From NCBI GenBank assembly GCA_028353405.1, contig JAOMOG010000007.1, positions 755 through 64,754 of the forward strand: a stretch of 64,000 nt of DNA, read 5' to 3'. Positions 1 to 64,000 of this stretch are shown here, in pieces (the first letter of the stretch is position 1; the number at the start of each line of letters is the position of its first letter). Under the pieces are notes generated by a model. It had not been told where the DNA came from and did not search any database. It worked only from the letters and a program-made list of their open reading frames with translations. The translations under genes were made by a program, and so were the position numbers. The DNA comes from Candidatus Poseidoniaceae archaeon (GTDB lineage Archaea; Thermoplasmatota; Poseidoniia; Poseidoniales; Poseidoniaceae).

Positions 1-69
1 CTTACTTTTATGATTTGGAACTCTATGGCCAGTATCAGTTTCAATATATCTTCTAATTATGGTTGTCAT
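1..69 (-). CDS. queD: Probable 6-carboxy-5,6,7,8-tetrahydropterin synthase (QueD/PTPS), 5' part only. The gene runs off the window start
   Basis: The minus-strand ATG at 67-69 lies 2 nt after the queC stop. Its translation, MTTIIRRYIETDTGHRVPNHKSK, fits the QueD N-terminal HR..H..KC pattern only loosely. It is positioned as the last gene of the folE-queE-queC operon. Only 23 aa are visible. Confidence 0.35.
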   Translation of the reverse strand, partial: MTTIIRRYIETDTGHRVPNHKSK

Positions 70-71
70 GA

Positions 72-1214
72 TCAAATCTCCTCAAAATCAATGGATGCTG
101 AATTTATACAATATCGATCGCCACCAAATTGAGCTGGTCCATCATTGAAAACATGGCCAAGGTGGGCATCACATTTACTACACCTAACCTCAGTTCGTGA
201 GGTTCCATGCGAGTTATCTTCTAATCTACTAATTGAAGCATCTTCCGATTCACTATGGAATGATGGCCATCCACATCCAGAGTCATACTTCATTTCAGAA
301 TTAAACAGAATGTGGCCGCAGCACAAACATGAGTATTGCCCATCACCTTTCTCATTCCAATAGATTCCACTAAATGCCGCTTCAGTACCACTTTTTCTAG
401 TTACATAATATTGTAATTCAGTTAGTCGTTGTTTGTACTCCTCATCCTTATGTTTATACTCGATTTGAAGTGCATTTTGAAGCACATTACCCCAAGATTC
501 AACATATTCTACAGGGTCTTTCCTACCAACTGCATGGAAAGCTAATATTCGCTCAATATCAGCACCACTAGTACCGCTTGCACGACCGAACTCATCAGGA
601 TCATAGGAAGTATTCGTATTAGCATAAATGGTTGAGAAATCTAATCCAAGTTTTGTTATTGCGATTTCAGCATCCCTCAATATTGACTCCTTATCACCAT
701 CTAAATACGGTAATTTAAATGAAACTTTGTCACTATCCCAGTTTCCTACTGCAAATGCATGACCAATTGCCTGATAGAACTCTGGCCTACAATCTGGATA
801 TATTTCATGGTCACCACTATGAACTCCCAAAGCGAGTTCAACATTACAACCATCCTTTAGCGCAATTGATAGAGCATAACCATACAGAATTGATGCAAAT
901 ATAGCATTTCTATTGGGTACAACTGTTGACTTCATCGCATCTTCCTCATAATGCCCCTCCGGAACATCAGCCCCACCAACGATTAGGCTAGAGTGAAATA
1001 AGTTCATAGCGCTACTCAAATCTACTATTCTATGAATCACATGGAAGCCATTTTCAGCAAGATAAGCAATGTTTTGTTTGGCTCTTTCCAATTCAAGGGA
1101 ATGCTTTTGCCCATATTCATATGATAAGCAATCCACTGTGTAGCCATCGGCTAGTAATCTCATCAACAAACTAGTTGAGTCCATTCCTCCACTAAATGCC
1201 ATTACTGCTCTCAT
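72..1214 (-). CDS. queC: 7-cyano-7-deazaguanine synthase (QueC) fused to a C-terminal methionine-R-sulfoxide reductase (MsrB/SelR) domain
   Basis: The N-terminus carries a PP-loop SGGMDS and the QueC-like YEYGQKH motif. The C-terminal ~140 aa is a complete MsrB: QYYVTRKSGTEAAFSG, CLCCG...GCGWPSF, CSKCDAHLGHVF and RYCINS. The ORF is continuous at 380 aa. Confidence 0.8.
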   Translation of the reverse strand: MRAVMAFSGGMDSTSLLMRLLADGYTVDCLSYEYGQKHSLELERAKQNIAYLAENGFHVIHRIVDLSSAMNLFHSSLIVGGADVPEGHYEEDAMKSTVVPNRNAIFASILYGYALSIALKDGCNVELALGVHSGDHEIYPDCRPEFYQAIGHAFAVGNWDSDKVSFKLPYLDGDKESILRDAEIAITKLGLDFSTIYANTNTSYDPDEFGRASGTSGADIERILAFHAVGRKDPVEYVESWGNVLQNALQIEYKHKDEEYKQRLTELQYYVTRKSGTEAAFSGIYWNEKGDGQYSCLCCGHILFNSEMKYDSGCGWPSFHSESEDASISRLEDNSHGTSRTEVRCSKCDAHLGHVFNDGPAQFGGDRYCINSASIDFEEI

Positions 1215-1226
1215 TTTTGAACCACC

Positions 1227-1823
1227 TCAATCAATACCCATCCATTTGTGAGTTTGAAGACTTAATCTCCAGGGAGAATTATCCTTTACAACTTTTTCAG
1301 TTAGAGCAAAATTCTTTCCATTCCATTCTACATCTTGTGAATGAATATAACATGGTTGTAAAAATAAATGCTCAAAACCATGCTTTAAATCATCATATAG
1401 CGATAAATCTTGACCAATATATACACACTTTAATTCATCTCCTGTTCGTTGCCTAATAGATACATTGGGATATTCCTGGTCCTTGGGAGAGATTGTTATC
1501 CAATCCAATAACCCCTCAGGAATTTCAATCGTACCGTTACTTTCGCAAGACAATTCATATCCACGTGCTTTGAGTAATCTGTGTAGTGGCCATAGATCGT
1601 TAAGCATCGGCTCACCACCAGTGAAAATAATTTTCTTGCAGTCGAATTTGAGAACTTCCCCCAAGATGTCAATTGCAGACATTGTTGTGAATGTTTCAAA
1701 ATCAGTATCACACCATTCGCATTGTAAATTACATTTGCCAAAGCGAACAAACACATGTGGAATGCCACATTTTGCCCCTTCTCCTTGAATTGAGTGGAAT
1801 ATTTCTACTATTTTGTATTCCAT
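1227..1823 (-). CDS. queE: 7-carboxy-7-deazaguanine synthase (QueE), radical SAM
   Basis: CNLQCEWC matches the CxxxCxxC radical-SAM cluster motif, and IFHSIQGEG is a QueE N-terminal signature. The ORF extends to 1892, but the internal ATG giving MEYKIVEIF fits the family start. Confidence 0.8.
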   Translation of the reverse strand: MEYKIVEIFHSIQGEGAKCGIPHVFVRFGKCNLQCEWCDTDFETFTTMSAIDILGEVLKFDCKKIIFTGGEPMLNDLWPLHRLLKARGYELSCESNGTIEIPEGLLDWITISPKDQEYPNVSIRQRTGDELKCVYIGQDLSLYDDLKHGFEHLFLQPCYIHSQDVEWNGKNFALTEKVVKDNSPWRLSLQTHKWMGID

Positions 1824-1913
1824 CGCAAGGTCAGTAGGATTGTCAACAGCATTATTTCCTGCGATGCCACAATTCTCAAATGTTTCCTTCATGTTATTCG
1901 CCTCAGGTCCGTT

Positions 1914-2486
1914 TCAAAGAGGACGGTTGTGAATCAACTGCATTAATTCAGCTCTAGCCTCAGCCTTCTCAAAGAATACACCACGCATAGCCGATGTAGT
2001 CATGATAGCGTTCTGTTTTGCAACACCGCGGCATTGCATGCAGCCATGAGCAGCTTCGATTATGACAGCACAACCTAGTGGAGAAATATGTGCTTCCAAA
2101 TCATCGGCTACGCCCTTTGTGATACGTTCCTGATTCTGCAATCTCCTGCCATGTAATTCAACAATACGTGCTAATTTTGAGATACCTACAATCCTATCTA
2201 CAGGAATATAGGCAACATGTGCTCTTCCCTTGAATGGCTGTAAGTGATGCTCACAAGTGGAATGGAATTCAATATCGCGCAACAATACGATTCCATCATA
2301 TCCTTCTCCATTGAAAGTGGCCTCAAGAATATCTTCTGCATTTTGTGAATATCCAGCGAATACTTCATCCCATGAATCAATAACTCTCTTTGGAGTTTTT
2401 AGTAACCCCTCTCGTTCTGATAAGTCTCCTTCCAAATACTCTAATAGAGTTCTTACAGCCAATTCTGCTTCGCTTTTTGAGACCAT
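1914..2486 (-). CDS. folE: GTP cyclohydrolase I (FolE)
   Basis: STCEHHLQPF and CMQCRGV are classical FolE zinc and active-site motifs. The track start at 2495 is a GTG, and the ATG at 2484-2486 gives MVSKSEAEL. Confidence 0.85.
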   Translation of the reverse strand: MVSKSEAELAVRTLLEYLEGDLSEREGLLKTPKRVIDSWDEVFAGYSQNAEDILEATFNGEGYDGIVLLRDIEFHSTCEHHLQPFKGRAHVAYIPVDRIVGISKLARIVELHGRRLQNQERITKGVADDLEAHISPLGCAVIIEAAHGCMQCRGVAKQNAIMTTSAMRGVFFEKAEARAELMQLIHNRPL

Positions 2487-2491
2487 ATTAT

Positions 2492-2668
2492 TCACTCCTT
2501 CTGTGTTCCTCTTCCATGCCTAGAATCAATCTCATCGAGTTGATCTAATAATTTGCGGCAAGCCGTTCTAACAGCATCTGCTAGGCTGACAAATTTTTTG
2601 TCATCGCCAACATGTTTACGTAAATCTTCAGTTAACTGGCTTGGCATGTCCAATGAGATCTTAGGCAT
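2492..2668 (-). CDS. Small (58 aa) putative ribbon-helix-helix (CopG/Arc-like) DNA-binding protein heading the folE-queE-queC-queD operon
   Basis: Hand translation: MPKISLDMPSQLTEDLRKHVGDDKKFVSLADAVRTACRKLLDQLDEIDSRHGRGTQKE. The pattern of beta-strand, helix, loop, helix is typical of RHH proteins. The stop lies 5 nt from the folE ATG. The ORF is below the 60-aa track cutoff. Confidence 0.35.
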   Translation of the reverse strand: MPKISLDMPSQLTEDLRKHVGDDKKFVSLADAVRTACRKLLDQLDEIDSRHGRGTQKE

Positions 2669-2791
2669 GGTCTAGGCTCTTGTCAATCCAATATAAGTAT
2701 TACTGGGCTATTACCATGGTAATACTACAGTATTATTAAAATATATATTGCCTCTATGCAGTCGCATAATTATGAAAATTTCTAAGTTGGT

Positions 2792-4351
2792 TTGCATTAT
2801 TTAGGAAAGGCCCTGCTACGAATGTTCAAATCCCCCCATCTATTGCACTGTTTGATGAGTACTGACGCAGCCCAGTTGATGGAATTACTTTTTGATATCA
2901 GAGCCAATTCCGGCATCTGCGAAACTACAGGTTTGAGTGATGATGAAATTGTCAAATTCATTGCCCTCGATAGTAATCTTTCGCGTGCAATCAAAGAGGG
3001 CCACAAATATCATTTGGATCTTAGAGAAGAGTTTGAATCAGAACTTCTAATGTCACACGAGTCGGAATTGGTTATAAAATTGCAAAGCGGATATGTCAAT
3101 TTTTACAATCCCGCAACTGTCAATCCATACATCCCTATTGCTGCCAGAGGTCCATGGGTGATATCTGCTCATGGCGCAGTATTGCATGACAATGGCGGAT
3201 ATGGAATGCTCGGTGGCGGGCATGGTCCAGATGAAATAATAGATGCGATGTCTCAAAATTGGGTAATGGCCAATGTAATGACTCCTTCTTTTTCTCAACA
3301 GAGATTAACAGACCGACTGACCAAAGAATTAGGTCATAGTAGAGGGAGTTGTCCTTTTGATAGATTTATTTGTATGAATAGTGGTTCAGAATCAGTAACA
3401 GTTTCATTACGAATTTCTGATGTTAATGCCAACATTATGACTGGTCCAGGTGGGCGCTATGAAGGTAAAGCAATCAAATTAGTAGCTGTTGAGCAAGCGT
3501 TCCATGGGAGAACTGGTCGCCCAGCACAACTTTCGCATTCTTGCATGAGAAACTATGACAAAAACCTAGCATCATTTAGAGATAGAGATAATTTGTATCT
3601 AGTTCCACCAAATGATATCGAGGCGCTAAGAAATGTTTTTGCTACTGCGGAAGCAAAAGGTGAATTCATAGAACTAATGGCTATTGAACCTGTACAAGGT
3701 GAAGGAAATCCTGGGCAATGCGTTGAGCGTGCATTTTATGATGAAGCTAGAAGATTGACCTTAGAACATGGTTCAATGTTACTAGTTGATTCAATACAAG
3801 CAGGATTGAGGGGTCAAGGTTGTCTTTCAATTGTCGATTATCAAGGTTTCCAAGATTGCCTCGCACCCGATTTGGAGACATGGTCAAAAGCAATGAACGC
3901 AGGGCAATATCCGCTCTCAGTACTTGGAATGAATAAAAGAGCATCATCATTGTATGTTTCAGGGATTTATGGCAATACGATGACCACTAATCCGCGAGCA
4001 CTTGAAACTGCGATCGCAGTTCTCGATAGGATTACTCCTGAGTTAAGACAAAACATTCGTGATAGGGGTGTAGAGTTTGTTAATAAATTGAATATACTAG
4101 CTGAAGAATTTCCTGAGTATATCACACTTGTACAAGGTACAGGACTATTGTGTAGTGCTGAACTAAAGCCTGATATTTTACCTGTGGTTGGATTTGATGC
4201 TGTTGAACCTTGGTGTCGTAGAAGAGGTCTAGGTGTAATTCATGGAGGAAAAAACGCATTACGTTTCACCCCACACTTTGCTATTACTTCTGAAGAAATA
4301 GATTTGATTATTAAAATAGTTAGAGAATCAATAATCCACTTTACTTCTTAA
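2792..4351 (+). CDS. Class-III (PLP-dependent) aminotransferase family protein, divergent
   Basis: The Gly-rich substrate loop HDNGGYGMLGGGHGPDEI is present. IEPVQGEGN matches the EPIQGEGG motif. WSKAMNAG supplies a putative PLP-Lys. The usual GFGRTG is replaced by GLRGQG. There is an N-terminal extension of roughly 100 aa, so the true start may be downstream. Confidence 0.6.
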   Translation: MHYLGKALLRMFKSPHLLHCLMSTDAAQLMELLFDIRANSGICETTGLSDDEIVKFIALDSNLSRAIKEGHKYHLDLREEFESELLMSHESELVIKLQSGYVNFYNPATVNPYIPIAARGPWVISAHGAVLHDNGGYGMLGGGHGPDEIIDAMSQNWVMANVMTPSFSQQRLTDRLTKELGHSRGSCPFDRFICMNSGSESVTVSLRISDVNANIMTGPGGRYEGKAIKLVAVEQAFHGRTGRPAQLSHSCMRNYDKNLASFRDRDNLYLVPPNDIEALRNVFATAEAKGEFIELMAIEPVQGEGNPGQCVERAFYDEARRLTLEHGSMLLVDSIQAGLRGQGCLSIVDYQGFQDCLAPDLETWSKAMNAGQYPLSVLGMNKRASSLYVSGIYGNTMTTNPRALETAIAVLDRITPELRQNIRDRGVEFVNKLNILAEEFPEYITLVQGTGLLCSAELKPDILPVVGFDAVEPWCRRRGLGVIHGGKNALRFTPHFAITSEEIDLIIKIVRESIIHFTS

Positions 4352-5572
4352 TCAACTAAGTGAAGTAACAATATCTTCTCTCTTGAATTGACTAGCTGCA
4401 TATTTTGCAGCCATTAATGCATAAAATATTGAAGTTCCAACCCAAATAATGATGTGAGTTGTAATTATTCTATTCATCAACAATTCTCTAAGCGCGAGTA
4501 GAACATTTACCACCGGAATTGCAAACCAAAAAGATTCAATTCCATCTAAATTGATAACCTGAGTAAATAGTGCAGGGAAAATAATCAGCATAATTGCTGG
4601 TCCAAGGATGCTTCCGGCTTCCTTTACACTATGTGATCTCATAGCAAGGGCTAATTCAATCGCAACAACCATGATTGCAAATAGCATAATCGCGCCAATT
4701 ATCAGTAGAATTGTCACCAGCGATAGTTCAGGGACACCGATGATACTGGAACTCGCTAGATAGCCTATCGCAAATAATAATCCGAATATCTGCAGCAATA
4801 CTCCAACTCCTGTAATAGTGGCTACCGCCAACCACTTACCGAATAATAATTCAAGGCGTGTGCAGGGCAAGCTTAGAAGTGCTTCTAGCGTACCTCTTTC
4901 TCTTTCACCCGCTGTCATATCAATTGATGGCTGAATTGCCGAGGAGAAGGTCCAGACGGCCAATACGAGTGGAATGAACATTGATAATGCCATTCCAGCC
5001 TGCTCTCCGGCAGTTGCAGCATCTGCTTGAGTGAATTCACCATCCCACCGAAGTGGGTCCAGTGTTGAATTGACGTCTAGGCCGCCAGATTCAATCCTTG
5101 CAGCAGTTTCCTTGTCTTCCCATTCATTCAAATCATACAATAATCTTGACTTTGCTTCTCTTGAATGTTCGGATGTTGACATATGAAGGATGGAATAATA
5201 CCATATGTCCTCGCTTTGAGTAATTCTCAATATAGCATCTATTGAACCATTTCTTAAACGCTCTACATCATTACCAGGTTGGCTTAAATCATCTAAAACA
5301 GGTAACTCCTCATAACTGATTACTATCGATGATTTGTTGATTATCATGCTTAAATTCTCTGGCATATTATCAGTTTGAATCGTTAAATCCAATTCCAATG
5401 ACTTTAGTTCTGCTGCTTCAGATTGTAGTAATACTGGAAACAGAATGAATAGTAAAGGGAACATCAGCAATGGAATAACGATAATTGCAATAATTGTTCT
5501 CCAATCTCTGGAAAACTCTACTACTTCCTTCTTTGCGATTTGCTTTATTCGCATAGCGCTACCATCAGCCAT
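4352..5572 (-). CDS. ABC-2 type transporter permease
   Basis: Multi-TM protein immediately downstream of the ABC ATPase. The start is chosen at the internal Met (MADGSAMRIKQ) to remove an 89-nt overlap. It has a large extracytoplasmic loop plus C-terminal TM bundle. Confidence 0.6.
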   Translation of the reverse strand: MADGSAMRIKQIAKKEVVEFSRDWRTIIAIIVIPLLMFPLLFILFPVLLQSEAAELKSLELDLTIQTDNMPENLSMIINKSSIVISYEELPVLDDLSQPGNDVERLRNGSIDAILRITQSEDIWYYSILHMSTSEHSREAKSRLLYDLNEWEDKETAARIESGGLDVNSTLDPLRWDGEFTQADAATAGEQAGMALSMFIPLVLAVWTFSSAIQPSIDMTAGERERGTLEALLSLPCTRLELLFGKWLAVATITGVGVLLQIFGLLFAIGYLASSSIIGVPELSLVTILLIIGAIMLFAIMVVAIELALAMRSHSVKEAGSILGPAIMLIIFPALFTQVINLDGIESFWFAIPVVNVLLALRELLMNRIITTHIIIWVGTSIFYALMAAKYAASQFKREDIVTSLS

Positions 5573-6392
5573 CAATTTCCACCTCCAATTCAGGTGTTTT
5601 AGGAGTAAATAATTTTCTCCACCAAGCCGTAATGCGCCCTTCAGAATCAGCATCTTCGTTTCTTGACCTCGCTTGGTCAGCGGTCAGCGAAACATATGCC
5701 TCTTCCAAAGAATCTTGTTCGGTTTGTTCCATTAACTGTTGTGGAGAACCATCTGCTCTAACCTCGCCATTGTGAATTATAATTATGCGATCGCATACTT
5801 GCCTCGCCTCTTCCAATTGATGAGTTGAATAAACTACAGTGCCACCTTCATCACGCAATTGTTTTACAAGTGCTCTAACAGTTCTAGCACTAGTAATGTC
5901 TAATCCAGCAGTAGGTTCATCGAGAAGTAGTATACTTGGGCCATGAGCAAGTGCCCTAAGAAGAGCAGTTTTTTGCTTCATACCACGACTAAATCCCTTG
6001 GTGTGACGGCTTAGACTATCACTCATTCCCAATCTACTAGCGAATAACTGTGTACGTTTCCAAGAGGTTTTATCATCAATCCCGTATAATCTAGAATGAT
6101 AACGAATATTTTCCCATGCGGTCAAACGCGAATACAAACCAGTAGATTCTGGTACAACTCCTAGCAGATGTCTCATTTCAGAAACATCAGAACCATCTTT
6201 CAATGTTACACTACCTTTTGTCGGAGCATATACACCTGCCATTAATCTCAGTAATGTTGTTTTTCCTGCACCATTACTTCCAACAAGTCCGACTACTTCG
6301 CCACTACGGATTTCTAAATCTATGTGACTAAGAGCTTCTATCTCGTCAAAATGTTTGGCAACCCCCTTTATCGAGAGTAAAGTTTCAGACAT
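5565..6392 (-). CDS. ABC transporter ATP-binding protein
   Basis: Walker A GSNGAGKTT, the ABC signature region, and Walker B LLLDEPTAGLD. Confidence 0.85.
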   Translation of the reverse strand: MSETLLSIKGVAKHFDEIEALSHIDLEIRSGEVVGLVGSNGAGKTTLLRLMAGVYAPTKGSVTLKDGSDVSEMRHLLGVVPESTGLYSRLTAWENIRYHSRLYGIDDKTSWKRTQLFASRLGMSDSLSRHTKGFSRGMKQKTALLRALAHGPSILLLDEPTAGLDITSARTVRALVKQLRDEGGTVVYSTHQLEEARQVCDRIIIIHNGEVRADGSPQQLMEQTEQDSLEEAYVSLTADQARSRNEDADSEGRITAWWRKLFTPKTPELEVEIDG

Positions 6393-6401
6393 TAAACTCC
6401 C

Positions 6402-6710
6402 TCAACTGGCTCTTCCAGATTCAACCGCGGCATTTAATCCAGGGTGTTTCTCTTCCAAACGGCAGGCTCGAGACAATTGTTGCCTTAGTTGTAGATGGAT
6501 CTCTTTTTGCGAAATACCCATCTCAACTAAGTTTCCAATCATGTTGAAAGCACCTTGTATAGCCCCGGCATCAAGAAATGCATCATTGCTAATTTTACCA
6601 TTTACTCTAAGAGTATCTAATTGAGTGGAAACGAACTCTGCTTCTCTTCTAACACGTGGACCGTCAATATGTGGTAAGGCTATAAGGTGGTCAACGCAAG
6701 TTCTCATCAC
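6402..6710 (-). CDS. Hypothetical protein (102 aa)
   Basis: An ORF between the ABC ATPase and the epimerase on the same strand with short spacers. I recognise no motif. Confidence 0.3.
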   Translation of the reverse strand: MMRTCVDHLIALPHIDGPRVRREAEFVSTQLDTLRVNGKISNDAFLDAGAIQGAFNMIGNLVEMGISQKEIHLQLRQQLSRACRLEEKHPGLNAAVESGRAS

Positions 6711-6770
6711 AACCTAGCCCATGCTGAAGGGTTAAGATATTATCCATTATAATTACAGCAAAGGCATGAC

Positions 6771-7211
6771 TCAGTGGTTACTTTGTTTGAGTTCCACCAA
6801 CACTCCACCCGTTGACTTTGGGTGTACAAATGCTATTTTTGAGCCCCCGGCACCGAGTTTTGGTTCGGCATCAATCATCTGAATTCCGTTATCCAGTAAA
6901 TAGTCAATTAACTCTTGCAAGTTTTCAACACGGAAACACAATTGTTGTATGCCAGGTCCGCGTTTTGCTAAAAACTTTCCAATCGGAGTATCCGATGAAG
7001 TTGGCTGTAGCAATTCTACCATCGGTGGATGTTGCTCAACACTCTCATCTGGTTGAGATGTTGAGAAGAACCTAGTTGTCACACCCTGCTCTTCTACTGT
7101 CTCATCATCTGAACTTTGAATCAAACCTAGTAGTTTCCAGAAGTGACTCGCAGACTCTAAGTCACTAGTTGCTATCCCTATGTGATCTATATGTATTGAT
7201 CCGAAACTCAT
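6771..7211 (-). CDS. mce: Methylmalonyl-CoA epimerase (glyoxalase/VOC fold)
   Basis: HIDHIGIA is a VOC-fold N-terminal motif. The size is 146 aa, and the gene is adjacent to methylmalonyl-CoA mutase. Confidence 0.7.
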   Translation of the reverse strand: MSFGSIHIDHIGIATSDLESASHFWKLLGLIQSSDDETVEEQGVTTRFFSTSQPDESVEQHPPMVELLQPTSSDTPIGKFLAKRGPGIQQLCFRVENLQELIDYLLDNGIQMIDAEPKLGAGGSKIAFVHPKSTGGVLVELKQSNH

Positions 7212-7220
7212 TCAATCACC

Positions 7221-8948
7221 TCAAAATCCACTAGGAGCCATCCATTCTCCGAACTCAGAACGCATTGCATTCATTATTTCACCTAGAGTGCAATTAGACT
7301 TAACTGCTTCCAATATTAGTGGGAATAAATTATCAGTTCCAGCTGATGCAAGCCCTATTGCATCTATGCATAATTGAGATTTCACTTCATCTCTATTCTC
7401 TCTTAATTCCTTTAGTCTAAGGCATTGCATTTCGCCAACAGTTGGATCTAATTTTAGGACTTCAGTATCATCTTCTTCATCCATAATTCCATGGTTAACC
7501 CCGACTATCTTTCTGTCACCAGATTCTACATCAGAAAGGTGTTTAAACGCAGCATTATGAATTTCTCTCTGCTGCCAGCCTTGTTCAATAGCAGCCATTG
7601 CACCACCTAACCTTTCAATCTCTTGGATTTGCAGTAACGCTTCTTGATAAATTCGTTCAGTTAAAGCCTCAACGTGATATGAACCACCCAGTGGATCTGC
7701 TATATCAGCAACTCCACTTTCTTCAGCAATTATTTGTTGAGTTCTAAGTGCTACGGTTGCACTTTCCTCAGTAGGCAATCCCAATGCTTCATCATACGAA
7801 TTGGTGTGAAGACTTTGAGTTCCACCACACACTGCGGCTAACGCTTGTATTGTAACTCGTGCAATATTGTTGAGTGGTTGTTGTGCTGTTAGGCTAACTC
7901 CAGCAACTTGTGTATGGAATCTGAGCATAGCGGACTTAGGATTTTTAGGTTGGTAGCGTTGGCTAATTAGGTCATGCCACAATCTTCTTGCGGCTCTAAA
8001 TTTACTCGCTTCTTCGAAGAAATCATTATGGCAATTAAAGAAGAAAGAAAGTCTTGGAGCAAAGGTGTCAATATCTAAACCAACATCAATCGCAGCCTCG
8101 ACATATGCCAATGCATTTGCTAGGGTGAATGCTATCTCTTGAACAGCAGTGGAACCAGCTTCGCGAATATGATAGCCCGAAATGGAGATGGTATTCCAAA
8201 GTGGGATATTCTCTGCACAATATTCAAACACATCAGTGATTAAGCGCATTGATTGTTTTGGCGGGAATACATATGTCCCTCGCGCAATATATTCTTTCAG
8301 TATGTCGTTTTGAATTGTACCGATTACTTTGTCTGCTGAAACACCTTGCTCTTCTGCTACTGCCACATACATCGCCAATAGAATGATCGCTGGTGAATTG
8401 ATTGTCATCGAAGTACTTACTTGATCTAGTGGAATTCCATCTAGCAATAGCCTCATGTCATCAATAGATGAAATAGATACTCCAACTTTTCCTACCTCGC
8501 CCAACGACAACTCATCATCAGCATCAAGCCCCAATTGTGTAGGCAAATCAAAAGCAACGGACAATCCCTTTTGACCTCTCTCTAATAATAGTTTAAAACG
8601 CTCATTTGTAGCCTTGGCACTAGAAAAACCAGCATATTGGCGCATGGTCCAAAGTCTTGAGCGATACATTGTGGCATGAATACCGCGAGTATATGGCTTA
8701 CTTCCAGCATCACCTACATTGGAACGAGCATAGCCAACTTCAGAAAGTGTATTTTCATCACTTTGTAGAGGGATATCAAGTCCGCCAAGGGTTTTCCACT
8801 CATCCTTGCGAGGCGCGACCATATAGTGTCCAAGTGTAGGGGATTCTTCAACACTCCCACTTGGGGTGTTTGAATTAATCAGTTCAGTGGTGATGTCCGC
8901 CAGGTCCATGAACATGGCCGTGTGAAAGTTCTTCCACACTAGCATCAC
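7221..8948 (-). CDS. mcmA: Methylmalonyl-CoA mutase, catalytic (N-terminal, TIM-barrel) subunit
   Basis: RTMRQYAGFSSAKATNERFK and the following LSVAFDLPTQLG... are hallmark MCM substrate-domain motifs. No B12-binding domain is present, consistent with an archaeal split enzyme. The true start may be an internal Met near 8822, because the upstream part overlaps slyD. Confidence 0.85.
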   Translation of the reverse strand: MMLVWKNFHTAMFMDLADITTELINSNTPSGSVEESPTLGHYMVAPRKDEWKTLGGLDIPLQSDENTLSEVGYARSNVGDAGSKPYTRGIHATMYRSRLWTMRQYAGFSSAKATNERFKLLLERGQKGLSVAFDLPTQLGLDADDELSLGEVGKVGVSISSIDDMRLLLDGIPLDQVSTSMTINSPAIILLAMYVAVAEEQGVSADKVIGTIQNDILKEYIARGTYVFPPKQSMRLITDVFEYCAENIPLWNTISISGYHIREAGSTAVQEIAFTLANALAYVEAAIDVGLDIDTFAPRLSFFFNCHNDFFEEASKFRAARRLWHDLISQRYQPKNPKSAMLRFHTQVAGVSLTAQQPLNNIARVTIQALAAVCGGTQSLHTNSYDEALGLPTEESATVALRTQQIIAEESGVADIADPLGGSYHVEALTERIYQEALLQIQEIERLGGAMAAIEQGWQQREIHNAAFKHLSDVESGDRKIVGVNHGIMDEEDDTEVLKLDPTVGEMQCLRLKELRENRDEVKSQLCIDAIGLASAGTDNLFPLILEAVKSNCTLGEIMNAMRSEFGEWMAPSGF

Positions 8949-9387
8949 GTAGTTCTATAATTTCAACTTCAAATGTCAAAGCTTCTCCTGCTAACTTGTG
9001 GTTGAAATCAGCAGTTACTTCGTCATCAGTTAATTCTGTAATATTAAATGGTGCAGGACCATGCTGCATAGTTGCTACGAGTGTCATTCCAACTTCCAAT
9101 TTCGCTCCTTCTTCCAACTGTGCGAATTCACTTCTTGGAATCTTCATTAGTGCAGCGTCTTCGCGCTCTCCGTATGCTTCGTCTGCAGTCAGTGTAAAAG
9201 TTCTCTTCTCACCGATTTTTGCACCTTGGATATTTGTTTCAAAACCAGGAATCATTTGTCCATGTCCTATAAGGAATGTAAGAGGATCTTTGCCCTCACT
9301 ACTATCAAAGACTTCTCCTGTTTCAGGCATTGTACCAGTGTAATGCACACTTGCAACCATATTTTTTCCTACTGCTAAATCACTCAT
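8884..9387 (-). CDS. slyD: FKBP-type peptidyl-prolyl cis-trans isomerase (SlyD-like) with a His-rich tail
   Basis: FKBP core VHYTGTMPETGEVFDSS, an IF-domain insert, and a C-terminal HGHVHGPGGHHH metal-binding tail. Confidence 0.8.
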   Translation of the reverse strand: MSDLAVGKNMVASVHYTGTMPETGEVFDSSEGKDPLTFLIGHGQMIPGFETNIQGAKIGEKRTFTLTADEAYGEREDAALMKIPRSEFAQLEEGAKLEVGMTLVATMQHGPAPFNITELTDDEVTADFNHKLAGEALTFEVEIIELRDASVEELSHGHVHGPGGHHH

Positions 9388-9391
9388 TTAA

Positions 9392-10255
9392 TCACCTTCT
9401 AGTTGTAAATTTCCTAACCAATGTCCTCAATTTATTACCGATTTCTTCAGTTAGGATATTTTCCAGTATTTTGCTATCTATAAATTCATAAGAATCGTCG
9501 ACAGACATTCGTTCTCCCTTTGCCCAAACTTGGCCTAACACGTTAGACCGATGTTCTTCTGGCACCGAAGGGTCGTCAAGAATATCTCTTGCAGCATATT
9601 TGTACTCCAAATATTTTTGACGGTTGAGTCTCTTCTCTTGCTTTTGTCGTCCACCGCCTTTCTTAGCATGTGGGCGTCGTTTTTTACGACGGTCATTTGT
9701 CGCTTTAACTTGAGTCTCCTCAACGATTTTAAAAACATTTAATTGTGATACTGCAGGTTTAGAAACAGTGTCAGTGACTGCTGAAAAACTTTCAATTTCA
9801 ACCTTAGCTTCTACTAATTTCACTTCCGCAACTACCTCGGTCGCAGAAACTTCTTCGACCTTATGCTGCTCTGCATTCAATTTTGAAGCAGCAGATTTCT
9901 TACGTAACTCAGCAAGGCGATCTGCTCTTGAAGATACCTTTTCAGAGGGTTGCTGTTTTTGGTTACTGTTTGAAATTCCAGCGGCAGGAGTTGCTGGAGT
10001 ATTTTCTACGTTAGCAACAGGAGATGGTTTAGTTTCAGACATCCGACTGAGCGCTTCTTTACGCTTCTTTTCTAGATCGCTCAAGCCAACATCTTTGCCT
10101 GTTTGAGGTGTATTAGTTGGTGCTTTAGCAGCGGTTGTACGAGTGATTTGAACGCGTTGGTTGTGCTTCTGATTCCTCACTGCACCGGCATCCGGGGCAA
10201 ATGGGTTATCGGGGTCGCCCTTCTTCTTTCTACGCTCGATAGTTGTCTCCCCCAA
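9392..10255 (-). CDS. Hypothetical basic, low-complexity protein with a conserved-looking C-terminal ~90 aa
   Basis: Lys/Arg/Ala/Thr/Pro-rich disordered N-terminus. The C-terminus reads KYLEYKYAARDILDD...VWAKGER...ILENILTEEIGNKLRTL. It lies between slyD and kae1 on the same strand. Confidence 0.4.
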   Translation of the reverse strand: MGETTIERRKKKGDPDNPFAPDAGAVRNQKHNQRVQITRTTAAKAPTNTPQTGKDVGLSDLEKKRKEALSRMSETKPSPVANVENTPATPAAGISNSNQKQQPSEKVSSRADRLAELRKKSAASKLNAEQHKVEEVSATEVVAEVKLVEAKVEIESFSAVTDTVSKPAVSQLNVFKIVEETQVKATNDRRKKRRPHAKKGGGRQKQEKRLNRQKYLEYKYAARDILDDPSVPEEHRSNVLGQVWAKGERMSVDDSYEFIDSKILENILTEEIGNKLRTLVRKFTTRR

Positions 10256-10305
10256 GTATGCGGCGTAGCCGACCCCATAAAACGGTTAGCGTTACAACCG
10301 TGCCC

Positions 10306-11316
10306 TCACGCCCAACTAATTGGGGTTTGGTCAGTTCGTAAATACTGGTCTATAGCACTTTCAGCGTATGTCGTAATTCTGCCATTTTGTAATTCCAAAA
10401 ATCCTAATTTTGCAATCATTGTTCCGTTGTCAATACAGTACATTCGCGGAGGTGCGAATGAAATTGATTCACGTTCTTCGGCCATTAATTCACACATTTT
10501 ACGTAATCGCATGTTGCATGCAACCCCGCCCCCGAGTAACAGTTCCGATTTCCCTGTATGAGCCATTGCACGTTCCGCAACTTCTACACATGCAGAGAAT
10601 GCATGCTCCTGTAGCGACCAACATACTGCGCCGAGAGATTTACCTGAATCAAGTAATCTCTGAGCTGCTGTCATGACTCCAGAGAAGGCCAAATCCATCC
10701 CTCTAACGGCATATGGCAATTCTAAACCATCCATGGATGGGTTTGGGTTTTCAGCAAGCCATTGAGCGGCTAATTTCTCAATCACTGGCCCACCCGGGAA
10801 TGGTATTCCCTGGGTGCGTGCGAATTTGTCAAGCATATTGCCAATACCAATATCGAGTGTTTCACCTAATACGCGATATCGCCCCTCTAGTCTTGCAATA
10901 ACTTGGGTATTTCCTCCTGAAACATATAATAATACTGGGTCAACACAACCGCATTGATCTCTGCCGATTTCAATATGCGCAACACAATGGTTAACTCCAA
11001 TTAATGGGATTCCAAGTCTGCTAGAAATGCCTCTCGCAATAGCAGCGCCTACTCTTAAGCAGGGTCCTAAACCAGGGCCCTGTGAATATGCTACTGCACC
11101 TATATCAGTGATACTTAGTTCATTCTGTAAAAGTAATTTTCCAAGTAGGACCGAAGCAACTTCCTTGTGATGATCTGCTGCTTCACGTGGGTGAATTCCC
11201 CCCTCGTCTGGGCTAACTGTATCGGAGCAAGATGGAAAGGGAGTGCCACTAGGATCAGTCAATCCAAATGATAGTGTGTGAGCCGTTGACTCAATCCCAA
11301 GGGTCCATTTATCCAT
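10306..11316 (-). CDS. kae1: tRNA N6-adenosine threonylcarbamoyltransferase Kae1 (KEOPS catalytic subunit)
   Basis: LGIESTAHT..., the His pair VNHCVAH, and GGVACN. No Bud32 fusion is present. The ORF extends to 11352, and MDKWTLGIES fits the family start. Confidence 0.85.
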   Translation of the reverse strand: MDKWTLGIESTAHTLSFGLTDPSGTPFPSCSDTVSPDEGGIHPREAADHHKEVASVLLGKLLLQNELSITDIGAVAYSQGPGLGPCLRVGAAIARGISSRLGIPLIGVNHCVAHIEIGRDQCGCVDPVLLYVSGGNTQVIARLEGRYRVLGETLDIGIGNMLDKFARTQGIPFPGGPVIEKLAAQWLAENPNPSMDGLELPYAVRGMDLAFSGVMTAAQRLLDSGKSLGAVCWSLQEHAFSACVEVAERAMAHTGKSELLLGGGVACNMRLRKMCELMAEERESISFAPPRMYCIDNGTMIAKLGFLELQNGRITTYAESAIDQYLRTDQTPISWA

Positions 11317-11374
11317 CGCGCTCAGACAGTGCTCATGGCTATGGTTCTTCAACCCTCACGCATAAGCCCCACCA

Positions 11375-12655
11375 ATGCGAACCATATTGTTGGACCTTGG
11401 GCCGATGGCCCACCTCTCTGGAAATGGTTCTTTGAAGGGTGCAGATATTTCTGATTCTGAGTTATTGACAAGTCCTGCTGGAAAGGGAATTGTTATAGAA
11501 GACGGCATAATTGTAAAAATTGATGATTCAAAATCTCTAGAAGATGAGTATGGTAGTGAAAATATCCACCACTCTAAATCAGATAACTTGGAAAATAAAA
11601 TTTATTCATTGAAAGGGAAGGCAATAATTCCAGGTCTAGTAGATGCGCATACTCATTTGTTGTGGTCAGGAGATCGCTCTAGAGAAGTGTCGTGGCGTCA
11701 GCAGGGGCATTCTTATTCCGATATCGCTTCAATGGGTGGAGGTATAGTTTCCACAGTTGAAGCAACACGTAATTCAACACAAGCGGAATTGGTAGAATTG
11801 GGTTATAAGCGCTTGAGGGGGGCTTTTAGAAATGGTTCAACTCACCTAGAAGTAAAAAGTGGATATGGATTATCTACTGAATCTGAATTAAAGTTAATCG
11901 CCGCAGCGAATGAACTCTCTAGAATGAATCACCTCCCGAGTATTGACCAAACTTGGTTAGGTGCGCATGCTACTCCGAAGGGTTACTCGAGGAGTGATTA
12001 CGTAGAAGAAATATTGAGTGAACAATTACCTGCTGTATTAGAACAAGGACTTGCCCGTTCTGCTGATGTATTTTGTGAGCCAGGGTGGTTTACAATTGAA
12101 GAGAGCGAAGACATTCTAAAACAATCTAAACAAGGAGGTCTCGATTTGAGAATGCATATTGACGAGTTTACCGATGGCGGCGGTGGTGACTTAGCTGCTG
12201 AATTAGCAGTAACCAGTGCAGATCATTCCCATTACACTTCCACGGATGCTAGGATAAAAATGGAAGCGAACGGTGTCAATTGCGGATTTTTGCCAGGGAC
12301 ACCATACTCAATGGGAGAGCAATGGCCTGATTTTAACGAAATCACTGAACAACAATTTACTTGGTCTGTTGCTACAGATTTTAATCCCAATTGTCAAACA
12401 TTGAGTTTACCCTTTATCGCATCCATACTCGTACAACGTTGTGCAGTTTCACCTTTAGCAGCGCTAGTGGCTTGCTCACGTAATCCTGCTCAAACAACAC
12501 CACACCCATCGGGTGCGCGACACGGAGTTATTGAAGTGGGTGCAGTTGCAAACTTGAATGTCGTAGATGGGCCATGGTGGCAGGCTTGGTGCCAACAACC
12601 TGGAGATTCACCATTCCATGCTACTATGATTGAAGGTGATTTGATTTTCCATTAA
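11375..12655 (+). CDS. hutI: Imidazolonepropionase (HutI), amidohydrolase superfamily
   Basis: PGLVDAHTHL is the metal-binding HxH motif. Typical amidohydrolase His and Asp positions follow. The size is ~420 aa. Confidence 0.8.
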   Translation: MRTILLDLGPMAHLSGNGSLKGADISDSELLTSPAGKGIVIEDGIIVKIDDSKSLEDEYGSENIHHSKSDNLENKIYSLKGKAIIPGLVDAHTHLLWSGDRSREVSWRQQGHSYSDIASMGGGIVSTVEATRNSTQAELVELGYKRLRGAFRNGSTHLEVKSGYGLSTESELKLIAAANELSRMNHLPSIDQTWLGAHATPKGYSRSDYVEEILSEQLPAVLEQGLARSADVFCEPGWFTIEESEDILKQSKQGGLDLRMHIDEFTDGGGGDLAAELAVTSADHSHYTSTDARIKMEANGVNCGFLPGTPYSMGEQWPDFNEITEQQFTWSVATDFNPNCQTLSLPFIASILVQRCAVSPLAALVACSRNPAQTTPHPSGARHGVIEVGAVANLNVVDGPWWQAWCQQPGDSPFHATMIEGDLIFH

Positions 12656-12738
12656 TTCAACACTATTGAATTATGAATAAATATATTTCAAAAAACAAAT
12701 AATATTAAATTAGTATAATAAATAATAAGGTGTAAATC

Positions 12739-13074
12739 ATGGTTGAAGCGATAATGGAAACTGTAGTTTGTTCACCAGCTCAGGGCAAAGACGCAAGATT
12801 TCTACGAATGCTCAATACGCGTCAAGAATTCAAAAGACAACAATCTGGTTGTCTTGCAGCATGGTATGCTAAATCTAGTGATGGTGAACCTTTGCTTCTT
12901 GTCCAGAGTGTTTTCGCCTCTAGGCAAGATTGGATCAATATTTCAAATGCAATTATTGAAACTCTTGATTCGCGAGATGGTGGATTAGATTCTTGCTTAC
13001 TCGGCCCTCCACTAGTAGGTGTATTTACAATCGAAACTGAAGATTTACAACTTAATCTTGAACAATCGCAATAA
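12739..13074 (+). CDS. Hypothetical small protein (111 aa), possibly a ferredoxin-like ABM/Dabb fold
   Basis: A GGTG RBS lies 8 nt upstream of the ATG. The sequence and size are loosely compatible with antibiotic-biosynthesis-monooxygenase-like proteins. The call is weak. Confidence 0.35.
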   Translation: MVEAIMETVVCSPAQGKDARFLRMLNTRQEFKRQQSGCLAAWYAKSSDGEPLLLVQSVFASRQDWINISNAIIETLDSRDGGLDSCLLGPPLVGVFTIETEDLQLNLEQSQ

Positions 13075-13095
13075 TCACTCTCAAACCGTGTAGTA

Positions 13096-13127
13096 TAATG
13101 TCGTATAAGGTAAGTTATACGACATTA
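13096..13127. repeat. Perfect 13-bp inverted repeat (TAATGTCGTATAA / TTATACGACATTA) with a 6-nt spacer
   Basis: Read directly from the sequence, about 22 nt after the stop of the ORF at 12739..13074. Confidence 0.7.
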
Positions 13128-13525
13128 GATTTATCTGGCAGCATGGAATAACTATCCTGGGAGTAAAAAATGGTGCGCAGTAGTGCTTTTAGCAAATAAT
13201 TGATGAGATGAATATTCAAAGAATTGCAAATATGCCCCTCTAATCCCCCCCTCAGAGGGTGCGTTATTAGAGAAATTCTGAAATTCTCAAAAAGGATGTC
13301 GAATAGTAGGGTTCAAGTCAATGATATGTCTGGAACATACTGAGTGAGATGGCAGTAGTTGAAGGATTTTGTTTGAAGTGTAAAACATATGGACCGATTA
13401 AAGATGGCCAATTATTCAAAATGTCTAATGGACGAACTAGAATGGGGGGTCTTTGCTCCCAACCTGGTTGTACTGGTAAGATTTCTAAGATCGTCAGCTG
13501 AATCGGAAATAGCATACCGAATCCG

Positions 13526-13534
13526 TTTAATATA
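13526..13534 (+). promoter_or_regulatory. Candidate archaeal TATA box (TTTAATATA) about 26-34 nt upstream of tRNA-Val
   Basis: An AT-rich TATA-like octamer at the expected distance from the mature tRNA 5' end. Confidence 0.4.
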
Positions 13535-13559
13535 GAGCCTAAGTGGCTCACTTTACCTA

Positions 13560-13635
13560 GGGCTCGTGGTCTAGGGGTTATGACGTCGCCTTGACATGGC
13601 GAAGATCGAGAGTTCAATTCTCTCCGAGCCCACCA
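13560..13635 (+). tRNA. tRNA-Val (anticodon GAC) with encoded 3' CCA
   Basis: Hand-folded cloverleaf. Acceptor GGGCTCG/CGAGCCC. D-arm with GG. Anticodon stem TCGCC/GGCGA with loop TTGACAT, giving U33 and anticodon GAC. T-arm GAGAG-TTCAATT-CTCTC. Discriminator A, then CCA. Confidence 0.85.
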
Positions 13636-13730
13636 GTATTTATTCTCATGTTTATGATTTCCTTGCTTTTAATTTCTAAAGACATTGTATTGTAATTGCT
13701 ATTCAGAAAGTGTTTATTGTTAAATCAGTA

Positions 13731-14102
13731 TTACTTAATATTTGTTAATTCCTCTGGATCGGGTAAGACTAATTCATCAGGGTCGACTCTACTCATTGGT
13801 CTTTCATCCTCTTCATCTACGGTGAAATCAGTTGAACCACCTTCCCAGTCCGTCACAGAATCTGATTCTTCAAACGACTCCACAGGAATCTGGTCTGCTC
13901 CAGGTGCTAACGAATATGAAGCTGGATCTATCGGTTGCGTTGGCGCTTCTTGCGAAGGCGGAGGTGCTTCTCTCTCTTCTAAATGGGCGCTAGAATGGAA
14001 TGTGCCACATTCAGCACATCGAACGCTACCAGACTTCTCAATACAACCACAAACAGGGCAAAATGATGTGCCGCGCAATGCATTTATTGGGTCGTCGGAC
14101 AT
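13731..14102 (-). CDS. Small zinc-ribbon protein with a hyper-acidic C-terminal tail
   Basis: CPVCGCIEKSGSVRCAECGTF is a CxxC...CxxC ribbon. The tail is D/E/P-rich. The start is taken at MSDDP, because the track start at 14126 overlaps the upstream gene. It resembles the N-terminal ribbons of the adjacent large protein. Confidence 0.5.
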   Translation of the reverse strand: MSDDPINALRGTSFCPVCGCIEKSGSVRCAECGTFHSSAHLEEREAPPPSQEAPTQPIDPASYSLAPGADQIPVESFEESDSVTDWEGGSTDFTVDEEDERPMSRVDPDELVLPDPEELTNIK

Positions 14103-14106
14103 GTAT

Positions 14107-15876
14107 TTACTCCAAGAACATCTCATCTTGGTATCCGGTTATTTCATCACCAGTACCGTCTTCCTTGATTGTAACAAGTTCGTCCTCGTCATCAAACTCA
14201 ATTATGGTTCCAAAGAATTCTTCCTCATCAACGGTGAGTCCAATATGAGATCCGATGTCAATATCATCCTCTTCGTCATCTGAATCATCTCCTTCTTCGT
14301 CATCTGAGTCATCTTCTTCGTCACCGGAATCATCATCTCCTTCATCTTCAGAGATTTCTTCATCGCTAACAGAATCATCCTCTACTTCTTCATTAGAGTC
14401 TGAATCCCCTTCATCTTCGTCATCCGATGCTTCCTTTGCATCTTCAGTATCAGATTCAACTTCTTTCATAGCCCTGACACGTGCTCTCCAACCTTTGGCT
14501 AATACAAGGTGTGTAAACATAGAACCACCCATTGCAATAGCTCCGATCAGAATAAAGATAATACCATCTGTATAGAATCCCTTAGGCATGGATGATGCTC
14601 CATTTTCACCAGAGAATGGTGTTAATGAATTAGCACACCCATCGGCTTGAACATCACTGTCACAAGAGTAAATTTCTCCTTCATTAATTCCTTCAAAGCC
14701 CATTCCATACTTGCTATCTAGTTCGATTGACCCTCCAGAACCGTCTACTGGTCCAAGATATCCGTTTACTACCCAAGCAAGAATAAAGATAAACAATGCT
14801 CCGTGGATTAGTGGCCACCAAACATCATTCCATTTCTTTGACATCATAGAAGATTGTATTGCTGAAGGGAATTCTTTAGGAGGCTTTTCTGAGTCTTCAT
14901 CTTCTTGAGACTCAATAGCAGAAATGAATTCGATTATGTCAATATTTCCATCTTTATCTGAATCCAAAGACTCAATGAAATCAGAAATACTTGTTTGGCT
15001 AATCTCTTCATCCTCTAGTAGTTCTCCAATGGTATTTGCAAGTTCTTCACTGCTAACATATTTGTCACCATCTTCATCTAATACATGGAAAATGTCTGCT
15101 GGATTAGCCTCTTTCTCATCCATGACATTAATCAACATTTCAAGGATATCAGCGGGATTATGTTGCTTTGGAGCAGATTCGCCATCTGCTTCGGAATCAT
15201 CTTCTTCAGTTTCTTCTTCAGAATCGTCTTCTTCTTCAGAATCGTCTTCTTCTTCTGAATCATCATCTTCTTCAGTTTCTTCTTCTTCTTCTGAATCATC
15301 ATCTTCTTCAGTTTCTACTTCAGAATCATCATCTTCTTCGGTTTCTACTTCAGTTTCTACTTCGGAATCATCTTCTTTTTCGTCAGCAGAAGATACGTAT
15401 TCTGCGCCAGTAACGGATGTTTCTAATTCCGCTAAGTCTATTTTTCCATCACCGTCAACATCTATTTGCTCAATCAATCTTTCAATTTGTGATGGAGGGA
15501 GATCTGCTAGATTTAGGCTCAAAAGACCCTGTCGTAATTCATCAGAGTCGATCATTCCGTCTCCGTTAGTATCGAATTTCTCAAATAATGAGGATATGCT
15601 TAAGCCAGTGTTAGCTAGCCATTTTCGTAATACATCCATCACATCATCAGCAACAAAAATAACACCGCATTTTACACAACTAGATGATTCTAGAGGTACT
15701 AGAGTTCCACAAGCGCCACATTCACCTAGAGCATCTTCGGAAAGTCCCGAAAACTTGATTTTACATTCTGAACATTCGCTAGAATCACTTGGAATTACCG
15801 CACGGCAATTCCCACATTCTGCCATTGAGATTTCATCATTCTCTGTCTCGGTCATTGTCACACCTATATATGCCAA
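14107..15876 (-). CDS. Membrane-anchored hyper-acidic protein with two N-terminal zinc ribbons, four EF-hand-like Ca-binding loops and two TM helices
   Basis: Zinc ribbons: CGNCRAV...CSECK and CGACGT...CVKCG. EF-hand loops: DTNGDGMIDSDE, DVDGDGKIDLAE, DEDGDKYVSSEE and DSDKDGNIDIIE. TM segments: WWPLIHGALFIFILAWVVNGY and GIIFILIGAIAMGGSMF. There are long poly-D/E/S repeat blocks. Confidence 0.6.
   Translation of the reverse strand: MAYIGVTMTETENDEISMAECGNCRAVIPSDSSECSECKIKFSGLSEDALGECGACGTLVPLESSSCVKCGVIFVADDVMDVLRKWLANTGLSISSLFEKFDTNGDGMIDSDELRQGLLSLNLADLPPSQIERLIEQIDVDGDGKIDLAELETSVTGAEYVSSADEKEDDSEVETEVETEEDDDSEVETEEDDDSEEEEETEEDDDSEEEDDSEEEDDSEEETEEDDSEADGESAPKQHNPADILEMLINVMDEKEANPADIFHVLDEDGDKYVSSEELANTIGELLEDEEISQTSISDFIESLDSDKDGNIDIIEFISAIESQEDEDSEKPPKEFPSAIQSSMMSKKWNDVWWPLIHGALFIFILAWVVNGYLGPVDGSGGSIELDSKYGMGFEGINEGEIYSCDSDVQADGCANSLTPFSGENGASSMPKGFYTDGIIFILIGAIAMGGSMFTHLVLAKGWRARVRAMKEVESDTEDAKEASDDEDEGDSDSNEEVEDDSVSDEEISEDEGDDDSGDEEDDSDDEEGDDSDDEEDDIDIGSHIGLTVDEEEFFGTIIEFDDEDELVTIKEDGTGDEITGYQDEMFLE
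15190..15400. repeat. Imperfect in-frame tandem repeats (~18-36 nt units) encoding the (E/D)-rich SEVETEEDDD repeats
   Basis: Visible repetition of units ttcagaatcgtcttcttc and tctgaatcatcatcttcttcagtttct(a/t)c within the CDS at 14107..15876. Confidence 0.6.
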
Positions 15877-15968
15877 ACAAACAATAGATATAATGCTTGA
15901 TGGAGTTTACTGTGACACATAGTAAATAGAGCGGTTACTTCATAGTATCATTTAAGGGAGGCTGGCTG

Positions 15969-16874
15969 ATGGAACAAGGACGACTATATACTGCAGAATT
16001 ATCCGACAATACTGCCTTATATCCTTGGCTCGACAAACAATTAGAAGTCTCACAGCAACAAGTATTGTTGTTTAGCCGCCAACCCCACAAACGTTTGTTA
16101 GAATACATTGATTTGGCCAAGGTTGAATCATATTGGCTATCTGACCGTACCACTGCTGGCGCAATTGCACCTAGTCTGGAAAAAATAGCTCACATTATCA
16201 CTTCTAAATTACCTAATGACCATGGATTGATAGTCATAGAAGGTCTTGAGTGGCTAGTGTCTTTACACGGCGAGGATGCTGTGCTGGCATTTGTTCGGCA
16301 AATTAGAGATGAATCGTATAAAAGTTCTTGGAAGATCATATTTCCGATAAATTGCTTAGTGTTTGATTCGGTTTGGTTAGCGCGATTGAGGAGGGAGGCA
16401 CCAGAATCAGATATTTTCTCACAAATGCAAGATGAAATTATTGAGTTCTATGAAGAGAAATCTGATACAAAAACCGATTCCAGTGAAGCAATAAAGATTC
16501 ATAATTTTCAGCAAATGCCTGGTGAAGATATTGAATTAGATACTAGAGAAGATGGATCTCCGAGGCTGGTAATGTTGACCCGATTACCTCGTAATGGATT
16601 TAGTAATTCAATCCTCACTCGCCGTATTTTACAGTGGAGAAGAATGGGTCTAGATGTTTCTGAAGTTGAACCCGCACTTACGATTATGGATGAAAACAAG
16701 GCTCACCAATTATATTCATCTGTTGAGGAGAAGGTTAGAAGGGCTGTTCAATTAGAAAACCACTTAGAAGCAATTTCCGATAATATCTCAGCCACTGAAT
16801 TAACTACTGCTAGATTCAGAATTAGGCAACTGACTGGCCTAGATGAACTTGAAAAATGGTTACTTACCTTGTGA
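15969..16874 (+). CDS. DUF835-like domain protein (archaeal), function unknown
   Basis: The core HGLIVIEGLEWLVSLHGEDAVLAFVRQIRDES...IIFPINCLVFD resembles the conserved block of DUF835. A C-terminal coiled-coil-like region follows. Confidence 0.4.
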   Translation: MEQGRLYTAELSDNTALYPWLDKQLEVSQQQVLLFSRQPHKRLLEYIDLAKVESYWLSDRTTAGAIAPSLEKIAHIITSKLPNDHGLIVIEGLEWLVSLHGEDAVLAFVRQIRDESYKSSWKIIFPINCLVFDSVWLARLRREAPESDIFSQMQDEIIEFYEEKSDTKTDSSEAIKIHNFQQMPGEDIELDTREDGSPRLVMLTRLPRNGFSNSILTRRILQWRRMGLDVSEVEPALTIMDENKAHQLYSSVEEKVRRAVQLENHLEAISDNISATELTTARFRIRQLTGLDELEKWLLTL

Positions 16875-18428
16875 TTAACGAGGTAGCCTGCCACATTCTG
16901 CTTCAATTCTAGCAAGCCAACCACCTTGCCACAACTGGTTAGCAATTTGTTTCAACTCTTTGCTTGTACTTCTGTCTCCATCAAGTGGTGGTGAAATAAC
17001 TCTAACTCTTTGCTTCAATGAGCGAACATGATCTGCAGGTTGTAGTTGTTCAAATTCTAATGCTTCACACGCGACAAACAATTCACATGCCAAAACCTCT
17101 GATAATCGCTCAGTAGCAAGCAGAAGATTCCAACAAGCAGTAGCACCCATGCTAACATGATCTTCTTGCCCTGCTGAGGTACTAGTAGAGAATGCTGAAC
17201 GTGGCATTGCATGACCATGTAACTCGGCCAAAGATGCACCTGCAACATATTGGACAATCATCAATCCCGATTCAAGACCAGAATTCTTTGCTAAGAACGC
17301 TGGCAGGTTACTCCTTGCTGGGTCGAGGATTTGGTCAATTCTTCGTTCACTAATAGATGCTAATTCAAAAAGTGCATGGGCCATGGAATCAGCACATAAT
17401 GCCAAAACTTCTCCATGAAAATTACCCTGTGAAATAACTTCGTGTGGCCCGGGGTTGGAAGGATCTGGAAATACCAATGGATTGTCTGTCGCACTATTCA
17501 ATTCTATATCCAATGTTTCTTGCAGTTGCATAAACCTCTGTAAAACAGCACCATGGACTTGCGGAGCGCATCTAAATGAATAAGCATCTTGAACTTGTTC
17601 ACAATGAATATGAGATTGAAGAATTGGAGAATCTTTCATTATTCTTCGTATCCGTGATGCTGTTGTCAATTGGCCGATGTGAGGGCGAGCCAGGTGGACT
17701 CTTTCATCAGCCGGCATCACACTTCCTTTCCTAGCTTCTAATGAACAACACATGATTATATCAGCGAGGGGTAATAATTGGCTAAGCCTTTGTTCAGCAG
17801 CAACTAAAAGAGATAACATTTGACTAGTTCCATTGATTAGAGATAATCCATCCTTAGCTCTCAATTGAATACCGATTAAGCCATTGGCGAGTAAGGCATC
17901 TCTAGTAGGGCCAACGCCTGTTTCTGTCAATACCTCGCCCTCTCCGATTAGTGAAAGAGCCATGTGTGATAATGGTGCTAAATCTCCACTAGCACCCAAA
18001 CTACCTATGCGTGGTATCGCTGGACAAATATCGTTATTGATGAAAGCAATTAGTTGATTAATAACATCGGGGTGTACTCCTGAACATCCCTTTGCAAGAG
18101 AATTAGCTCTTGTAACCATCATTGCCCTAACCAATTCCTTTGGCATGAACTCTCCCAATCCAGTGGCGTGTGAACGGATAAGATTTCTTTGTAAGTCTGC
18201 TAAATCTTCAACAGATATTCTTTCCTTGACCAATGCACCGAATCCTGTATTGATTCCGTAAACAGTTTCACCTCTCTCCAGTATTCCATCAATCACAGAT
18301 CGTGCTGCATTAATTTTGACCCATGAATCTTGAGGAATGGCAACAGATGCCTTTCCTTCAGCCACCATTTGCACTTCAGAAGAAGACAGAGTTTCTCCGT
18401 CGAGATAGATTGTATTGTCTTCTCCCAT
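16875..18428 (-). CDS. hutH: Histidine ammonia-lyase (HutH)
   Basis: The ASG triad in GASGDLAPLSH is the MIO cofactor-forming motif. The size of 517 aa is typical. Confidence 0.9.
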   Translation of the reverse strand: MGEDNTIYLDGETLSSSEVQMVAEGKASVAIPQDSWVKINAARSVIDGILERGETVYGINTGFGALVKERISVEDLADLQRNLIRSHATGLGEFMPKELVRAMMVTRANSLAKGCSGVHPDVINQLIAFINNDICPAIPRIGSLGASGDLAPLSHMALSLIGEGEVLTETGVGPTRDALLANGLIGIQLRAKDGLSLINGTSQMLSLLVAAEQRLSQLLPLADIIMCCSLEARKGSVMPADERVHLARPHIGQLTTASRIRRIMKDSPILQSHIHCEQVQDAYSFRCAPQVHGAVLQRFMQLQETLDIELNSATDNPLVFPDPSNPGPHEVISQGNFHGEVLALCADSMAHALFELASISERRIDQILDPARSNLPAFLAKNSGLESGLMIVQYVAGASLAELHGHAMPRSAFSTSTSAGQEDHVSMGATACWNLLLATERLSEVLACELFVACEALEFEQLQPADHVRSLKQRVRVISPPLDGDRSTSKELKQIANQLWQGGWLARIEAECGRLPR

Positions 18429-18440
18429 ATTACCACCACA

Positions 18441-20462
18441 TCAGATTGAGTTAATTATATCGTCATCAACAATATTTGGCAAAGTCACTTGTAAATCCGG
18501 TTGTGATTGCATTGCTCTTTTTGCAGCAAAAATAGCACCATCATTACGAGCCCAAGCCCTTCTCGCTACACCATTATTGACGTCCCAGTGTAGCATTGAT
18601 TGTAATCGGTTTTCAGAATCATCAGTTCCATCTAGCATCAAACCAAAGCCACCGTTTACAACTTCGCCCCAGCCAACACCTCCACCATTGTGCAAACTAA
18701 CCCAAGTTGCGCCTCTAAAGGAATCGCCTACGAAGTTTTGAACCGCCATATCAGCAGTAAACATTGAACCGTCAGAAATATTTGCAGTTTCTCTGTAAGG
18801 GGAGTCGGTTCCCGAAACATCGTGATGATCTCTACCCAATACTATTGGACCCGAGATTCTCCCTGTTGAGATGGCCTTATTCATTGCTGACGCTATTCTT
18901 CTCCTTCCTTCATCATCTGCGTAGAGAATACGCGCTTGAGAGCCTACAACCATATTATTTGACTCGGCTTGCTCAATCCAGCGAATATTATCTCTCATCT
19001 GTTGTTGAATCTCTATTGGAGACTCCAATATCATTTCAGAAAGAACTTCACAGGCAATTGCATCAGATTCCGCTAAATCCTGCGGACTCCCTGAGCAGCA
19101 AACCCATCTATATGGTCCAAAGCCATAGTCAAAGCACATCGGGCCCATGATATCTTCAACGTATGACGGATATTTGAAACCGCCATCCGCATTCATAACA
19201 TTTGCACCGGCTCTACTAGCTTCGAGAAGGAATGCATTGCCATAATCCCAAAAGTACATTCCTTCATCTGTCATTTTGTTGATTGCATTAGCATGACGAA
19301 TCAAACTATTTTTTACTTCATCAGCAAACTTCTGAGGCTGCTGCGACATCATTAGTGATGCAACTTCGTAATCAAATCCTACGGGTAAATATCCTCCTTG
19401 CCATGGATTGTGTAGTGAAGTTTGGTCACTTCCTAAATCGACCTTAACCTCTCTTTCAACTAACCTCTCCCAAAGAGTGACTATATTTCCTACATATCCA
19501 ATAGAAATTGCTTCCTTAGTTTGGACTGCCTGAAGCATTTTGTCAATTGCATCATCAACATCATCAGCAACGGTACTTAGCCAACCTTGCTGATGCCTCT
19601 TCTTAGCCGCATGTGGATTAACTTCAGCGATGATGCAGGCGGCACCTGCAATCACAGCCGCTTTAGCTTGAGCCCCAGACATACCCCCTAAGCCGGATGT
19701 CACGAAAGAAACCCCTTCTAAGCCTTCATCGCCAGAAATTCCTAATTTATCTCTAGCTGCATTGAGTAAAGTAATTGTAGTTCCATGAACTATTCCTTGA
19801 GGTCCAATGTACATGTAAGATCCAGCGGTCATTTGACCATATTGACTTACACCTAAGGCATTCATCCTTTCATAATCTTCAGCAGATGAATGATTTGGAA
19901 TCACCATACCGTTTGTGACTATTGCTCTTGGAGCACTTGGGCTTGAAGGAAATAGTCCAAGAGGGTGACCTGAATACATTACCAATGTTTGATGTTCAGA
20001 CATCTGCGACAGATATTTCATCACAATTCGATATTGTGCCCAATTTTGGAAAACTGCTCCGTTGCCGCCATAAGTTATCAATTCATGAGGAAATTGGGCT
20101 ACCATTGGATCTAAATTATTTTGAATCATCAACATTATCGCGGCTGCTTGTTTGCATTTCGCTGGATAATAGTCGATAGGATATGCTCTCATTTCATACT
20201 CAGTAGGACGGTATCGCCACATTATCACCCTACCAAAAGTATTCAATTCTTGACTAAACTCTTTTGCGAGTGTTGCATGTAAATGCTTTGGAAAATATCT
20301 CAATGCATTTCTAATAGCCAATTGCTTCTCTTGATGGGACAATACTTGCCGCCTTGCAGGAGCATGGTCGACGCCATCATCCCAAGGAGGCATTTCTGGC
20401 AACTCATCGGGAATGCCAGAGACGAGGCAAGTGGCAAGGATAGAGGCGACCTCTCCCGACAT
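18441..20462 (-). CDS. hutU: Urocanate hydratase (urocanase, HutU), long 673-aa form
   Basis: NAD-binding GLGGMSGAQ. It carries conserved urocanase blocks: LRYFP, MRAYPIDYYP, YGGNGAVFQNW and VMYSGHPLGLFP. It is ~110 aa longer than typical bacterial HutU. Confidence 0.85.
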   Translation of the reverse strand: MSGEVASILATCLVSGIPDELPEMPPWDDGVDHAPARRQVLSHQEKQLAIRNALRYFPKHLHATLAKEFSQELNTFGRVIMWRYRPTEYEMRAYPIDYYPAKCKQAAAIMLMIQNNLDPMVAQFPHELITYGGNGAVFQNWAQYRIVMKYLSQMSEHQTLVMYSGHPLGLFPSSPSAPRAIVTNGMVIPNHSSAEDYERMNALGVSQYGQMTAGSYMYIGPQGIVHGTTITLLNAARDKLGISGDEGLEGVSFVTSGLGGMSGAQAKAAVIAGAACIIAEVNPHAAKKRHQQGWLSTVADDVDDAIDKMLQAVQTKEAISIGYVGNIVTLWERLVEREVKVDLGSDQTSLHNPWQGGYLPVGFDYEVASLMMSQQPQKFADEVKNSLIRHANAINKMTDEGMYFWDYGNAFLLEASRAGANVMNADGGFKYPSYVEDIMGPMCFDYGFGPYRWVCCSGSPQDLAESDAIACEVLSEMILESPIEIQQQMRDNIRWIEQAESNNMVVGSQARILYADDEGRRRIASAMNKAISTGRISGPIVLGRDHHDVSGTDSPYRETANISDGSMFTADMAVQNFVGDSFRGATWVSLHNGGGVGWGEVVNGGFGLMLDGTDDSENRLQSMLHWDVNNGVARRAWARNDGAIFAAKRAMQSQPDLQVTLPNIVDDDIINSI

Positions 20463-20502
20463 AACACAGGGTCATCTCAGCCTGTCTTTGAGCATTGCCA
20501 TC

Positions 20503-21762
20503 TTACGCCTGTGTGACGCTTTTTGAATTACTGGGATTCCATAATGTAAACAATATTCCAGATAGCATCATCAGTGAACCAAAGTATAGAATCCCATCAG
20601 CGATTCCTAGATTATAATTTTCAACCAAATATCCAGCTACTGAAGTGGAAATTGAAAATGCGATAGACATGAACAACATGTCAATGGAGAACACTCTACC
20701 TCTCATTTCATCTTCTACCCAACGTTGGGTAAGGATGGTTGAAAGAACCCAATTAGCACCACTGGCAGCATGGGCAAGAAGAACAAGAAATACTGTCAAT
20801 ACGATACTTATATTCAAAGTCAGTGAAACCAATACGTAAAAACTCCCACTTATGACAACTAATTTCCCAATTAATCCTGGCCATTTAGATTCATCTTTCA
20901 ACACATTTCTAGCAATTATAGGTCCAAGCCCCGTTCCGACCCCTCTTGCGAAAAAGAATATACCGAATCCCATGGCCGCTCCATAACCATCGGTTTCTGA
21001 TCCCAATAATACTAAGAATACTCCAGCCAATGCACCACCGGCGATATTCCAGGATGTTTTTGCAAATATAATTCTCAACAAGCGCGACTCAGTGTACACT
21101 CTTAACCAACCGCGTTTAATATTTGAAAATGCAGTTTTGAAGAATGGTGTTTTCATCTCCTCCTCAACTTTTTGATGTATTTTTACTGGAATTAATAGAA
21201 GTGTAGCGATTACAAAAGTCATTGAATCAATAATAAAGGCTGCATCTGCGCCCCAATTTGACACCACTACTCCACCCAACAATGCTCCGATACACAATGC
21301 TGTAGACCATGAAGCCGCATCAAGGGCATTGGCTGTAGCCAAATCCTCATCACTGACAACATTAGGTATTGCAGCCCTTTCAGCAGTCATATATGTCCCA
21401 TGTAGCAACATCATTAATCCTGATAATGCAATCATCCATGGTATGTCAGATGCACTATCTACTAGAAGAAAACCAAGCGCTAAAAATATTTGAGTGAAAT
21501 TTGCAAATACCATTATTGATTTACGACTATATCTGTCGGCTAGTAATCCAATAAATGGTTGCATTAAGGCAAACGAAGCCATTCTTACAGTGAACAGGAA
21601 TCCGAGTAAAAATTCTGAACCTGTGTATTCCAGAATCAAGAAAAACAGTGCTATTGTGTTGAACCATTCCCCTAACATTGAAATTACCGAAGCAAGCCAC
21701 AGACTGCGGAAATTTCCATTTGAACGTAGTAATTGTACATAACCAATATCACTCATAATCAC
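20503..21762 (-). CDS. MFS transporter
   Basis: It has 12 predicted TM segments and the MFS loop motif GLLADRYSRK. Its stop overlaps the start of the upstream oxidoreductase by 4 nt. Confidence 0.75.
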   Translation of the reverse strand: MIMSDIGYVQLLRSNGNFRSLWLASVISMLGEWFNTIALFFLILEYTGSEFLLGFLFTVRMASFALMQPFIGLLADRYSRKSIMVFANFTQIFLALGFLLVDSASDIPWMIALSGLMMLLHGTYMTAERAAIPNVVSDEDLATANALDAASWSTALCIGALLGGVVVSNWGADAAFIIDSMTFVIATLLLIPVKIHQKVEEEMKTPFFKTAFSNIKRGWLRVYTESRLLRIIFAKTSWNIAGGALAGVFLVLLGSETDGYGAAMGFGIFFFARGVGTGLGPIIARNVLKDESKWPGLIGKLVVISGSFYVLVSLTLNISIVLTVFLVLLAHAASGANWVLSTILTQRWVEDEMRGRVFSIDMLFMSIAFSISTSVAGYLVENYNLGIADGILYFGSLMMLSGILFTLWNPSNSKSVTQA

Positions 21763-24062
21763 TCCTCCTCTTGCGAGGAGTTACTCTCATGTAATGATAC
21801 TACGACCCATTTCGAAGTTGGCGTATTGGAGATATCTGCTGTTGATTCAAGAGGTACGAGGCAATTAGCTTCAGGGAAGTAAGTGGCGATATTACCACTT
21901 GGAATATCATAAGGAATTACAATCCACTGGTCTGCCTTTCTAGTTTGGCCATTAAAATGAGATACTATGTCTACGATAGTTCTTGTTTTCCATCCCCTTT
22001 CTACCATGTCGTTAGCATTCATCATCACCACTCTTCTGTTGCCATGTATGCCTCTATACCTGTCATGTAGATCGTAGATAGTAGTGTTATATTGGTCGTG
22101 ACTTCGAATTGTCATCATTACATATTTATCATCATCAATAGATACATTTGGTAACGAATTAGTAGTGAAGTGCGCCTTTCCATTATCTGTAGCAAATGAT
22201 TGGTTGTCCCTTGGTGGATTCGGTAGTGAAAAGCCATTGGGATTGCGGATTCTAAGATTATAGTCTTCAAAACCATGTAATGACTTTTCCATTAAATTTC
22301 TAATATCATCATAATTATCAGTTAATTCCAACCAATTCAAATGCTCATCTCCCAATGTGGCATTGGCTAATTGCGCAACAATCCATGGCTCACTTCGTAA
22401 GTGTGTGCTAGCAGGGCGGAAGCCGCCTCTAGAGCTATGGACTATGCCCATTGAGTTTTCCACAGAAACAAATTGTTCCCCTTCTTTGGTGATGTCAAGT
22501 TCAGTACGTCCAAGACAAGGAAGAATCAATGCTTCCTTACCAGTGATGCAGTGAGCGCGATTGAGTTTGGTAGATACCTGAATTGTAAGATCAACTTTTT
22601 GCATTCCTTCAGCAGTAGCCTCGGTATCTGGGCTGGCCGAGATAAAATTGCCACCTAAACAGAAAAAGACGCCGATATCCCCCTTTCTCATAGCCTTAAT
22701 CGCATGAACGACATCGTATCCATGGTGCTGAGGCATTTGGAAGCCCAATCCCTGCTCTAACCTTTCCAAGAATGATTCAGATGGAGCCTCCCAAATGCCC
22801 ACGGTTCTATCACCTTGCACATTTGAATGACCCCTTACAGGGCAAAAGCCAGCGCCTTCTCGACCAACATGCCCGCCCATCAATAAGAGATTAACAACTT
22901 CTTGAATTACTGTAACGCCATTGCGATGCTGTGTCAGCCCCATCGCCCAGCAAGCGATAGTAGCATTGGAATTCGCACACATCTCTCCCGCATGCTCTAT
23001 TTGTTGCCTAGAGAGTCCACTATCCGTACAGATTACATCCCATGGCGTCTCCAATGCCGATTCTATCATTGATTCGTAACCATCTGTTTTGGAGTCAATG
23101 AATGATTCATCGATGCCACCTTTTTGGTGATGGATCTTTATCAATCCCTTGATCAAAGCAGCATCTCCTCCAATTTTTACCTGTAAGTGAATATCGGCGA
23201 GTGTAGTAGATTTTAGATTAGCAGTCATGTAGTCTTGTGGATGCTTAAAACGATTCAAACCAGATTCGGGAAGAGGATTAACATGAATTATTTTGGCGCC
23301 TTTATTTTTTGCATCTCTTAGTGCAGTTAGCATACGCGGGTGGTTAGTGCCTGGGTTTTGACCAATTACTAATATCAACTCTGCTTTGTTAAAATCTTCA
23401 AGTGTAACAGTTCCTTTACCAATGCCAATTGTAGCTCCCAATCCTTTACCACTCGACTCATGGCACATGTTTGAGCAATCAGGTAAATTATTTGTTCCAA
23501 AGGCACGTACAAATGCCTGATATAAGAATGCGGCCTCATTACTAGTTCTCCCAGATGTGTAAAATGCTGCATTATCAGCAGATTGTAAGGAATTCAACTG
23601 AGTAGATATTTTTCCAAATGCATCATCCCAACTTATTTCTGTATAATGAGAAGAATCCTTTGCAAGATACATTGGATTGGTAATTCTACCTTGCTTATTT
23701 AGCCAATAATCACTCTGATTAGAAAGATGTTGTACAGAATACTTCTTGAAAAACTCAGGGGTGACACGTGCTTTTGTTCCTTCATCAGCAATTGCTTTAG
23801 CACCGTTTTCACAGAACTCAAATGTTGTTCGATGCGATGGATCTGGCCAAGCACATCCTGGGCAATCAAATCCCTTCTGCTGGTTAACCATCATCAAACT
23901 TTTAACCGTTTTAGCCACACCCATTCTTGTAATTCCATGTTTCATGGAAGACAAGGCAGCAGGTATTCCTGCAGCAGTAGTTTTTATTTTTGATAACTTT
24001 AATTTGTTGTTATCTGGAGGTGTGAGTGCAGTTACCTTTTCACGCATTTCCCTCACCGACAA
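21759..24062 (-). CDS. Molybdopterin oxidoreductase, FdhF/YdeP-like formate-dehydrogenase-family alpha subunit
   Basis: The N-terminus reads TAAGIPAALSSMKHG...GFDCPGCAWPDP, typical of the YdeP-type family. The ~770-aa MopB-domain length fits. It is adjacent to fdhD. Confidence 0.75.
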   Translation of the reverse strand: MSVREMREKVTALTPPDNNKLKLSKIKTTAAGIPAALSSMKHGITRMGVAKTVKSLMMVNQQKGFDCPGCAWPDPSHRTTFEFCENGAKAIADEGTKARVTPEFFKKYSVQHLSNQSDYWLNKQGRITNPMYLAKDSSHYTEISWDDAFGKISTQLNSLQSADNAAFYTSGRTSNEAAFLYQAFVRAFGTNNLPDCSNMCHESSGKGLGATIGIGKGTVTLEDFNKAELILVIGQNPGTNHPRMLTALRDAKNKGAKIIHVNPLPESGLNRFKHPQDYMTANLKSTTLADIHLQVKIGGDAALIKGLIKIHHQKGGIDESFIDSKTDGYESMIESALETPWDVICTDSGLSRQQIEHAGEMCANSNATIACWAMGLTQHRNGVTVIQEVVNLLLMGGHVGREGAGFCPVRGHSNVQGDRTVGIWEAPSESFLERLEQGLGFQMPQHHGYDVVHAIKAMRKGDIGVFFCLGGNFISASPDTEATAEGMQKVDLTIQVSTKLNRAHCITGKEALILPCLGRTELDITKEGEQFVSVENSMGIVHSSRGGFRPASTHLRSEPWIVAQLANATLGDEHLNWLELTDNYDDIRNLMEKSLHGFEDYNLRIRNPNGFSLPNPPRDNQSFATDNGKAHFTTNSLPNVSIDDDKYVMMTIRSHDQYNTTIYDLHDRYRGIHGNRRVVMMNANDMVERGWKTRTIVDIVSHFNGQTRKADQWIVIPYDIPSGNIATYFPEANCLVPLESTADISNTPTSKWVVVSLHESNSSQEEE

Positions 24063-24098
24063 TTTACCACGCTGGGGCTTTGCTTCTCAATGCTTTGT

Positions 24099-24887
24099 TC
24101 AATTGAGGCGGCTTGAGGGTCCAATCACTACCCCTTTGTCGCTACGGACAAAGGAGAAGAGTGTGATATTTGATTGGCGTGCAGCTTCTATTGCAAGAGT
24201 AGAGGATGCCCCAATACTGGCTATCAGTGGACAATTCATTCTAGCAGATTTAGCAACAATATCCCATCCACACCGACCGGACAACAGTAATCCATGCTGA
24301 TTGAGATTTATTTCACTTCTTTGTGCGAAACCGAATAATTTGTCAACCGCGTTATGCCTTCCAATGTCTTCTCTAATGGCGACTAAATTCCCTTCACCAT
24401 CTATCAGCCCTGCAGCATGAACTCCCCCGGTCGCAGAGAAACCGATTTGTAGTTTTTTCATAGATTCAAAAGCAGTATTTATTGCAGCTGCAGAGAAACT
24501 AATCTGCGAGGATGAAACAAGTGGAACATTTGACATTAAAGCATCCACTCCATCCCTATCACATGCGCCACAACTGCTGGTGATGATTCTCTCATCAGGA
24601 AGTATTAGGTCTATTTTATCAGATGTAATAATGTCCGCGAAGTGAGTACCAGTTTCATCTAAAGAAGTGGTAAAGTCCTCAATGCTAATTGGACCTGTTT
24701 TAGCTTCAGCAATACAATGGCCAATAGCCAAATCTTGTAAATCAGATGGCGTAGCTAACAAGTTTGCAATAGCCTTACCATTGATTCTAATTATCACTAA
24801 TGCTTCAACTGCAACATTATCTTGATCTAAGGTGAATCCCTCTCCATTCCAGCGAGATACACCTATTTTCCTATGTAAGTCACTCAT
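24099..24887 (-). CDS. fdhD: Formate dehydrogenase accessory sulfurtransferase FdhD
   Basis: It has the GRHNAVDKLFG motif, and SSCGAC carries the active-site Cys. The size is 262 aa. Confidence 0.8.
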   Translation of the reverse strand: MSDLHRKIGVSRWNGEGFTLDQDNVAVEALVIIRINGKAIANLLATPSDLQDLAIGHCIAEAKTGPISIEDFTTSLDETGTHFADIITSDKIDLILPDERIITSSCGACDRDGVDALMSNVPLVSSSQISFSAAAINTAFESMKKLQIGFSATGGVHAAGLIDGEGNLVAIREDIGRHNAVDKLFGFAQRSEINLNQHGLLLSGRCGWDIVAKSARMNCPLIASIGASSTLAIEAARQSNITLFSFVRSDKGVVIGPSSRLN

Positions 24888-24898
24888 ATAATCACGCT

Positions 24899-25453
24899 CT
24901 AATCGGATTCAATTGAAGACCTATCAATATCAAAAAATTCGAATTGTAACGAAACTAATTCAGCACTAGACTTTGCAGCAGCATATGCTTCAAGTGGTTC
25001 TTTATTAAGTTCAAAAAATCTCTCGCCCCACCTAAAAGCACCTAATACTTGGCGCGCTTGTTGTTCTCGGCCGATTAAAAATAGAATAGTTGCTAGTGCT
25101 TCAGCAGTTGTCAATTTGCTTGGTTTACCCCAATTAACTGGATTTGCTGCCAATAGCAAAGGTAACATTCGCGGTTGTAATTTGGTCCTTTTCATCACTT
25201 GCTCTACACTTTCTTCTATGTTGGCCCAACTACAGTCTAAACCGACTATAGCACCGCCATTACTGAGAAGGACTTCATGGTCTTCCGGACCGAACACTTT
25301 ACCACATAATGGCTCTAAAATGAATCCTTTTCTAGGAACGGTATTGAACCGTTTATGCATCACTATATCGCCTCTTTTTGAAGCACTAACGACAGTATTT
25401 TTCTTGGGATCATCTTGGGCCAACCAAATCGCATGGACTGGTATATCTCTCAT
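24899..25453 (-). CDS. tsr3: 16S rRNA aminocarboxypropyltransferase Tsr3 (DUF367)
   Basis: LDCSW and the N-terminal DDPKK motif are characteristic of Tsr3. The start is set at MRDIPVHAIW to avoid overlap with mbf1. Confidence 0.65.
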   Translation of the reverse strand: MRDIPVHAIWLAQDDPKKNTVVSASKRGDIVMHKRFNTVPRKGFILEPLCGKVFGPEDHEVLLSNGGAIVGLDCSWANIEESVEQVMKRTKLQPRMLPLLLAANPVNWGKPSKLTTAEALATILFLIGREQQARQVLGAFRWGERFFELNKEPLEAYAAAKSSAELVSLQFEFFDIDRSSIESD

Positions 25454-25457
25454 CGAA

Positions 25458-25967
25458 TCACTCTTCTTTAAGGAAATAATCACCGAGTGTTATTCCGCGA
25501 GATGGGCCACTGTCTAGAACTCGGGTGTCAACTGACCTATGCTCAATCATCAAACTAATTCCTAAAATGCGTTCAAACTTTTTTATTACGGAATCAGTTG
25601 GTCTTTTGCCAGATTCAGCAGATTTGACGATGTTTACAGTTTCTGCCATTCTTTTTCCTAATTGAGATTGATTCCAATTTTTCTGCTTACGGGCTGTTGA
25701 AATACGTAATGAAAAGTCATCGGCGAGGTCTTTTTCAGAACGCGTCATAATGCTTTTTCCTCTAGGAGATGAACCACTAGTCTTGGTATTCATTCCACCA
25801 GTCCTCGTGGTTGGAGAAAACGCTCGTGCTAATCCAGGGGCAACCGGCTTCGGTCCAAGGTTTAATTTTTCAATGCACCTACTACAGGCTGAGACCTCTG
25901 TTTTACCGGTTTTTACGTGTTTGACTCCAACCTTCATTGCTCCACATAATTCACAATCTCCCATAAT
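25458..25967 (-). CDS. mbf1: Archaeal multiprotein bridging factor 1 (aMBF1): zinc ribbon plus HTH_XRE
   Basis: N-terminal ribbon CELCG...CSRC. C-terminal HTH QSQLGKRMAETVNIVKSAESGKRPTDSVIKKFERILGISL. The ORF extends to 26081, and MGDCELCG is the likely start. Confidence 0.7.
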   Translation of the reverse strand: MMGDCELCGAMKVGVKHVKTGKTEVSACSRCIEKLNLGPKPVAPGLARAFSPTTRTGGMNTKTSGSSPRGKSIMTRSEKDLADDFSLRISTARKQKNWNQSQLGKRMAETVNIVKSAESGKRPTDSVIKKFERILGISLMIEHRSVDTRVLDSGPSRGITLGDYFLKEE

Positions 25968-26097
25968 GTCACTTCCGTACAGTCGCCTGTAATTATGATT
26001 AATAGTCGGAATACTTTGAATCCTTCGGAACAGCCCGTTTCTTATATTATCAAGCGAGGAGTTCATACGGTGTCGCCTCAACCAGTGATTTGTTCGT

Positions 26098-27318
26098 ATG
26101 AGTAGTGAAGTCGAGAACAGCGCTAACGATGAGACTAAAAGTCCTGATGAAGATCTTAAAAAATTGGAATCAGATTACCGGATTTTACAAGAAGAAGCTC
26201 AATCTCTAATAAATGATAGAGCGCACCTTGAATCAGAAGTTAGAGGGCTTAAGAAGAGAGCAAATACGCTGAATGAAGAAGTGAAATCAATGAGGAAACC
26301 CCCGCTTATCATCGGTACTTTACAGGACATCCTTGATAGTGATAGAGCAATAGTGCGGTCATCAAATGGTACTGTGTTTCAAGTTTCATTGAATCAAAGA
26401 ATTGAACCTTCCAAATTACAACCGGGCACCAGAGTTGCCCTAAATCAAGATACCTTGGCTATAATCGAAGTGTTACATGATGCTTGGGATCCGATGGTTA
26501 GCGGTGCTGAAATGGTTGAGAAGCCCGATGTCACATACGGCGAAGTCGCAGGCTTAGACGAGCAAATTGAAGCGGTAAGAGAGGCTATTGAATTGCCTTT
26601 AACTTCTCCTGAGTTATTCGTAAAAGTTGGTATCAAAGCACCAAAGGGAATCCTATTAGTTGGCCCACCGGGTTGTGGAAAAACATTGATTGCTAAAGCG
26701 GTAGCCAATCACACCGATGCAACGTTTATTCGTATGGTCGGTAGTGAATTAGCCCAGAAATATATTGGTGAAGGGGGAAGGATGGTTAGAGAATTGTTCT
26801 CATTAGCAAAAGAAAAGTCTCCTGCGATAATTTTCTTGGATGAAATTGATGCAATCGGTGCAAAAAGATTGGATGGTTCTACAAGCGGGGATCGGGAAGT
26901 TCAACGAACATTAATGCAATTACTTGCTGAATTAGACGGTTTTGACTCTTTAGAAAATGTAAAGATAATTGCCGCTACAAATCGCCCAGATATTTTGGAT
27001 GACGCTTTGTTAAGGCCTGGACGATTTGACCGGGTCATTGAAATTCCTATGCCTGATGAAAAGGCAAGAAGTGCGATACTTTCATTGCATGTTAAGAATA
27101 TGAATACTAAAAGAATTAATGTTCAGAGGGTTGTAGAATTAACTGAAGGCTATTCTGGTGCTGAATTGAAGGCTACTTGTGTTGAAGCGGGTATGAACGC
27201 AATAAGAGACAAACGCGATACAGTAACTCAAAACGACATACTCGCAGCTGTAAAGAGAATTAACAGCAAGAGGAATCAGGGTGGTGTTTCGGCCACTCCA
27301 GAAGGACTCTATAGCTGA
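26098..27318 (+). CDS. pan: Proteasome-activating nucleotidase (PAN), AAA+ ATPase
   Basis: N-terminal coiled coil and OB domain. Walker A GPPGCGKT, Walker B IIFLDEIDA, and SRH. The size is 406 aa. Confidence 0.9.
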   Translation: MSSEVENSANDETKSPDEDLKKLESDYRILQEEAQSLINDRAHLESEVRGLKKRANTLNEEVKSMRKPPLIIGTLQDILDSDRAIVRSSNGTVFQVSLNQRIEPSKLQPGTRVALNQDTLAIIEVLHDAWDPMVSGAEMVEKPDVTYGEVAGLDEQIEAVREAIELPLTSPELFVKVGIKAPKGILLVGPPGCGKTLIAKAVANHTDATFIRMVGSELAQKYIGEGGRMVRELFSLAKEKSPAIIFLDEIDAIGAKRLDGSTSGDREVQRTLMQLLAELDGFDSLENVKIIAATNRPDILDDALLRPGRFDRVIEIPMPDEKARSAILSLHVKNMNTKRINVQRVVELTEGYSGAELKATCVEAGMNAIRDKRDTVTQNDILAAVKRINSKRNQGGVSATPEGLYS

Positions 27319-27373
27319 TTTTTGAAATTGTTCTTTGTCAACATTCAAAGTCCTAATGCGTTAACCCTAGTTC

Positions 27374-28423
27374 ATGGTAGCAACAATCGTTGAGTGCGTC
27401 CCCAACATTTCCGAGGGAATTAATACTGAAAAAATTGAACTTATAGTTCAGGCCGCTAGAAATATTTCTGGTTGTGCAGTATTAGGGGTTGAGCCTGATG
27501 CAGATTATAACAGGACTGTAATAACATTGGCAGGTGAGGCTGATCCTGTTTCTAAAGGCGCTTTTGAACTCATCAAAGCAGCAATATTTCACATTGATAT
27601 GAGGCAACACAAAGGTGAGCATCCTCGTCTCGGCGCAGTGGATGTTTGTCCCTTTGTCCCACTTCAGGGAATTACTATGGAACAATGTTCAGAATTGGCG
27701 AAGGAATTAGCGATTAAAGTGGCTAGTGAATGTGAAGTTCCAACTTTCACATATGGTTTCGCAGCAACTCACGATGATAGAACTCTCTTATCCTCTCTTA
27801 GAAAGGAACAATATGAGGGACTACAGGCAAGAATGAGTGGCGGTGATACGAGCCATTCTGAATCAACTAAACTACCAGACTTTGGACCTATGCAATGGAA
27901 TGAGAATTGTGCTAAATCAGGTGCAATTACAATCGGTTCGAGAAGCATACTGGTCGCGTATAATGTAAATGTAGATGAAGAAGATGCTGTTGTTGCTAAA
28001 AAAATTGGTTCACTAGTTAGATCAACTGGTAGATTGTTAAAGCAATCCGATGGGAGAAGGGCTAGAATTCCTGGTATGCTACCGATGGTGCAAGGAATGG
28101 GTGTTACTTTGGAAAGCCATGGTATCTCTCAAGTATCTATGAATTTAAGGGATGTTGAAGCATGCCCAATGCATATTGCATTTGAAGCCTGTAAGAGCAT
28201 TGCATCCGATCATCAAGTCGATGTACCCGGTAGTGAATTAGTAGGTCTTGTTCCACTTTCCGCTATGTTAGATTCTGGAAGATGGTATGCTGCTGAAGGA
28301 GTAACAGATGAGAAGGAACTAGTAATTGCTGCAATAGAAGGTTTGGGTCTTTCTCAGATCTCGCCATTTGATGCAGAGGAGAGAATAATTGAATGGGCTG
28401 TGGCAAAGGCGGTGGAACAATGA
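27374..28423 (+). CDS. Glutamate formimidoyltransferase (FTCD N-terminal formiminotransferase domain)
   Basis: The N-terminus VECVPNISEGIN matches the formiminotransferase signature. The length is ~330 aa. It is followed, with an ATGA overlap, by the cyclodeaminase. Confidence 0.75.
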   Translation: MVATIVECVPNISEGINTEKIELIVQAARNISGCAVLGVEPDADYNRTVITLAGEADPVSKGAFELIKAAIFHIDMRQHKGEHPRLGAVDVCPFVPLQGITMEQCSELAKELAIKVASECEVPTFTYGFAATHDDRTLLSSLRKEQYEGLQARMSGGDTSHSESTKLPDFGPMQWNENCAKSGAITIGSRSILVAYNVNVDEEDAVVAKKIGSLVRSTGRLLKQSDGRRARIPGMLPMVQGMGVTLESHGISQVSMNLRDVEACPMHIAFEACKSIASDHQVDVPGSELVGLVPLSAMLDSGRWYAAEGVTDEKELVIAAIEGLGLSQISPFDAEERIIEWAVAKAVEQ

Positions 28424-29049
28424 ATTGGATGGATATGTCCGTGCGTGACTTCCAAGCTGCTCTAGCATCATCTTCTCCGACTCCAGGTGGAGGAACTGCA
28501 GCCGCGGTAGCCCTTGGCCAAGCTGCCGCTTTGACTTGCATGGTTACAGATTTAACAATCGGTAAGGAAAAATGGCAAGAAGGTTGGCAGGTGGCAGAGG
28601 AGGCACAAAATACCGCTATTCCATTGATGGGACGCGCTGGTGAGTTGGCCGTAGAAGATAGCGACTCCTTTGATGCAGTCATGGCCTGCTTCAAAATGCC
28701 TAAGGGCAATGATGAGGAGATTGATGCAAGAAGAAATTGCATCCGTCAAAGTACACTCAAAGCAGCAGAAGTTCCATTTGAAACTGCGACACTAGCTCTA
28801 TCGCTACTTCGGCATCTCCCTGATTTGGCGGAGAAGGGCAATGGTAATGCAGCTTCTGACGTAGGTGTTGCAGCATTATTGGCAAGTGCAGCAGTAAAGG
28901 GTGCATTATTCAATGTTGAAATCAATTTATCTTCAATTCCTGAAGAAATGGGAACTCATATGAGGGCATCTTCTCCAGATATTCTGGAAGAGGCTAGAGT
29001 ATTGTCTAGGGAATCAATGAAATCTGTTAATTCGCGACTTGGTTTGTAA
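28420..29049 (+). CDS. Formimidoyltetrahydrofolate cyclodeaminase (FTCD C-terminal domain)
   Basis: SPTPGGGTAAAVALG is the cyclodeaminase signature. An ATG at 28420 overlaps the upstream stop (ATGA). Confidence 0.7.
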   Translation: MNWMDMSVRDFQAALASSSPTPGGGTAAAVALGQAAALTCMVTDLTIGKEKWQEGWQVAEEAQNTAIPLMGRAGELAVEDSDSFDAVMACFKMPKGNDEEIDARRNCIRQSTLKAAEVPFETATLALSLLRHLPDLAEKGNGNAASDVGVAALLASAAVKGALFNVEINLSSIPEEMGTHMRASSPDILEEARVLSRESMKSVNSRLGL

Positions 29050-31323
29050 TTAACGTACTTGTGAACCAGTTGCGATGTCACCATCTATTGTGACTAATCG
29101 AACTCCATCTTTTCCATCATCTGCTGCTAGCATCATTCCCTCAGAGGTAACTCCTCTAAGTGGTCTTGGTTTTAAATTTGCAACGAATACCACTGTTTTA
29201 CCAACCATCTCTTCTGCCTGATAGTATTGCTTCAATCCTGCACAAATAGTCCGTTCAGTATCACTGCCATCATCTATTTTCACAACATATAATCTGTCCG
29301 CATTAGGATGGTCTTCAACTGTCAATATCTTTCCGACTCTTAGATCGACTTCCATAAATGTTTCAAAGTTCAAATATGTTATTCCTTCTGGTGCTTCAAT
29401 CATTTCTTTCATCTCCTTTTTGTTTTTCTTACTACCTTTAACGACGTGAATTGGTTCATCATCTGCTTTTGTTGTATCTGTTTCAGTCAGAGATTTCTCA
29501 CTTTCCAAAATAACATCTAATTCGAGGCGCTCAAAGAGTGGAGTAGGTGTTTCCTGACTCCAAGTCATTACGACATCCCAATCTATTGCACCATCCCATG
29601 AAACAAGGCTAACATCACCTGTTTGCCCTAATGCATTCCATAATTTGGCGGCACTAAATGGTAAGAAGGGCTGTGAAGTAATTGCCAAAAAGCGAGATAA
29701 ACGCCAGCCGAATGCAAGTGTGGACAAACTTTGCCTTCTCTCTTCAGTATCTTCTTCACTCTTGAGGTACTTCCATGGAGTTGCTGCTTGTAGAATTTGA
29801 TTACCATACTGGGCAGCAGACATTACATGGCGTAATGCTTCTTTGTAGCGGTGTCTTAGCAGTGAATCGGTAATGGAGGCATGTATCTCCTCTAATTTTT
29901 GGCGGTGTTCGACTGTTAATTCTGCGATTTCAACATCTGCAAGAGGGCCATTATCACCCATAGGTAATCTAACACCTAGCGTTAATACGCGATGTACAAA
30001 GTTACCATATGCGGCTATCAATTCACTATTGATCTTTTCAACAAAATCTGGCCAATTAAAATCTGTGTCATGATTTTCTGGCATATTAATCGACAGATAG
30101 TATCTGAGATAATCGGGGTTATATCTTTCAAGGAATGATGGCAACCATACAGCGTGTTTACGTGATTTAGAAAACTGACCACCTGATAACATTAGATATT
30201 CCATAGCCGGTACATTTGTCTCCAATGCTAAATCCCCACTTGTAGGCATTTCTATAGAGTCACTTGCTGTCTTGCCCTTTGAAGCATGGTTAAGTCCAAG
30301 GATTAATGCTGGCCAGATTACGGTGTGGAATGGAATGTTGTCTTTCCCTAAGAAATATAAGTGTCTAGGAATAGTTCCATCTTCTGAAACACACCACCAA
30401 TTCTTCCACGCATCTAGCCCATCAGGATGGCCGCCTTGCTGTGCATGTCGAAGTGCCCATATTTTTGCGCATGAATAGTAACCTTGCACCGCTTCAAACC
30501 AAACGTATACGCACTTACCATTCCATTCAGGATCTTCCAGGGGCAATGGAATTCCCCACGAAAGGTCTCTAGTAACTGCTCGAGAACGCAGACCCATGTC
30601 TAACCACTGTTTGGTCATAGCTCTAACATTTGGTTTCCATACAGAGTTTCTTTCAGATGCATGTTGTTGTAAGGCTTCTTGAAATAAATCTAAACGATAA
30701 AAGAAATGGTCGGTATCTTTAATTTCAATTTTGGCAGTAGGGTTCATCTTAGAAACTGGGTTCTTTAATTCGGTTGATTCGTACGTAGCTCCGCATGAAT
30801 CACACTGATCTCCTCTCGCGCCATCTTCTGCACAAGATGGGCAAACACCTTCCACATACCTATCTGGTAAAAACCGGCCACTTCCGTCGCTATTGGTCTC
30901 ATAGTATTGCTGAGTAGTCTTTCTTTCAAACAAATCTGCATTCATCAAAGAAGAAAAGTTTTCTTGCACTATTTGTTTGTGCATTGGGTCGGTAGTCCTA
31001 TTGAATAATGAACCTCCATATTCAATTCCTCGCGAGTCAATATTGGGTTCCCAACTACATCCAAGATCTATTAGGGCCTTGGAGTTGATAGCATGGTATT
31101 CATCAACAACTTGCTGAGGTGTAATTCCTTTCTGTTCCGCTGTAACTGTGATTGGAGTTCCGTGTTCATCACTTCCAGAAACCATCAGAACTCTATTTCC
31201 TCGCGCTCTTTCGAAACGGGCTTGGATGTCTGGAGGCAAATAACAGCCTGCTACATGGCCTAAGTGGAGTGGGCCATTAGCGTAAGGCCAAGCAACACAA
31301 ATTAGTACATGCTCATCAACCAT
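29050..31323 (-). CDS. metG: Methionyl-tRNA synthetase with a C-terminal EMAP/Trbp111-like tRNA-binding domain
   Basis: HLGH, the zinc knuckle CPSC...CDSC, and a KMSKS-like QFSKS. The C-terminal OB fold reads LDLRVGKILTVEDHPNADRLYV. Confidence 0.9.
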   Translation of the reverse strand: MVDEHVLICVAWPYANGPLHLGHVAGCYLPPDIQARFERARGNRVLMVSGSDEHGTPITVTAEQKGITPQQVVDEYHAINSKALIDLGCSWEPNIDSRGIEYGGSLFNRTTDPMHKQIVQENFSSLMNADLFERKTTQQYYETNSDGSGRFLPDRYVEGVCPSCAEDGARGDQCDSCGATYESTELKNPVSKMNPTAKIEIKDTDHFFYRLDLFQEALQQHASERNSVWKPNVRAMTKQWLDMGLRSRAVTRDLSWGIPLPLEDPEWNGKCVYVWFEAVQGYYSCAKIWALRHAQQGGHPDGLDAWKNWWCVSEDGTIPRHLYFLGKDNIPFHTVIWPALILGLNHASKGKTASDSIEMPTSGDLALETNVPAMEYLMLSGGQFSKSRKHAVWLPSFLERYNPDYLRYYLSINMPENHDTDFNWPDFVEKINSELIAAYGNFVHRVLTLGVRLPMGDNGPLADVEIAELTVEHRQKLEEIHASITDSLLRHRYKEALRHVMSAAQYGNQILQAATPWKYLKSEEDTEERRQSLSTLAFGWRLSRFLAITSQPFLPFSAAKLWNALGQTGDVSLVSWDGAIDWDVVMTWSQETPTPLFERLELDVILESEKSLTETDTTKADDEPIHVVKGSKKNKKEMKEMIEAPEGITYLNFETFMEVDLRVGKILTVEDHPNADRLYVVKIDDGSDTERTICAGLKQYYQAEEMVGKTVVFVANLKPRPLRGVTSEGMMLAADDGKDGVRLVTIDGDIATGSQVR

Positions 31324-31540
31324 GCCAATCCCTATTTCAATGCGGGTGTGATGTCCTTCTTGAGTTTCACCCTTGTAATGCTAGACTTGCATGGGTTTAT
31401 CTTACTTCTATTGACTAGTGAATGGCGAATTGATAGAATCAAATTTTTCTCAATAATTCATCATTACATTGGGTTATCATCAAGAACTATCACCTCTCAT
31501 GTGCTACTTACCCACTATCGGGACTCGGAGTCGCAGACTA

Positions 31541-32584
31541 CAAATGGACATCACTTTACTAGTATTTTATGCCGTTTTGGCATTGGGAATCTCCTTTATT
31601 TGTTCAATACTTGAGGCGGTTGTATTATCGGTACCTCATACTCATATTGCAGTTCTGCAAAAAGAGGGTAAGAAGTCAGGAGATTTATGGGCGCAACTGA
31701 AAGATGATGATGCGGTTAAGCCTCTAACTTCGATCTTAACTTTGAATACAATCGCTCATACAATGGGGGCTGCTGGTGTTGGTTCACAGGTGCAGACTAT
31801 TTGGGGAGAGGAGTATCTTACTGTTGCTTCGATCATTCTAACGATCGCAGTCTTATTTTTATCTGAAATTATCCCAAAGACTCTTGGCACAGCATACTGG
31901 AAAAAACTAGTTCCAATAACTGGAATGATTTTACAGATTTTGGTTAAATTACTGACATTTATCATCATTCCAATTCAAATCTTAAAATCAATTCTTCCAG
32001 CGGGAGGAGATACGCTCGTCACTAGAGATGATGTTGCCGCCATTGTTGACCTCGGTGAAGAAGAAGGGATAATTGAGGCAGATGAAGAGGAAGTGATTCA
32101 TAACTTACTGAAATTAAGAGATATTAATGTTAGTGAAATAATGACTCCGCGAGTGGTTATGACCGCTTTTATGTCAACATCGACGGTTGAAGAGATACTA
32201 CAAGAGCATAAGATTATCCGCTTTTCAAGGATACCGATTTATGAAGAGTCGATAGATGAAATCACAGGCTTTGTGATACGTTCTCAAATATTGATGGCAG
32301 CTAGCAGAGATGAATCGGACAAATCAATTGGAGAGTTCAAGAAACCAGCAATCTCTATTCTCGTCGATGACTCTGTTGATCATGCCCTTGAGGTATTCCT
32401 AGAACAAAGGCAACAAGTCGCTATTGTCAAGGATGAGTTTGGTGGTACTGCCGGACTTGTAACTTTGGAGGATGTTCTTGAAACATTGCTCGGTGAAGAA
32501 ATAGTTGATGAATTAGATGAAGTAGATGACATGCGCGAATTGGCGAAAGAATTTGCAGAATCGTCAGATGATTCCCCAGAATAA
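31541..32584 (+). CDS. CNNM/CorC-HlyC family transporter (DUF21 TM domain plus CBS pair)
   Basis: Four TM segments in the N-terminal DUF21. Tandem CBS domains. An acidic C-terminus. The ORF extends to 31469, and MDITLLV is the likely start. Confidence 0.7.
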   Translation, partial: QMDITLLVFYAVLALGISFICSILEAVVLSVPHTHIAVLQKEGKKSGDLWAQLKDDDAVKPLTSILTLNTIAHTMGAAGVGSQVQTIWGEEYLTVASIILTIAVLFLSEIIPKTLGTAYWKKLVPITGMILQILVKLLTFIIIPIQILKSILPAGGDTLVTRDDVAAIVDLGEEEGIIEADEEEVIHNLLKLRDINVSEIMTPRVVMTAFMSTSTVEEILQEHKIIRFSRIPIYEESIDEITGFVIRSQILMAASRDESDKSIGEFKKPAISILVDDSVDHALEVFLEQRQQVAIVKDEFGGTAGLVTLEDVLETLLGEEIVDELDEVDDMRELAKEFAESSDDSPE

Positions 32585-32588
32585 TTTA

Positions 32589-33596
32589 TTAGAAATTGTT
32601 CTCCAACCATTGCCCAATGTGATGAGTCCTTGTTGAATTGGTTCTAGCACCTGAATGTGGAAGGTCTCCAATTAGATGTGTTGTGAGAATCTCTCCTCTA
32701 CCAGCCTCAATCATCGATGATACAAGCAGGTCGTAATGAGATCTCCCTAGGACTGAATCCTCTTCTGCTTGTAAGATGAGAGTAGGTTGTTGAGGCAGAC
32801 CCCAGATAGGAACATCTAATTCTATAAGTGAATGAATAGGTTTTTCCTGTGGATGAAGTGCTGAGAATTGAACTAGTAACCTTCTTTGAATAGATGAATG
32901 GAGTAATCGTGGGATTCTGTTACGCGTTAATGATTCATCATATACAATTGAATATTTAGTCATAGGAGATTCGAGTATCCATCCTTTTACCTTACTACCC
33001 CAAGGATATTCGTCAATTCTTTTTGAGAGATTAAGTCCTACGAATCCACCCATAGAATGCCCATAATACACAATTTTTGTGATATTTTTTGAAGGTAGTA
33101 AACTATCTAATGCGCCCATTAATTCTACAGTGTGTTCTACCACTCTAATCGCAGTCCATTTTTCAACAGGCATTGCCTTGCCGTGCCCTGGCATTTCAAC
33201 TATCAAGGCATGCCATCCCTGTTCACAAAACCATTCAGCACGTTCTCGTACAGATTCAGCGCTACTTTTCCAACCATGTATCATTAATAGCATTGGTGCG
33301 CTTTCATCTCTACGATTCAGCATTGCTCTGGCTTCAATACCCCGACAATTAACAACCAATTCTACCCAAGGTTCAATCTCTATACTAGGCTTTTGAAAAT
33401 CTGCTGTTGTAAATATTTGAATGATTATATATTCAATAAAGAGATTAATCATCAACGCAATAATCAGTAATGCAAAAATAACATTGCCTAATAGGGGGTA
33501 GTTACTGATTATTAGAATGGCACAAGTGGTGAGAAGTAATATTAAAAATATTACAAATCGTCCATACTTAGACTGGTTTATCATGATGATCAACAA
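32589..33596 (-). CDS. Alpha/beta hydrolase with two N-terminal TM helices
   Basis: GHSMGG is the nucleophile elbow. The LLMIHGW motif is present. An N-terminal membrane anchor is predicted. Confidence 0.6.
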   Translation of the reverse strand: MLIIMINQSKYGRFVIFLILLLTTCAILIISNYPLLGNVIFALLIIALMINLFIEYIIIQIFTTADFQKPSIEIEPWVELVVNCRGIEARAMLNRRDESAPMLLMIHGWKSSAESVRERAEWFCEQGWHALIVEMPGHGKAMPVEKWTAIRVVEHTVELMGALDSLLPSKNITKIVYYGHSMGGFVGLNLSKRIDEYPWGSKVKGWILESPMTKYSIVYDESLTRNRIPRLLHSSIQRRLLVQFSALHPQEKPIHSLIELDVPIWGLPQQPTLILQAEEDSVLGRSHYDLLVSSMIEAGRGEILTTHLIGDLPHSGARTNSTRTHHIGQWLENNF

Positions 33597-33604
33597 GAAG
33601 TGAT

Positions 33605-34516
33605 TTATTCATCCTTTGAACTATCTGTGGAATCCTTTGTTGCATCTTCTGCATCTTCTGCTTCTTCTGCATCCTTTGCTTCCTTTGCATCCTTTTCAGC
33701 TTTTTCAGCCTTAGCAGCAGCCTTAGCAGCAGCCTTTTTGATATTATCTTCTCTCCTAGAAGCAATCTTGTCACCCCACTCTCCAGCATTTTCAAGTCTG
33801 CCCCAAATACCTGTTGAGACTTCCCCTTCTGCTGGTATGTGTTTTACCAAGTATGCTCTGAACAGCAAGTCATAGAGTCCTTGGTCCATATCACTATTTT
33901 TCTTGAAATTTCTATTTACAAACCATAGAACAATGAAAATTATACCAACTACTAAACCACCGATGCCCCAATAATTTTTGCTATCGAAATCAGATATATT
34001 GAACATTACGAGCATGAAACCTATCAATGTAAATAATCCAACTGTATTTGCTAGAATTGAATGAAAAACACTCGCCTTTTCACCATTTGCAGTCATAAAT
34101 TTTGTTCTTGAAACAAAGTGTCCAATTGTTCTGCCGGTCTTTGCTGGAATTACGATTACATTTAGAATAATCATTACGGCTGCTACGCCAAAAAGAGCAG
34201 TAGTTGTCGCGCCAGTATCAGCGAAAATCACCATTCCAAGTCCACCAAGAAGTACTGAGAAATTGACGGCGATATTTACCCACCAACTGATTGAACGATT
34301 CATTTTTGATGCTAATTCATAACCTTCTGGCAATCCAGTTGTACGAGGAGTTTTAACTTTCTTCGCTTTAACCGGCTTAGCTGAAACAGTGGTTTTCGCT
34401 GCTGCCTTTGGCTTCGCAACCGCTTTAGGTGCTGCTTTAGCAACTGCTTTTGCTACAGCCTTAGGCTTTTCATCCGCTTTTGTTCCAACATTTCCTGCTT
34501 TATCGAGTAGTCCCAT
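33605..34516 (-). CDS. RDD-family-like membrane protein with histone-H1-like Ala/Lys/Pro-rich N- and C-terminal tails
   Basis: The N-terminal tail reads AVAKAAPKAVAKPKAAAK..VKAKKVK. There are 3-4 TM helices. The C-terminal tail reads KAAAKAAAKAEKAEKDAKE. The start is taken at MGLLDKA to avoid a 77-nt overlap. Confidence 0.4.
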   Translation of the reverse strand: MGLLDKAGNVGTKADEKPKAVAKAVAKAAPKAVAKPKAAAKTTVSAKPVKAKKVKTPRTTGLPEGYELASKMNRSISWWVNIAVNFSVLLGGLGMVIFADTGATTTALFGVAAVMIILNVIVIPAKTGRTIGHFVSRTKFMTANGEKASVFHSILANTVGLFTLIGFMLVMFNISDFDSKNYWGIGGLVVGIIFIVLWFVNRNFKKNSDMDQGLYDLLFRAYLVKHIPAEGEVSTGIWGRLENAGEWGDKIASRREDNIKKAAAKAAAKAEKAEKDAKEAKDAEEAEDAEDATKDSTDSSKDE

Positions 34517-34526
34517 TTTCTCACGC

Positions 34527-35648
34527 TCACTGATACATATTTCCAACTGTCTGATAAATTTCAAACTGTTCTGATTCGACGAATACTTGGATGTCTGCGC
34601 CATCCATATTTCCTAATTGGCCATCAACGATGGCAAAGAATGCTGCTCTCAAATCCTCGTCGGCAGATTGTGGGTCACTGCCGACTTCCTGGTATACTTG
34701 GAAATCTGGACTTTCAATAAATTCTGCGACGACATCTTCAGGGAGATTTGAACCCAATAGATCATCGACAATTGATACGAATAAAGTAAAGAGATCTTCT
34801 CCATCGGTTTCTTCTGCTTCCTGTGCAACTACTGATTCTTCCGAAGATGCGATAATTGCTTGCAATTCCTTTCTTTGACCCATTAAAGATTCTAATTGAG
34901 GTCTTAGTTGGGCTAATAACTCAGAATCACCAGAACTTTTTGCCGCTTGGTATTCCGGTTTAAGCGAACGTAATTCATTTTCAATAGCCAATAATTGCTC
35001 AGAAAGGTCCATGTCTTCATCAAGTTCTAGACCAGTGGTTTCCTCATCCATTAATTCAACAGTTGGGGCATCTCTAATTTCTGAAACTTTGTCATCCATT
35101 TGTTGCTTTCTCAATACGATGATGTCGCGGTCTATCGAATGACCAAACCGGTCAGAGTAACGATCCAGCAAAGAACCAGCTTCTGAATTAGCAATGCGAT
35201 CAATGTGTCCGTAAATTTGTGGAAGTGGTTTATCTGAACGCTTTGCCCAAAGGTCACCATAAGATGAGTCTGCTTGCGGTGATGTGGATTCAACCACTGC
35301 AGGAGTTGCTACTGGCAATGGTGCATCCATGACTGGTGCAGCTGGTAGTGGCAATGGTGCATCCATGACTGGTGCAGCTGGTAGTGGCAATGGTGCATCC
35401 ATGACTGGTGCGGGTGGTAGTGGCAATGGTGCGTCCATGACTGGCGCAGGTGGTAGTGGCAATGGTGCGTCCATGACTGGCGCAGGTGGTAGCGGCAATG
35501 GTGCAGGTAATTCTGCATTCATAGCAGGCATAGGTGGCAATTGTGAATCCATGCTTGGCATGGGTGGTAATGCCGGCATTGGAGGTAGAGGAAGTGCTCC
35601 TAATGGTGGCAATTTATTGTCCTTTTTTCCATCATCTTGCTGACTCAT
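34527..35648 (-). CDS. Proline-rich tandem-repeat protein (5-6 copies of PLPLPPAPVMDA) with a C-terminal acidic duplicated domain
   Basis: A 36-nt DNA repeat encodes the 12-aa units. The C-terminal duplication reads (E/D)xxVxxFxESxxFxxYQxVG twice. A GGTGG RBS lies ~10 nt upstream of the start. Confidence 0.45.
   Translation of the reverse strand: MSQQDDGKKDNKLPPLGALPLPPMPALPPMPSMDSQLPPMPAMNAELPAPLPLPPAPVMDAPLPLPPAPVMDAPLPLPPAPVMDAPLPLPAAPVMDAPLPLPAAPVMDAPLPVATPAVVESTSPQADSSYGDLWAKRSDKPLPQIYGHIDRIANSEAGSLLDRYSDRFGHSIDRDIIVLRKQQMDDKVSEIRDAPTVELMDEETTGLELDEDMDLSEQLLAIENELRSLKPEYQAAKSSGDSELLAQLRPQLESLMGQRKELQAIIASSEESVVAQEAEETDGEDLFTLFVSIVDDLLGSNLPEDVVAEFIESPDFQVYQEVGSDPQSADEDLRAAFFAIVDGQLGNMDGADIQVFVESEQFEIYQTVGNMYQ
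35309..35510. repeat. 36-nt tandem repeat array, about 5.5 copies (gctggtagtggcaatggtgcatccatgactggtgca and variants)
   Basis: Directly visible near-identical 36-nt units with a few SNPs, in frame within the CDS at 34527..35648. Confidence 0.8.
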
Positions 35649-35748
35649 ACGGCTTACCCCACCTACGGTGGGTTAAACTCTACCCTTGAACCTTACCGAT
35701 GAAGGAGTATGCTCCAGATGGATTCAAAGACGATGTATTTGTTTCCAA

Positions 35749-36948
35749 TTATACGATTTTAGCCCAGCCTTTCAACACCAAAAATGTCGCTCCAGCCTCA
35801 CTTATTTCCAAAATTTGTCCACGCGTTAGATCATATCTTTTATCATGGAATTGTGCAACAGCATCCTCAACTGTAATTTCTACCCGTAACTTTTCTTGAC
35901 CGTTTAGTGCCCAGGCCTCTTGAAGTGGCTTATACGGGTTAGAACCATCCGGGTCCAGACGGTTTAGTGGAAACTCACTTACTCGCATGCCTGTTTTCCC
36001 ATGAAGAGACGTAGGCCATCTAATTTGTCTCCTAGTATCGATAGTAACAACTTCATCAGTTTCTCCCGCATTACCTAGAACTACTGAAGAGTCGGTTTTC
36101 AACAAATTAAGAAATAAACCATCATAGGAACCAAGTGCACCAAAATTACCTTCTCTAATTCTTTTTGAACGTGCTTCATGATTTACCACTTCTGCTAATT
36201 TTTTAATCGATGCAGCGCTTCGTTGCGAAGTTGAGCCTTCTCTATCGTATTGGGATTTGAGACCGTGTTCTAAATCCTTCAATATTGTAGAATAATCTCC
36301 TTGTTTGTTTGAGATAACTTGTAATTTCAAGATCATATCATCAACACCATCTCTAATTCTCCTAGACCATCCATGAGAGTCAGTTTCATTGAAGCGAGAC
36401 ATGCCTCCTTGTACATCAACACCCTCACCACGAATATGCGATACCAATTCTCTTCTTGCTTCAGAATCTAAGTGGAATAAATTAGGGTCGCGGTAGTGTA
36501 AATGAAATCCCCTGTGTCCTGAAAAGGTAACTTGTAAATATTTTTCATCGAATCCGAATTCAGGCTGCAAGAAATCGTTCCAAAGACTCCACCCTTGTTC
36601 CTGAATCACACCTAGCATGGCGGGGAAGTCTCTATCGGTTACGCCTGGCAAATGGTCACCATCTAGGTCAAATATCAAATCAGCACCTTGCCAGAGTTTG
36701 TCAGCCATTTTCAGCTCATATGGTCTTTTCCAATATGCAGTTGAGTAGAAACAAGAATGCATTGCTCTTTCCGATAGAAATGACCTAACATCTTGCATAT
36801 CGGTGAAACCTTTGTGTCTAATTGGAGGTGAGCCTCCAAAGGGAATAAACATCCACTCTCTTGACTTTAATCGCGGAGGGGTCCAGAATTCAGATGTACG
36901 ATAATATTGTCCAAAACGATGTGCGAATCGGGCCCAACCAGTTGACAT
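35749..36948 (-). CDS. priS: DNA primase small (catalytic) subunit PriS
   Basis: REWMF and ADLIFDLDGDH provide the catalytic Asp motif of the Prim-Pol fold. The size is ~400 aa. Confidence 0.7.
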   Translation of the reverse strand: MSTGWARFAHRFGQYYRTSEFWTPPRLKSREWMFIPFGGSPPIRHKGFTDMQDVRSFLSERAMHSCFYSTAYWKRPYELKMADKLWQGADLIFDLDGDHLPGVTDRDFPAMLGVIQEQGWSLWNDFLQPEFGFDEKYLQVTFSGHRGFHLHYRDPNLFHLDSEARRELVSHIRGEGVDVQGGMSRFNETDSHGWSRRIRDGVDDMILKLQVISNKQGDYSTILKDLEHGLKSQYDREGSTSQRSAASIKKLAEVVNHEARSKRIREGNFGALGSYDGLFLNLLKTDSSVVLGNAGETDEVVTIDTRRQIRWPTSLHGKTGMRVSEFPLNRLDPDGSNPYKPLQEAWALNGQEKLRVEITVEDAVAQFHDKRYDLTRGQILEISEAGATFLVLKGWAKIV

Positions 36949-37003
36949 TTTTCATCCTCCCGTAGTAGGACAGAAGGTGACAGTTTTTGAACTAAGTGAA
37001 AGT

Positions 37004-37213
37004 TCATTCTTTCTGCATCCAAAATCTTCCTTCGGATTCATTGATAGTAGTTGATGTATCTGCGCCGGTTGCTTCAACATAATGTTCCCAGCACATGTAA
37101 TACTTGTCAACTACCATCGCATTTCCAAAAGTTAAACGTTCTCCACATTTGTGACATCGCGGACCGATTTCACCATTTGGAGTCTGGGCCAGTTGTATGT
37201 GTTCGTGTGGCAT
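37004..37213 (-). CDS. Small zinc-ribbon protein (69 aa)
   Basis: CHKCG...CWEH suggests a C2-CH zinc knuckle. It lies directly downstream of priS on the same strand. Confidence 0.3.
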   Translation of the reverse strand: MPHEHIQLAQTPNGEIGPRCHKCGERLTFGNAMVVDKYYMCWEHYVEATGADTSTTINESEGRFWMQKE

Positions 37214-37272
37214 AGGGCTTGCCTCTAAATTATGCGGGTGCTGGCTAGTCTTTGAACTTGAGCATTAAAATC

Positions 37273-37761
37273 TCACCAAGAAGTATCTTCCCATTCTGCT
37301 GTTTGACACCAATTTAGTAAATCCAATGCAACTTCACATGATTCTGCAACTTCTATATTTTCATCATTAAGAAATTCCTCTAGAATCGGTTTTGCCGAAT
37401 CATCACCAATAGCACCCATTGCCTCAGCAGCCTCATGCCTAACCATGATGTGTTCTTCTAGATCGCTCAATCGCTCAATCAAAGTAGGGATGGCAACAAC
37501 ATTTTGCATCTGTCCAAGAACATAGGCTAATTCATGACGTAAAAGAGCACTCTTTGTGGTAAAGGCTGAACATAATGCTAAGCAAGCCTCATCTGTACCA
37601 TTATTTCTTAGCGAAAAAACAGCCCTCATTCGCAGAAACATCTGATTGCTTTCATCCAAGAGGCTAATTTTTAGCGTTTCAACATCCTTTTCACTAGAAG
37701 GGGGTGCTGGATCGACTGAACCATATTGGCTAACAACCGGCGCCCTATCCACAATATCCAT
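37273..37761 (-). CDS. HEAT-repeat protein resembling one half of deoxyhypusine hydroxylase (two His-Glu motifs)
   Basis: ALLRHELAYVLGQMQN and HIMVRHEAAEAMGAIGD are two HE-containing HEAT repeats, matching the DOHH/PBS-lyase E-Z type. It is 162 aa, about half the length of eukaryotic DOHH. Confidence 0.5.
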   Translation of the reverse strand: MDIVDRAPVVSQYGSVDPAPPSSEKDVETLKISLLDESNQMFLRMRAVFSLRNNGTDEACLALCSAFTTKSALLRHELAYVLGQMQNVVAIPTLIERLSDLEEHIMVRHEAAEAMGAIGDDSAKPILEEFLNDENIEVAESCEVALDLLNWCQTAEWEDTSW

Positions 37762-37773
37762 TTAATCACCTTT

Positions 37774-38688
37774 TCATTCAGGAGAGCCAATAAACTTCAT
37801 GCTACTGGTATCGAAAGTCGAATCTATGAGTCCAAGTTCTTGCCCTTCCTTGATGAATTGACGTACCGCAGAACGACCCTCGTCCTCATAATCAATCGTT
37901 CTATTATTTACATACATAGAAACAAATTCCTTATTTGTTTCATCATCAATTCCTCTACCCCATGCCTTGGCAAATTCAAGGGCGTCAGCAGGGTGCGCAA
38001 TAGCATGTTCAATGCTCATTTTTGTGTACAAAGTGATATCCTCCATCACTTGTTGACCTAAATCTCTTCTAACGACATTACCACCAAGGGGCATCGGCCA
38101 GCCATCGGTTCGATCATTCCACCAAACACCTAAATCCAACAGGACATTCAAGTCATGTTCAACGTAAGTTAATTGGCCCTCATGGATAATTAATCCGGAC
38201 ATAAATGTACCATCTAGGACTCTAGGAATTATTTCATCAAAGGGTACTACTTCAACTTGGCAATCTCCCCACGCCAACCTCAAACCAAGGTAAGCACTAG
38301 TTTTCATACCTGGTACTGCGATTATATTGGAGCGCACATCATCTTCAGAAACCCCTTGCATTGAAACGACCATCGGACCATATCCTTCCCCCATCGAAGC
38401 ACCACAGTTCATCAAAGCATAGTGTTGTGAAATTTCAGGATAAGCGTGAATAGAGACCGCAGAAACTTCAAGTTCTTGTTTCATGGCTCTGTGGTTGAGA
38501 GTTTCAATATCTTGTAGTTCATGTACGAAATTATAGCCAGGAGTAGGAAAAGCTCCTGTTGTCATTGCGTGGAACATAAAAGCATCATCCGGATCTGGTG
38601 AATGTCCAATACGGACCACCTTATTACCTTCAGCGTCTAGTGGCAACTCAGTGTGCATAATGCGTCCGACCAAGATACCCTTCATCAA
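37774..38688 (-). CDS. mqnD: 1,4-dihydroxy-6-naphthoate synthase (MqnD, MqnA/MqnD family)
   Basis: RIGHSPDPDDAFMF resembles the MqnD SPCPNDTF motif (VitK2_biosynth family). It clusters with mqnA and a radical-SAM mqnC/E. Confidence 0.6.
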   Translation of the reverse strand: MMKGILVGRIMHTELPLDAEGNKVVRIGHSPDPDDAFMFHAMTTGAFPTPGYNFVHELQDIETLNHRAMKQELEVSAVSIHAYPEISQHYALMNCGASMGEGYGPMVVSMQGVSEDDVRSNIIAVPGMKTSAYLGLRLAWGDCQVEVVPFDEIIPRVLDGTFMSGLIIHEGQLTYVEHDLNVLLDLGVWWNDRTDGWPMPLGGNVVRRDLGQQVMEDITLYTKMSIEHAIAHPADALEFAKAWGRGIDDETNKEFVSMYVNNRTIDYEDEGRSAVRQFIKEGQELGLIDSTFDTSSMKFIGSPE

Positions 38689-38733
38689 TCAACCGCATCA
38701 ATCTATATGGTTAATGATGGCAAATCGTAAAGA

Positions 38734-41088
38734 ATGATGATTCGGGGGGTTTTTCACCGAGATGTTTTCAAACCATATGCTTTCAGCAAATTGAGGGCGC
38801 ATATGCTACGAAGCCGAATAATTGATTTCCAATTCTCATCCATAGCGATGTTGTTGTTAATTATTCTCGTTCCAGCAACTACTGCTACATCATCTGGGCT
38901 ATCTTATGCAGGCGGACTCTCAAACCCCTCAGAAGTATCAAATAGCCAATCAGTGGACATTAATTATGACAACACATTGTTAGCGACTGGATATAACGGA
39001 GTACTAACAATCCATAGTATTGAAGACAATTCATTAATAGCAAGTTTTGAATTGATTAGGCAAATTGTTGATTTGAAATTTTCTCCCGACGGATTGACAT
39101 TAGCACTATCGTTAATCGGTTCAGAAGTCCGTACTGATAATATTCAATTGATTGATGTTGAAAGCCTCCAATTAATAACAAATGTCAATAGTAATTCTAA
39201 CTCTGAAACAAAATCTATTTCTTGGAGCCCTGATAGTACTATTCTGGCAGTTCCTAATTCGGACAAAGGTGTAGATCTATTGAGAAAGTCTGACCTAAGT
39301 ATTGAGGTGAGTTTGTCTAGTGGACATAATACTGATGTGTCTTGTATTGCCTTTTCAACTGATGGCAACATGGTGCTAACCGGTGATGAATCAGGACGAG
39401 TGTTGACATGGGATCGGCTAGGCAACCCTACAGGAAAACAGTGGGACTTGGATAGCGAAGTTGTAGGTTGTGGCTTTGATAGCGAAGACTTGAGGATAGG
39501 TCTACTGAGTGAAAATGGAAGGTTGAAAACTGTGGATCCAAATGGAGGTGCAATTAATCAGAGTGACTTTATTTCGGGAAGTGGAATGTTATGGTCTAGT
39601 GATGGAACTTACATTCACATTATAGAATCTAGTACCCAATCAAAGATTATTACCATCGAGGCCTCTACATTTTTAGTCAAGGAAGAGACGATATTATTCC
39701 ATCGCGCATCAGATTTTGCAGTTATTGAAAACTCAAACTTTTTGCCAGAGAAAATATTTGTCACCTCAGATACCCAAAATATTGCCATATACGGCTCGCC
39801 CGTATTACCAATTGGATACGGTGAAAATGGTGCAGATTTAGATGGAGACGGTGTTCCTGATCATTTAGATGATGATGACGATGGAGATTCTATTTCAGAT
39901 GATTGGGACATCAATTGTGTTTCAAGTGCTGAGGAGTGTTCAAACGTTCCAAAACAAGATGATATTAGAAATCTAAATATTTGGATTAACCAAACTACAT
40001 TAGAACTTGAAGATGTAATTACATTAAATTCTCAACAATCATCCCTCATTAGAAACATGTCTCGCAAATCCGTTATCGCAGACCAGCAATTAAGCCATTC
40101 CGAAGCAGTTAGGTTCTCCAACTCTGTTTGTGAGAACATGGACACTGCTGATTTCATTGACTCGTGGAAGGCTGCGATTGAATTATCTGTAGGTCAGGTG
40201 GAAAATGGATACGTTAGTTGTAATATTAGAAGTGGAATGATATTAACTGAGGTAGACGATGAAAGAACAAGAATAAAGATCGTATTGAAGGTTTCATTTA
40301 CACTGTTCCCAGATGCGCGCTATCCACTTCAATTATCACTCATGTATCAGCCAGAGGCAACTGATGGTTCAATAGCCAATTTAGCTGAAGCGCACCCAAT
40401 TCATGTTGTTCTAGACGGAGAACGTGGACTACCAGTTTCATGGAGTCCATGGTGGGTTGAAGAAAATAAAATTAATTTACAACTGATAGAGGATATTCCT
40501 CCCAAGCCCACAATGCTAGAAACTTTTGTCAAAATCACCATCGAATATCCATGGATTGCAATATTCGCTATCTTGATGCTAACCGCATCAGCATTAACCT
40601 ATATTAGAACAAGAAATGCTAGTAATGTTGATTTAGAATTTGCATTTGATGACTTTGATGACATCCCTGAAGGAACTAAAGAGAATGAATTTGAGGAAGA
40701 GGAAGAGGAAGAAGAATCATTGACCCATGAGGAATTAATGAGAAAGCGGCAGATAAAAAGAAAAATTGGCCGCAAAAAGTCACAACCTAGTGAGGCTGTT
40801 TCGCAAAACGAATCAGAATCTACCATCGGTGGCTTTTACGACGATGAAGATGATATTGCACCTGTGGTTGTACGGAGAAGGTCTGGTAGTGTTAAACGAA
40901 GTCGTGACGGCACCGCTGTGACGGGAAAGCGTACTACATTGAGTTCTATAAGCGAACAGACTGCTCCAGTTATTGCTAAGAAAGTATCAACTAAGAAACC
41001 AGTCATCAAAACCCGCAGAGTCGTTACTGGGCAAAACGATAATCAAGTAATGGATGATGCTCTTGATCGTTTGACTAACAGTGATTGA
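38734..41088 (+). CDS. Large secreted or membrane-anchored beta-propeller (WD40-like) protein with a TSP3-like DxDxDG calcium motif, a C-terminal TM and a charged tail
   Basis: N-terminal hydrophobic segment IAMLLLIILVPATTA. Repeated SPDG / TGDESGRVLTWD propeller-like blades. DLDGDGVPDHLDDDDDGD. A TM segment WIAIFAILMLTASALTYI. The tail reads EEEEEEEE...KRQIKRKIGRKK. Confidence 0.5.
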   Translation: MMIRGVFHRDVFKPYAFSKLRAHMLRSRIIDFQFSSIAMLLLIILVPATTATSSGLSYAGGLSNPSEVSNSQSVDINYDNTLLATGYNGVLTIHSIEDNSLIASFELIRQIVDLKFSPDGLTLALSLIGSEVRTDNIQLIDVESLQLITNVNSNSNSETKSISWSPDSTILAVPNSDKGVDLLRKSDLSIEVSLSSGHNTDVSCIAFSTDGNMVLTGDESGRVLTWDRLGNPTGKQWDLDSEVVGCGFDSEDLRIGLLSENGRLKTVDPNGGAINQSDFISGSGMLWSSDGTYIHIIESSTQSKIITIEASTFLVKEETILFHRASDFAVIENSNFLPEKIFVTSDTQNIAIYGSPVLPIGYGENGADLDGDGVPDHLDDDDDGDSISDDWDINCVSSAEECSNVPKQDDIRNLNIWINQTTLELEDVITLNSQQSSLIRNMSRKSVIADQQLSHSEAVRFSNSVCENMDTADFIDSWKAAIELSVGQVENGYVSCNIRSGMILTEVDDERTRIKIVLKVSFTLFPDARYPLQLSLMYQPEATDGSIANLAEAHPIHVVLDGERGLPVSWSPWWVEENKINLQLIEDIPPKPTMLETFVKITIEYPWIAIFAILMLTASALTYIRTRNASNVDLEFAFDDFDDIPEGTKENEFEEEEEEEESLTHEELMRKRQIKRKIGRKKSQPSEAVSQNESESTIGGFYDDEDDIAPVVVRRRSGSVKRSRDGTAVTGKRTTLSSISEQTAPVIAKKVSTKKPVIKTRRVVTGQNDNQVMDDALDRLTNSD

Positions 41089-41886
41089 TTACCAACAGAA
41101 TTGGGCACCGGCAGTCAGTTCACATGCTTCTATCAAAAATTGGTTCAATCCGGCTAGATGGTCATCATCAAGTCTATTGAATACCTCTCCGAAATATCGG
41201 TCCAATCTCTCGTAAGATAATTCAGAACGGCTAATGGACCAATTGATTACAGCATCTCTTTGTTCAGAACTGGTCTCGAAAAGAGCCAACTTTGACTCAA
41301 GAGCGTTGTGTGCTGCAATTATCATTTCTTTAGGAGTGTCAATTCTAGCTGCGAAGACCCCGAAAACCATCGGTTTTCCTGATTTCTCTAGCCATGCTTG
41401 CCCTAAGTCTAATTGTACCATTGAAGGATACTCTTTTGCACTCTCTAGTGCTCTATCTCCAATCAGTAGTGCTCCATCACAATTATCTAGCATCAAATCA
41501 AAATCTGGACCCATTTGGGTCAAAGTTGGATTCAATCCCTTGATCTTCAAAAGATGCTTCAAAAGTGCTACCGATGTTGCCGAATCAGAAGGCAAAGCAA
41601 TAGATTCCATTTTTTCTAATTTCTTGTTTGAAAATAATAGTACACTACCGACTTCACCCTTAGAACAAATACCAATATCCGGAATTAATATTAATTCGTC
41701 AGCATGTTTTGCATAATCGGCAGCAGGGATTGGCGCTAGTACACAATCTCTGCGTAGCAAATGACCAGTTAACCATGAAGGTGGTGCTGGTAAAACATTC
41801 CATGTTTCATCAAGACCATAGAATAAAGGGTCACAATTGAGAAAGGAAACACGACCGATTGTCCTCGTCCAACCATGGGTCGCCAT
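41089..41886 (-). CDS. mqnA: Chorismate dehydratase (MqnA), futalosine pathway
   Basis: IGRVSFLNCDPLFYGL resembles the MqnA N-terminal motif. The size is 265 aa, and it is adjacent to the radical-SAM mqn gene. Confidence 0.6.
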   Translation of the reverse strand: MATHGWTRTIGRVSFLNCDPLFYGLDETWNVLPAPPSWLTGHLLRRDCVLAPIPAADYAKHADELILIPDIGICSKGEVGSVLLFSNKKLEKMESIALPSDSATSVALLKHLLKIKGLNPTLTQMGPDFDLMLDNCDGALLIGDRALESAKEYPSMVQLDLGQAWLEKSGKPMVFGVFAARIDTPKEMIIAAHNALESKLALFETSSEQRDAVINWSISRSELSYERLDRYFGEVFNRLDDDHLAGLNQFLIEACELTAGAQFCW

Positions 41887-41937
41887 AATGCGAGGGGGGG
41901 CCTACTACTGAAAGGTGTAACTCATAATTGGTTTGAG

Positions 41938-43146
41938 TTATTGGGCCATTTTCAAACCGCGTATTGGCTTTGGAGTTGGGGCAATGAATCTTTCAAATCG
42001 TTCATATGTTGTATTCCTCTTTACAGGAATACATCCAGCATTTTCAATCAATTTAGACAATTTACTCAAATCATGATCTAACGGCGCAGTGGAGCCTGCT
42101 AAATGCATAATAGATTCCTTTTGTACCGTTCCATCAATATCATCAGCACCGAACTGTAATGCTAATTCCGCTAACCCATCACCAATATTCATTCGATATG
42201 CCTTGATATGCGGTATAGAGTCAAGCATTAACCTTGAAACTGCAATGGTTCGTAATACTTCAGTTCCTGTAGCACATTGAGCTTCAGGCAGCCTGGATGA
42301 ATCAGGCAAGAACGGATATGGCACAAAACACTGAAACCCTCCAGTTTCGTCAGCCAATTTGCGCAATTTATCCATGTGGATTAGACGATGCCTTAGCGTT
42401 TCAACTGTTCCAAATAGCATGGTACAATTTGAAGGCAAGCCGATTTGATGAGCGGTTCTATGAATCTCCAAGTACTCCTCAGAACTCTCTTTCCCATTAC
42501 AGATTATTGCCCTGACCCCATCATCTAATATTTCTGCACCCCCACCAGGTAAACTACCAAGTCCTGCATCCTTCAGTATCGTCAAAACCTCTCTGTAAGA
42601 CATACTAGACAACTGTGAAAGATGTTTTATTTCAACTGCTGTCAATGCTTTAATTGTGATATGAGGGAATTTCTCGCTTACTGTTTTGAATAAGTCTCGA
42701 TAATGGTAAACATCCCAATCCGGATGTAATCCTCCGACTGAATGAACTTCATCAACATATTCTGCATAATTCGACAAATCATCAACATATGCCTCAATGT
42801 CCAGTGAATAAGCGTCAGCAGATTTCTTACTTCTTCTAAAGGCACAAAAGCGACATGCTAAGACACAAACATTAGTTTGATTCACATGTACATTCGAATT
42901 AAAAAATGCAAAGTTTTCAAAACGTGATTTACGGACAAAATCAGCTAACCTGCCCACTTCGTTAAGATTCTGATGATGATATAGGATCAATCCATCCTCA
43001 ATACTCAATCTCTCCCCTAAGGCAACCTTCTCAGCGATCGGAGTGATTGTTTCACTCCACTGCTCGGATTCTAATGATTCGGCTAGCCTCTGTTGCCAGT
43101 CATTCTGGCAACCTGCAAGTAACTGAGATGATGACCACTGTTGCAT
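41938..43146 (-). CDS. Radical SAM menaquinone biosynthesis enzyme (MqnC or MqnE family)
   Basis: CVLACRFCAF is the CxxxCxxC cluster motif. The size is 402 aa and the gene clusters with mqnA. I cannot distinguish MqnC from MqnE by eye. Confidence 0.65.
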   Translation of the reverse strand: MQQWSSSQLLAGCQNDWQQRLAESLESEQWSETITPIAEKVALGERLSIEDGLILYHHQNLNEVGRLADFVRKSRFENFAFFNSNVHVNQTNVCVLACRFCAFRRSKKSADAYSLDIEAYVDDLSNYAEYVDEVHSVGGLHPDWDVYHYRDLFKTVSEKFPHITIKALTAVEIKHLSQLSSMSYREVLTILKDAGLGSLPGGGAEILDDGVRAIICNGKESSEEYLEIHRTAHQIGLPSNCTMLFGTVETLRHRLIHMDKLRKLADETGGFQCFVPYPFLPDSSRLPEAQCATGTEVLRTIAVSRLMLDSIPHIKAYRMNIGDGLAELALQFGADDIDGTVQKESIMHLAGSTAPLDHDLSKLSKLIENAGCIPVKRNTTYERFERFIAPTPKPIRGLKMAQ

Positions 43147-43163
43147 AATTATTTCACCTTCAA

Positions 43164-46091
43164 TTATGCTCTTTTCTTACCGATTGCAAACACTCGAGAA
43201 TAGACAAGGAATTTTCTAAATTCTTCAGCGATAAATACTCCTGATGCGACAGCCATTATTATCAGCCAATCCTTCCCTTCTAGTTCAATTGTAGATAATA
43301 GTGAACCAACCTGGACATTGAGAATAGGTATGACTTCAGACGAGTTATGAATTATTAGCCATAGTAGTGAGAACGATATCACAACTGCATAATTTATTGC
43401 TTTGTTAGAGAATAGTCCCAATTTGAAAACACTATCCTCGCTACTTCGGCAATTCATTACATTGAATAATTGGAATACTACGAAAACTGCGAATGTCATT
43501 GTTTGGGCATAAACGAATCTATCTTCTGAATAACTCTCCCAGTCTTCTATTGCTGCAGAATCTCCAACCAAGCACGCATTGCGGTCAAAGTGCTGAGATA
43601 AATCCTCCTCGGTAAATGGTAGTCCATCACAGACCTCAACTCCTCCACCAGCAAGGAAGAAAATTATGAGAGTTCCCGTTACCATGACAATTCCAAGATA
43701 GAATATTAATGCAATATCAGAAAGACTCGGTAATCCTTCCTGAACTGGACGCGGCGGCCTATTCATCACGCTTCCATGCTTCTTTTCAACACCAAGTGCA
43801 ACCGCGGGAGGGCCATCCATTAGGATATTGATTACCAATATTTGAGTAGCTGTAAGTGGTAAATTCCAGCCAAATATGAATGTAGAGACAATGATTAATG
43901 CTACAGCAGCAACATTTGTTGAAATCTGGTATCTTACAAAGTTTCGAATGTTTTGATAAATTTTTCTTCCTTCTTCTATGGCAGATACAATATTTGCAAA
44001 GTTATCATCCTGTAAAACCATGTCAGAAGCGTCCTTTGCAACATCTGTACCCGCTATTCCCATTGAGATACCAATATTTGCCCGTGATAATGCTGGCGCA
44101 TCATTTACTCCATCTCCTGTCATTGCAACAATTTCACCATTTTCCTGTAAAGATGAAACTATCCGCATCTTTTGATCTGGTGTCACGCGAGAGAATATGC
44201 TTGTATCGCCACACACATCTATCATTTCTTCATCAGTGTAATTGGATAACTGATGGCCATTTACCGCTGGAACTATCCCATCTGTAATATTTAATTCCAA
44301 ACCTATTGCATTAGCGGTAATTTGCTGATCTCCAGTAATCATCTTTACCTTTATTCCAGCTCTTTGGCAAATTGCGATTGCCTCTTCCACTTCGGGGCGC
44401 GGAGGATCCATTATTCCAACTAGTCCCAAGTAAATGAATCCAGACTCTATCTTAGTTACATCATCAATATTTTCATCATCACCCATCTTTCTAGCACACA
44501 ATGCTAATACGCGCATTGCTTTCGATGCCATGTCCTTATTGGACTCGACTGCACTATCAAAATCAGATTGCCCGATTGGTTGAATCTTTCCATCTAGTAT
44601 TTTTCTATCGACTAAAGTCTTGTATCCGCCTGCTCCACCCTTAGAGAATATCCATTTTTCACCCTCGTATTCATGAATAACTGTCATTCTCTTTCTAACG
44701 GAGTCAAAAAAGAACTCATGGATACGTGGATGACGTTGTGCGAATTTCTTTACATCGCCATTGATTTTCCACCCTGCGACAGCACAAGCAGAATCCGTTG
44801 GATCTCCTATCGCCTGCCATCTCCCATCAACCTTTGAAATTTGAGAATTGTGACATAATGCCAAACATGCGGCTGTTAATCTGAAACCAAGGTCATTTTG
44901 TAATGACGACATTTCCGTATCGGAGACATTTGAGCCTTCTTTCATCAAAGTTCCTTCTGGTTTGAATCCGTTTCCAGAGATGTCGAATTTTCCAAAAGAG
45001 GTGCTTATTTGACGAGCAGTCATTTGGTTTTTAGTTAAAGTACCTGTTTTATCTGAACAAATAACAGTGGTTGAACCGAGAGTTTCCACTGCCTTCATTC
45101 TCCTAATAATCGCCTTATGTTGAGCCATGTTTCGCATTCCTAGAGCTAGAGTGATTACCAAAATAATTGGTAAACCCTCAGGAACAATTGCAACGAAAAT
45201 CGCCACAGCGACCATGAATTGTTCTAATGCTGCATCCCAAATGTCAATATTTGGATCACCATAAGCGATTAGCATTTTTAGTGACACTAAGAGAAATGCT
45301 ACTATTAGAGCAACAAATCCAAGGAATTTTCCTAACGATTCTAATTTCATTTCCAAAGGAGTTGGAGGGGATTTACTACCGACAATATCTGTTGCGATTC
45401 TGCCTAACTCGGTTTTCATACCCGTTTCAACAACAATACCAACCGCTCTCCCAGTTGCGACACAAGTGCCCATATAAGCCATGTTTATTCTTTCTGCAAG
45501 TATCGTATCATTATCACAGACATTCGGATTTTTCCTAACAGTGTGAGATTCTCCGGTTAGAGCCGACTCATCGATTTTGCATTGGAATGCTTCTATTATT
45601 CTTATATCAGCTGGTACATTCAAACCTCCTTCCAACTTTACAATATCACCAGGAACCAATTCTTGTGTAGATATTTCTACATCAATCCCCTCACGAATGA
45701 CAACACATTGAGAAACAGACATTTGTTTCAGTGCATCCATTGCTTGCTCAGCTTGACCTTCTTGCCAAAATCCGAATACTGCATTTGCCGTTAGAACAAT
45801 AAAAATGAATATTGCATCTCCAGAATTATGCCCCGGTAATGCTAGTGCAACTAAAGCTGCTGCGATTAACAAATAGTTGAGAGGATCGTGATACTGAGAT
45901 AAAAACCTCATTATAGCAGATGTTTTGACAGGTTCTTGTAATTTATTAAAACCATATTTCTCTTGCCTTTCGCTAACTTCAGAAGGCAATAAACCATCTA
46001 AATTAGTATCTAATTCAAGTAAAATATCAGTAGTTTCAAGGTCATGCCAAGTAGTTGTAGACATAGTATTCACCTTGAATGCAAGAATCAT
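43164..46091 (-). CDS. P-type ATPase, type IIA/IIB (Ca2+-transporting)
   Basis: Phosphorylation motif CSDKTGTLT, plus TGES, MITGD and the GDGVNDAPAL hinge. There are 10 TM segments. The likely true start is an internal Met near 46064. Confidence 0.9.
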   Translation of the reverse strand: MILAFKVNTMSTTTWHDLETTDILLELDTNLDGLLPSEVSERQEKYGFNKLQEPVKTSAIMRFLSQYHDPLNYLLIAAALVALALPGHNSGDAIFIFIVLTANAVFGFWQEGQAEQAMDALKQMSVSQCVVIREGIDVEISTQELVPGDIVKLEGGLNVPADIRIIEAFQCKIDESALTGESHTVRKNPNVCDNDTILAERINMAYMGTCVATGRAVGIVVETGMKTELGRIATDIVGSKSPPTPLEMKLESLGKFLGFVALIVAFLLVSLKMLIAYGDPNIDIWDAALEQFMVAVAIFVAIVPEGLPIILVITLALGMRNMAQHKAIIRRMKAVETLGSTTVICSDKTGTLTKNQMTARQISTSFGKFDISGNGFKPEGTLMKEGSNVSDTEMSSLQNDLGFRLTAACLALCHNSQISKVDGRWQAIGDPTDSACAVAGWKINGDVKKFAQRHPRIHEFFFDSVRKRMTVIHEYEGEKWIFSKGGAGGYKTLVDRKILDGKIQPIGQSDFDSAVESNKDMASKAMRVLALCARKMGDDENIDDVTKIESGFIYLGLVGIMDPPRPEVEEAIAICQRAGIKVKMITGDQQITANAIGLELNITDGIVPAVNGHQLSNYTDEEMIDVCGDTSIFSRVTPDQKMRIVSSLQENGEIVAMTGDGVNDAPALSRANIGISMGIAGTDVAKDASDMVLQDDNFANIVSAIEEGRKIYQNIRNFVRYQISTNVAAVALIIVSTFIFGWNLPLTATQILVINILMDGPPAVALGVEKKHGSVMNRPPRPVQEGLPSLSDIALIFYLGIVMVTGTLIIFFLAGGGVEVCDGLPFTEEDLSQHFDRNACLVGDSAAIEDWESYSEDRFVYAQTMTFAVFVVFQLFNVMNCRSSEDSVFKLGLFSNKAINYAVVISFSLLWLIIHNSSEVIPILNVQVGSLLSTIELEGKDWLIIMAVASGVFIAEEFRKFLVYSRVFAIGKKRA

Positions 46092-46248
46092 CCAATAACC
46101 CTGCGAAGAATTGATGATTTATGAGTATAATGGAGGAGAACCCATCAACTAATATTGAATATAGGGGATATAATTATTATATTTTACAAGTTAGAGAATT
46201 TTCTAATACTAACATTTTATCTGCATTAGGTTCAAAATCCCAATTCAC

Positions 46249-48303
46249 TTGGCTGAGATTATGAGCGCTCTGGGCGAACCATATATATCGGCCGATGAGT
46301 CTCCTATGGAATTGACTCTCAGAGTAATCCTGGTAGGTATTGTTCTTGGTGTTTTGATGACGGCAGCCAATGCATATCTGGGTTTATACGCAGGCATGAC
46401 CGTATCTGCTTCAATTCCTGCTGCAGTGATGTCAATGATCATTTTACGCACCTTATTTGATGATGTTTCAATTCTTGAAAACAATGCAGTGCAAACCATG
46501 GCAAGTGCTGGTGAATCACTTGCTGCAGGAGTTATTTTTACAGTACCAGCACTACTAGTAATTGGGCTATGGGAAGATATCCAATTTGTTGAAACGTTTG
46601 TAATTGCACTTATCGGGGGGCTTTTGGGTACAATGTTCACCATTGCCCTAAGAAGATTATTCATCGTAGAAGAAGCCCTGCCTTATCCTGAAGGTGTTGC
46701 CTGTAGAGAAGTACTGGTTGCTGGTGAAGAGGGTGGAGAAGGTGCATTAGCAATCTTGTATGCACTAGGAATCGGTGCAATATATGGATTCATGGTAAAG
46801 GGTTTCAATGTGACACATCACACAGTTGAGAGTTCTGTAGATTTTCTAAGTACAAAATTATACGCTGGTATGGATTTGTCAATTGCACTATTATCTGTTG
46901 GATATATCGTAGGAATAAGAATCGCTTCATTTATTTTCTTAGGCGGAGTAATCGGCTTTGGGATATTAGTTCCAATTTATGGATTGATAAACGGCTGGCC
47001 TGAAGCATCAAATGGAGTAGAGGCTTTCTATAGCGTATGGTCTACGCAAATCCGCTATGTTGGCGTTGGCGCCATGGTAGTGGGAGGAGTTTACACTCTA
47101 TGGTCGATGAAAGGAACAATCTATAATGGATTGTCAAAAGCATTTGAAAAGAATGATGAGGCTGCGTTTGAAGTCGTACGCACTGAGCAAGATCTACCGC
47201 TTCGCAAAGTTTTGATGGTCTGTGGACTACTTGTTATTGCGACCTTTATATTCTATGCCATTGCATTGGAATCAGTTGTATTAGCTCTTGCTGGTGCAAC
47301 GTTTTTGGCAGTCGTTTCATTCTTTTTCGCAGCCGTTGCTGGATATATCGCTGGTGTGGTTGGATCTTCTAATTCCCCCGTTTCAGGAATGACAATTGCA
47401 ACTTTATTATTCACAGTTGCACTTGTATGGGTAGTAGGTGACTTATTTCTTGGATTGTCTACAGGCACTCTAATGTATGCAACATTACTAATCGCCGCAA
47501 TCGTAGCATCTTCAGCCGCTATTGCCGGTGATGTCATGCAGGATTTGAAAACCGGACACATGGTTGGTGCAACTCCATGGAGGCAACAGATTGCCGAAAT
47601 AGTTGGTGTCGTAACCGGTGCTATTGTAATTGGGCCAACATTAAAATTACTACATGAAGCATTCAGAATATCAAGTACTGCTTGTGCATTAGATCCACTA
47701 CCTGGTGACCCTGAATGTAAAAATGCACTCTTCGCTCCACAGGCTGAATTAATTGGAGCGATTGTCGAAGGTGCATTTGGAAGTGGTTTAAATCTACAAA
47801 TGGTATTACTCGGAGCAGTTATCGCCGTTGTATTGATTAGACTAAGTATGCCAGTAATGAGCGTTGCAATTGGAATATATTTGCCACTCGGACTATCAGT
47901 TCCGATCATGTTAGGTGGCGTAATTTCATACATCGCTCTAAGAAGTGCCCACCTTAGAATAGATGGTACACTCGATAGAGAACCAAGTTCAGAAGCAGTT
48001 ACTGCTGCTAAAGAAGTAGAAAGTAGAGGGGTCCTAATTGGGGCAGGATTTATTGCAGGAGAATCGATAATGGGAGTTTTCGTAGCGGTATTAATCGTTA
48101 TGAAAATCAATCTTCCTGAATTATTAGGAATAGGCGTATTAGGAAACTTACTTTCACTCGCTTTCTTCGCTTGGTTTGTTGGAATATTTATCTGGTTAGC
48201 AACAAGAGCATTGCCTGAAGGTGGCAATTTACTAACCGATGCTATAGTCGTTGCAAGAAATGCGATTTCACGTGCATACCAATCACTAATGCCTAAGCGT
48301 TAA
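46249..48303 (+). CDS. OPT-family oligopeptide transporter
   Basis: It has ~16 TM segments, and its length and Gly-rich TM pattern are typical of the OPT superfamily. Confidence 0.8.
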   Translation: MAEIMSALGEPYISADESPMELTLRVILVGIVLGVLMTAANAYLGLYAGMTVSASIPAAVMSMIILRTLFDDVSILENNAVQTMASAGESLAAGVIFTVPALLVIGLWEDIQFVETFVIALIGGLLGTMFTIALRRLFIVEEALPYPEGVACREVLVAGEEGGEGALAILYALGIGAIYGFMVKGFNVTHHTVESSVDFLSTKLYAGMDLSIALLSVGYIVGIRIASFIFLGGVIGFGILVPIYGLINGWPEASNGVEAFYSVWSTQIRYVGVGAMVVGGVYTLWSMKGTIYNGLSKAFEKNDEAAFEVVRTEQDLPLRKVLMVCGLLVIATFIFYAIALESVVLALAGATFLAVVSFFFAAVAGYIAGVVGSSNSPVSGMTIATLLFTVALVWVVGDLFLGLSTGTLMYATLLIAAIVASSAAIAGDVMQDLKTGHMVGATPWRQQIAEIVGVVTGAIVIGPTLKLLHEAFRISSTACALDPLPGDPECKNALFAPQAELIGAIVEGAFGSGLNLQMVLLGAVIAVVLIRLSMPVMSVAIGIYLPLGLSVPIMLGGVISYIALRSAHLRIDGTLDREPSSEAVTAAKEVESRGVLIGAGFIAGESIMGVFVAVLIVMKINLPELLGIGVLGNLLSLAFFAWFVGIFIWLATRALPEGGNLLTDAIVVARNAISRAYQSLMPKR

Positions 48304-48378
48304 TCAATTCCTTGTAATTCGTCTTAGAGATGAGGCGCAAGTATCAAAGAGCCCCCTCATAGCCAATGGATCAATAGG

Positions 48379-49215
48379 GTGTTTTTCATGACATTGTCAA
48401 TATCAGAACTTGAAGAGTTTGCAAGAAAATGTAGAGTTGAAATCGTCAAAATGGTTTACCGTGCTCAAGCCGGTCACCCTGGTGGTTCACTATCGGAAAT
48501 AGACCTAATTTCAGCACTTTATGCAACCCGTATGCGAGTGCGTCCTGATGAGCCAAAGTGGGAAGATAGAGACCGATTCATTCTATCCAAGGGGCATGCC
48601 TCTCCTGGAATGTATGCAGTCTTGGCAGAGATGGGTTTCATTGATCATGAAGACTTACATTCATACAGAGTTCTTGGTGGAAAATGCCAAGGACACGTGG
48701 ACATGAAATGGTGTCCAGGTGTAGATTTTTCTGCAGGTTCTTTGGGAATGGGCCTTTCATTCGGCCTAGGGTGTGCAGTAGCTGCTCGCCTAGACAATAG
48801 TGAGCGAAGAACATTCGTAATGATTGGAGATGGTGAAATCCAAGAAGGTAGTGTGTGGGAAGCAGCAATGGCTGCAGCGCATCATGAAGTTGGTAACCTC
48901 AAAGTAATACTTGACCGCAATAGAATTCAAAATGATGACTTTTGTGAAGCACAAATGAGAATGTTTGACATTCCTGCAAAGTGGAGAGCGTTTGGCTGGG
49001 AAGTCAAGGAAATAGATGGACATAATATGGAAGAGGTAATGTCTGGACTAGATTTCCTTGAGGCTACTAACGACAAGCCAGCAATCTTGATTGCACATAC
49101 TATCAAGGGCGCTGGAGTATCCTTTATGGAAAACAATCCGTCCTTCCATGGGGCAGCACCTAATGATGATCAATTTGCTCAGGCAATGGCAGAACTAGGC
49201 GAGGTGATTGTATGA
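48379..49215 (+). CDS. Transketolase, N-terminal (TPP-binding) subunit
   Basis: GHPGGSLS, and the TPP motif GDGEIQEGSVWEA. This is a split transketolase. Confidence 0.85.
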   Translation: MFFMTLSISELEEFARKCRVEIVKMVYRAQAGHPGGSLSEIDLISALYATRMRVRPDEPKWEDRDRFILSKGHASPGMYAVLAEMGFIDHEDLHSYRVLGGKCQGHVDMKWCPGVDFSAGSLGMGLSFGLGCAVAARLDNSERRTFVMIGDGEIQEGSVWEAAMAAAHHEVGNLKVILDRNRIQNDDFCEAQMRMFDIPAKWRAFGWEVKEIDGHNMEEVMSGLDFLEATNDKPAILIAHTIKGAGVSFMENNPSFHGAAPNDDQFAQAMAELGEVIV

Positions 49216-50150
49216 GTGATATGGCAGCAACAAGAGATGGGTATGGGCAAGCATTGCTCGAAATAGCAGATAATCCAAAGGTTGTCGTACTTGAGGCGGA
49301 TTTGGGTAAATCAACAAAATCGTTACATTTCAAGAATAAATATCCTGCACGTACAGTATCATGTGGTATCGGAGAGCAAAACATGCTACTAACCGCTGCA
49401 GGTCTTGCGTCATCTGGTTACATCCCATTCGCAAGTACATTTGCAATCTTTACTGAAAGAGCATTTGAGCAAATGCGTAATGGAGTTGCAAGACCGGATT
49501 TGGCGGTACATTTGTGCGGCAGTCACGGTGGAACTCACACGGGAACTGATGGTTCTAGTGCACAATCGATCGAAGACCTTGCCATTTACCGAACTCTACC
49601 GAATGTTGTAGTTATGCATCCTTCTGATTATGTTTCAACCTTGGAATTAACAAAGCAATTGCCTGAATTGAATAAACCGTCCTATATGAGAACTGCAAGA
49701 AACAAAACTCCTGTAATGTATAGTGGAAGAGAATCCGAAATAGTTATTGGCAAAGGAATCACATTACGCCAGGGAACTGATGTTGCGATTATTGCATGTG
49801 GAGTACTGGTTTCGGAATCGATGAAGGCTGCTGAAATGTTGGCTGAAAAGGGTATCAATGCAACAGTAGTTGACATGCACACCCTAAAACCATTAGATGG
49901 TGCTTTAATTGATTCATTAGTTTCACAATGTGGTGCGCTTGTAACTGCGGAAGACCACAATGTAATCGGTGGGCTAGGTGGCGCTGTTGCAGAACATTTA
50001 GTCACCAATAAATATGCTCCATTGGAAATGGTTGGTGTCGCTGATAGATTCGGTGAATCAGGTCAATCTGATGAGATGTTAGAGGTTATGGGACTCAATT
50101 CAAAATATATAGAACAGGCGGCTCAACGAGCAATTGCAAGAAAATCTTGA
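49212..50150 (+). CDS. Transketolase, C-terminal (pyrimidine-binding) subunit
   Basis: Its start overlaps the upstream stop (ATGA). The Pyr-domain and C-terminal-domain pattern is present. Confidence 0.85.
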   Translation: MSDMAATRDGYGQALLEIADNPKVVVLEADLGKSTKSLHFKNKYPARTVSCGIGEQNMLLTAAGLASSGYIPFASTFAIFTERAFEQMRNGVARPDLAVHLCGSHGGTHTGTDGSSAQSIEDLAIYRTLPNVVVMHPSDYVSTLELTKQLPELNKPSYMRTARNKTPVMYSGRESEIVIGKGITLRQGTDVAIIACGVLVSESMKAAEMLAEKGINATVVDMHTLKPLDGALIDSLVSQCGALVTAEDHNVIGGLGGAVAEHLVTNKYAPLEMVGVADRFGESGQSDEMLEVMGLNSKYIEQAAQRAIARKS

Positions 50151-50243
50151 ATGATTTTTGTATTAAATCACACTGTTGTCTTTATTGAACTGCTTTTGTT
50201 TGAAAGGGATTAATTCATAGACAACCGGCTATGACACCGTACC

Positions 50244-50903
50244 ATGGAGTTCTTCCTAGATACTGCCGATGTTGACGAAATAAGAGAGATTGCTGCGTGG
50301 GGAATTCTCGACGGTGTAACGACTAACCCTTCTCTAATCAAAAAGAGTGGACGCGATTTCAAAGAAGTAGTGAGAGAGATTGCTGGTATTTGCTCTGGCC
50401 CTATATCTGCTGAAGTTACTGCAATGGATACGGATGGAATGATCGCTCAAGGCCTTGCATTAAAGGCTGATTTACCTGACAATGTAATCATAAAGATTCC
50501 ATGTACTGCAGAGGGTCTAGCAGCAACTAAGGTTCTTAATGAAAAGGGGATTGATACAAATGTCACATTGGTTTTCTCTGCTGCTCAAGCACTAATGGCT
50601 GCAAAGGCAGGAGCAACATATGTTTCACCATTCATCGGAAGAATTGACGACACTGGTCATGATGGAATGAATTTGATCGCCGAAATAATGGAAGTTTGGG
50701 CTAGTTATGACATCTCGACAAAGGTTTTGGCAGCATCTATTCGCCACCCAACTCACGTCCTTCAGTGTATCCAACTAGGAGCTCATACAGCCACAATGCC
50801 AGCAAAAATATTCCGCCAATTAATGAAACATCCACTTACCGATAAGGGGCTTGAAGGTTTCATGAAGGATTGGGCTGCAGTAGAAGCAGCTGGTAATGCA
50901 TGA
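50244..50903 (+). CDS. Transaldolase / fructose-6-phosphate aldolase (short TalC/Fsa type)
   Basis: MEFFLDTAD..., the Schiff-base Lys region IIKIP, and a size of 219 aa. Confidence 0.8.
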
Positions 50904-50922
50904 AGTAGAAAATGAACTTTAT

Positions 50923-51549
50923 ATGACGAAGGAGCCTTCATCAAGTAGTGGAGTTCACCTTAAACATGGAGGAAGCATTATGACTAGCACTCAAGAGAAA
51001 TTGGAAATGCTGCTTGACGGGGTTTTGGAACCTTCAGAAATAGCGGAAGATCCTGCTTTAGTCTCGCTCGCAGAGCGTCTTTATGGAATTAAAGTTGCAG
51101 TCGCAAATCCGAAGAAACCTAGAGATATGATCGCATCTCCGCTATCATCTGATATTATTGAAGTATCTCCACCTACAAATATGCTCATAGAAGTCGTTGA
51201 ACCGATTGCTGGCCCACTCCCTACGTTAGAGGAATTACCTGATTTGCCACCTGCTCCAGGAATCAGCAGTCGCAGTAAAATGAGTCTAATGTCAAAACTA
51301 ATCTTAGCAGAATTGACAATCATAATCATGAATATATTTGGATTATTTTCATTTGTTTTGGGCGGACTTTGTAAGTCTGACACCCTATGTCCTTCAGATG
51401 GATATACTCGTATTAACTGGCTAAGTATTCACAAAGTTGACAGTGGGTGGGGCTGGTCACAATCTGTGCTAGATATGGCAATTGGAATTCCCGACATCAT
51501 TGCCCTTTCATTAGGAATTATAGGATTCTGGTATTTCAGTCGAAAGTGA
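50923..51549 (+). CDS. Hypothetical membrane protein
   Basis: Two C-terminal TM segments. The ORF begins at 50896, and the internal MTKEP start avoids overlap with tal. Confidence 0.35.
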   Translation: MTKEPSSSSGVHLKHGGSIMTSTQEKLEMLLDGVLEPSEIAEDPALVSLAERLYGIKVAVANPKKPRDMIASPLSSDIIEVSPPTNMLIEVVEPIAGPLPTLEELPDLPPAPGISSRSKMSLMSKLILAELTIIIMNIFGLFSFVLGGLCKSDTLCPSDGYTRINWLSIHKVDSGWGWSQSVLDMAIGIPDIIALSLGIIGFWYFSRK

Positions 51550-51553
51550 TAGC

Positions 51554-51847
51554 ATGCTATCAGGCATAGATACTGAGTTCGTGGCATATATAGGGATGTT
51601 TCTGATCTTACTTGCATTCTTCTTAGAAACGCGTAATAAGTTGCATAGTAAGGATAAGCCCTATCTTTTCTTGATGGCAATTGGTTCTGCATTGTTGGCA
51701 ATACGCGCATATCTCATTGAGGAGTGGGCATTCTTAATTCTTGAATTAGCATGGTTCTCAACAGCATTTTTAGGGATTTTAGTGAGTGGAAATTCAAAAC
51801 CCACTCTGGATGTAGAAATTGAACTAAAATCATCAATAGATGAATAG
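51554..51847 (+). CDS. Hypothetical small membrane protein (3 TM)
   Basis: Hydrophobic helices. It lies 4 nt after the previous gene. Confidence 0.35.
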   Translation: MLSGIDTEFVAYIGMFLILLAFFLETRNKLHSKDKPYLFLMAIGSALLAIRAYLIEEWAFLILELAWFSTAFLGILVSGNSKPTLDVEIELKSSIDE

Positions 51848-51972
51848 AGACTAATTTAATTCACAACGATAGAAATTTCTAGGTTGGACACTGGATTCTG
51901 TTCGTTTAAACAACCGATTTGTCATCGCTTGAAGCGTCATGTTGATGAGCGAGTGATGGTCGAGAGGGTTTC

Positions 51973-53502
51973 ATGAGCCAAGGACATGGCAAAGCCAAGC
52001 GAGGAATTCCATCTAAGATAGATAATTTCAATGAATGGTATCCATTCATGGTAGAAGCTGCTGAATTAGTTGACAAGCGATATCCGATAAAGGGTATGGA
52101 TGTATGGCGGCCATATGGTTGGAAGACAATGAAACTGATTGATGCACTCACGCATTCTGAGATGGAAAGGACTGACCACGAAGAAGTTCGATTCCCATTA
52201 TTAATCCCTGAAAATCTTCTAGAGAAAGAAAACTCTCTCGTTGCTAAATTAAAGAGAGCGAGAGAAGAAGGCGTAGATGTAGAAGATTTGCGGGAGGAAG
52301 ATGAAGAAGGTGGTTTCAAGAAAGAAGTTTACTGGGTAAAACATGCTGGTGATAATGATTTGGATATCCCTATGTTTTTGAGGCCAACTTCCGAGACTGC
52401 TATGTACACAATGTTTCCTCTTTGGATTAGATCACACAAAGATTTGCCTTTGAAAGTCTACCAGACGGTCAACACCTTCCGCTATGAAACGAAACAAACG
52501 CGTTCATTCATAAGAGTACGAGAAATTCATTTCTTTGAGGCTCATACAGCACACGCTGATGAAGATGGAGCTTCGAGACAAATTGTAGAAGACTTAGAAA
52601 TTGTCAACAATTTGATGCATGACTTATGCCTTCCAGTGATTAAGGCCAAAAGACCAGTCTGGGACACATTCCCAGGAGCATGGTACACAATTGGAATAGA
52701 TGCTATAATGCCTAATGGAAGAACTCTACAAGTTGCTTCTTGCCATCACTATCGTGACCAATGGGCAAAGGCTTTCGATATTACATACGAGAATTTAGAT
52801 GCTCAACAACAACATTGCCACCAAACCACATACGGGATGTCTGAGAGACTACTCGGTGCAATTGTTGGTATGCACGGTGATGATAATGGATTGATTATGC
52901 CTCCAGCAATCGCTCCGTATCAAGTTGTAATCTGTCCAATGATAAAGAAGAACTCAGATGTTGATACAGTCGCAATATCCAATGATATCGCAAAGCAACT
53001 ACGTGCTAATGGACTAAGAGTCAAGGTTGATTCAAGAGATATTAGAGCAGGGCAAAAATACTATGATTGGGAGATTAAAGGTGTACCATTGAGACTCGAT
53101 ATTGGACCTCGGGATGTTGCACAAGGAACTGCATTTGCCTGTAGAAGAACCGGTGGAAAGTTACCATTACCAATAGATGATATTGTCAACGCATGCAGAA
53201 CAGTGTTAAATGAAATTTCAGATGAATTAAGGCTTAGGTCTAACGCACATATGGATGATGTTATTCAACCTCTACCTACTTTTGAAGAAGTTGATGGTAC
53301 ATGGGTTATGAATGGAGAAATTGAAGATGGTAAAATTTACGAAATGGCCTTCGATGGAACTGATTCTCATGCTGAAGTAATAGAGAGAGCAACTTCTTTG
53401 AATTTCCTTGGTGATGCTACTGAAGATTATGAGGAGGATCGTCCTTGTCATATGACTGGTCAAATGACTAGACGTAGAATATTACTTGCAAAGACATACT
53501 GA
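51973..53502 (+). CDS. proS: Prolyl-tRNA synthetase (archaeal/eukaryotic type)
   Basis: Class II motifs: motif 2 FRYETKQTRSFIRVREIHFFEAH and motif 3. A C-terminal zinc-binding domain ends in Y. Confidence 0.9.
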   Translation: MSQGHGKAKRGIPSKIDNFNEWYPFMVEAAELVDKRYPIKGMDVWRPYGWKTMKLIDALTHSEMERTDHEEVRFPLLIPENLLEKENSLVAKLKRAREEGVDVEDLREEDEEGGFKKEVYWVKHAGDNDLDIPMFLRPTSETAMYTMFPLWIRSHKDLPLKVYQTVNTFRYETKQTRSFIRVREIHFFEAHTAHADEDGASRQIVEDLEIVNNLMHDLCLPVIKAKRPVWDTFPGAWYTIGIDAIMPNGRTLQVASCHHYRDQWAKAFDITYENLDAQQQHCHQTTYGMSERLLGAIVGMHGDDNGLIMPPAIAPYQVVICPMIKKNSDVDTVAISNDIAKQLRANGLRVKVDSRDIRAGQKYYDWEIKGVPLRLDIGPRDVAQGTAFACRRTGGKLPLPIDDIVNACRTVLNEISDELRLRSNAHMDDVIQPLPTFEEVDGTWVMNGEIEDGKIYEMAFDGTDSHAEVIERATSLNFLGDATEDYEEDRPCHMTGQMTRRRILLAKTY

Positions 53503-53510
53503 GTGTAACT

Positions 53511-54884
53511 TCACATTCCAAGAGATGATGGATCCATTCCGTCCATATCACCGTCTTTCATCATCTTACGCATTTGCCTGTTGAGTTTACGGTTTCCACC
53601 CATCCCCTTCATCATCTTACGGCTCTTATTCCATTGACCAATTAACTCTCGGACATCCTTTTCACGAACACCCGAGCCTCTTGCTACACGACGAATTCTT
53701 TCAGCCTTAATCTTTGCAGGTTCATTCTTTTCCCATGCAGTCATTGAATCCATAATAGTACGATAACGGTCCAAGTTGGCTTGCATTTCTGCTTTTTGAC
53801 CCTTTGACATAGCACCCATTCCACCCAGCATATTTCCTGGTAAGAATGACATTAATTTGTCAATAGTACCGATTTTAGACATCATTTCCATTTGCTTATA
53901 CATATCATTTAATGTGAATCTACCAGACATCATTCTCTGGGTTAGCCTCATCGCTTCTTCCTGGTCCATATCTTCGGGAGCCAAATCTATGAGTCCCTGA
54001 ATATCCCCCATTCCTAGAAGTCTTGAGATAAATCGGTCGGATTCAAACTTCTCTAAGTCACCAATCCTCTCACCCACACCAATGTGAACTATCGGCGCTC
54101 CTGTTGCTGCTACTGCAGAAAGCGCACCTCCACCTCTTGCTGTACCATCCAATTTTGTGATTACTATACCAGTCACTCCTGCGAGTGAATGGAATGATGC
54201 GGCAACTGGTCCAGCAGCTTGTCCTACTTGTGCATCTATTACCAACCAGCGTTCTGTAGCATTGGTTAAGGCGGAAATTTGTTCTAATTCTTCGACTAAT
54301 TCAGCATCTAATTGATGTCTACCTGCTGTGTCAACTATTACTAGATCACAAGATGCTAATTGTTTCAGCCCATTGCGTACAATGGTTGGTGCATCCTTTG
54401 TTTCTGGCTCACCATAAACAACAACTGTAGATTCTTCTAATAATTGGCATAATTGTTCATATGCACCTGGTCGATGAACGTCTGCTTCTATTACGCCTAC
54501 TCTCAAGCCGTGCTTCTTACGATACCATTCTGCCAATTTTGCAGTTGTAGTAGTTTTTCCTTGACCATATAATCCTACTAGAAGCAAAGTTGCCCCATGA
54601 GGTTGAAATTCATGCTTAGAACCTAATAAGCGAACTAGTTCGGTATAGAGGATATTCATTGCATGTGTTTGTAATGTGATTCCAGGACGTAGTTCTTCAT
54701 CGCGGATACGAGACTCCATTTTTTCGACGATCTCTTTGGTTTGACGTACGTTGAAATCTGCTTCTTGAAGAGACCTGCGCAAACTACGAGTCATTTCTCG
54801 TAATTCTTCATCATCTATCTTTCTCTTAGACTTTAACAATCCAATAGAGCGGAAAATACCCTTGGATAAGCCTTCAAGTGCCAT
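53511..54884 (-). CDS. srp54: Signal recognition particle protein SRP54
   Basis: N domain. G domain with GLYGQGKTTT and DTAGR. A Met-rich M domain ending MMKGMGG...MRKMM. Confidence 0.9.
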   Translation of the reverse strand: MALEGLSKGIFRSIGLLKSKRKIDDEELREMTRSLRRSLQEADFNVRQTKEIVEKMESRIRDEELRPGITLQTHAMNILYTELVRLLGSKHEFQPHGATLLLVGLYGQGKTTTTAKLAEWYRKKHGLRVGVIEADVHRPGAYEQLCQLLEESTVVVYGEPETKDAPTIVRNGLKQLASCDLVIVDTAGRHQLDAELVEELEQISALTNATERWLVIDAQVGQAAGPVAASFHSLAGVTGIVITKLDGTARGGGALSAVAATGAPIVHIGVGERIGDLEKFESDRFISRLLGMGDIQGLIDLAPEDMDQEEAMRLTQRMMSGRFTLNDMYKQMEMMSKIGTIDKLMSFLPGNMLGGMGAMSKGQKAEMQANLDRYRTIMDSMTAWEKNEPAKIKAERIRRVARGSGVREKDVRELIGQWNKSRKMMKGMGGNRKLNRQMRKMMKDGDMDGMDPSSLGM

Positions 54885-54944
54885 GGCTTAGCGTGAAAGC
54901 CGCCACTTTTCAACCCATGCCTATTGAGGGATGGAAATTATTCT

Positions 54945-56192
54945 CTATTGGTCATTAAGAGGAATTTCAAGCCTTAGAACATCGCCTTCTAATTTTGCAT
55001 TTACTTGACTTGCTTTTGTAGAAACTGATGTTTTTACTTCTTTTTCTCTACCATTAAGTCCAACAAAAAGAACTCCTTCTTCGCTTCGTAGTGATAATTC
55101 TTCGCGTTTAATTCCAGGATAATGCAAATATATTATTTCAACACCCTCTCCTAATTCCTTGACCATTCCCCTATGGACCTCATGATGTAAAACAGAACCT
55201 ATAGAATGAGGTCCTAAACCATTATCAATCTCTACAATTGGTCCATACAAGTATTGCCCCACCTCTCTTAGTCTCTCAATCCCAACAACTTCTGTTTCAA
55301 ATAATTCCATGCAAGAAACATCGACTCCGAGACTATCTTTCAACTCTTCAATTATTTCTAATTCAGCATCTCTCCTCGTCTTTAGGAATGGATGGTCGAA
55401 TTCCGGAGTTAGTCTGTTTACTAAGCATCCTCCAATGGGTAAATTAAATTCTTGCAGTGAGTTCTTAGCGCGAATTGTTTCATTGACGCCCATTCTTTCA
55501 GGTATAGTGACCAAAGTAAAGGAAGTAATTTCATCATTGGAAAGGACTCTCCTTACATGCAAAACTCTACGTTGGAACTTTTCAAGTTCATCTTTCATAG
55601 CATCACTTTCCTTTCTGCCAAACATCATTGAACGAATTCCTCCAGAAACCCTCATCATGCGAATTAGTCGATCAGACCACGCTTCAATTAATTCCGGTAA
55701 TGATAAAAATCTCAACGTATGTCCAGTTGGAGCTGTGTCAAATACAATCACATCCCAATTTGGGTCTTCTACGTGCTGCAATAACTCATCAAATGCCATT
55801 GCTTCATCCAAACCGGGCAATACCATATCTGATGTCTTTATTTCCCCCTTTATGTCCTTAATCTCATCCTTGGCGCTAGGATCTAACATCATACCCAGAC
55901 CCCCAAGACCTCCAGAAGAGTTCATTTTCTCCATCGCAGAACCAACTTTTGGCAATAGAGAAGATATTTTTGCCTCAGGGTCCATCTCTAGACCCCATAA
56001 GCCATCAACACCCTCTATTGGTGTTACTTTGCTCCCAATAGTCACTCCTAGCGAATCCGAAGTGGAATGTGCAGGGTCACTGGACACTAACAAAACTCGT
56101 AAACCTGAATCGGCAAGCCAAACTGCAGTTGCTGATGAAGTGGTAGTTTTTCCGACTCCACCTTTGCCGCCAAACAATAACAATCGTGCCAT
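54945..56192 (-). CDS. ArsA/Get3-family ATPase with a C-terminal HSP20-like (ArsA_HSP20) domain
   Basis: Deviant Walker A GGKGGVGKTT, and the switch region DTAPTGHTLRF. The C-terminal ~100 aa are beta-rich. The ORF extends to 56237, and MARLLLF is the likely start. Confidence 0.85.
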   Translation of the reverse strand: MARLLLFGGKGGVGKTTTSSATAVWLADSGLRVLLVSSDPAHSTSDSLGVTIGSKVTPIEGVDGLWGLEMDPEAKISSLLPKVGSAMEKMNSSGGLGGLGMMLDPSAKDEIKDIKGEIKTSDMVLPGLDEAMAFDELLQHVEDPNWDVIVFDTAPTGHTLRFLSLPELIEAWSDRLIRMMRVSGGIRSMMFGRKESDAMKDELEKFQRRVLHVRRVLSNDEITSFTLVTIPERMGVNETIRAKNSLQEFNLPIGGCLVNRLTPEFDHPFLKTRRDAELEIIEELKDSLGVDVSCMELFETEVVGIERLREVGQYLYGPIVEIDNGLGPHSIGSVLHHEVHRGMVKELGEGVEIIYLHYPGIKREELSLRSEEGVLFVGLNGREKEVKTSVSTKASQVNAKLEGDVLRLEIPLNDQ

Positions 56193-56327
56193 ATAATCTT
56201 GCCAACAATAGGTTACGCTTGAAGATACGCATAGCATACAACGGCTTAGAGCAATTAACTTGCAAAGTCATCTAATGGAGGCAGATTCATCAATTGATTG
56301 AAGAAGTGAACTCTTCTGCGACATATT

Positions 56328-57092
56328 ATGCTAAGTGAGAACTTGTTGTTTCAGGTAGCAACATTCGTATCTCTAATCGGTATGACTCTCGGTTGGAGAG
56401 GCGTGATGACAAAGTATTCTGGATTTTATGATTTACCAACTGCTTGGAATCAAATGTTCTGGGGAATTATTATTGGAATGGTTTACGCAACCACTTACTA
56501 TAGTTCATTAGTTGATCCATATTTTAAACTCATAGCAGAACTTGAAGGGGCACAAGTCCCTAATCCAGGTTCGCTGTTGATTTTAACCATACTAATGTCG
56601 GTAACTGTCCACATGTTACTACGAAGAGAGCGGGTGCGAAAGGGTGGTTCTCATCCAACCAGTGGATGGGCTTTGGGTCTAGCAATCGGTGGAATGACTT
56701 CAATGGTTTTGATTTTCAGGTTCTTACAAAATGAGGATACTCTCTTTTCAGCAAGATTGTTACTAACTGTTGCAGCCATTGCAATAATTACGCCAAGATG
56801 TGAAGCAATGATTACCGCTCATCAAGGATTTATGATGCTAAATGGAAGGAAATGGGGTGCTATATTTAGATCAACCACTTGGCGAATTGGTTTGTTGGTA
56901 ATGATTCCTTATTCAATTGCCAACCCATTTGGATGGGTTTTTATTGGCTCGATGATAATGATTGTAGACCCGAGAATAGAGGATTGGGTTTGGGCATCTA
57001 TCCCTAAACCGGCAAGACGTAGATTGAGGAGAATTTGGGCCTCAAATGAAAGAGAAAAGCGGTCCAAAAAATCTCTCGGTGAAGAAGAATGA
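56328..57092 (+). CDS. Hypothetical polytopic membrane protein with a basic C-terminal tail
   Basis: It has 6-7 TM segments and a C-terminal tail RRRLRRIWASNEREKRSKK. Confidence 0.4.
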   Translation: MLSENLLFQVATFVSLIGMTLGWRGVMTKYSGFYDLPTAWNQMFWGIIIGMVYATTYYSSLVDPYFKLIAELEGAQVPNPGSLLILTILMSVTVHMLLRRERVRKGGSHPTSGWALGLAIGGMTSMVLIFRFLQNEDTLFSARLLLTVAAIAIITPRCEAMITAHQGFMMLNGRKWGAIFRSTTWRIGLLVMIPYSIANPFGWVFIGSMIMIVDPRIEDWVWASIPKPARRRLRRIWASNEREKRSKKSLGEEE

Positions 57093-57188
57093 ATAATTTC
57101 CCAATTACTCCAAGTAAGTAAGTATCTACTAAGTGACTTGCCAATAATAATTTGGTGCATTGTCAATTCATAGCAAATAAGGGGTTTT

Positions 57189-58802
57189 GTGGGCTTTCCG
57201 CTAGCAATGGTTATACAACCCCCGCTTAGCCCAAAAGATATGGGTTCTTGCCCTTATTGCAAAGCAACAACTGAATCGGGAGATTCAATTTGTTATTCAT
57301 GTGGCCGTGTTCTTGCCAATATGAAATCAAGTAACTTTAGACTTGAGCAGCAATTCAATCAAGGAAGCTTGTCATCTTCGTACAAAATGACTCCAAAACC
57401 GACTCAAAGAGGCATGGTTCATACTCATACTGGAAGGTCTAAAAATATCTTAAAACGAAGAAAGAATCGTTTTCGAAGTTTTGTAATGCTATCACTAGTG
57501 GCCTTCATCATGCTATCTCCACAGGCTAGAGAGCACCTATTGGCTGAATGGGCTGGCGTTCAAGAATATATCCAAGATGCTGTGTCGCCATATCACCTAT
57601 ACCCGGTTGAGGCATCATATACACTGGAAAAAACAGTATACGTAACAAATTCTGGAGCACAGGGTTACTTGGTAGAGAATTTGGCAATCCCTCCAGCTGT
57701 CAGTTCTGCACAAGGTTCTGCTTACGGATTTGAGTACACTGATGGCACACCGTCTGAATCTCCTAATTCAATTCAAATGACAACTGCCATTAGCATTTCT
57801 TTTGGAAATGAAAATTACCCGATCCCCACCACCGGTTTACCAACTAAATCTGCTTCTGAGAAATTAGTTACTTCTGGTGGACATGAAATCTGGTGGCCTG
57901 GCGTTGGAATTGGTGCTGATTTTTGTTCTGTTAGCAGTTGTGTCAAAGTATTAGTCAATTTGGCACCAGGTGAATCTAGCAGTTTCACATATTCAGTTGG
58001 AGTTCATTCAACATCTTATTCATGGCATAATGATATGCGGGTTGATTCGAGGATTGCAGGAAAGGATTTAGGAATAAATGTTGAGAATAGTGGAGAATTC
58101 TCTGACGTCTCAAGTAGAGATGATGGGAGGAAGTTCTATGATTTTACAGATGACAAATGGTACGACAGAGGTTCACCTGCAGGATATGCTATCAATTCAC
58201 AGGCAGAAATTGTTCTATCTACTGCAGAATTAATTAGCGCAGATTTACCCGAAGGATTACAAGATAACGCTTATGCATTCTCAAGAGCTGCATTTGATTA
58301 CCTTCACAAGAATGTTGCTTATGATAAATTTGCTCCTAATGTTGCAAGAAGTGGTCCTTCATGTCTTAATGATGGACAAGGCGATTGCGATGAACAAACC
58401 AATGCATTTCTCAGCCTACTACGCGTCAAGGGAATACCAGGCTGGTTTGTTTTCGGCGCGTTGACTGATGCCAACTATGTCAATTGGGAGGCGCATGCAT
58501 GGGGCTATATTCAACTGCCAATGAGTGATCAATGGTGTGATGAAAATAATATTGAACGTAATTCTTGCTTCGTAAACGGTGCTGTCGATGTCGTTAACAA
58601 TAAATGGTTATTGAATACACCAACTGGGTATATTGATTGGATAGAAGAAGCGGATGAAACTGCGACAAAATTGAATAATTTCTATCATCCAGTTACTCAA
58701 ACCAACGGAATTGAAAGAGAACGAAGTTATGCTACTGGTTCCGATTTGGAATTAACAGGTGGAACATATCAGGTTAAAATGTACCCTGAAACATTTAGGT
58801 GA
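57189..58802 (+). CDS. Membrane-anchored transglutaminase-like cysteine protease superfamily protein with an N-terminal zinc ribbon
   Basis: CPYCK...CYSCG ribbon. A TM segment VMLSLVAFIMLS. GDCDEQTNAFLSLLRVKGIP supplies the catalytic Cys, and EAHAWGYIQL supplies the His, as in the transglutaminase core. Confidence 0.55.
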   Translation: MGFPLAMVIQPPLSPKDMGSCPYCKATTESGDSICYSCGRVLANMKSSNFRLEQQFNQGSLSSSYKMTPKPTQRGMVHTHTGRSKNILKRRKNRFRSFVMLSLVAFIMLSPQAREHLLAEWAGVQEYIQDAVSPYHLYPVEASYTLEKTVYVTNSGAQGYLVENLAIPPAVSSAQGSAYGFEYTDGTPSESPNSIQMTTAISISFGNENYPIPTTGLPTKSASEKLVTSGGHEIWWPGVGIGADFCSVSSCVKVLVNLAPGESSSFTYSVGVHSTSYSWHNDMRVDSRIAGKDLGINVENSGEFSDVSSRDDGRKFYDFTDDKWYDRGSPAGYAINSQAEIVLSTAELISADLPEGLQDNAYAFSRAAFDYLHKNVAYDKFAPNVARSGPSCLNDGQGDCDEQTNAFLSLLRVKGIPGWFVFGALTDANYVNWEAHAWGYIQLPMSDQWCDENNIERNSCFVNGAVDVVNNKWLLNTPTGYIDWIEEADETATKLNNFYHPVTQTNGIERERSYATGSDLELTGGTYQVKMYPETFR

Positions 58803-58806
58803 TAAT

Positions 58807-60216
58807 ATGAGAGTGATAATAGGCGGAGCCGGAAGAGTCGGTACTGATTTGGCCAAAGCATTGAGAGCAGAAGATTTGGATGTAGTCTTAGTTGATTCAG
58901 ATTCCCGTGCAGTAAAAAATGCTCAAAATCTAGATGCTTTGGTCATACATGGTGACTTTGTATCGAGAGAGAAATTGATTGAGGCAGGGATAGCAGAATC
59001 AGAGGTATTTATCGCGGTAACTAATTCTGATGAGAGGAATTTGTTAGCATGTATCTTGGCTGAACATACCAGCAAGGAGTCAGGCGGTAAAAATTTACTA
59101 TCCATATGTCGCGTTAGAGATAACAAATATGTTAAGGAACAAGAACAAGGATATTTGGCAGAATGGGCAAAGGTAGACCACGTTGTAAATCCACTAGATG
59201 GTGCAATAGATCGCCTACATTTAGGTTTGAGAACTCCCGGTATTGAAGAAGTAGTACCTTTCGGACACGATGCATTTGTCATTGAATTGGATGTTACTAA
59301 TGAAGCAACTGACGTTATTTTCCTGAGTCTAAAAGAAGCTGCTCAAAACATTGATGGAGAATTACCGCTAATTATTGGAGTCAAGCGAGAAGGTGAGAAG
59401 AGTATCGTTCCTGACGGTGAATTCGTACTAGTTCCAAATGATAAAATCGCTGTCGCCACTACTGGCACTTCAAGTTTCAACCATATTTTGAGAATCTTTG
59501 GACATCAGCCAAAAAACTTCCCTTCTGCCCCTAAGGTGGCAATTATTGGTGCTAATAAAATTGGACAGAGAGTTGCAGATAAATGGCTATCATCTGGAGC
59601 TTCGGTTACAATGATTGAAAGAAATTTACAAACAGCCAATGATTTTTCAGGAACAAGAACTGGAGCCAATAAGAATATTGAAGTAATTCATGGCGACCAC
59701 TTAGATAGAGAAATGCTGAAGGAGATTGGTATTTCTGAACATGATATTGCAATTGCTGCATTAGAGGGTGATCACGCTTGTATTGCAGCAGCATTATTGG
59801 CTAGTGACATGGGTGTGCAAAGGACCGGTCTAATGCTACATGATGCTGATTTAGTCAAGGTTACTCAACGTATGGGAATTACCTTTGCTGTTGATATGAA
59901 ACGAGTGGCTGTTGATAACTTATTAGCCCTAATTCATACAAAAACTACTGGTGCATATGCATTATTATCAACGATTCCAGAGATTATCGGCATATCGTTG
60001 CCTGTGAAGGAAACTGCAAAATTCTGTGGATTGAAAATATCTGATGCAAATTTCCCTGAATGGATGCGAATTGCATTCATTCAAAGGAGAGTCAGTGTTA
60101 ACAAATGGGAAAATATGAGACCTTCTCCTGATAAGTTAATTATCGAAGGTGACCGATTAACCATGTTCTGTAATCCAGATAGGGTTGCAGAATTGGAAAA
60201 ACGATTCAAGGTATGA
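58807..60216 (+). CDS. trkA: Trk potassium uptake system NAD-binding subunit TrkA (two Rossmann/RCK modules)
   Basis: GGAGRVG and a second GANKIGQRV form dinucleotide-binding loops. The ATG at 58807 follows the upstream stop. Confidence 0.85.
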   Translation: MRVIIGGAGRVGTDLAKALRAEDLDVVLVDSDSRAVKNAQNLDALVIHGDFVSREKLIEAGIAESEVFIAVTNSDERNLLACILAEHTSKESGGKNLLSICRVRDNKYVKEQEQGYLAEWAKVDHVVNPLDGAIDRLHLGLRTPGIEEVVPFGHDAFVIELDVTNEATDVIFLSLKEAAQNIDGELPLIIGVKREGEKSIVPDGEFVLVPNDKIAVATTGTSSFNHILRIFGHQPKNFPSAPKVAIIGANKIGQRVADKWLSSGASVTMIERNLQTANDFSGTRTGANKNIEVIHGDHLDREMLKEIGISEHDIAIAALEGDHACIAAALLASDMGVQRTGLMLHDADLVKVTQRMGITFAVDMKRVAVDNLLALIHTKTTGAYALLSTIPEIIGISLPVKETAKFCGLKISDANFPEWMRIAFIQRRVSVNKWENMRPSPDKLIIEGDRLTMFCNPDRVAELEKRFKV

Positions 60217-61838
60217 TTGTAATGCGAACTGATGTACTAAGTATGATCTTGGGGTGGACGCTAATCGCGTTAGCGATTCCACTTGCTGCATCAGGTATCG
60301 CTACTGCTTTTTTAGATAATATTGAGTTAGCATTAATCGCTTTTGCAGTACCGAGTATTATCTCTTTGACTCTTGGAGTTACCATGTTGACTCTTTGGAC
60401 AAGGACCAATACTAGCGAGAGACTGAGGGATAAGGAAGCCTTTGCTGCTGTAGCACTAGTTTGGCCATTAGCAGTTTTGATAGGCAGTTTGCCATTTTGG
60501 TTGGGGGGAGTGTTCGTGGGACCATTTACCGGTGATGCAACTATGTTGGATATTGGCCGTGGTGCAGTAAACTCATGGTTTGAATCAATGTCTGGATTCA
60601 CCACCACTGGTGCAACTGTTATTTCTCATAATATGAGTCCTAATTGTATTCCTGGTCCGATGGACTGTATTAATGCACAACCTCGTGGACTTCTACTTTG
60701 GAGATCAATAACACAATGGCTTGGTGGAATGGGAATAATCATGCTTGGAATGATGGTATTGTCAAGAATAATTGGTGGAGGAATGGCACTGGCGCGGGCT
60801 GAATTAACTGGAACATCTCTATCAAAATTAAAACCTAAATTACAGCAAACTGCATTGGCATTATGGAGTTTGTATATTGTGCTAACAATTGTTGAAATGT
60901 TATTGTTGAAATTTTTGGGCGGTATGACATTATTTGATTCAGTGAATCATGCACTAACAACTGTTGCATCTGGTGGATTTTCAACACGAGATGCGAGTAT
61001 AGGGTACTATGATTCTTTGACGATTGAAAGTATTATTATCGTCTTTATGTTTATTGCAGGAGTGAACTTTACACTAATATGGTTATTTTGTATGAGGGAA
61101 TTCAAAAGAGCATCTAAGGATGAAGAATTTAAGAATTATCTAGTGTATTTGATTGTTGCAATATGTGCAATGGTATTAGCTCTAATGGCTACTGAGATAT
61201 CTCTTGGCAACTCATTAAGATACAGTTTATTCAATGTTATTTCTATTGGAACTTCTACTGGATATTCTTCAACTGATTATGGTGCTTGGCCGATCGTTAC
61301 ACAAATGATATTCCTGACACTAATGATTGTTGGTGCCTGTGCTGGCTCTACAAGTGGAGGATTAAAATTACTAAGAATTAATCTGGCTTTCAAAGTAGCA
61401 ATGCGTGAAATTATACGAATTGGACAACCAAGAAGGATAGACCGTATTCGAATGAATGGTGAAGTTGTTGAAAGACATCAACTTGGTCTGATAGTAGGTA
61501 TGTTATTTGTATGGATTGGTTTATTTGCAATATCTTGTGTTTTGTTGGCGATATGTATGCCAAATGAATCCTTTGAAAGTATAATTTCAGTCGTAGCATC
61601 ATCATTGGGTAATACTGGACCTGCACTTGGAGAATTTGGCCCTAGTAATACTTGGGCTGAGATGAATTCTGGTGCCTTACTAATTACATCAATATTGATG
61701 TGGTTCGGTCGTTTGGAATTGCTAACGGCTGTTATTTTATTACATCCAAAAACATGGAAGAAGGAAGAAAAGATTTTGACAGAAAGATCTGCTGTCGCCT
61801 TGCTTAGAAGAATTATTCCATCTAAAGATAAAGAATGA
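60213..61838 (+). CDS. trkH: Trk/Ktr potassium transporter membrane subunit TrkH
   Basis: Polytopic protein with repeated selectivity-filter-like Gly motifs, for example TTTGATV and GTSTGYS. It has an ATGA overlap with trkA. Confidence 0.85.
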   Translation: MIVMRTDVLSMILGWTLIALAIPLAASGIATAFLDNIELALIAFAVPSIISLTLGVTMLTLWTRTNTSERLRDKEAFAAVALVWPLAVLIGSLPFWLGGVFVGPFTGDATMLDIGRGAVNSWFESMSGFTTTGATVISHNMSPNCIPGPMDCINAQPRGLLLWRSITQWLGGMGIIMLGMMVLSRIIGGGMALARAELTGTSLSKLKPKLQQTALALWSLYIVLTIVEMLLLKFLGGMTLFDSVNHALTTVASGGFSTRDASIGYYDSLTIESIIIVFMFIAGVNFTLIWLFCMREFKRASKDEEFKNYLVYLIVAICAMVLALMATEISLGNSLRYSLFNVISIGTSTGYSSTDYGAWPIVTQMIFLTLMIVGACAGSTSGGLKLLRINLAFKVAMREIIRIGQPRRIDRIRMNGEVVERHQLGLIVGMLFVWIGLFAISCVLLAICMPNESFESIISVVASSLGNTGPALGEFGPSNTWAEMNSGALLITSILMWFGRLELLTAVILLHPKTWKKEEKILTERSAVALLRRIIPSKDKE

Positions 61839-61841
61839 AAC

Positions 61842-63368
61842 TCAGAATAATTTAGTTTGACCTGGATCTTTTTCCTGAATTATTTCCTCTTCTTTAGCCA
61901 CCTGCTGCTCAATCTGAGGTAATGGTTGGATCTCATCGCGCCTTTCAAGTAACTTAATTTGGCTTTCATTATAATTGGCAATTAGATCCTTTGTACTCCT
62001 CCGAGATAAAGGAAGTCCTGCTAATGAAGCATGTTCTTCTGCAGTAAAGCCAAGGCTCAATGAAATTGTGAAGTCAGAAGGGTCGCCAATTTTTTCTTCA
62101 GCCGACATTAATGCTGACAATATTGGCATCATTTCTTCTCTAACCGTTGATTTATTTGCACCGCAGGTGCTCGCTAATCTGTTAATAATCGTTGGACGAG
62201 TGTATGAACTACCACGGCGGAGATAATTAGGGTATGATGCGAAAATACGCCCTTCTAGAGGTGTCGGGTTAGCAATACTGGCAGATAAAGCGCTCAAATT
62301 AGAGCACCAATAAGTAGAACGATGTGCGGTATTTAAGAATCTTCCATAGAACATTTTATTGGCTTGTGATAGGGAACGGGCGCCTCTAACTATTCCTTTC
62401 ACATCAGTAAACAAGGATGCATTATTCCAATGCACCCAATTCATCAAATCATCTGGAGACTTATCTATAGTACGGGAAATAGATGATGCTTCTTCGGCTG
62501 ATCGGCTCCTATACAAATTATCTAGTCCAGGGAATATTTCAATCGAAATATCTCTCTGACCTGCTGCGATTTGCATACGAATAATATCCTTAGTTAGTGT
62601 TATTTCTTTGTCAACACAAACTACCTGCAAATCACGAACCAATGCCCGTAGATCACCTGGGTTGGCCCTAACCAACTCTTCAACAGCCGAATCTTCAAAT
62701 TCAATTTTCTCCTCGCGTAGCACTCTTTTGGCAATTCTTCTAAGGGCTTCATCGCTAGCCCTCTCAAAAATTATTTTTTGTAAATGCTTTGAAAAACGAT
62801 CTCTAGTACTTCTCCATGAGGAACCTTTACCCCATAATCCCATCTCCTCATTACATGCCATAATAACTGGCTGCATGGTGGAATCAAGTAATCTCAATAA
62901 TTCCGCCTTACCTCCAGAATCACCACTGAATGTTATTGCCTTACCTGCAATTTCATCACCCATCATAGCTTTCTCCAACTTCTCTTGACTGACTTCTCTT
63001 AATCCCCCAGAGAGATGGTCCACTTCATCTAGTAAAATCAAAGTCCTTTGGTTTTTTTCATTCGGATCATGGAATAAAGAGCGATGGGTTGAGCCTTGGG
63101 TTGCAGCCTTCCTTATTGCACCAGCATTTCTGGCATCGGATGCATTGAGTTCGATTACATTCCAACCCATATCAGCTGCTACTGCTCTTGCAACACTTGT
63201 TTTTCCAACACCCGGTGGCCCCACAAGCAGTAGCGCCTTTTTATTCGGAGTACCGGATTGCCAATCATCCAACCATTTACGGATTTTACGGCGTTGAACT
63301 TCATTGCCCTCCAATTGCCTCTCGGAGACTGGGCGGTGACGTTCAGTCCAATCGCTCACTTCACCCAT
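61842..63368 (-). CDS. rfcL: Replication factor C large subunit (RfcL)
   Basis: AAA+ Walker A GPPGVGKTS, LLDEVD, and an SRC-like region. It has the C-terminal extension typical of the archaeal RFC large subunit. Confidence 0.85.
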   Translation of the reverse strand: MGEVSDWTERHRPVSERQLEGNEVQRRKIRKWLDDWQSGTPNKKALLLVGPPGVGKTSVARAVAADMGWNVIELNASDARNAGAIRKAATQGSTHRSLFHDPNEKNQRTLILLDEVDHLSGGLREVSQEKLEKAMMGDEIAGKAITFSGDSGGKAELLRLLDSTMQPVIMACNEEMGLWGKGSSWRSTRDRFSKHLQKIIFERASDEALRRIAKRVLREEKIEFEDSAVEELVRANPGDLRALVRDLQVVCVDKEITLTKDIIRMQIAAGQRDISIEIFPGLDNLYRSRSAEEASSISRTIDKSPDDLMNWVHWNNASLFTDVKGIVRGARSLSQANKMFYGRFLNTAHRSTYWCSNLSALSASIANPTPLEGRIFASYPNYLRRGSSYTRPTIINRLASTCGANKSTVREEMMPILSALMSAEEKIGDPSDFTISLSLGFTAEEHASLAGLPLSRRSTKDLIANYNESQIKLLERRDEIQPLPQIEQQVAKEEEIIQEKDPGQTKLF

Positions 63369-63401
63369 AATATACAGCCATCACCGATGGTTATTCAACA
63401 T

Positions 63402-64000
63402 TCACAATTCTGAGATGGAAATTCTTGATTGTTTGCCACTATCTCTGTCCCTTAGTGTAACTGTATTATCTTGAAGTGATTGATGGTCAACTGTAATGCA
63501 AATAGGAACTCCAATTTCATCTGCTCTTGCATAACGCCTTCCTATTGAACCACTTGCATCATAGATTGAAACAGTTCCAAATTTGGAGCATAATGATCGG
63601 TGTATCTCCTTGGCTAATTTACCCATGCCATCCTTTTCAAATAGAGGGAATACACAATAATCAACAGGTGCAATCGATTCGCTCAATCTCAGAGTAACAT
63701 ATTCTTCACCATCTTTTCCAGACTCATCATAAGCATGGTCCAGTAAGTGCCAAATTATTCTATCAATGCCAAAAGCAGGTTCTACAACATGTGGTATATA
63801 CCATTCTCCAGATATGGTTTCAGTTCTCTGAACACGCTTTACATGTGTTAAGTCAACAGTTACCGACTCACCATTTTCCAAAGTTACTTGAGTAGGAAAT
63901 TCACAGTTAGAAGATAATTGTTCTACAGCCTTTTTGACAGCGCCTGCTAGTGCCCTAAACGCTGGGCCTGCTGTTGCTCCATCGGTAGTCCATCCATCAA
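63402..64000 (-). CDS. glyS: Glycyl-tRNA synthetase (archaeal/eukaryotic alpha2 type), C-terminal part. The gene continues past the window end
   Basis: Class II motif 3 EPAFGIDR and an anticodon-binding domain. The track ORF starts at a TTG (63881). The frame stays open upstream to position 64000 (...WTTDGATAGPAFRALAG...). Confidence 0.8.
   Translation of the reverse strand, partial: DGWTTDGATAGPAFRALAGAVKKAVEQLSSNCEFPTQVTLENGESVTVDLTHVKRVQRTETISGEWYIPHVVEPAFGIDRIIWHLLDHAYDESGKDGEEYVTLRLSESIAPVDYCVFPLFEKDGMGKLAKEIHRSLCSKFGTVSIYDASGSIGRRYARADEIGVPICITVDHQSLQDNTVTLRDRDSGKQSRISISEL

Follow-up and report, generated by a model that had tools for sequence, protein, structure and literature searches.

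Eukaryotic calcium signaling has been described in detail, and examples are now emerging from a few bacteria, EfhP among them. Poseidoniales are among the most abundant planktonic archaea. The literature searched yielded no description of Ca2+ signaling in archaea and no study of the EF-hand membrane protein family analyzed here; one study notes in passing that there are calcium-binding domains in gene modules specific to Poseidoniales (PMC9258230). Among described systems, calmodulin carries four canonical 12-residue loops in two EF-hand pairs, is soluble and about 150 aa long (148 aa), and has its lobes joined by a short central helix; the origin of the eukaryotic protein has been placed in bacteria rather than archaea (PMC7016017). 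EfhP (PA4107) of Pseudomonas aeruginosa is prokaryotic and membrane anchored with canonical EF-hands, only two in number; experiments show that it binds Ca2+ specifically and mediates Ca2+ regulation (PMC9132961, PMC4053335, PMC11559002). Long D/E-rich tracts beside Ca2+-binding modules occur in calsequestrin, the calreticulin C-domain, and acidic multi-EF-hand proteins of the SPARC and CREC types, all of them eukaryotic, luminal or secreted, and differently folded.

The window analyzed here (64,000 nucleotides from a Candidatus Poseidoniaceae archaeon) encodes a large EF-hand protein that shares with calmodulin its four canonical loops in two EF-hand pairs. Unlike calmodulin, it is 582 aa long and membrane anchored, its lobes are split by a 78-aa disordered acidic linker (40 to 235 aa in homologs), and it adds zinc ribbons and an SH3-fold barrel; its size, membrane anchorage, linker, and 16 to 19% identity place it outside calmodulin proper. 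Like EfhP, it is a prokaryotic, membrane-anchored protein with canonical EF-hands, here four rather than two; EfhP is much smaller and is not known to have zinc ribbons, polyacidic linkers, a transmembrane (TM) hairpin with a conserved loop, or a C-terminal barrel. Long acidic tracts beside Ca2+-binding modules recall calsequestrin and its analogs, but here the arms are probably cytoplasmic and the linkers are poorly conserved spacers. With its order-wide conservation, synteny, own promoter, four canonical loops, and conserved docking modules, this protein is a concrete candidate, open to testing, for a system responsive to Ca2+ in an archaeal lineage that is globally abundant but uncultured.

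Gene structure of the pair

The large gene lies on the minus strand at 14107..15855, with its ATG at 15855 and its stop codon at 14107-14109. The original prediction had described a 589-aa protein, and an open reading frame of that length does exist at 14107..15876(-) when counted from TTG 15876; however, homolog alignment and a Shine-Dalgarno-like AGGTG 5 nt upstream (15861-15865, minus strand) moved the start to ATG 15855, giving 582 aa. An exact-sequence look-up with the 589-aa frame returned no match because the protein has no record in that form; at least 1754 homologs were found, named [quoted passage not shown] Promoter and leader occupy 15856..15902(-) and combine a BRE/TATA-like C.AT.AA..ATTATAT with the AGGTG element, the TATA box (15888-15894, minus strand) lying upstream of TTG 15876. 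When 83 distinct DUF835/EF-hand intergenic regions were aligned, conservation of the promoter and leader columns was 80% or more. The two-gene pair has its own conserved TATA box and Shine-Dalgarno sequence.

The small partner gene (13731..14102, minus strand) starts at ATG 14102, with 4 nt separating it from the large gene's stop codon, and lies inside an open reading frame spanning 13731..14126(-). The junction reads TAA-ATAC-ATG, with GGAG within the last codons of the large gene. Genes of 120 to 125 aa were called at the same place in relatives, the small gene was kept in the two loci whose large-protein orthologs are only 35% identical (L089 and L090), and even among 35%-identity orthologs the spacing was 0 to 6 nt. 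The two genes are a two-gene operon. The predicted layout of the downstream product, a zinc ribbon followed by an acidic tail, was confirmed, its length changing from about 124 to 123 aa: an N-terminal ribbon (CPVCGC..G..RC.ECGTFH) precedes an acidic tail with the conserved short motifs EER, IDPxxYS, P.E.F, W.GGSTDF, and LP, in which aromatic residues and prolines are invariant. The small protein matched no Pfam family. Its own family comprised 121 clusters, whose named members were almost all Poseidoniales or Thermoplasmatota.

That the small gene is a truncated paralog of the large one, as had been suggested, was not borne out. BLASTP of the small against the large protein aligned only 21 zinc-ribbon residues (E 0.049), and profile-profile comparison (hhalign) aligned 20 columns at 11.7% probability, with the tails unaligned; since the two share only a generic zinc ribbon of about 20 residues, paralogy is unsupported. 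Classical calmodulin targets are basic and amphipathic, and the 123-aa protein was rejected as such a target, its conserved motifs being acidic and Gly rich rather than basic amphipathic helices.

Genomic context and conservation

Adjoining the large gene and divergent from it is a gene for a 301-aa DUF835 (inactivated KaiC-like) protein (15969..16874, plus strand; Pfam DUF835, E 2.7e-14), an arrangement found in related loci wherever the contig reaches. A published classification places DUF835 with iKaiC, as an output domain in response regulators of archaea (PMC5847659). Searching the PDB by sequence with this neighbor gave nothing meaningful. On the other side lies tRNA-Val(GAC) (13560..13635, plus strand; ARAGORN; Rfam tRNA, 66 bits), which occupies the same position in almost every related locus that extends to it. 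The pair does adjoin the tRNA 3' end as first described, 95 nt away, but the orientation needed correcting, as tRNA and small gene are convergent and on opposite strands. The 485-bp tract at 13075..13559, previously taken for noncoding, contains a conserved gene for a 50-aa zinc-ribbon protein (13349..13501, plus strand), seen as an open reading frame with a weak DUF5679 match (E 1.3e-3), 62 to 100% tblastn identity across loci, and a gene call in one of them (L001). An Rfam scan of 12900-16100 returned the tRNA alone above threshold; snoRNA-like matches in the acidic repeats were subthreshold and probably composition artifacts.

A genome scan found relatives in 155 stretches, with 80 loci kept. 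The gene order hutH–DUF835–EF-hand–small gene–tRNA-Val–50-aa gene–ABM–hutI was the same in 88 of 88 related loci retrieved, wherever the contig reached; tRNA-Val and the 50-aa gene were locally inverted in 2 loci, and synteny extended to orthologs at 35 to 40% identity. Because the whole hut neighborhood is equally invariant, a functional link between the EF-hand and DUF835 genes is inseparable from synteny. Composition was ordinary: G+C was 0.39 to 0.41 at the pair versus about 0.35 to 0.47 across the window, GC3 of the two genes was 0.26 and 0.33 within a window range of 0.22 to 0.36, and their codon log-likelihood z-scores were +2.6 and −0.4. The 28-nt tRNA 3' end occurred once in the window with 3 mismatches allowed, leaving no direct repeat, and Pfam and NCBIfam scans found no integrase in the five flanking open reading frames.

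These data bear on the suggestion that the pair is an accessory, possibly mobile insertion by tRNA-Val comprising the large gene and a truncated paralog. The short distance to the tRNA 3' end and the layout of both proteins, each with a CxxC-x10-CxxC ribbon and an acidic tail, had spoken for it; conserved synteny and ordinary composition refute it, and we regard it as extremely improbable. An identical order across these 88 loci together with ordinary composition argues for core DNA. In Marine Group II archaea (Poseidoniales) the pair belongs to the core genome as a vertically inherited operon; it is not foreign DNA and does not call for pursuit as a mobile element.

The architecture proved lineage specific: a search of 185,579 species genomes returned Poseidoniales records only, bar two short, probably misbinned contigs. 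The membrane and C-terminal half matched only 90 representatives among 1.84 billion proteins, and two matches from the representatives search (P0322 and P0328) were spurious, being unrelated repeat proteins.

EF-hands

EF-hand membership was judged by three Pfam families (PF13499, PF00036, and PF13405) and by a PROSITE-type pattern for the 12-residue loop, in which positions 1, 3, 5, and 12 supply oxygen ligands, position 8 is hydrophobic, and position 6 is Gly or a tolerated residue. The four canonical loops read from the DNA in the original prediction were recovered by significant profile matches well over the Pfam cutoffs: EF-hand_7 scored 71.6 bits (E 6.8e-20; cutoff, 30; best stretch, 96-153 in the numbering of the 589-aa frame), and EF-hand_6 (66.8 bits; cutoff, 25) and EF-hand_1 (62.4 bits; cutoff, 25.4) each matched 4 stretches. 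A domain-level Pfam match to SPARC_Ca_bdg (E 1.2e-8) is to a family that is itself an EF-hand pair. The loops, at residues 95, 132, 260, and 298 in 582-aa numbering, all fit the PROSITE-type pattern. Composition-matched shuffles gave a mean of 0.04 loop matches, none of 20,000 reaching four, and in six frames of the 64 kb the pattern matched nowhere else. The four EF-hands are genuine and canonical, not chance matches in acidic sequence.

Pair 1 with its helix (residues 67-150; 15406..15657, minus strand; Pfam EF-hand_7, AF2) holds the loops DTNGDGMIDSDE (15538-15573) and DVDGDGKIDLAE (15427-15462), modeled at pLDDT 79 to 87; it was indel free at a mean pairwise identity of 0.78. Conservation around the EF-hands reached well past the Ca ligands, as in the LADLPPSQ between loops 1 and 2, invariant in the homolog alignment. 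Pair 2 with its preceding helix (residues 229-320; 14896..15171, minus strand; Pfam, AF2, Foldseek) holds DEDGDKYVSSEE (15043-15078) and DSDKDGNIDIIE (14929-14964), at pLDDT 85 to 89. Position 6 of loop 3, DEDGDKYVSSEE, is Lys, not Gly; most more distant homologs have Gly there. In the AF2 model helices flank all four loops (pLDDT 79 to 89) in paired helix-loop-helix arrangement, and in Foldseek both pairs aligned with the calmodulin lobes, N and C, of many structures (E about 2e-6, 16 to 19% identity). Homologs carried 3 to 7 canonical loops, with the full Ca2+ ligand set of the four loops kept order-wide and extra EF-hand pairs placed before TM1 or after TM2. From sequence and model, all four loops are predicted to bind Ca2+.

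Zinc ribbons, acidic linkers, and membrane hairpin

The two N-terminal CxxC zinc ribbons noted at the outset form a double ribbon at residues 11-66 (15658..15825, minus strand) in which CxxC-x10-CxxC occurs twice, all eight Cys are invariant in homologs, and mean pairwise identity is 0.75 without indels. This is the tandem layout of DZR (PF12773), an N-terminal module of prokaryotic membrane and signaling proteins; the large protein scored 23.7 bits, under the cutoff of 27.3, and four orthologs were at or over it (27.3, 27.6, 30.6, and 33.6 bits for P0261, P0283, P0284, and P0294, respectively).

Both predicted acidic stretches were also recovered, as disordered linkers identified by composition, repeats, and AF2. 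Linker 1 (residues 151-228; 15172..15405, minus strand) is 67% D/E with a net charge of −51 and pLDDT below 50, and its DNA carries imperfect tandem repeats (18, 36, and 42 nt) at 15185-15382; among homologs it is 40 to 235 aa long, at an identity of 0.32. Linker 2 (residues 473-530; 14266..14439, minus strand) is 66% D/E with a net charge of −37 and DNA repeats at 14263-14398, and it is 44 to 127 aa long in homologs (identity, 0.37), some of which have an additional EF-hand pair inside this region. D/E made up 32% of the large protein overall versus about 13% in neighboring genes. The linkers evolve by repeat slippage, and their acidic character was kept in every homolog while sequence and length drifted.

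The two predicted TM helices coincide with hydrophobic stretches at about 344-371 and 429-453. TM1 (residues 340-366; 14758..14838, minus strand) was placed by Kyte-Doolittle (344-371), AF2 (helix 340-367), and invariant columns, and has an invariant KxW..WPLIH at its presumed cytoplasmic end. TM2 (residues 427-454; 14494..14577, minus strand; Kyte-Doolittle 429-453, AF2 helix 427-478) is followed by a basic GWRARxKAMKEV, with an identity of 0.78 and no indels after the helix. Between them lies a 60-aa loop (14578..14757, minus strand) recognized by its invariant columns, DGSGG...YxCD..Q...C.NSLTP...SSMP, with two invariant Cys, an identity of 0.66, a net charge of −8, low AF2 confidence (36 to 40), and no Pfam match. 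Two copies of the loop module occur in P0278 and P0300, which are unrelated basic proteins; the distant ortholog P0294 was without it and kept the remaining architecture.

No hydrophobic segment or signal peptide precedes the roughly 340 highly charged residues at the N terminus, and the residues next to the hairpin, toward the arms, are basic (KK before TM1, GWRARVRAMK after TM2), which suggests that the inter-TM loop is extracellular. Because homologs insert EF-hand pairs either before TM1 or after TM2, both arms should be on one side of the membrane; we infer that both long arms are cytoplasmic, anchored by the two-helix hairpin.

C-terminal barrel

Residues 531-582 (14110..14265, minus strand) have a predicted five-stranded SH3/Tudor-type beta-barrel, a fold that binds protein or nucleic acid; it is acidic (net charge, −18) and indel free, with a mean pairwise identity of 0.79. 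It is unusually acidic for a Tudor, KOW, or Sm-like SH3 barrel, and Pfam gave no significant sequence match to the Tudor, KOW, or LSM families: the fragment from the window scored 13.7 bits (E 0.052) against a cutoff of 29.5, and the best homolog barrels reached E 3.9e-4 for LSM12 (one homolog), 7e-4 for RimP-SH3, and 0.06 for KOW. The best PDB profile match was LSm5 (E 0.62). A BFVD fold search gave nothing at E ≤0.001, its matches all being small phage proteins of a generic SH3-like kind, and 82 pattern matches in an IMG/VR scan yielded 0 confirmed. Alignment alone marked F548, F554, Y575, and F580 as conserved aromatics. Neither the barrel nor the conserved inter-TM loop was part of the original prediction.

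Possible functions

The architecture is well supported, and from it we infer a mechanism. Judged on sequence features, a Ca2+ sensing or buffering membrane scaffold would be the most reasonable functional reading. Within that frame we tentatively propose, as the likeliest reading though one of less than even promise, a calmodulin-like Ca2+ switch or adaptor that is specific to Poseidoniales, tethered to the membrane, and turned toward the cytoplasm. A rise in cytoplasmic Ca2+ would load the four canonical loops, and the EF lobes, altered in conformation, would then capture or let go of partners kept close to the membrane. Further, fixed docking sites could come from the zinc ribbons and C-terminal barrel, and the acidic linkers could be flexible tethers with, perhaps, some weak cation binding of their own. 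The coexpressed 123-aa protein and the divergently encoded, inactivated-KaiC (DUF835) protein are candidates for such partners. Conserved, indel-free modules separated by freely varying linkers fit specific binding modules on flexible tethers. Against the switch model, the acidic, Gly-rich motifs of the small protein are unlike classical calmodulin targets, loop 3 has Lys at position 6, and the model gives no role to the conserved inter-TM loop, which P0294 is without.

A high-capacity Ca2+/Mg2+ buffer at the inner membrane face, formed by linkers and EF-hands and working like calsequestrin or the acidic calreticulin tail, or else an electrostatic polyanionic brush, with sensing and partner switching secondary, would account for the roughly 135 residues of D/E/S linkers with their net charge of about −88 (32% D/E overall, 66 to 67% in the linkers) and for an acidity retained in every homolog despite drift. 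Seawater contains about 10 mM Ca2+ and hence exerts a constant inward Ca2+ pressure on cells. Yet a buffer needs no indel-free zinc ribbons, invariant inter-EF linker, conserved hairpin loop, 79%-identical barrel, or coexpressed partner; the roughly six-fold variation in linker length (40 to 235 aa) implies that capacity is not under tight selection, and no calsequestrin- or calreticulin-like fold or Pfam match was found in the protein. We consider a dedicated buffer unlikely. Similarly doubtful is a constitutive structural tether, in which permanently metal-loaded EF-hands carry no signal and the protein links an envelope feature, via the inter-TM loop, to a cytoplasmic structure via the zinc ribbons and barrel. 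The division, chromosome, ribosome, or archaellum machinery could be that structure. An anchor, a long disordered linker, and a terminal binding domain recall bacterial ZipA-type tethers; SH3/Tudor/KOW/Sm-like barrels and zinc ribbons are typical docking modules, the loop with its two invariant Cys is conserved and reused in other membrane proteins, and the gene is core, with its own conserved promoter. However, the order-wide retention of the full Ca2+ ligand set and the addition of canonical pairs (3 to 7 loops) argue for selection on metal binding, and no cytoskeletal or envelope gene was seen in the neighborhood of related loci.

Marine and halophilic archaea commonly have acidic surface proteins that bind Ca2+, and an outward-facing protein, with extracellular EF-hands and acidic arms binding seawater Ca2+ as part of an acidic coat, would be in keeping with the weak similarity, in Pfam, to extracellular Ca2+ modules of the SPARC and dockerin types. 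That similarity arises because EF-hand-like loops are common to both. The missing signal peptide or hydrophobic N terminus before about 340 charged residues, the eight invariant zinc-ribbon Cys that would face oxic seawater, and the placement of basic residues on the arm side of a hairpin with an acidic loop make an extracellular orientation very unlikely.

The calmodulin-like switch could be part of something larger. It is conceivable, if improbable, that Poseidoniales use cytoplasmic Ca2+ as a second messenger via a lineage-specific module composed of a membrane-tethered, split calmodulin-like switch, a zinc-ribbon/short-motif partner, and the DUF835 protein, with the inter-TM loop coupling the switch to the cell surface; if so, a Ca2+ signaling pathway would have arisen independently in archaea. 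An ion channel, in which the loop between the TM helices would act as a pore loop, was also considered; it was set aside in view of the loop's hydrophilic, acidic character, its two invariant Cys, and its absence from P0294, which keeps the architecture. Two unnamed conserved modules are defined by these comparisons, the Cys-containing inter-TM loop and the acidic SH3-fold barrel.

Architecture and topology of the EF-hand membrane protein

The large gene (14107..15855, minus strand) encodes a membrane-anchored protein of 582 aa with four canonical, conserved EF loops laid out like the lobes of calmodulin, accompanied by further conserved docking modules. The loops had been recognized from the sequence alone, and the Pfam profile, shuffled sequences, AlphaFold, and Foldseek all agreed with that assignment. 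Pfam EF-hand_7 scored 71.6 bits (cut-off 30), EF-hand_1 and EF-hand_6 matched four stretches apiece, and every loop conforms to the canonical 12-residue pattern. Composition-matched shuffles yielded a mean of 0.04 loop matches and never four loops (0 of 20,000), so the loops are not by-products of acidic composition; beyond these four, no canonical loop was matched in the six frames of the 64-kb window. Helices flank every loop in the AlphaFold model (pLDDT 79-89), and Foldseek matched the EF pairs to the N and C lobes of calmodulin (E about 2e-6, 16-19% identity). Sequence, loop pattern, and fold all assign the protein to the EF-hand class, but it is not calmodulin proper.

The N terminus carries a double zinc ribbon (residues 11-66) with eight invariant cysteines, which fell just under the Pfam DZR cut-off in the 582-aa protein and reached or exceeded it in four orthologues. 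It is followed by EF-hand pair 1 (residues 67-150; pLDDT 79-87), a disordered acidic linker 1 (residues 151-228; 67% D/E, net charge -51) encoded by 18/36/42-nt tandem repeats, and EF-hand pair 2 (residues 229-320; pLDDT 85-89). The membrane hairpin consists of TM1 (residues 340-366) with an invariant KxW..WPLIH, an inter-TM loop (residues 367-426) with the motif DGSGG...YxCD..Q...C.NSLTP...SSMP and two invariant cysteines, and TM2 (residues 427-454), after which come a basic GWRARxKAMKEV, acidic linker 2 (residues 473-530; 66% D/E, net charge -37), and a C-terminal beta-barrel of SH3 fold (residues 531-582).

Mean pairwise identity among 37 homologues was high, with no length variation, in the zinc ribbons (0.75), EF pair 1 (0.78), the post-TM2 segment (0.78), and the C-terminal barrel (0.79). 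It was 0.72 in TM1 (26-27 aa), 0.66 in the inter-TM loop (58-65 aa), and 0.52 in EF pair 2 (87-97 aa), and stood at 0.32 in linker 1 (40-235 aa) and 0.37 in linker 2 (44-127 aa). Conservation of the globular parts extends well beyond the metal ligands, as in the LADLPPSQ that is invariant between loops 1 and 2. Conserved globular modules joined by variable linkers are the signature of specific binding modules on flexible tethers of varying length. Near-identical strains already differ in linker length by about 30-40 aa through repeat slippage.

Orthologues carry from three to seven EF loops (seven in homologue P0109), as whole extra EF-hand pairs, themselves canonical, have been inserted into either acidic linker: linker 1 in homologues P0035, P0042, P0065, P0069, and P0075, and linker 2 in P0015, P0029, and P0046. 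Since linker 2 lies after TM2, these insertions place both arms on one side of the membrane. A hydrophobic segment is missing from the N terminus of the 582-aa protein; on the arm side the hairpin is bordered by basic residues, and the inter-TM loop is acidic. Same-side arms, the eight zinc-ligand cysteines, and this charge pattern together predict that the EF-hands, linkers, and barrel are cytoplasmic and that the Cys-containing loop is extracellular. The loop (window 14578-14757) has about 20 invariant positions, yet reached only pLDDT 36-40 in the AlphaFold model; its folding may depend on a partner, oligomerization, or a disulfide bond.

Gene models and the small partner protein

Open reading frames were present where the original prediction had placed them (14107..15876, 589 aa, and 13731..14126, 131 aa, both on the minus strand), but both start codons required correction from homologue alignments and gene calls. 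Alignment with homologues set the large-gene start at ATG 15855, which follows an AGGTG by 5 nt and a conserved TATA-like element (ATTATAT) by about 33 nt; the TTG originally taken as the start falls between the TATA box and this ATG. The small gene (13731..14102, minus strand) starts at ATG 14102, 4 nt beyond the large-gene stop (TAA) and behind a GGAG within the final large-gene codons, giving a protein of 123 aa; in relatives, gene callers report 120-125 aa at this position. The two genes are co-oriented, tightly linked at 4 nt, and form an operon with a dedicated conserved promoter.

The small-protein family comprises 121 clusters of about 120 aa, whose named members are nearly all Poseidoniales or Thermoplasmatota, and the 123-aa protein matched no Pfam family. 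Its invariant features are the zinc ribbon CPVCGC..G..RC.ECGTFH and, in the acidic tail, the short motifs EER, IDPxxYS, P.E.F, W.GGSTDF, and LP. It had been taken for a truncated paralogue of the large protein. The two resemble each other only over some 20 zinc-ribbon residues (BLASTP E 0.049; hhalign probability 11.7%), and paralogy is therefore not demonstrated. The large and small genes are nevertheless inseparable: even at L089 and L090, where the large-gene orthologue has 35% identity, only 0-6 nt separate it from a downstream gene of 99-103 aa that encodes the same ribbon and motifs.

Genomic neighborhood

In all 88 fetched loci, as far as each contig reaches, the gene order was hutU–hutH–DUF835 (divergent)–EF-hand gene–small gene–tRNA-Val(GAC)–50-aa gene–ABM-like gene–hutI–Kae1, and the sole rearrangement was seen in two Poseidoniales genomes (L051 and L052), where tRNA-Val had inverted as a unit with the 50-aa gene. 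G+C content is flat at about 0.40 across the locus, GC3 and synonymous codon usage are ordinary for both genes, and the 3' end of tRNA-Val (13560..13635, plus strand) has no repeat in the window. The suggestion that the pair is accessory DNA is refuted by this synteny and ordinary composition, together with the unrepeated tRNA end.

A one-genome-per-species scan for the large protein gave 155 confirmed matches, all of which, two short contigs in bacterial MAGs excepted, are labeled as MAGs of Poseidoniales or of unclassified Euryarchaeota/Methanobacteriota. The two exceptions, of 4.9 and 5.2 kb (L069, labeled a Salipiger bermudensis MAG, and L070, labeled a Rhodobiaceae MAG), hold the hutH–DUF835–EF-hand–small-gene stretch of the archaea and probably reflect binning contamination of the public assemblies.

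The supposed 485-bp noncoding tract (13075-13559) in fact contains a 50-aa gene (13349-13501, plus strand) with a CxxC...CxxC zinc ribbon and a weak match to DUF5679 (E 1.3e-3); a relative has it annotated as a gene. It shares a strand with tRNA-Val and precedes it by 58 nt, always adjoins the tRNA, and is 62-100% identical across Poseidoniales, exceeding the conservation of its neighbors. The ABM-like gene is followed, 22 nt past its stop, by a hairpin with a 13-bp stem (TAATGTCGTATAA...TTATACGACATTA; window 13096-13127, plus strand) that may serve as a terminator or binding site.

At about 11375-20462 of the window, the histidine-utilization genes are split: DUF835, the EF-hand operon, tRNA-Val, the 50-aa gene, and the ABM-like gene separate hutU and hutH from hutI. 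Every related genome examined shows the same arrangement. The divergent neighbor (15969..16874, plus strand; 301 aa) carries DUF835, classed as an inactivated-KaiC signaling output domain in archaea (PMC5847659). Its residues from about 200 to 301 (..ILQWRRMGLDVSEVE.. followed by predicted helices) had no Pfam or PDB match; a WR.MGLD motif of this C-terminal stretch is found again at L090, a distant orthologous locus.

Possible function and relation to known systems

From these sequence features we infer a possible function for the EF-hand operon, in which the EF lobes would act as a Ca2+ switch governing partner binding on the cytoplasmic side of the membrane, with the acidic linkers acting as tethers and perhaps also taking up cations weakly. 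We hold this reading tentatively, at somewhat short of an even chance: the inter-TM loop is conserved but poorly modeled and has no role in this scheme, a link to DUF835 is inseparable from the general synteny, and the motifs of the 123-aa protein look unlike classical calmodulin targets. A high-capacity cation buffer or brush could draw on the same acidic linkers, but it is unlikely given how strongly non-ligand surfaces and extra modules are conserved. A constitutive structural tether would accommodate the flexible linkers and is similarly doubtful, as canonical loops have been retained and multiplied. An outward-facing surface protein is very improbable given the zinc-ligand cysteines and charge pattern, and an accessory element, given the synteny, has next to no likelihood.

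The gene is already auto-annotated as encoding an EF-hand protein, and calcium-binding domains have been noted in subgroup-specific gene modules of Poseidoniales (PMC9258230); we found no description of the 582-aa family in the literature searched. Eukaryotic calmodulin has been traced to bacteria, not archaea (PMC7016017). Bacterial membrane-anchored EF-hand sensors such as EfhP are alike in idea (PMC9132961, PMC4053335, PMC11559002). The 582-aa protein differs from them in every other domain. It is the architecture and its order-wide conservation that make the protein noteworthy and testable.

Family breadth and reuse of modules

Homologues of the large protein number more than 1,754, several of them named in databases as EF-hand domain-containing proteins. 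When residues 326-582 (hairpin, linker 2, and barrel) were compared with 1.84 billion representative proteins, only 90 matched, and the more distant full-length matches retain the plan of DZR, EF-hands, two TM helices, and barrel. Two basic proteins of 609-639 aa (P0278 and P0300, loci L092 and L093) lack EF-hands and zinc ribbons and carry two copies of the TM-loop-TM module, with the motif NG.GG...Y.CD..Q..C.N..P...MP.G.Y.D. Its presence in these EF-less proteins identifies the Cys-containing loop as an independent domain, one that no Pfam family covers.

A copy of the SH3-fold barrel, about 82% identical by manual count, occurs at residues about 940-992 of the 1361-aa protein P0276 (8001-12086 of locus L091), between an E/A-rich acidic linker and a metallophosphoesterase-like region whose motifs (GDxH, GDxxD, GNHE) were read by eye. 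Large same-strand ORFs, most without a Pfam match, make up the 41-kb L091 contig; one of them, of 2490 aa, combines guanylate-kinase and DUF5754 domains with a faint SET match. L091 has the look of a viral or mobile element, and the barrel of P0276 may therefore represent capture of a host docking domain.

What the first reader, a model, noticed from the sequence alone, without database searches (positions are those of the whole stretch)
37273..37761. Half-size deoxyhypusine hydroxylase-like HEAT protein
The 162-aa protein contains two consecutive HEAT hairpins, each carrying a His-Glu dyad (LLRHELAYVLGQMQ and MVRHEAAEAMGAIGD). This closely resembles one symmetric half of eukaryotic DOHH, which uses four HE motifs to bind a di-iron centre. 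A homodimer of this half protein could recreate the site. If so, it would be a candidate for eIF5A hypusine hydroxylation, or a related hydroxylase, in an archaeon. It would also be a plausible evolutionary precursor of the duplicated eukaryotic enzyme. It sits between priS and mqnD and has no obvious operon partners.
Basis: partly seen in the sequence, partly recalled or inferred. Interest (0 to 1): 0.6.

Follow-up and report, generated by a model that had tools for sequence, protein, structure and literature searches.

The report
Half-size archaeal deoxyhypusine hydroxylase homologue
Marine Group II archaea carry a conserved gene for one half of the eukaryotic two-iron enzyme that completes the hypusine modification of translation factor 5A, an enzyme the hypusine literature says archaea lack; two copies of the half could rebuild its active site.

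Summary
The ORF is real: 37273..37761, minus strand, 162 aa, with His-Glu dyads at H76-E77 and H109-E110. It is a specific homologue of deoxyhypusine hydroxylase (DOHH), not a generic PBS-lyase HEAT protein. Human DOHH (4D4Z) is the top PDB hit by sequence (6.7e-69; profile 1.1e-95) and by fold (TM 0.82-0.84 over one half). Natural PBS-type HEAT proteins score only 1e-2 to 1e-8.

The host is a Candidatus Poseidoniaceae (Marine Group II) archaeon. The 159-162 aa protein is conserved across both families of the order. Its metal-ligand and substrate-binding residues are invariant, and dN/dS is about 0.15.

It is equidistant from the N and C halves of eukaryotic DOHH (C-minus-N HMM score +1.4 bits, against -30 and +32 for real halves). 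It therefore split from them at or near the internal duplication.

The gene is the second cistron after mqnD in 125 of 125 loci, inside a futalosine/menaquinone cluster.

Best reading: a homodimeric di-iron hydroxylase acting on deoxyhypusinated aIF5A. Dimerisation, iron binding and substrate are untested. Databases auto-label it DOHH, but no paper searched discusses it, and reviews state that archaea have no DOHH homologue.

The parts
37273..37761 (-). CDS of the half-size (162 aa, four HEAT hairpins) DOHH homologue; identical to GenBank MDC0340813.1, 'HEAT repeat domain-containing protein [Candidatus Poseidoniaceae archaeon]'
37699..37740 (-). N-terminal arm, residues 8-21 (P-x-V-S-Q-Y-G-S-V-D-P-A-P-P), nearly invariant in archaeal orthologues; it aligns with the inter-domain linker motif of eukaryotic DOHH (human 144-158)
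37531..37536 (-). His-Glu dyad 1 (H76-E77), equivalent to human H56-E57 / H207-E208; by homology H76 is an Fe ligand and E77 binds the deoxyhypusine amine
   Evidence: residue roles from PMC9117371
37432..37437 (-). His-Glu dyad 2 (H109-E110), equivalent to human H89-E90 / H240-E241; by homology both are Fe ligands
   Evidence: residue roles from PMC9117371
37762..37773 (-). 12-nt intercistronic spacer AAAGGTGATTAA holding a Shine-Dalgarno-like GGTGAT; in orthologous loci the gap is -1 to 12 nt, often with GAGG/GGTGA overlapping the mqnD stop codon
37774..38688 (-). Upstream cistron: VitK2_biosynth (MqnA/MqnD family, mqnD by KEGG naming), directly upstream on the same strand in 125 of 125 loci that have upstream sequence
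41089..41886 (-). Second VitK2_biosynth gene (mqnA-like), part of the surrounding futalosine cluster
41938..43146 (-). Radical-SAM MqnE/MqnC-type futalosine-pathway gene, part of the surrounding cluster
37004..37213 (-). Downstream 69-aa zinc-ribbon-like ORF. It travels with priS rather than with the DOHH gene: in MGIIb the ORF and priS lie on the other strand
35749..36948 (-). priS (DNA primase small subunit), a co-directional downstream neighbour in MGIIa only

Best explanation
The gene encodes a single-domain orthologue of deoxyhypusine hydroxylase. It has four HEAT hairpins, and each chain carries one 2-His-1-Glu iron half-site (H76, H109, E110) plus the substrate-amine-binding Glu (E77) and Gly (G83).

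Proposed mechanism, inferred rather than shown: two chains associate about a two-fold axis, as the N and C halves of the eukaryotic enzyme do. This brings two Fe half-sites together into an O2-activating di-iron centre. The centre hydroxylates the deoxyhypusine side chain that deoxyhypusine synthase has placed on aIF5A, giving true hypusine in these aerobic surface-ocean archaea. The invariant N-terminal arm corresponds to the eukaryotic inter-domain linker and probably clasps the partner subunit.

The gene is co-transcribed and translationally coupled with mqnD. In evolutionary terms the protein separated from the eukaryotic lineage at or very near the duplication that produced the two-domain enzyme.

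Shown: homology, fold, residue conservation, purifying selection, order-wide distribution, operon structure, and equidistance to both halves. Inferred: dimerisation, iron binding, substrate, and the direction of descent.
For: DOHH-specific similarity by sequence: 4D4Z at 6.7e-69, both halves matched at about 48-50% identity; profile search 1.1e-95.

DOHH-specific similarity by fold: AF2 pLDDT 91.7; Foldseek top hit 4D4Z at E 1.5e-11, TM 0.82-0.84 over about 145 residues.

Residue conservation: all residues reported as Fe ligands or deoxyhypusine-binding in human DOHH (PMC9117371) have invariant equivalents in 43 of 43 orthologues. The archaeal consensus keeps 36 of 38 positions conserved at 70% or more in eukaryotic N halves, and 45 of 50 in C halves. 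That is as many as the two eukaryotic halves share with each other, which argues for the same macromolecular substrate.

Equidistance: the C-minus-N HMM score is +1.4 +/- 2.4 bits, against -29.5 and +31.6 for held-out real halves. The NJ tree places the archaeal clade centrally in 157 of 300 bootstraps, against 15 inside C and 8 inside N.

Selection and distribution: dN/dS 0.14-0.17. Orthologues occur in both Poseidoniaceae and Thalassarchaeaceae.

Pathway partner: deoxyhypusine synthase is present in 97% and 99% of MGIIa and MGIIb MAGs, and the DOHH-labelled cluster in 75% and 78%, similar to neighbouring mqnD at 78% and 82% (PMC6336850 supplement). aIF5A is reported in all archaeal genomes (PMC6105217).
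Against: No direct evidence for dimerisation, iron binding or activity. The tandem-fusion dimer mimic could only be run without an alignment and gave pLDDT 51.

The gene's only invariant partner is mqnD, inside a futalosine cluster, not any translation or polyamine gene.

The modification state of MGII aIF5A is unknown. Archaea known to contain hypusine, such as Sulfolobus, lack this gene.

Neither aIF5A nor DHS was seen in the window or in about 1.2 Mb of held MGII loci, so their presence rests on the literature.

Four close relatives of the window gene carry frameshifts at three different sites, which hints at dispensability.

The equidistance could in principle reflect re-symmetrisation of a truncated half under homodimer constraints.
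Confidence: 0.6

Rival explanations
1. A DOHH-derived iron oxygenase that has been recruited to another substrate linked to menaquinone (futalosine-pathway) metabolism, for example hydroxylation of a naphthoquinone intermediate or of a modified quinone. Its expression would be coupled to mqnD.
For: mqnD is directly upstream on the same strand in 125 of 125 loci, with a -1 to 12 nt gap and an SD-like spacer. The pair survives the rearrangement that separates priS from it in MGIIb, where it is flanked by mqnA and a MqnE/C radical-SAM gene.
Against: From my own knowledge, the known futalosine pathway has no unassigned hydroxylation step, and no Mqn enzyme is a HEAT protein. All conserved positions of eukaryotic DOHH are retained, including the residues that bind the deoxyhypusine amine; that is not expected after a switch to a hydrophobic small molecule. 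Synteny within a single order of compact genomes is weak functional evidence. In MGIIa the same transcription direction continues into priS, which is unrelated to quinones.
Confidence: 0.15
2. An evolutionary rival, compatible with the same biochemistry. The gene is the C-terminal half of a two-domain eukaryotic DOHH, including its linker, acquired by horizontal transfer into the Poseidoniales ancestor, truncated, and then re-symmetrised. On this reading it is not a pre-duplication form.
For: The N-terminal arm SVDPAPP is shared only with the eukaryotic linker and C half: it is present in the linker of 69 of 96 eukaryotic sequences and never at their N terminus. Identity is slightly higher to C halves (47%) than to N halves (43%). 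Among archaea the family was found only in Poseidoniales, a lineage known for extensive HGT (PMC4122925).
Against: No residual C-half signature: the C-minus-N HMM score is +1.4 bits against +31.6 for real C halves. The archaeal consensus shares 4 of 5 N-specific and 4 of 6 C-specific states. The archaeal clade falls inside the C cluster in only 15 of 300 NJ bootstraps. GC and GC3 are native.
Confidence: 0.25
3. A monomeric mononuclear non-haem iron enzyme. A single chain would use H76, H109 and E110 as a 2-His-1-carboxylate triad without pairing into a di-iron site.
For: Each chain supplies exactly two His and one Glu ligand, which is formally a facial-triad set. No evidence for dimerisation was obtained.
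Against: In the solved homologue each such triad works only as half of a di-iron centre sandwiched between two HEAT layers (PMC9117371; PMC9040561). In a lone four-repeat domain the site would be fully exposed on the helical face. No co-substrate site of the 2-oxoglutarate kind is evident.
Confidence: 0.06
4. A generic, non-catalytic PBS-lyase-type HEAT scaffold whose HE dyads occur by chance.
For: Pfam recognises only HEAT_2 and HEAT_PBS. NCBI names the protein 'HEAT repeat domain-containing protein' or 'PBS lyase'.
Against: NblB and CpcE models score 30 and 22 bits against cut-offs of 300 and 330. DOHH outscores natural PBS-type HEAT proteins by more than 60 orders of magnitude. The HE dyads and other DOHH-specific motifs are invariant. 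Giant generic HEAT arrays that also hit the query lack the RHE motif.
Confidence: 0.02

Closest known systems
Eukaryotic deoxyhypusine hydroxylase / monooxygenase (human DOHH, PDB 4D4Z/4D50; yeast Lia1; Drosophila nero; EC 1.14.99.29)
   Same: Same HEAT-hairpin fold (Foldseek TM 0.82-0.84). About 43-50% identity to each half. Identical HE-dyad motifs (LL[RK]HE.AY.LGQMQ and MVRHEAAEA.GAIG), with Fe-ligand and deoxyhypusine-binding residues conserved. The linker motif SVDPAPP is present. Deoxyhypusine synthase is present in the same organisms.
   Different: Four HEAT hairpins and two HE dyads per chain, against eight and four, so it must oligomerise to form a di-iron site. Archaeal rather than eukaryotic. 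Encoded as the second cistron of an mqnD operon. Equidistant from the N and C halves rather than belonging to either. Activity untested.
PBS-lyase HEAT-like repeat proteins (CpcE/CpcF, NblB, E. coli YibA, Methanothermobacter MTH187, and the designed alphaRep proteins derived from them)
   Same: Same Pfam repeat type (HEAT_PBS/HEAT_2), similar size for the small members, and the generic 'VR..AA.ALG.IGD' repeat consensus.
   Different: They have no HE dyads and no metal site. Natural members score only 1e-2 to 1e-8 against the query or its profile, and NCBIfam lyase models score about a tenth of their cut-offs. No phycobiliprotein context.
Other hydroxylases of the EF-P/IF5A modification arm (bacterial EpmC/YfcM) and di-iron hydroxylases of quinone synthesis (Coq7)
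   Same: These are functional analogies only: an O2-dependent final hydroxylation of the elongation-factor side chain (EpmC), and a di-iron hydroxylase encoded with quinone-biosynthesis genes (Coq7).
   Different: Unrelated folds and no sequence similarity. They are cited from my own knowledge as what the protein might 'work like' under the main and the rival reading.

Membership tests
Deoxyhypusine hydroxylase (DOHH, EC 1.14.99.29) | All-alpha HEAT-hairpin fold that superposes on solved DOHH | tested here: met
   AF2 pLDDT 91.7, pTM 0.84. Foldseek top hits are 4d4z_A and 4d4z_B at E 1.5e-11, TMq 0.82-0.84, 48-49% identity.
Deoxyhypusine hydroxylase (DOHH, EC 1.14.99.29) | Sequence similarity specific to DOHH rather than to HEAT repeats in general | tested here: met
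   4D4Z at 6.7e-69 with both halves matched. Profile search 1.1e-95 against 5e-8 or weaker for natural PBS-type HEAT proteins. In a 1.84-billion-protein library the best hits are two-domain proteins of about 300 aa; the named ones are eukaryotic DOHH/nero.
Deoxyhypusine hydroxylase (DOHH, EC 1.14.99.29) | [quoted passage not shown] | tested here: not met
   Only four hairpins and two HE dyads per 162-aa chain. No upstream or second half in the window. The full set would exist only in a dimer.
Deoxyhypusine hydroxylase (DOHH, EC 1.14.99.29) | Fe ligands (His, His, Glu per iron) and deoxyhypusine-binding Glu/Gly residues conserved | tested here: met
   H76, E77, G83, H109 and E110 are invariant in 43 of 43 orthologues and in both eukaryotic halves.
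Deoxyhypusine hydroxylase (DOHH, EC 1.14.99.29) | Binds two Fe per active unit and forms a peroxo-diiron(III) intermediate | not testable with these tools
   Needs purified protein. Multimer modelling was not available, and the tandem mimic was uninformative.
Deoxyhypusine hydroxylase (DOHH, EC 1.14.99.29) | Hydroxylates deoxyhypusine on IF5A | not testable with these tools
The modification state of MGII aIF5A is unknown.
Deoxyhypusine hydroxylase (DOHH, EC 1.14.99.29) | Co-occurs with deoxyhypusine synthase and IF5A in the same genomes | tested here: inconclusive
   Neither gene is in the window or in the held loci. Literature: DHPS in 97% and 99% of MGIIa/IIb MAGs (PMC6336850 supplement); aIF5A in all archaeal genomes.
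PBS-lyase HEAT-like proteins (CpcE/F, NblB) | Reaches the curated family score for a lyase or NblB model | tested here: not met
   NblB scores 30.4 bits (cut-off 300), CpcE 22 (330), CpeY 15.4 (600).
Futalosine-pathway (Mqn) enzymes | Homology to a known Mqn enzyme family | tested here: not met
   The protein matches only HEAT families. The link is gene adjacency alone.

The most novel reading that the evidence does not exclude
Poseidoniales retain a living single-domain form of DOHH that diverged at or before the internal duplication of the eukaryotic enzyme. It works as a C2 homodimer in which each subunit contributes one 2-His-1-Glu iron half-site. It would then be the first archaeal deoxyhypusine hydroxylase, it would mean MGII aIF5A carries true hypusine, and it would be a natural model of how a di-iron oxygenase arose from a HEAT protein-binding scaffold by dimerisation followed by gene fusion.
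Probability: 0.4. Interest if true: 0.85.

Novelty: new variant of a known kind. Interest (0 to 1): 0.7.

Why it matters
Hypusine papers from 2016, 2018 and 2020 state that no DOHH homologue exists in any archaeal genome, and that archaeal hypusine formation is therefore unsolved. Here is a clear homologue that is a core gene of one of the most abundant archaeal groups in the surface ocean.

Three things follow.

- It gives a cloneable candidate for an archaeal hydroxylation step, at least in this lineage.
- Its half-size architecture tests the idea that the DOHH di-iron site is simply two mononuclear half-sites brought together. It also supplies the dimer-before-fusion intermediate implied by accounts of DOHH as an oxidase that emerged from a non-enzymatic HEAT scaffold.
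- Its equidistance from both eukaryotic halves bears on when and where the eukaryotic hypusine pathway was completed.

The limits are real. MGII are uncultured. The archaea known to make hypusine do not have this gene. Annotation pipelines already label it DOHH, so the homology call itself is not new.

Tried and rejected
1. Dimer modelling. The single-sequence fusion ran but gave pLDDT 51 and pTM 0.35, so it was not used.

2. Looking for aIF5A and DHS. Motif scans of the window and tblastn of remembered M. jannaschii aIF5A, human eIF5A and human DHS sequences against all held loci found nothing. These cover only about 1.2 Mb of flanks, so they say nothing about the genomes.

3. Looking for half-size relatives outside Poseidoniales.
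- The representative library shows one half-size cluster (P0222) among the best 150, but weaker single-domain hits are pushed off the list by two-domain eukaryotic proteins.
- The genome and metagenome scans return only close MGII relatives.
- IMG/VR has none.
Absence elsewhere is therefore not established.

4. Strict monophyly of the N and C clades in the first NJ run was spoiled by three rogue proteins. These were removed. No ML or outgroup-rooted tree could be made.

5. Park 2006 (PNAS), Kim 2006 (JBC) and Wolff 2007 (Amino Acids) are not held. I could not check whether half-size prokaryotic relatives were mentioned there.

6. The reading of this protein as a generic PBS-lyase HEAT protein was rejected.

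7. A missing N-terminal half through frameshift or mis-called start was rejected. The mqnD stop codon lies 12 nt upstream, and the 159-162 aa length is conserved in hundreds of sequences.

Full report
**Observation**

The window holds an ATG-started ORF at 37273..37761 on the minus strand. His-Glu dyads lie at H76-E77 and H109-E110, inside the quoted strings LLRHELAYVLGQMQ and MVRHEAAEAMGAIGD.

The stop codon of the upstream gene is 12 nt before the ATG. The spacer reads AAAGGTGATTAA and contains a Shine-Dalgarno-like GGTGAT. There is therefore no room for a lost N-terminal half. An HMM of the family finds no second copy in the 64-kb window.

The gene behaves as a native, selected gene:
- GC 0.413 and GC3 0.294 resemble its neighbours.
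- dN/dS against the two closest orthologues is 0.17 and 0.14.
- 125 of 129 full-length copies in the 131 held loci are intact; two more are cut by contig ends.

**What it is**

Pfam sees only generic HEAT_2 and HEAT_PBS repeats. NCBIfam phycobilin-lyase and NblB models reach about a tenth of their cut-offs.

Against PDB sequences the picture is specific.
- Human deoxyhypusine hydroxylase (4D4Z) is first at 6.7e-69.
- The query aligns separately to its N half (chain residues 8-139, 1e-29) and to its C half (144-285, 1.3e-35).
- The C-half alignment extends through the inter-domain linker, where archaeal YGSVDPAPP matches human YLSVDPAPP.
- Natural PBS-type HEAT proteins (CpcE, MTH187, YibA) score 1.5e-3 to 1e-2.
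- With a 43-sequence family profile, DOHH scores 1.1e-95 and those proteins 5e-8 to 4e-5.
- The designed alphaRep proteins in between are many-repeat consensus HEAT constructs without HE dyads.

An AlphaFold2 model built on the family alignment is confident (pLDDT 91.7, pTM 0.84) and shows four helical hairpins. Foldseek against the PDB ranks 4D4Z first, at E 1.5e-11, TM 0.82-0.84 normalised to the query and 0.47 to the target. The model therefore covers one half of the enzyme.

**Host and distribution**

- The exact protein is GenBank MDC0340813.1 from a Candidatus Poseidoniaceae archaeon.
- Close homologues of 160-162 aa come from Poseidoniaceae (MGIIa) MAGs.
- A 159-aa clade at about 55-59% identity comes from Thalassarchaeaceae (MGIIb).
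- In a library of 1.84 billion representatives, the only half-size cluster among the best 150 hits is this one. The others are two-stretch proteins of about 300 aa, or giant HEAT arrays that lack the RHE motif.
- The two-stretch proteins that carry names are eukaryotic DOHH (Catenaria, Pythium, beetle 'nero', EukProt). That the unnamed ones are also eukaryotic is my inference.
- Whether weaker half-size relatives exist in other prokaryotes could not be determined.

**Conservation**

In 43 orthologues spanning both families, 53 positions are invariant. They include:
- H76, E77, Y80 and G83-Q84-M85-Q86;
- M106-V107-R108-H109-E110-A111-A112-E113-A114;
- E140-S141-C142;
- the N-terminal arm P8, S11, S15 and D17-P18-A19-P20.

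According to the review PMC9117371, human H56, H89, E90, H207, H240 and E241 anchor the di-iron centre. The same review names E57, E90, E208, E241 and two glycines as binding the deoxyhypusine side chain. Every one of these has an invariant archaeal equivalent.

The archaeal consensus is identical at 36 of 38 positions conserved at 70% or more in eukaryotic N halves. It is identical at 45 of 50 such positions in C halves. The two eukaryotic halves share no more than that with each other.

**Relation to the two eukaryotic halves**

All figures below are over 123 shared core columns.

| Comparison | Identity |
|---|---|
| Archaeal halves vs N halves | 43% |
| Archaeal halves vs C halves | 47% |
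| N vs C halves | 38% |
| N vs N halves | 41% |
| C vs C halves | 48% |

HMMs were trained on 60 eukaryotic N halves and 60 C halves and then scored on held-out sequences:

| Sequences scored | C-minus-N score (bits) |
|---|---|
| Held-out N halves | -29.5 +/- 5.4 |
| Held-out C halves | +31.6 +/- 4.3 |
| 26 archaeal sequences | +1.4 +/- 2.4 |

At half-specific signature positions the archaeal consensus shares 4 of 5 N-specific states and 4 of 6 C-specific states.

A neighbour-joining analysis used Kimura-corrected distances and 300 bootstraps, with three rogue proteins removed. It places the archaeal clade at the centre, between the N and C clusters, in 157 replicates. It falls inside C in 15 and inside N in 8, and is not monophyletic in 76.

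The rigorous reading is that the archaeal lineage separated at or very soon after the duplication. With three clades and no reliable outgroup, topology alone cannot separate 'before' from 'just after'.

The SVDPAPP arm is shared with the linker and C half and never occurs at eukaryotic N termini. This fits either an ancestral arm that became the linker after fusion, or a truncated C half.

**Genomic context**

- The upstream gene is a VitK2_biosynth (MqnA/MqnD family) protein.
- In 45 of 46 GTDB Poseidoniales loci the order is mqnD, half-DOHH, a 69-aa zinc-ribbon ORF, then priS; the 46th contig ends before the last two. The mqnD-to-DOHH gap is -1 to 12 nt wherever starts are called cleanly.
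- In MGIIb the priS and zinc-ribbon pair lies inverted on the other side, yet mqnD and the half-DOHH remain abutted. They are followed by convergent mqnA and a radical-SAM MqnE/C gene.
- Across all 131 held loci, mqnD is directly upstream on the same strand in 125 of the 125 that have upstream sequence.
- The window itself also carries the mqnA-like gene (41089..41886) and the MqnE/C-like gene (41938..43146).

The gene is thus the second cistron of an mqnD operon inside a futalosine cluster. I treat this as real evidence for co-expression and as the basis of a rival functional reading. I weight that rival low for three reasons. All observations come from one order with compact genomes. The known futalosine pathway, from my own knowledge, has no unassigned hydroxylation. 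And the protein retains the full DOHH residue set.

**Pathway partners**

Neither aIF5A nor deoxyhypusine synthase lies in the window or the held loci. The MGII pangenome table of Tully 2019 (PMC6336850, supplementary file 12) lists gene presence as follows:

| Gene | MGIIa MAGs | MGIIb MAGs |
|---|---|---|
| DHPS (deoxyhypusine synthase) | 0.97 | 0.99 |
| DOHH (deoxyhypusine monooxygenase) | 0.75 | 0.78 |
| mqnD | 0.78 | 0.82 |

The DOHH frequency is almost the same as that of its neighbour mqnD. aIF5A is reported in all archaeal genomes (PMC6105217).

**What is known**

- Automated pipelines already call this protein DOHH: JGI 'deoxyhypusine monooxygenase', and GenBank AIF21061.1 'putative deoxyhypusine monooxygenase (DOHH)' from the 2014 fosmid study.
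- NCBI calls it a HEAT-repeat protein or PBS lyase.
- Neither the fosmid paper nor the MGII genomics papers discuss it.
- No paper in the library combines DOHH or hypusine with MGII terms, and a search pairing DOHH with Asgard/Heimdallarchaeota terms or with 'archaeal DOHH' found no report of an archaeal DOHH.
- The hypusine literature states that no archaeal DOHH homologue has been found (PMC5178350, PMC6105217, PMC7432094).
[quoted passage not shown] A single-layer homodimeric form is the intermediate that account implies.

**Mechanism and confidence**

| Claim | Confidence |
|---|---|
| The protein is a genuine DOHH-family member in the homology sense | >0.95 |
| It forms a di-iron site by homodimerisation | ~0.75 |
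| Its substrate is deoxyhypusinated aIF5A | ~0.6-0.65 |
| It represents a pre- or peri-duplication lineage rather than a re-symmetrised truncated C half | ~0.6 |

It fails one defining feature of the eukaryotic family, eight repeats and four HE motifs in one chain. I therefore file it as a new variant of a known kind, not as an ordinary member.

**A caution**

Four close relatives of the window gene (90-96% identity: L043, L044, L078, L083) carry single-base indels at three different positions. One of these is in a T6 run. Many 78-aa fragment calls of the same gene exist in public data. These may be assembly errors (L044 has 0.5x coverage). They may instead be true inactivations, which would echo the dispensability of DOHH in yeast noted.

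Noticed in passing
L043:10001-10487, L044:2985-3469, L078:1112-1596, L083:4001-4485 (orthologues of window 37273..37761): Four copies 90-96% identical to the window gene carry single-base indels at three different sites: +C at nt 192, -G at nt 210, and -T in a T6 run at nt 143 (twice). Public gene calls include many 78-aa fragments starting at M85. These are either assembly errors or recurrent pseudogenisation in this clade.
   Followed up: partly
window 34527..35648 (-): A 373-aa protein with about five tandem proline-rich 'PLPLP(P/A)APVMDA' repeats followed by an acidic, internally duplicated C-terminal region. It has no Pfam match and has homologues in 42 of 46 related loci.
   Followed up: no
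window 38734..41088 (+): A 784-aa protein with an N-terminal signal/TM segment, a WD40 beta-propeller, a late TM helix and a highly charged tail. It is inserted on the opposite strand between mqnA and mqnD. A homologue is present in only 16 of 46 related loci and is absent from the MGIIb arrangement.
   Followed up: partly
window 37004..37213 (-): A 69-aa zinc-ribbon-like ORF (CxxC ... CxEH) with no family match. It is conserved in 45 of 46 loci and stays next to priS when the block is rearranged in MGIIb, so it is probably a primase-associated small protein.
   Followed up: partly
L041 (NZEQ01000006.1, labelled Verrucomicrobiales bacterium ARS100): This contig carries the archaeal priS, the zinc-ribbon ORF, mqnD and the half-DOHH block in MGII order. 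It is almost certainly a mis-binned Poseidoniales contig in a bacterial MAG.
   Followed up: partly
window 43164..46091 (-): A 975-aa P-type ATPase that scores best against eukaryote-type PMR1/SERCA Ca2+-ATPase models (664 and 567 bits, below the equivalog cut-offs). It lies next to the futalosine genes.
   Followed up: no
window 41089..41886 (-), 41938..43146 (-), 37774..38688 (-): A futalosine-pathway (menaquinone) cluster of two VitK2_biosynth genes and a MqnE/C-type radical-SAM gene. NCBIfam has no model that recognises either VitK2_biosynth protein, and the radical-SAM protein falls just below the MqnE cut-off (418.8 bits against 434.55).
   Followed up: partly
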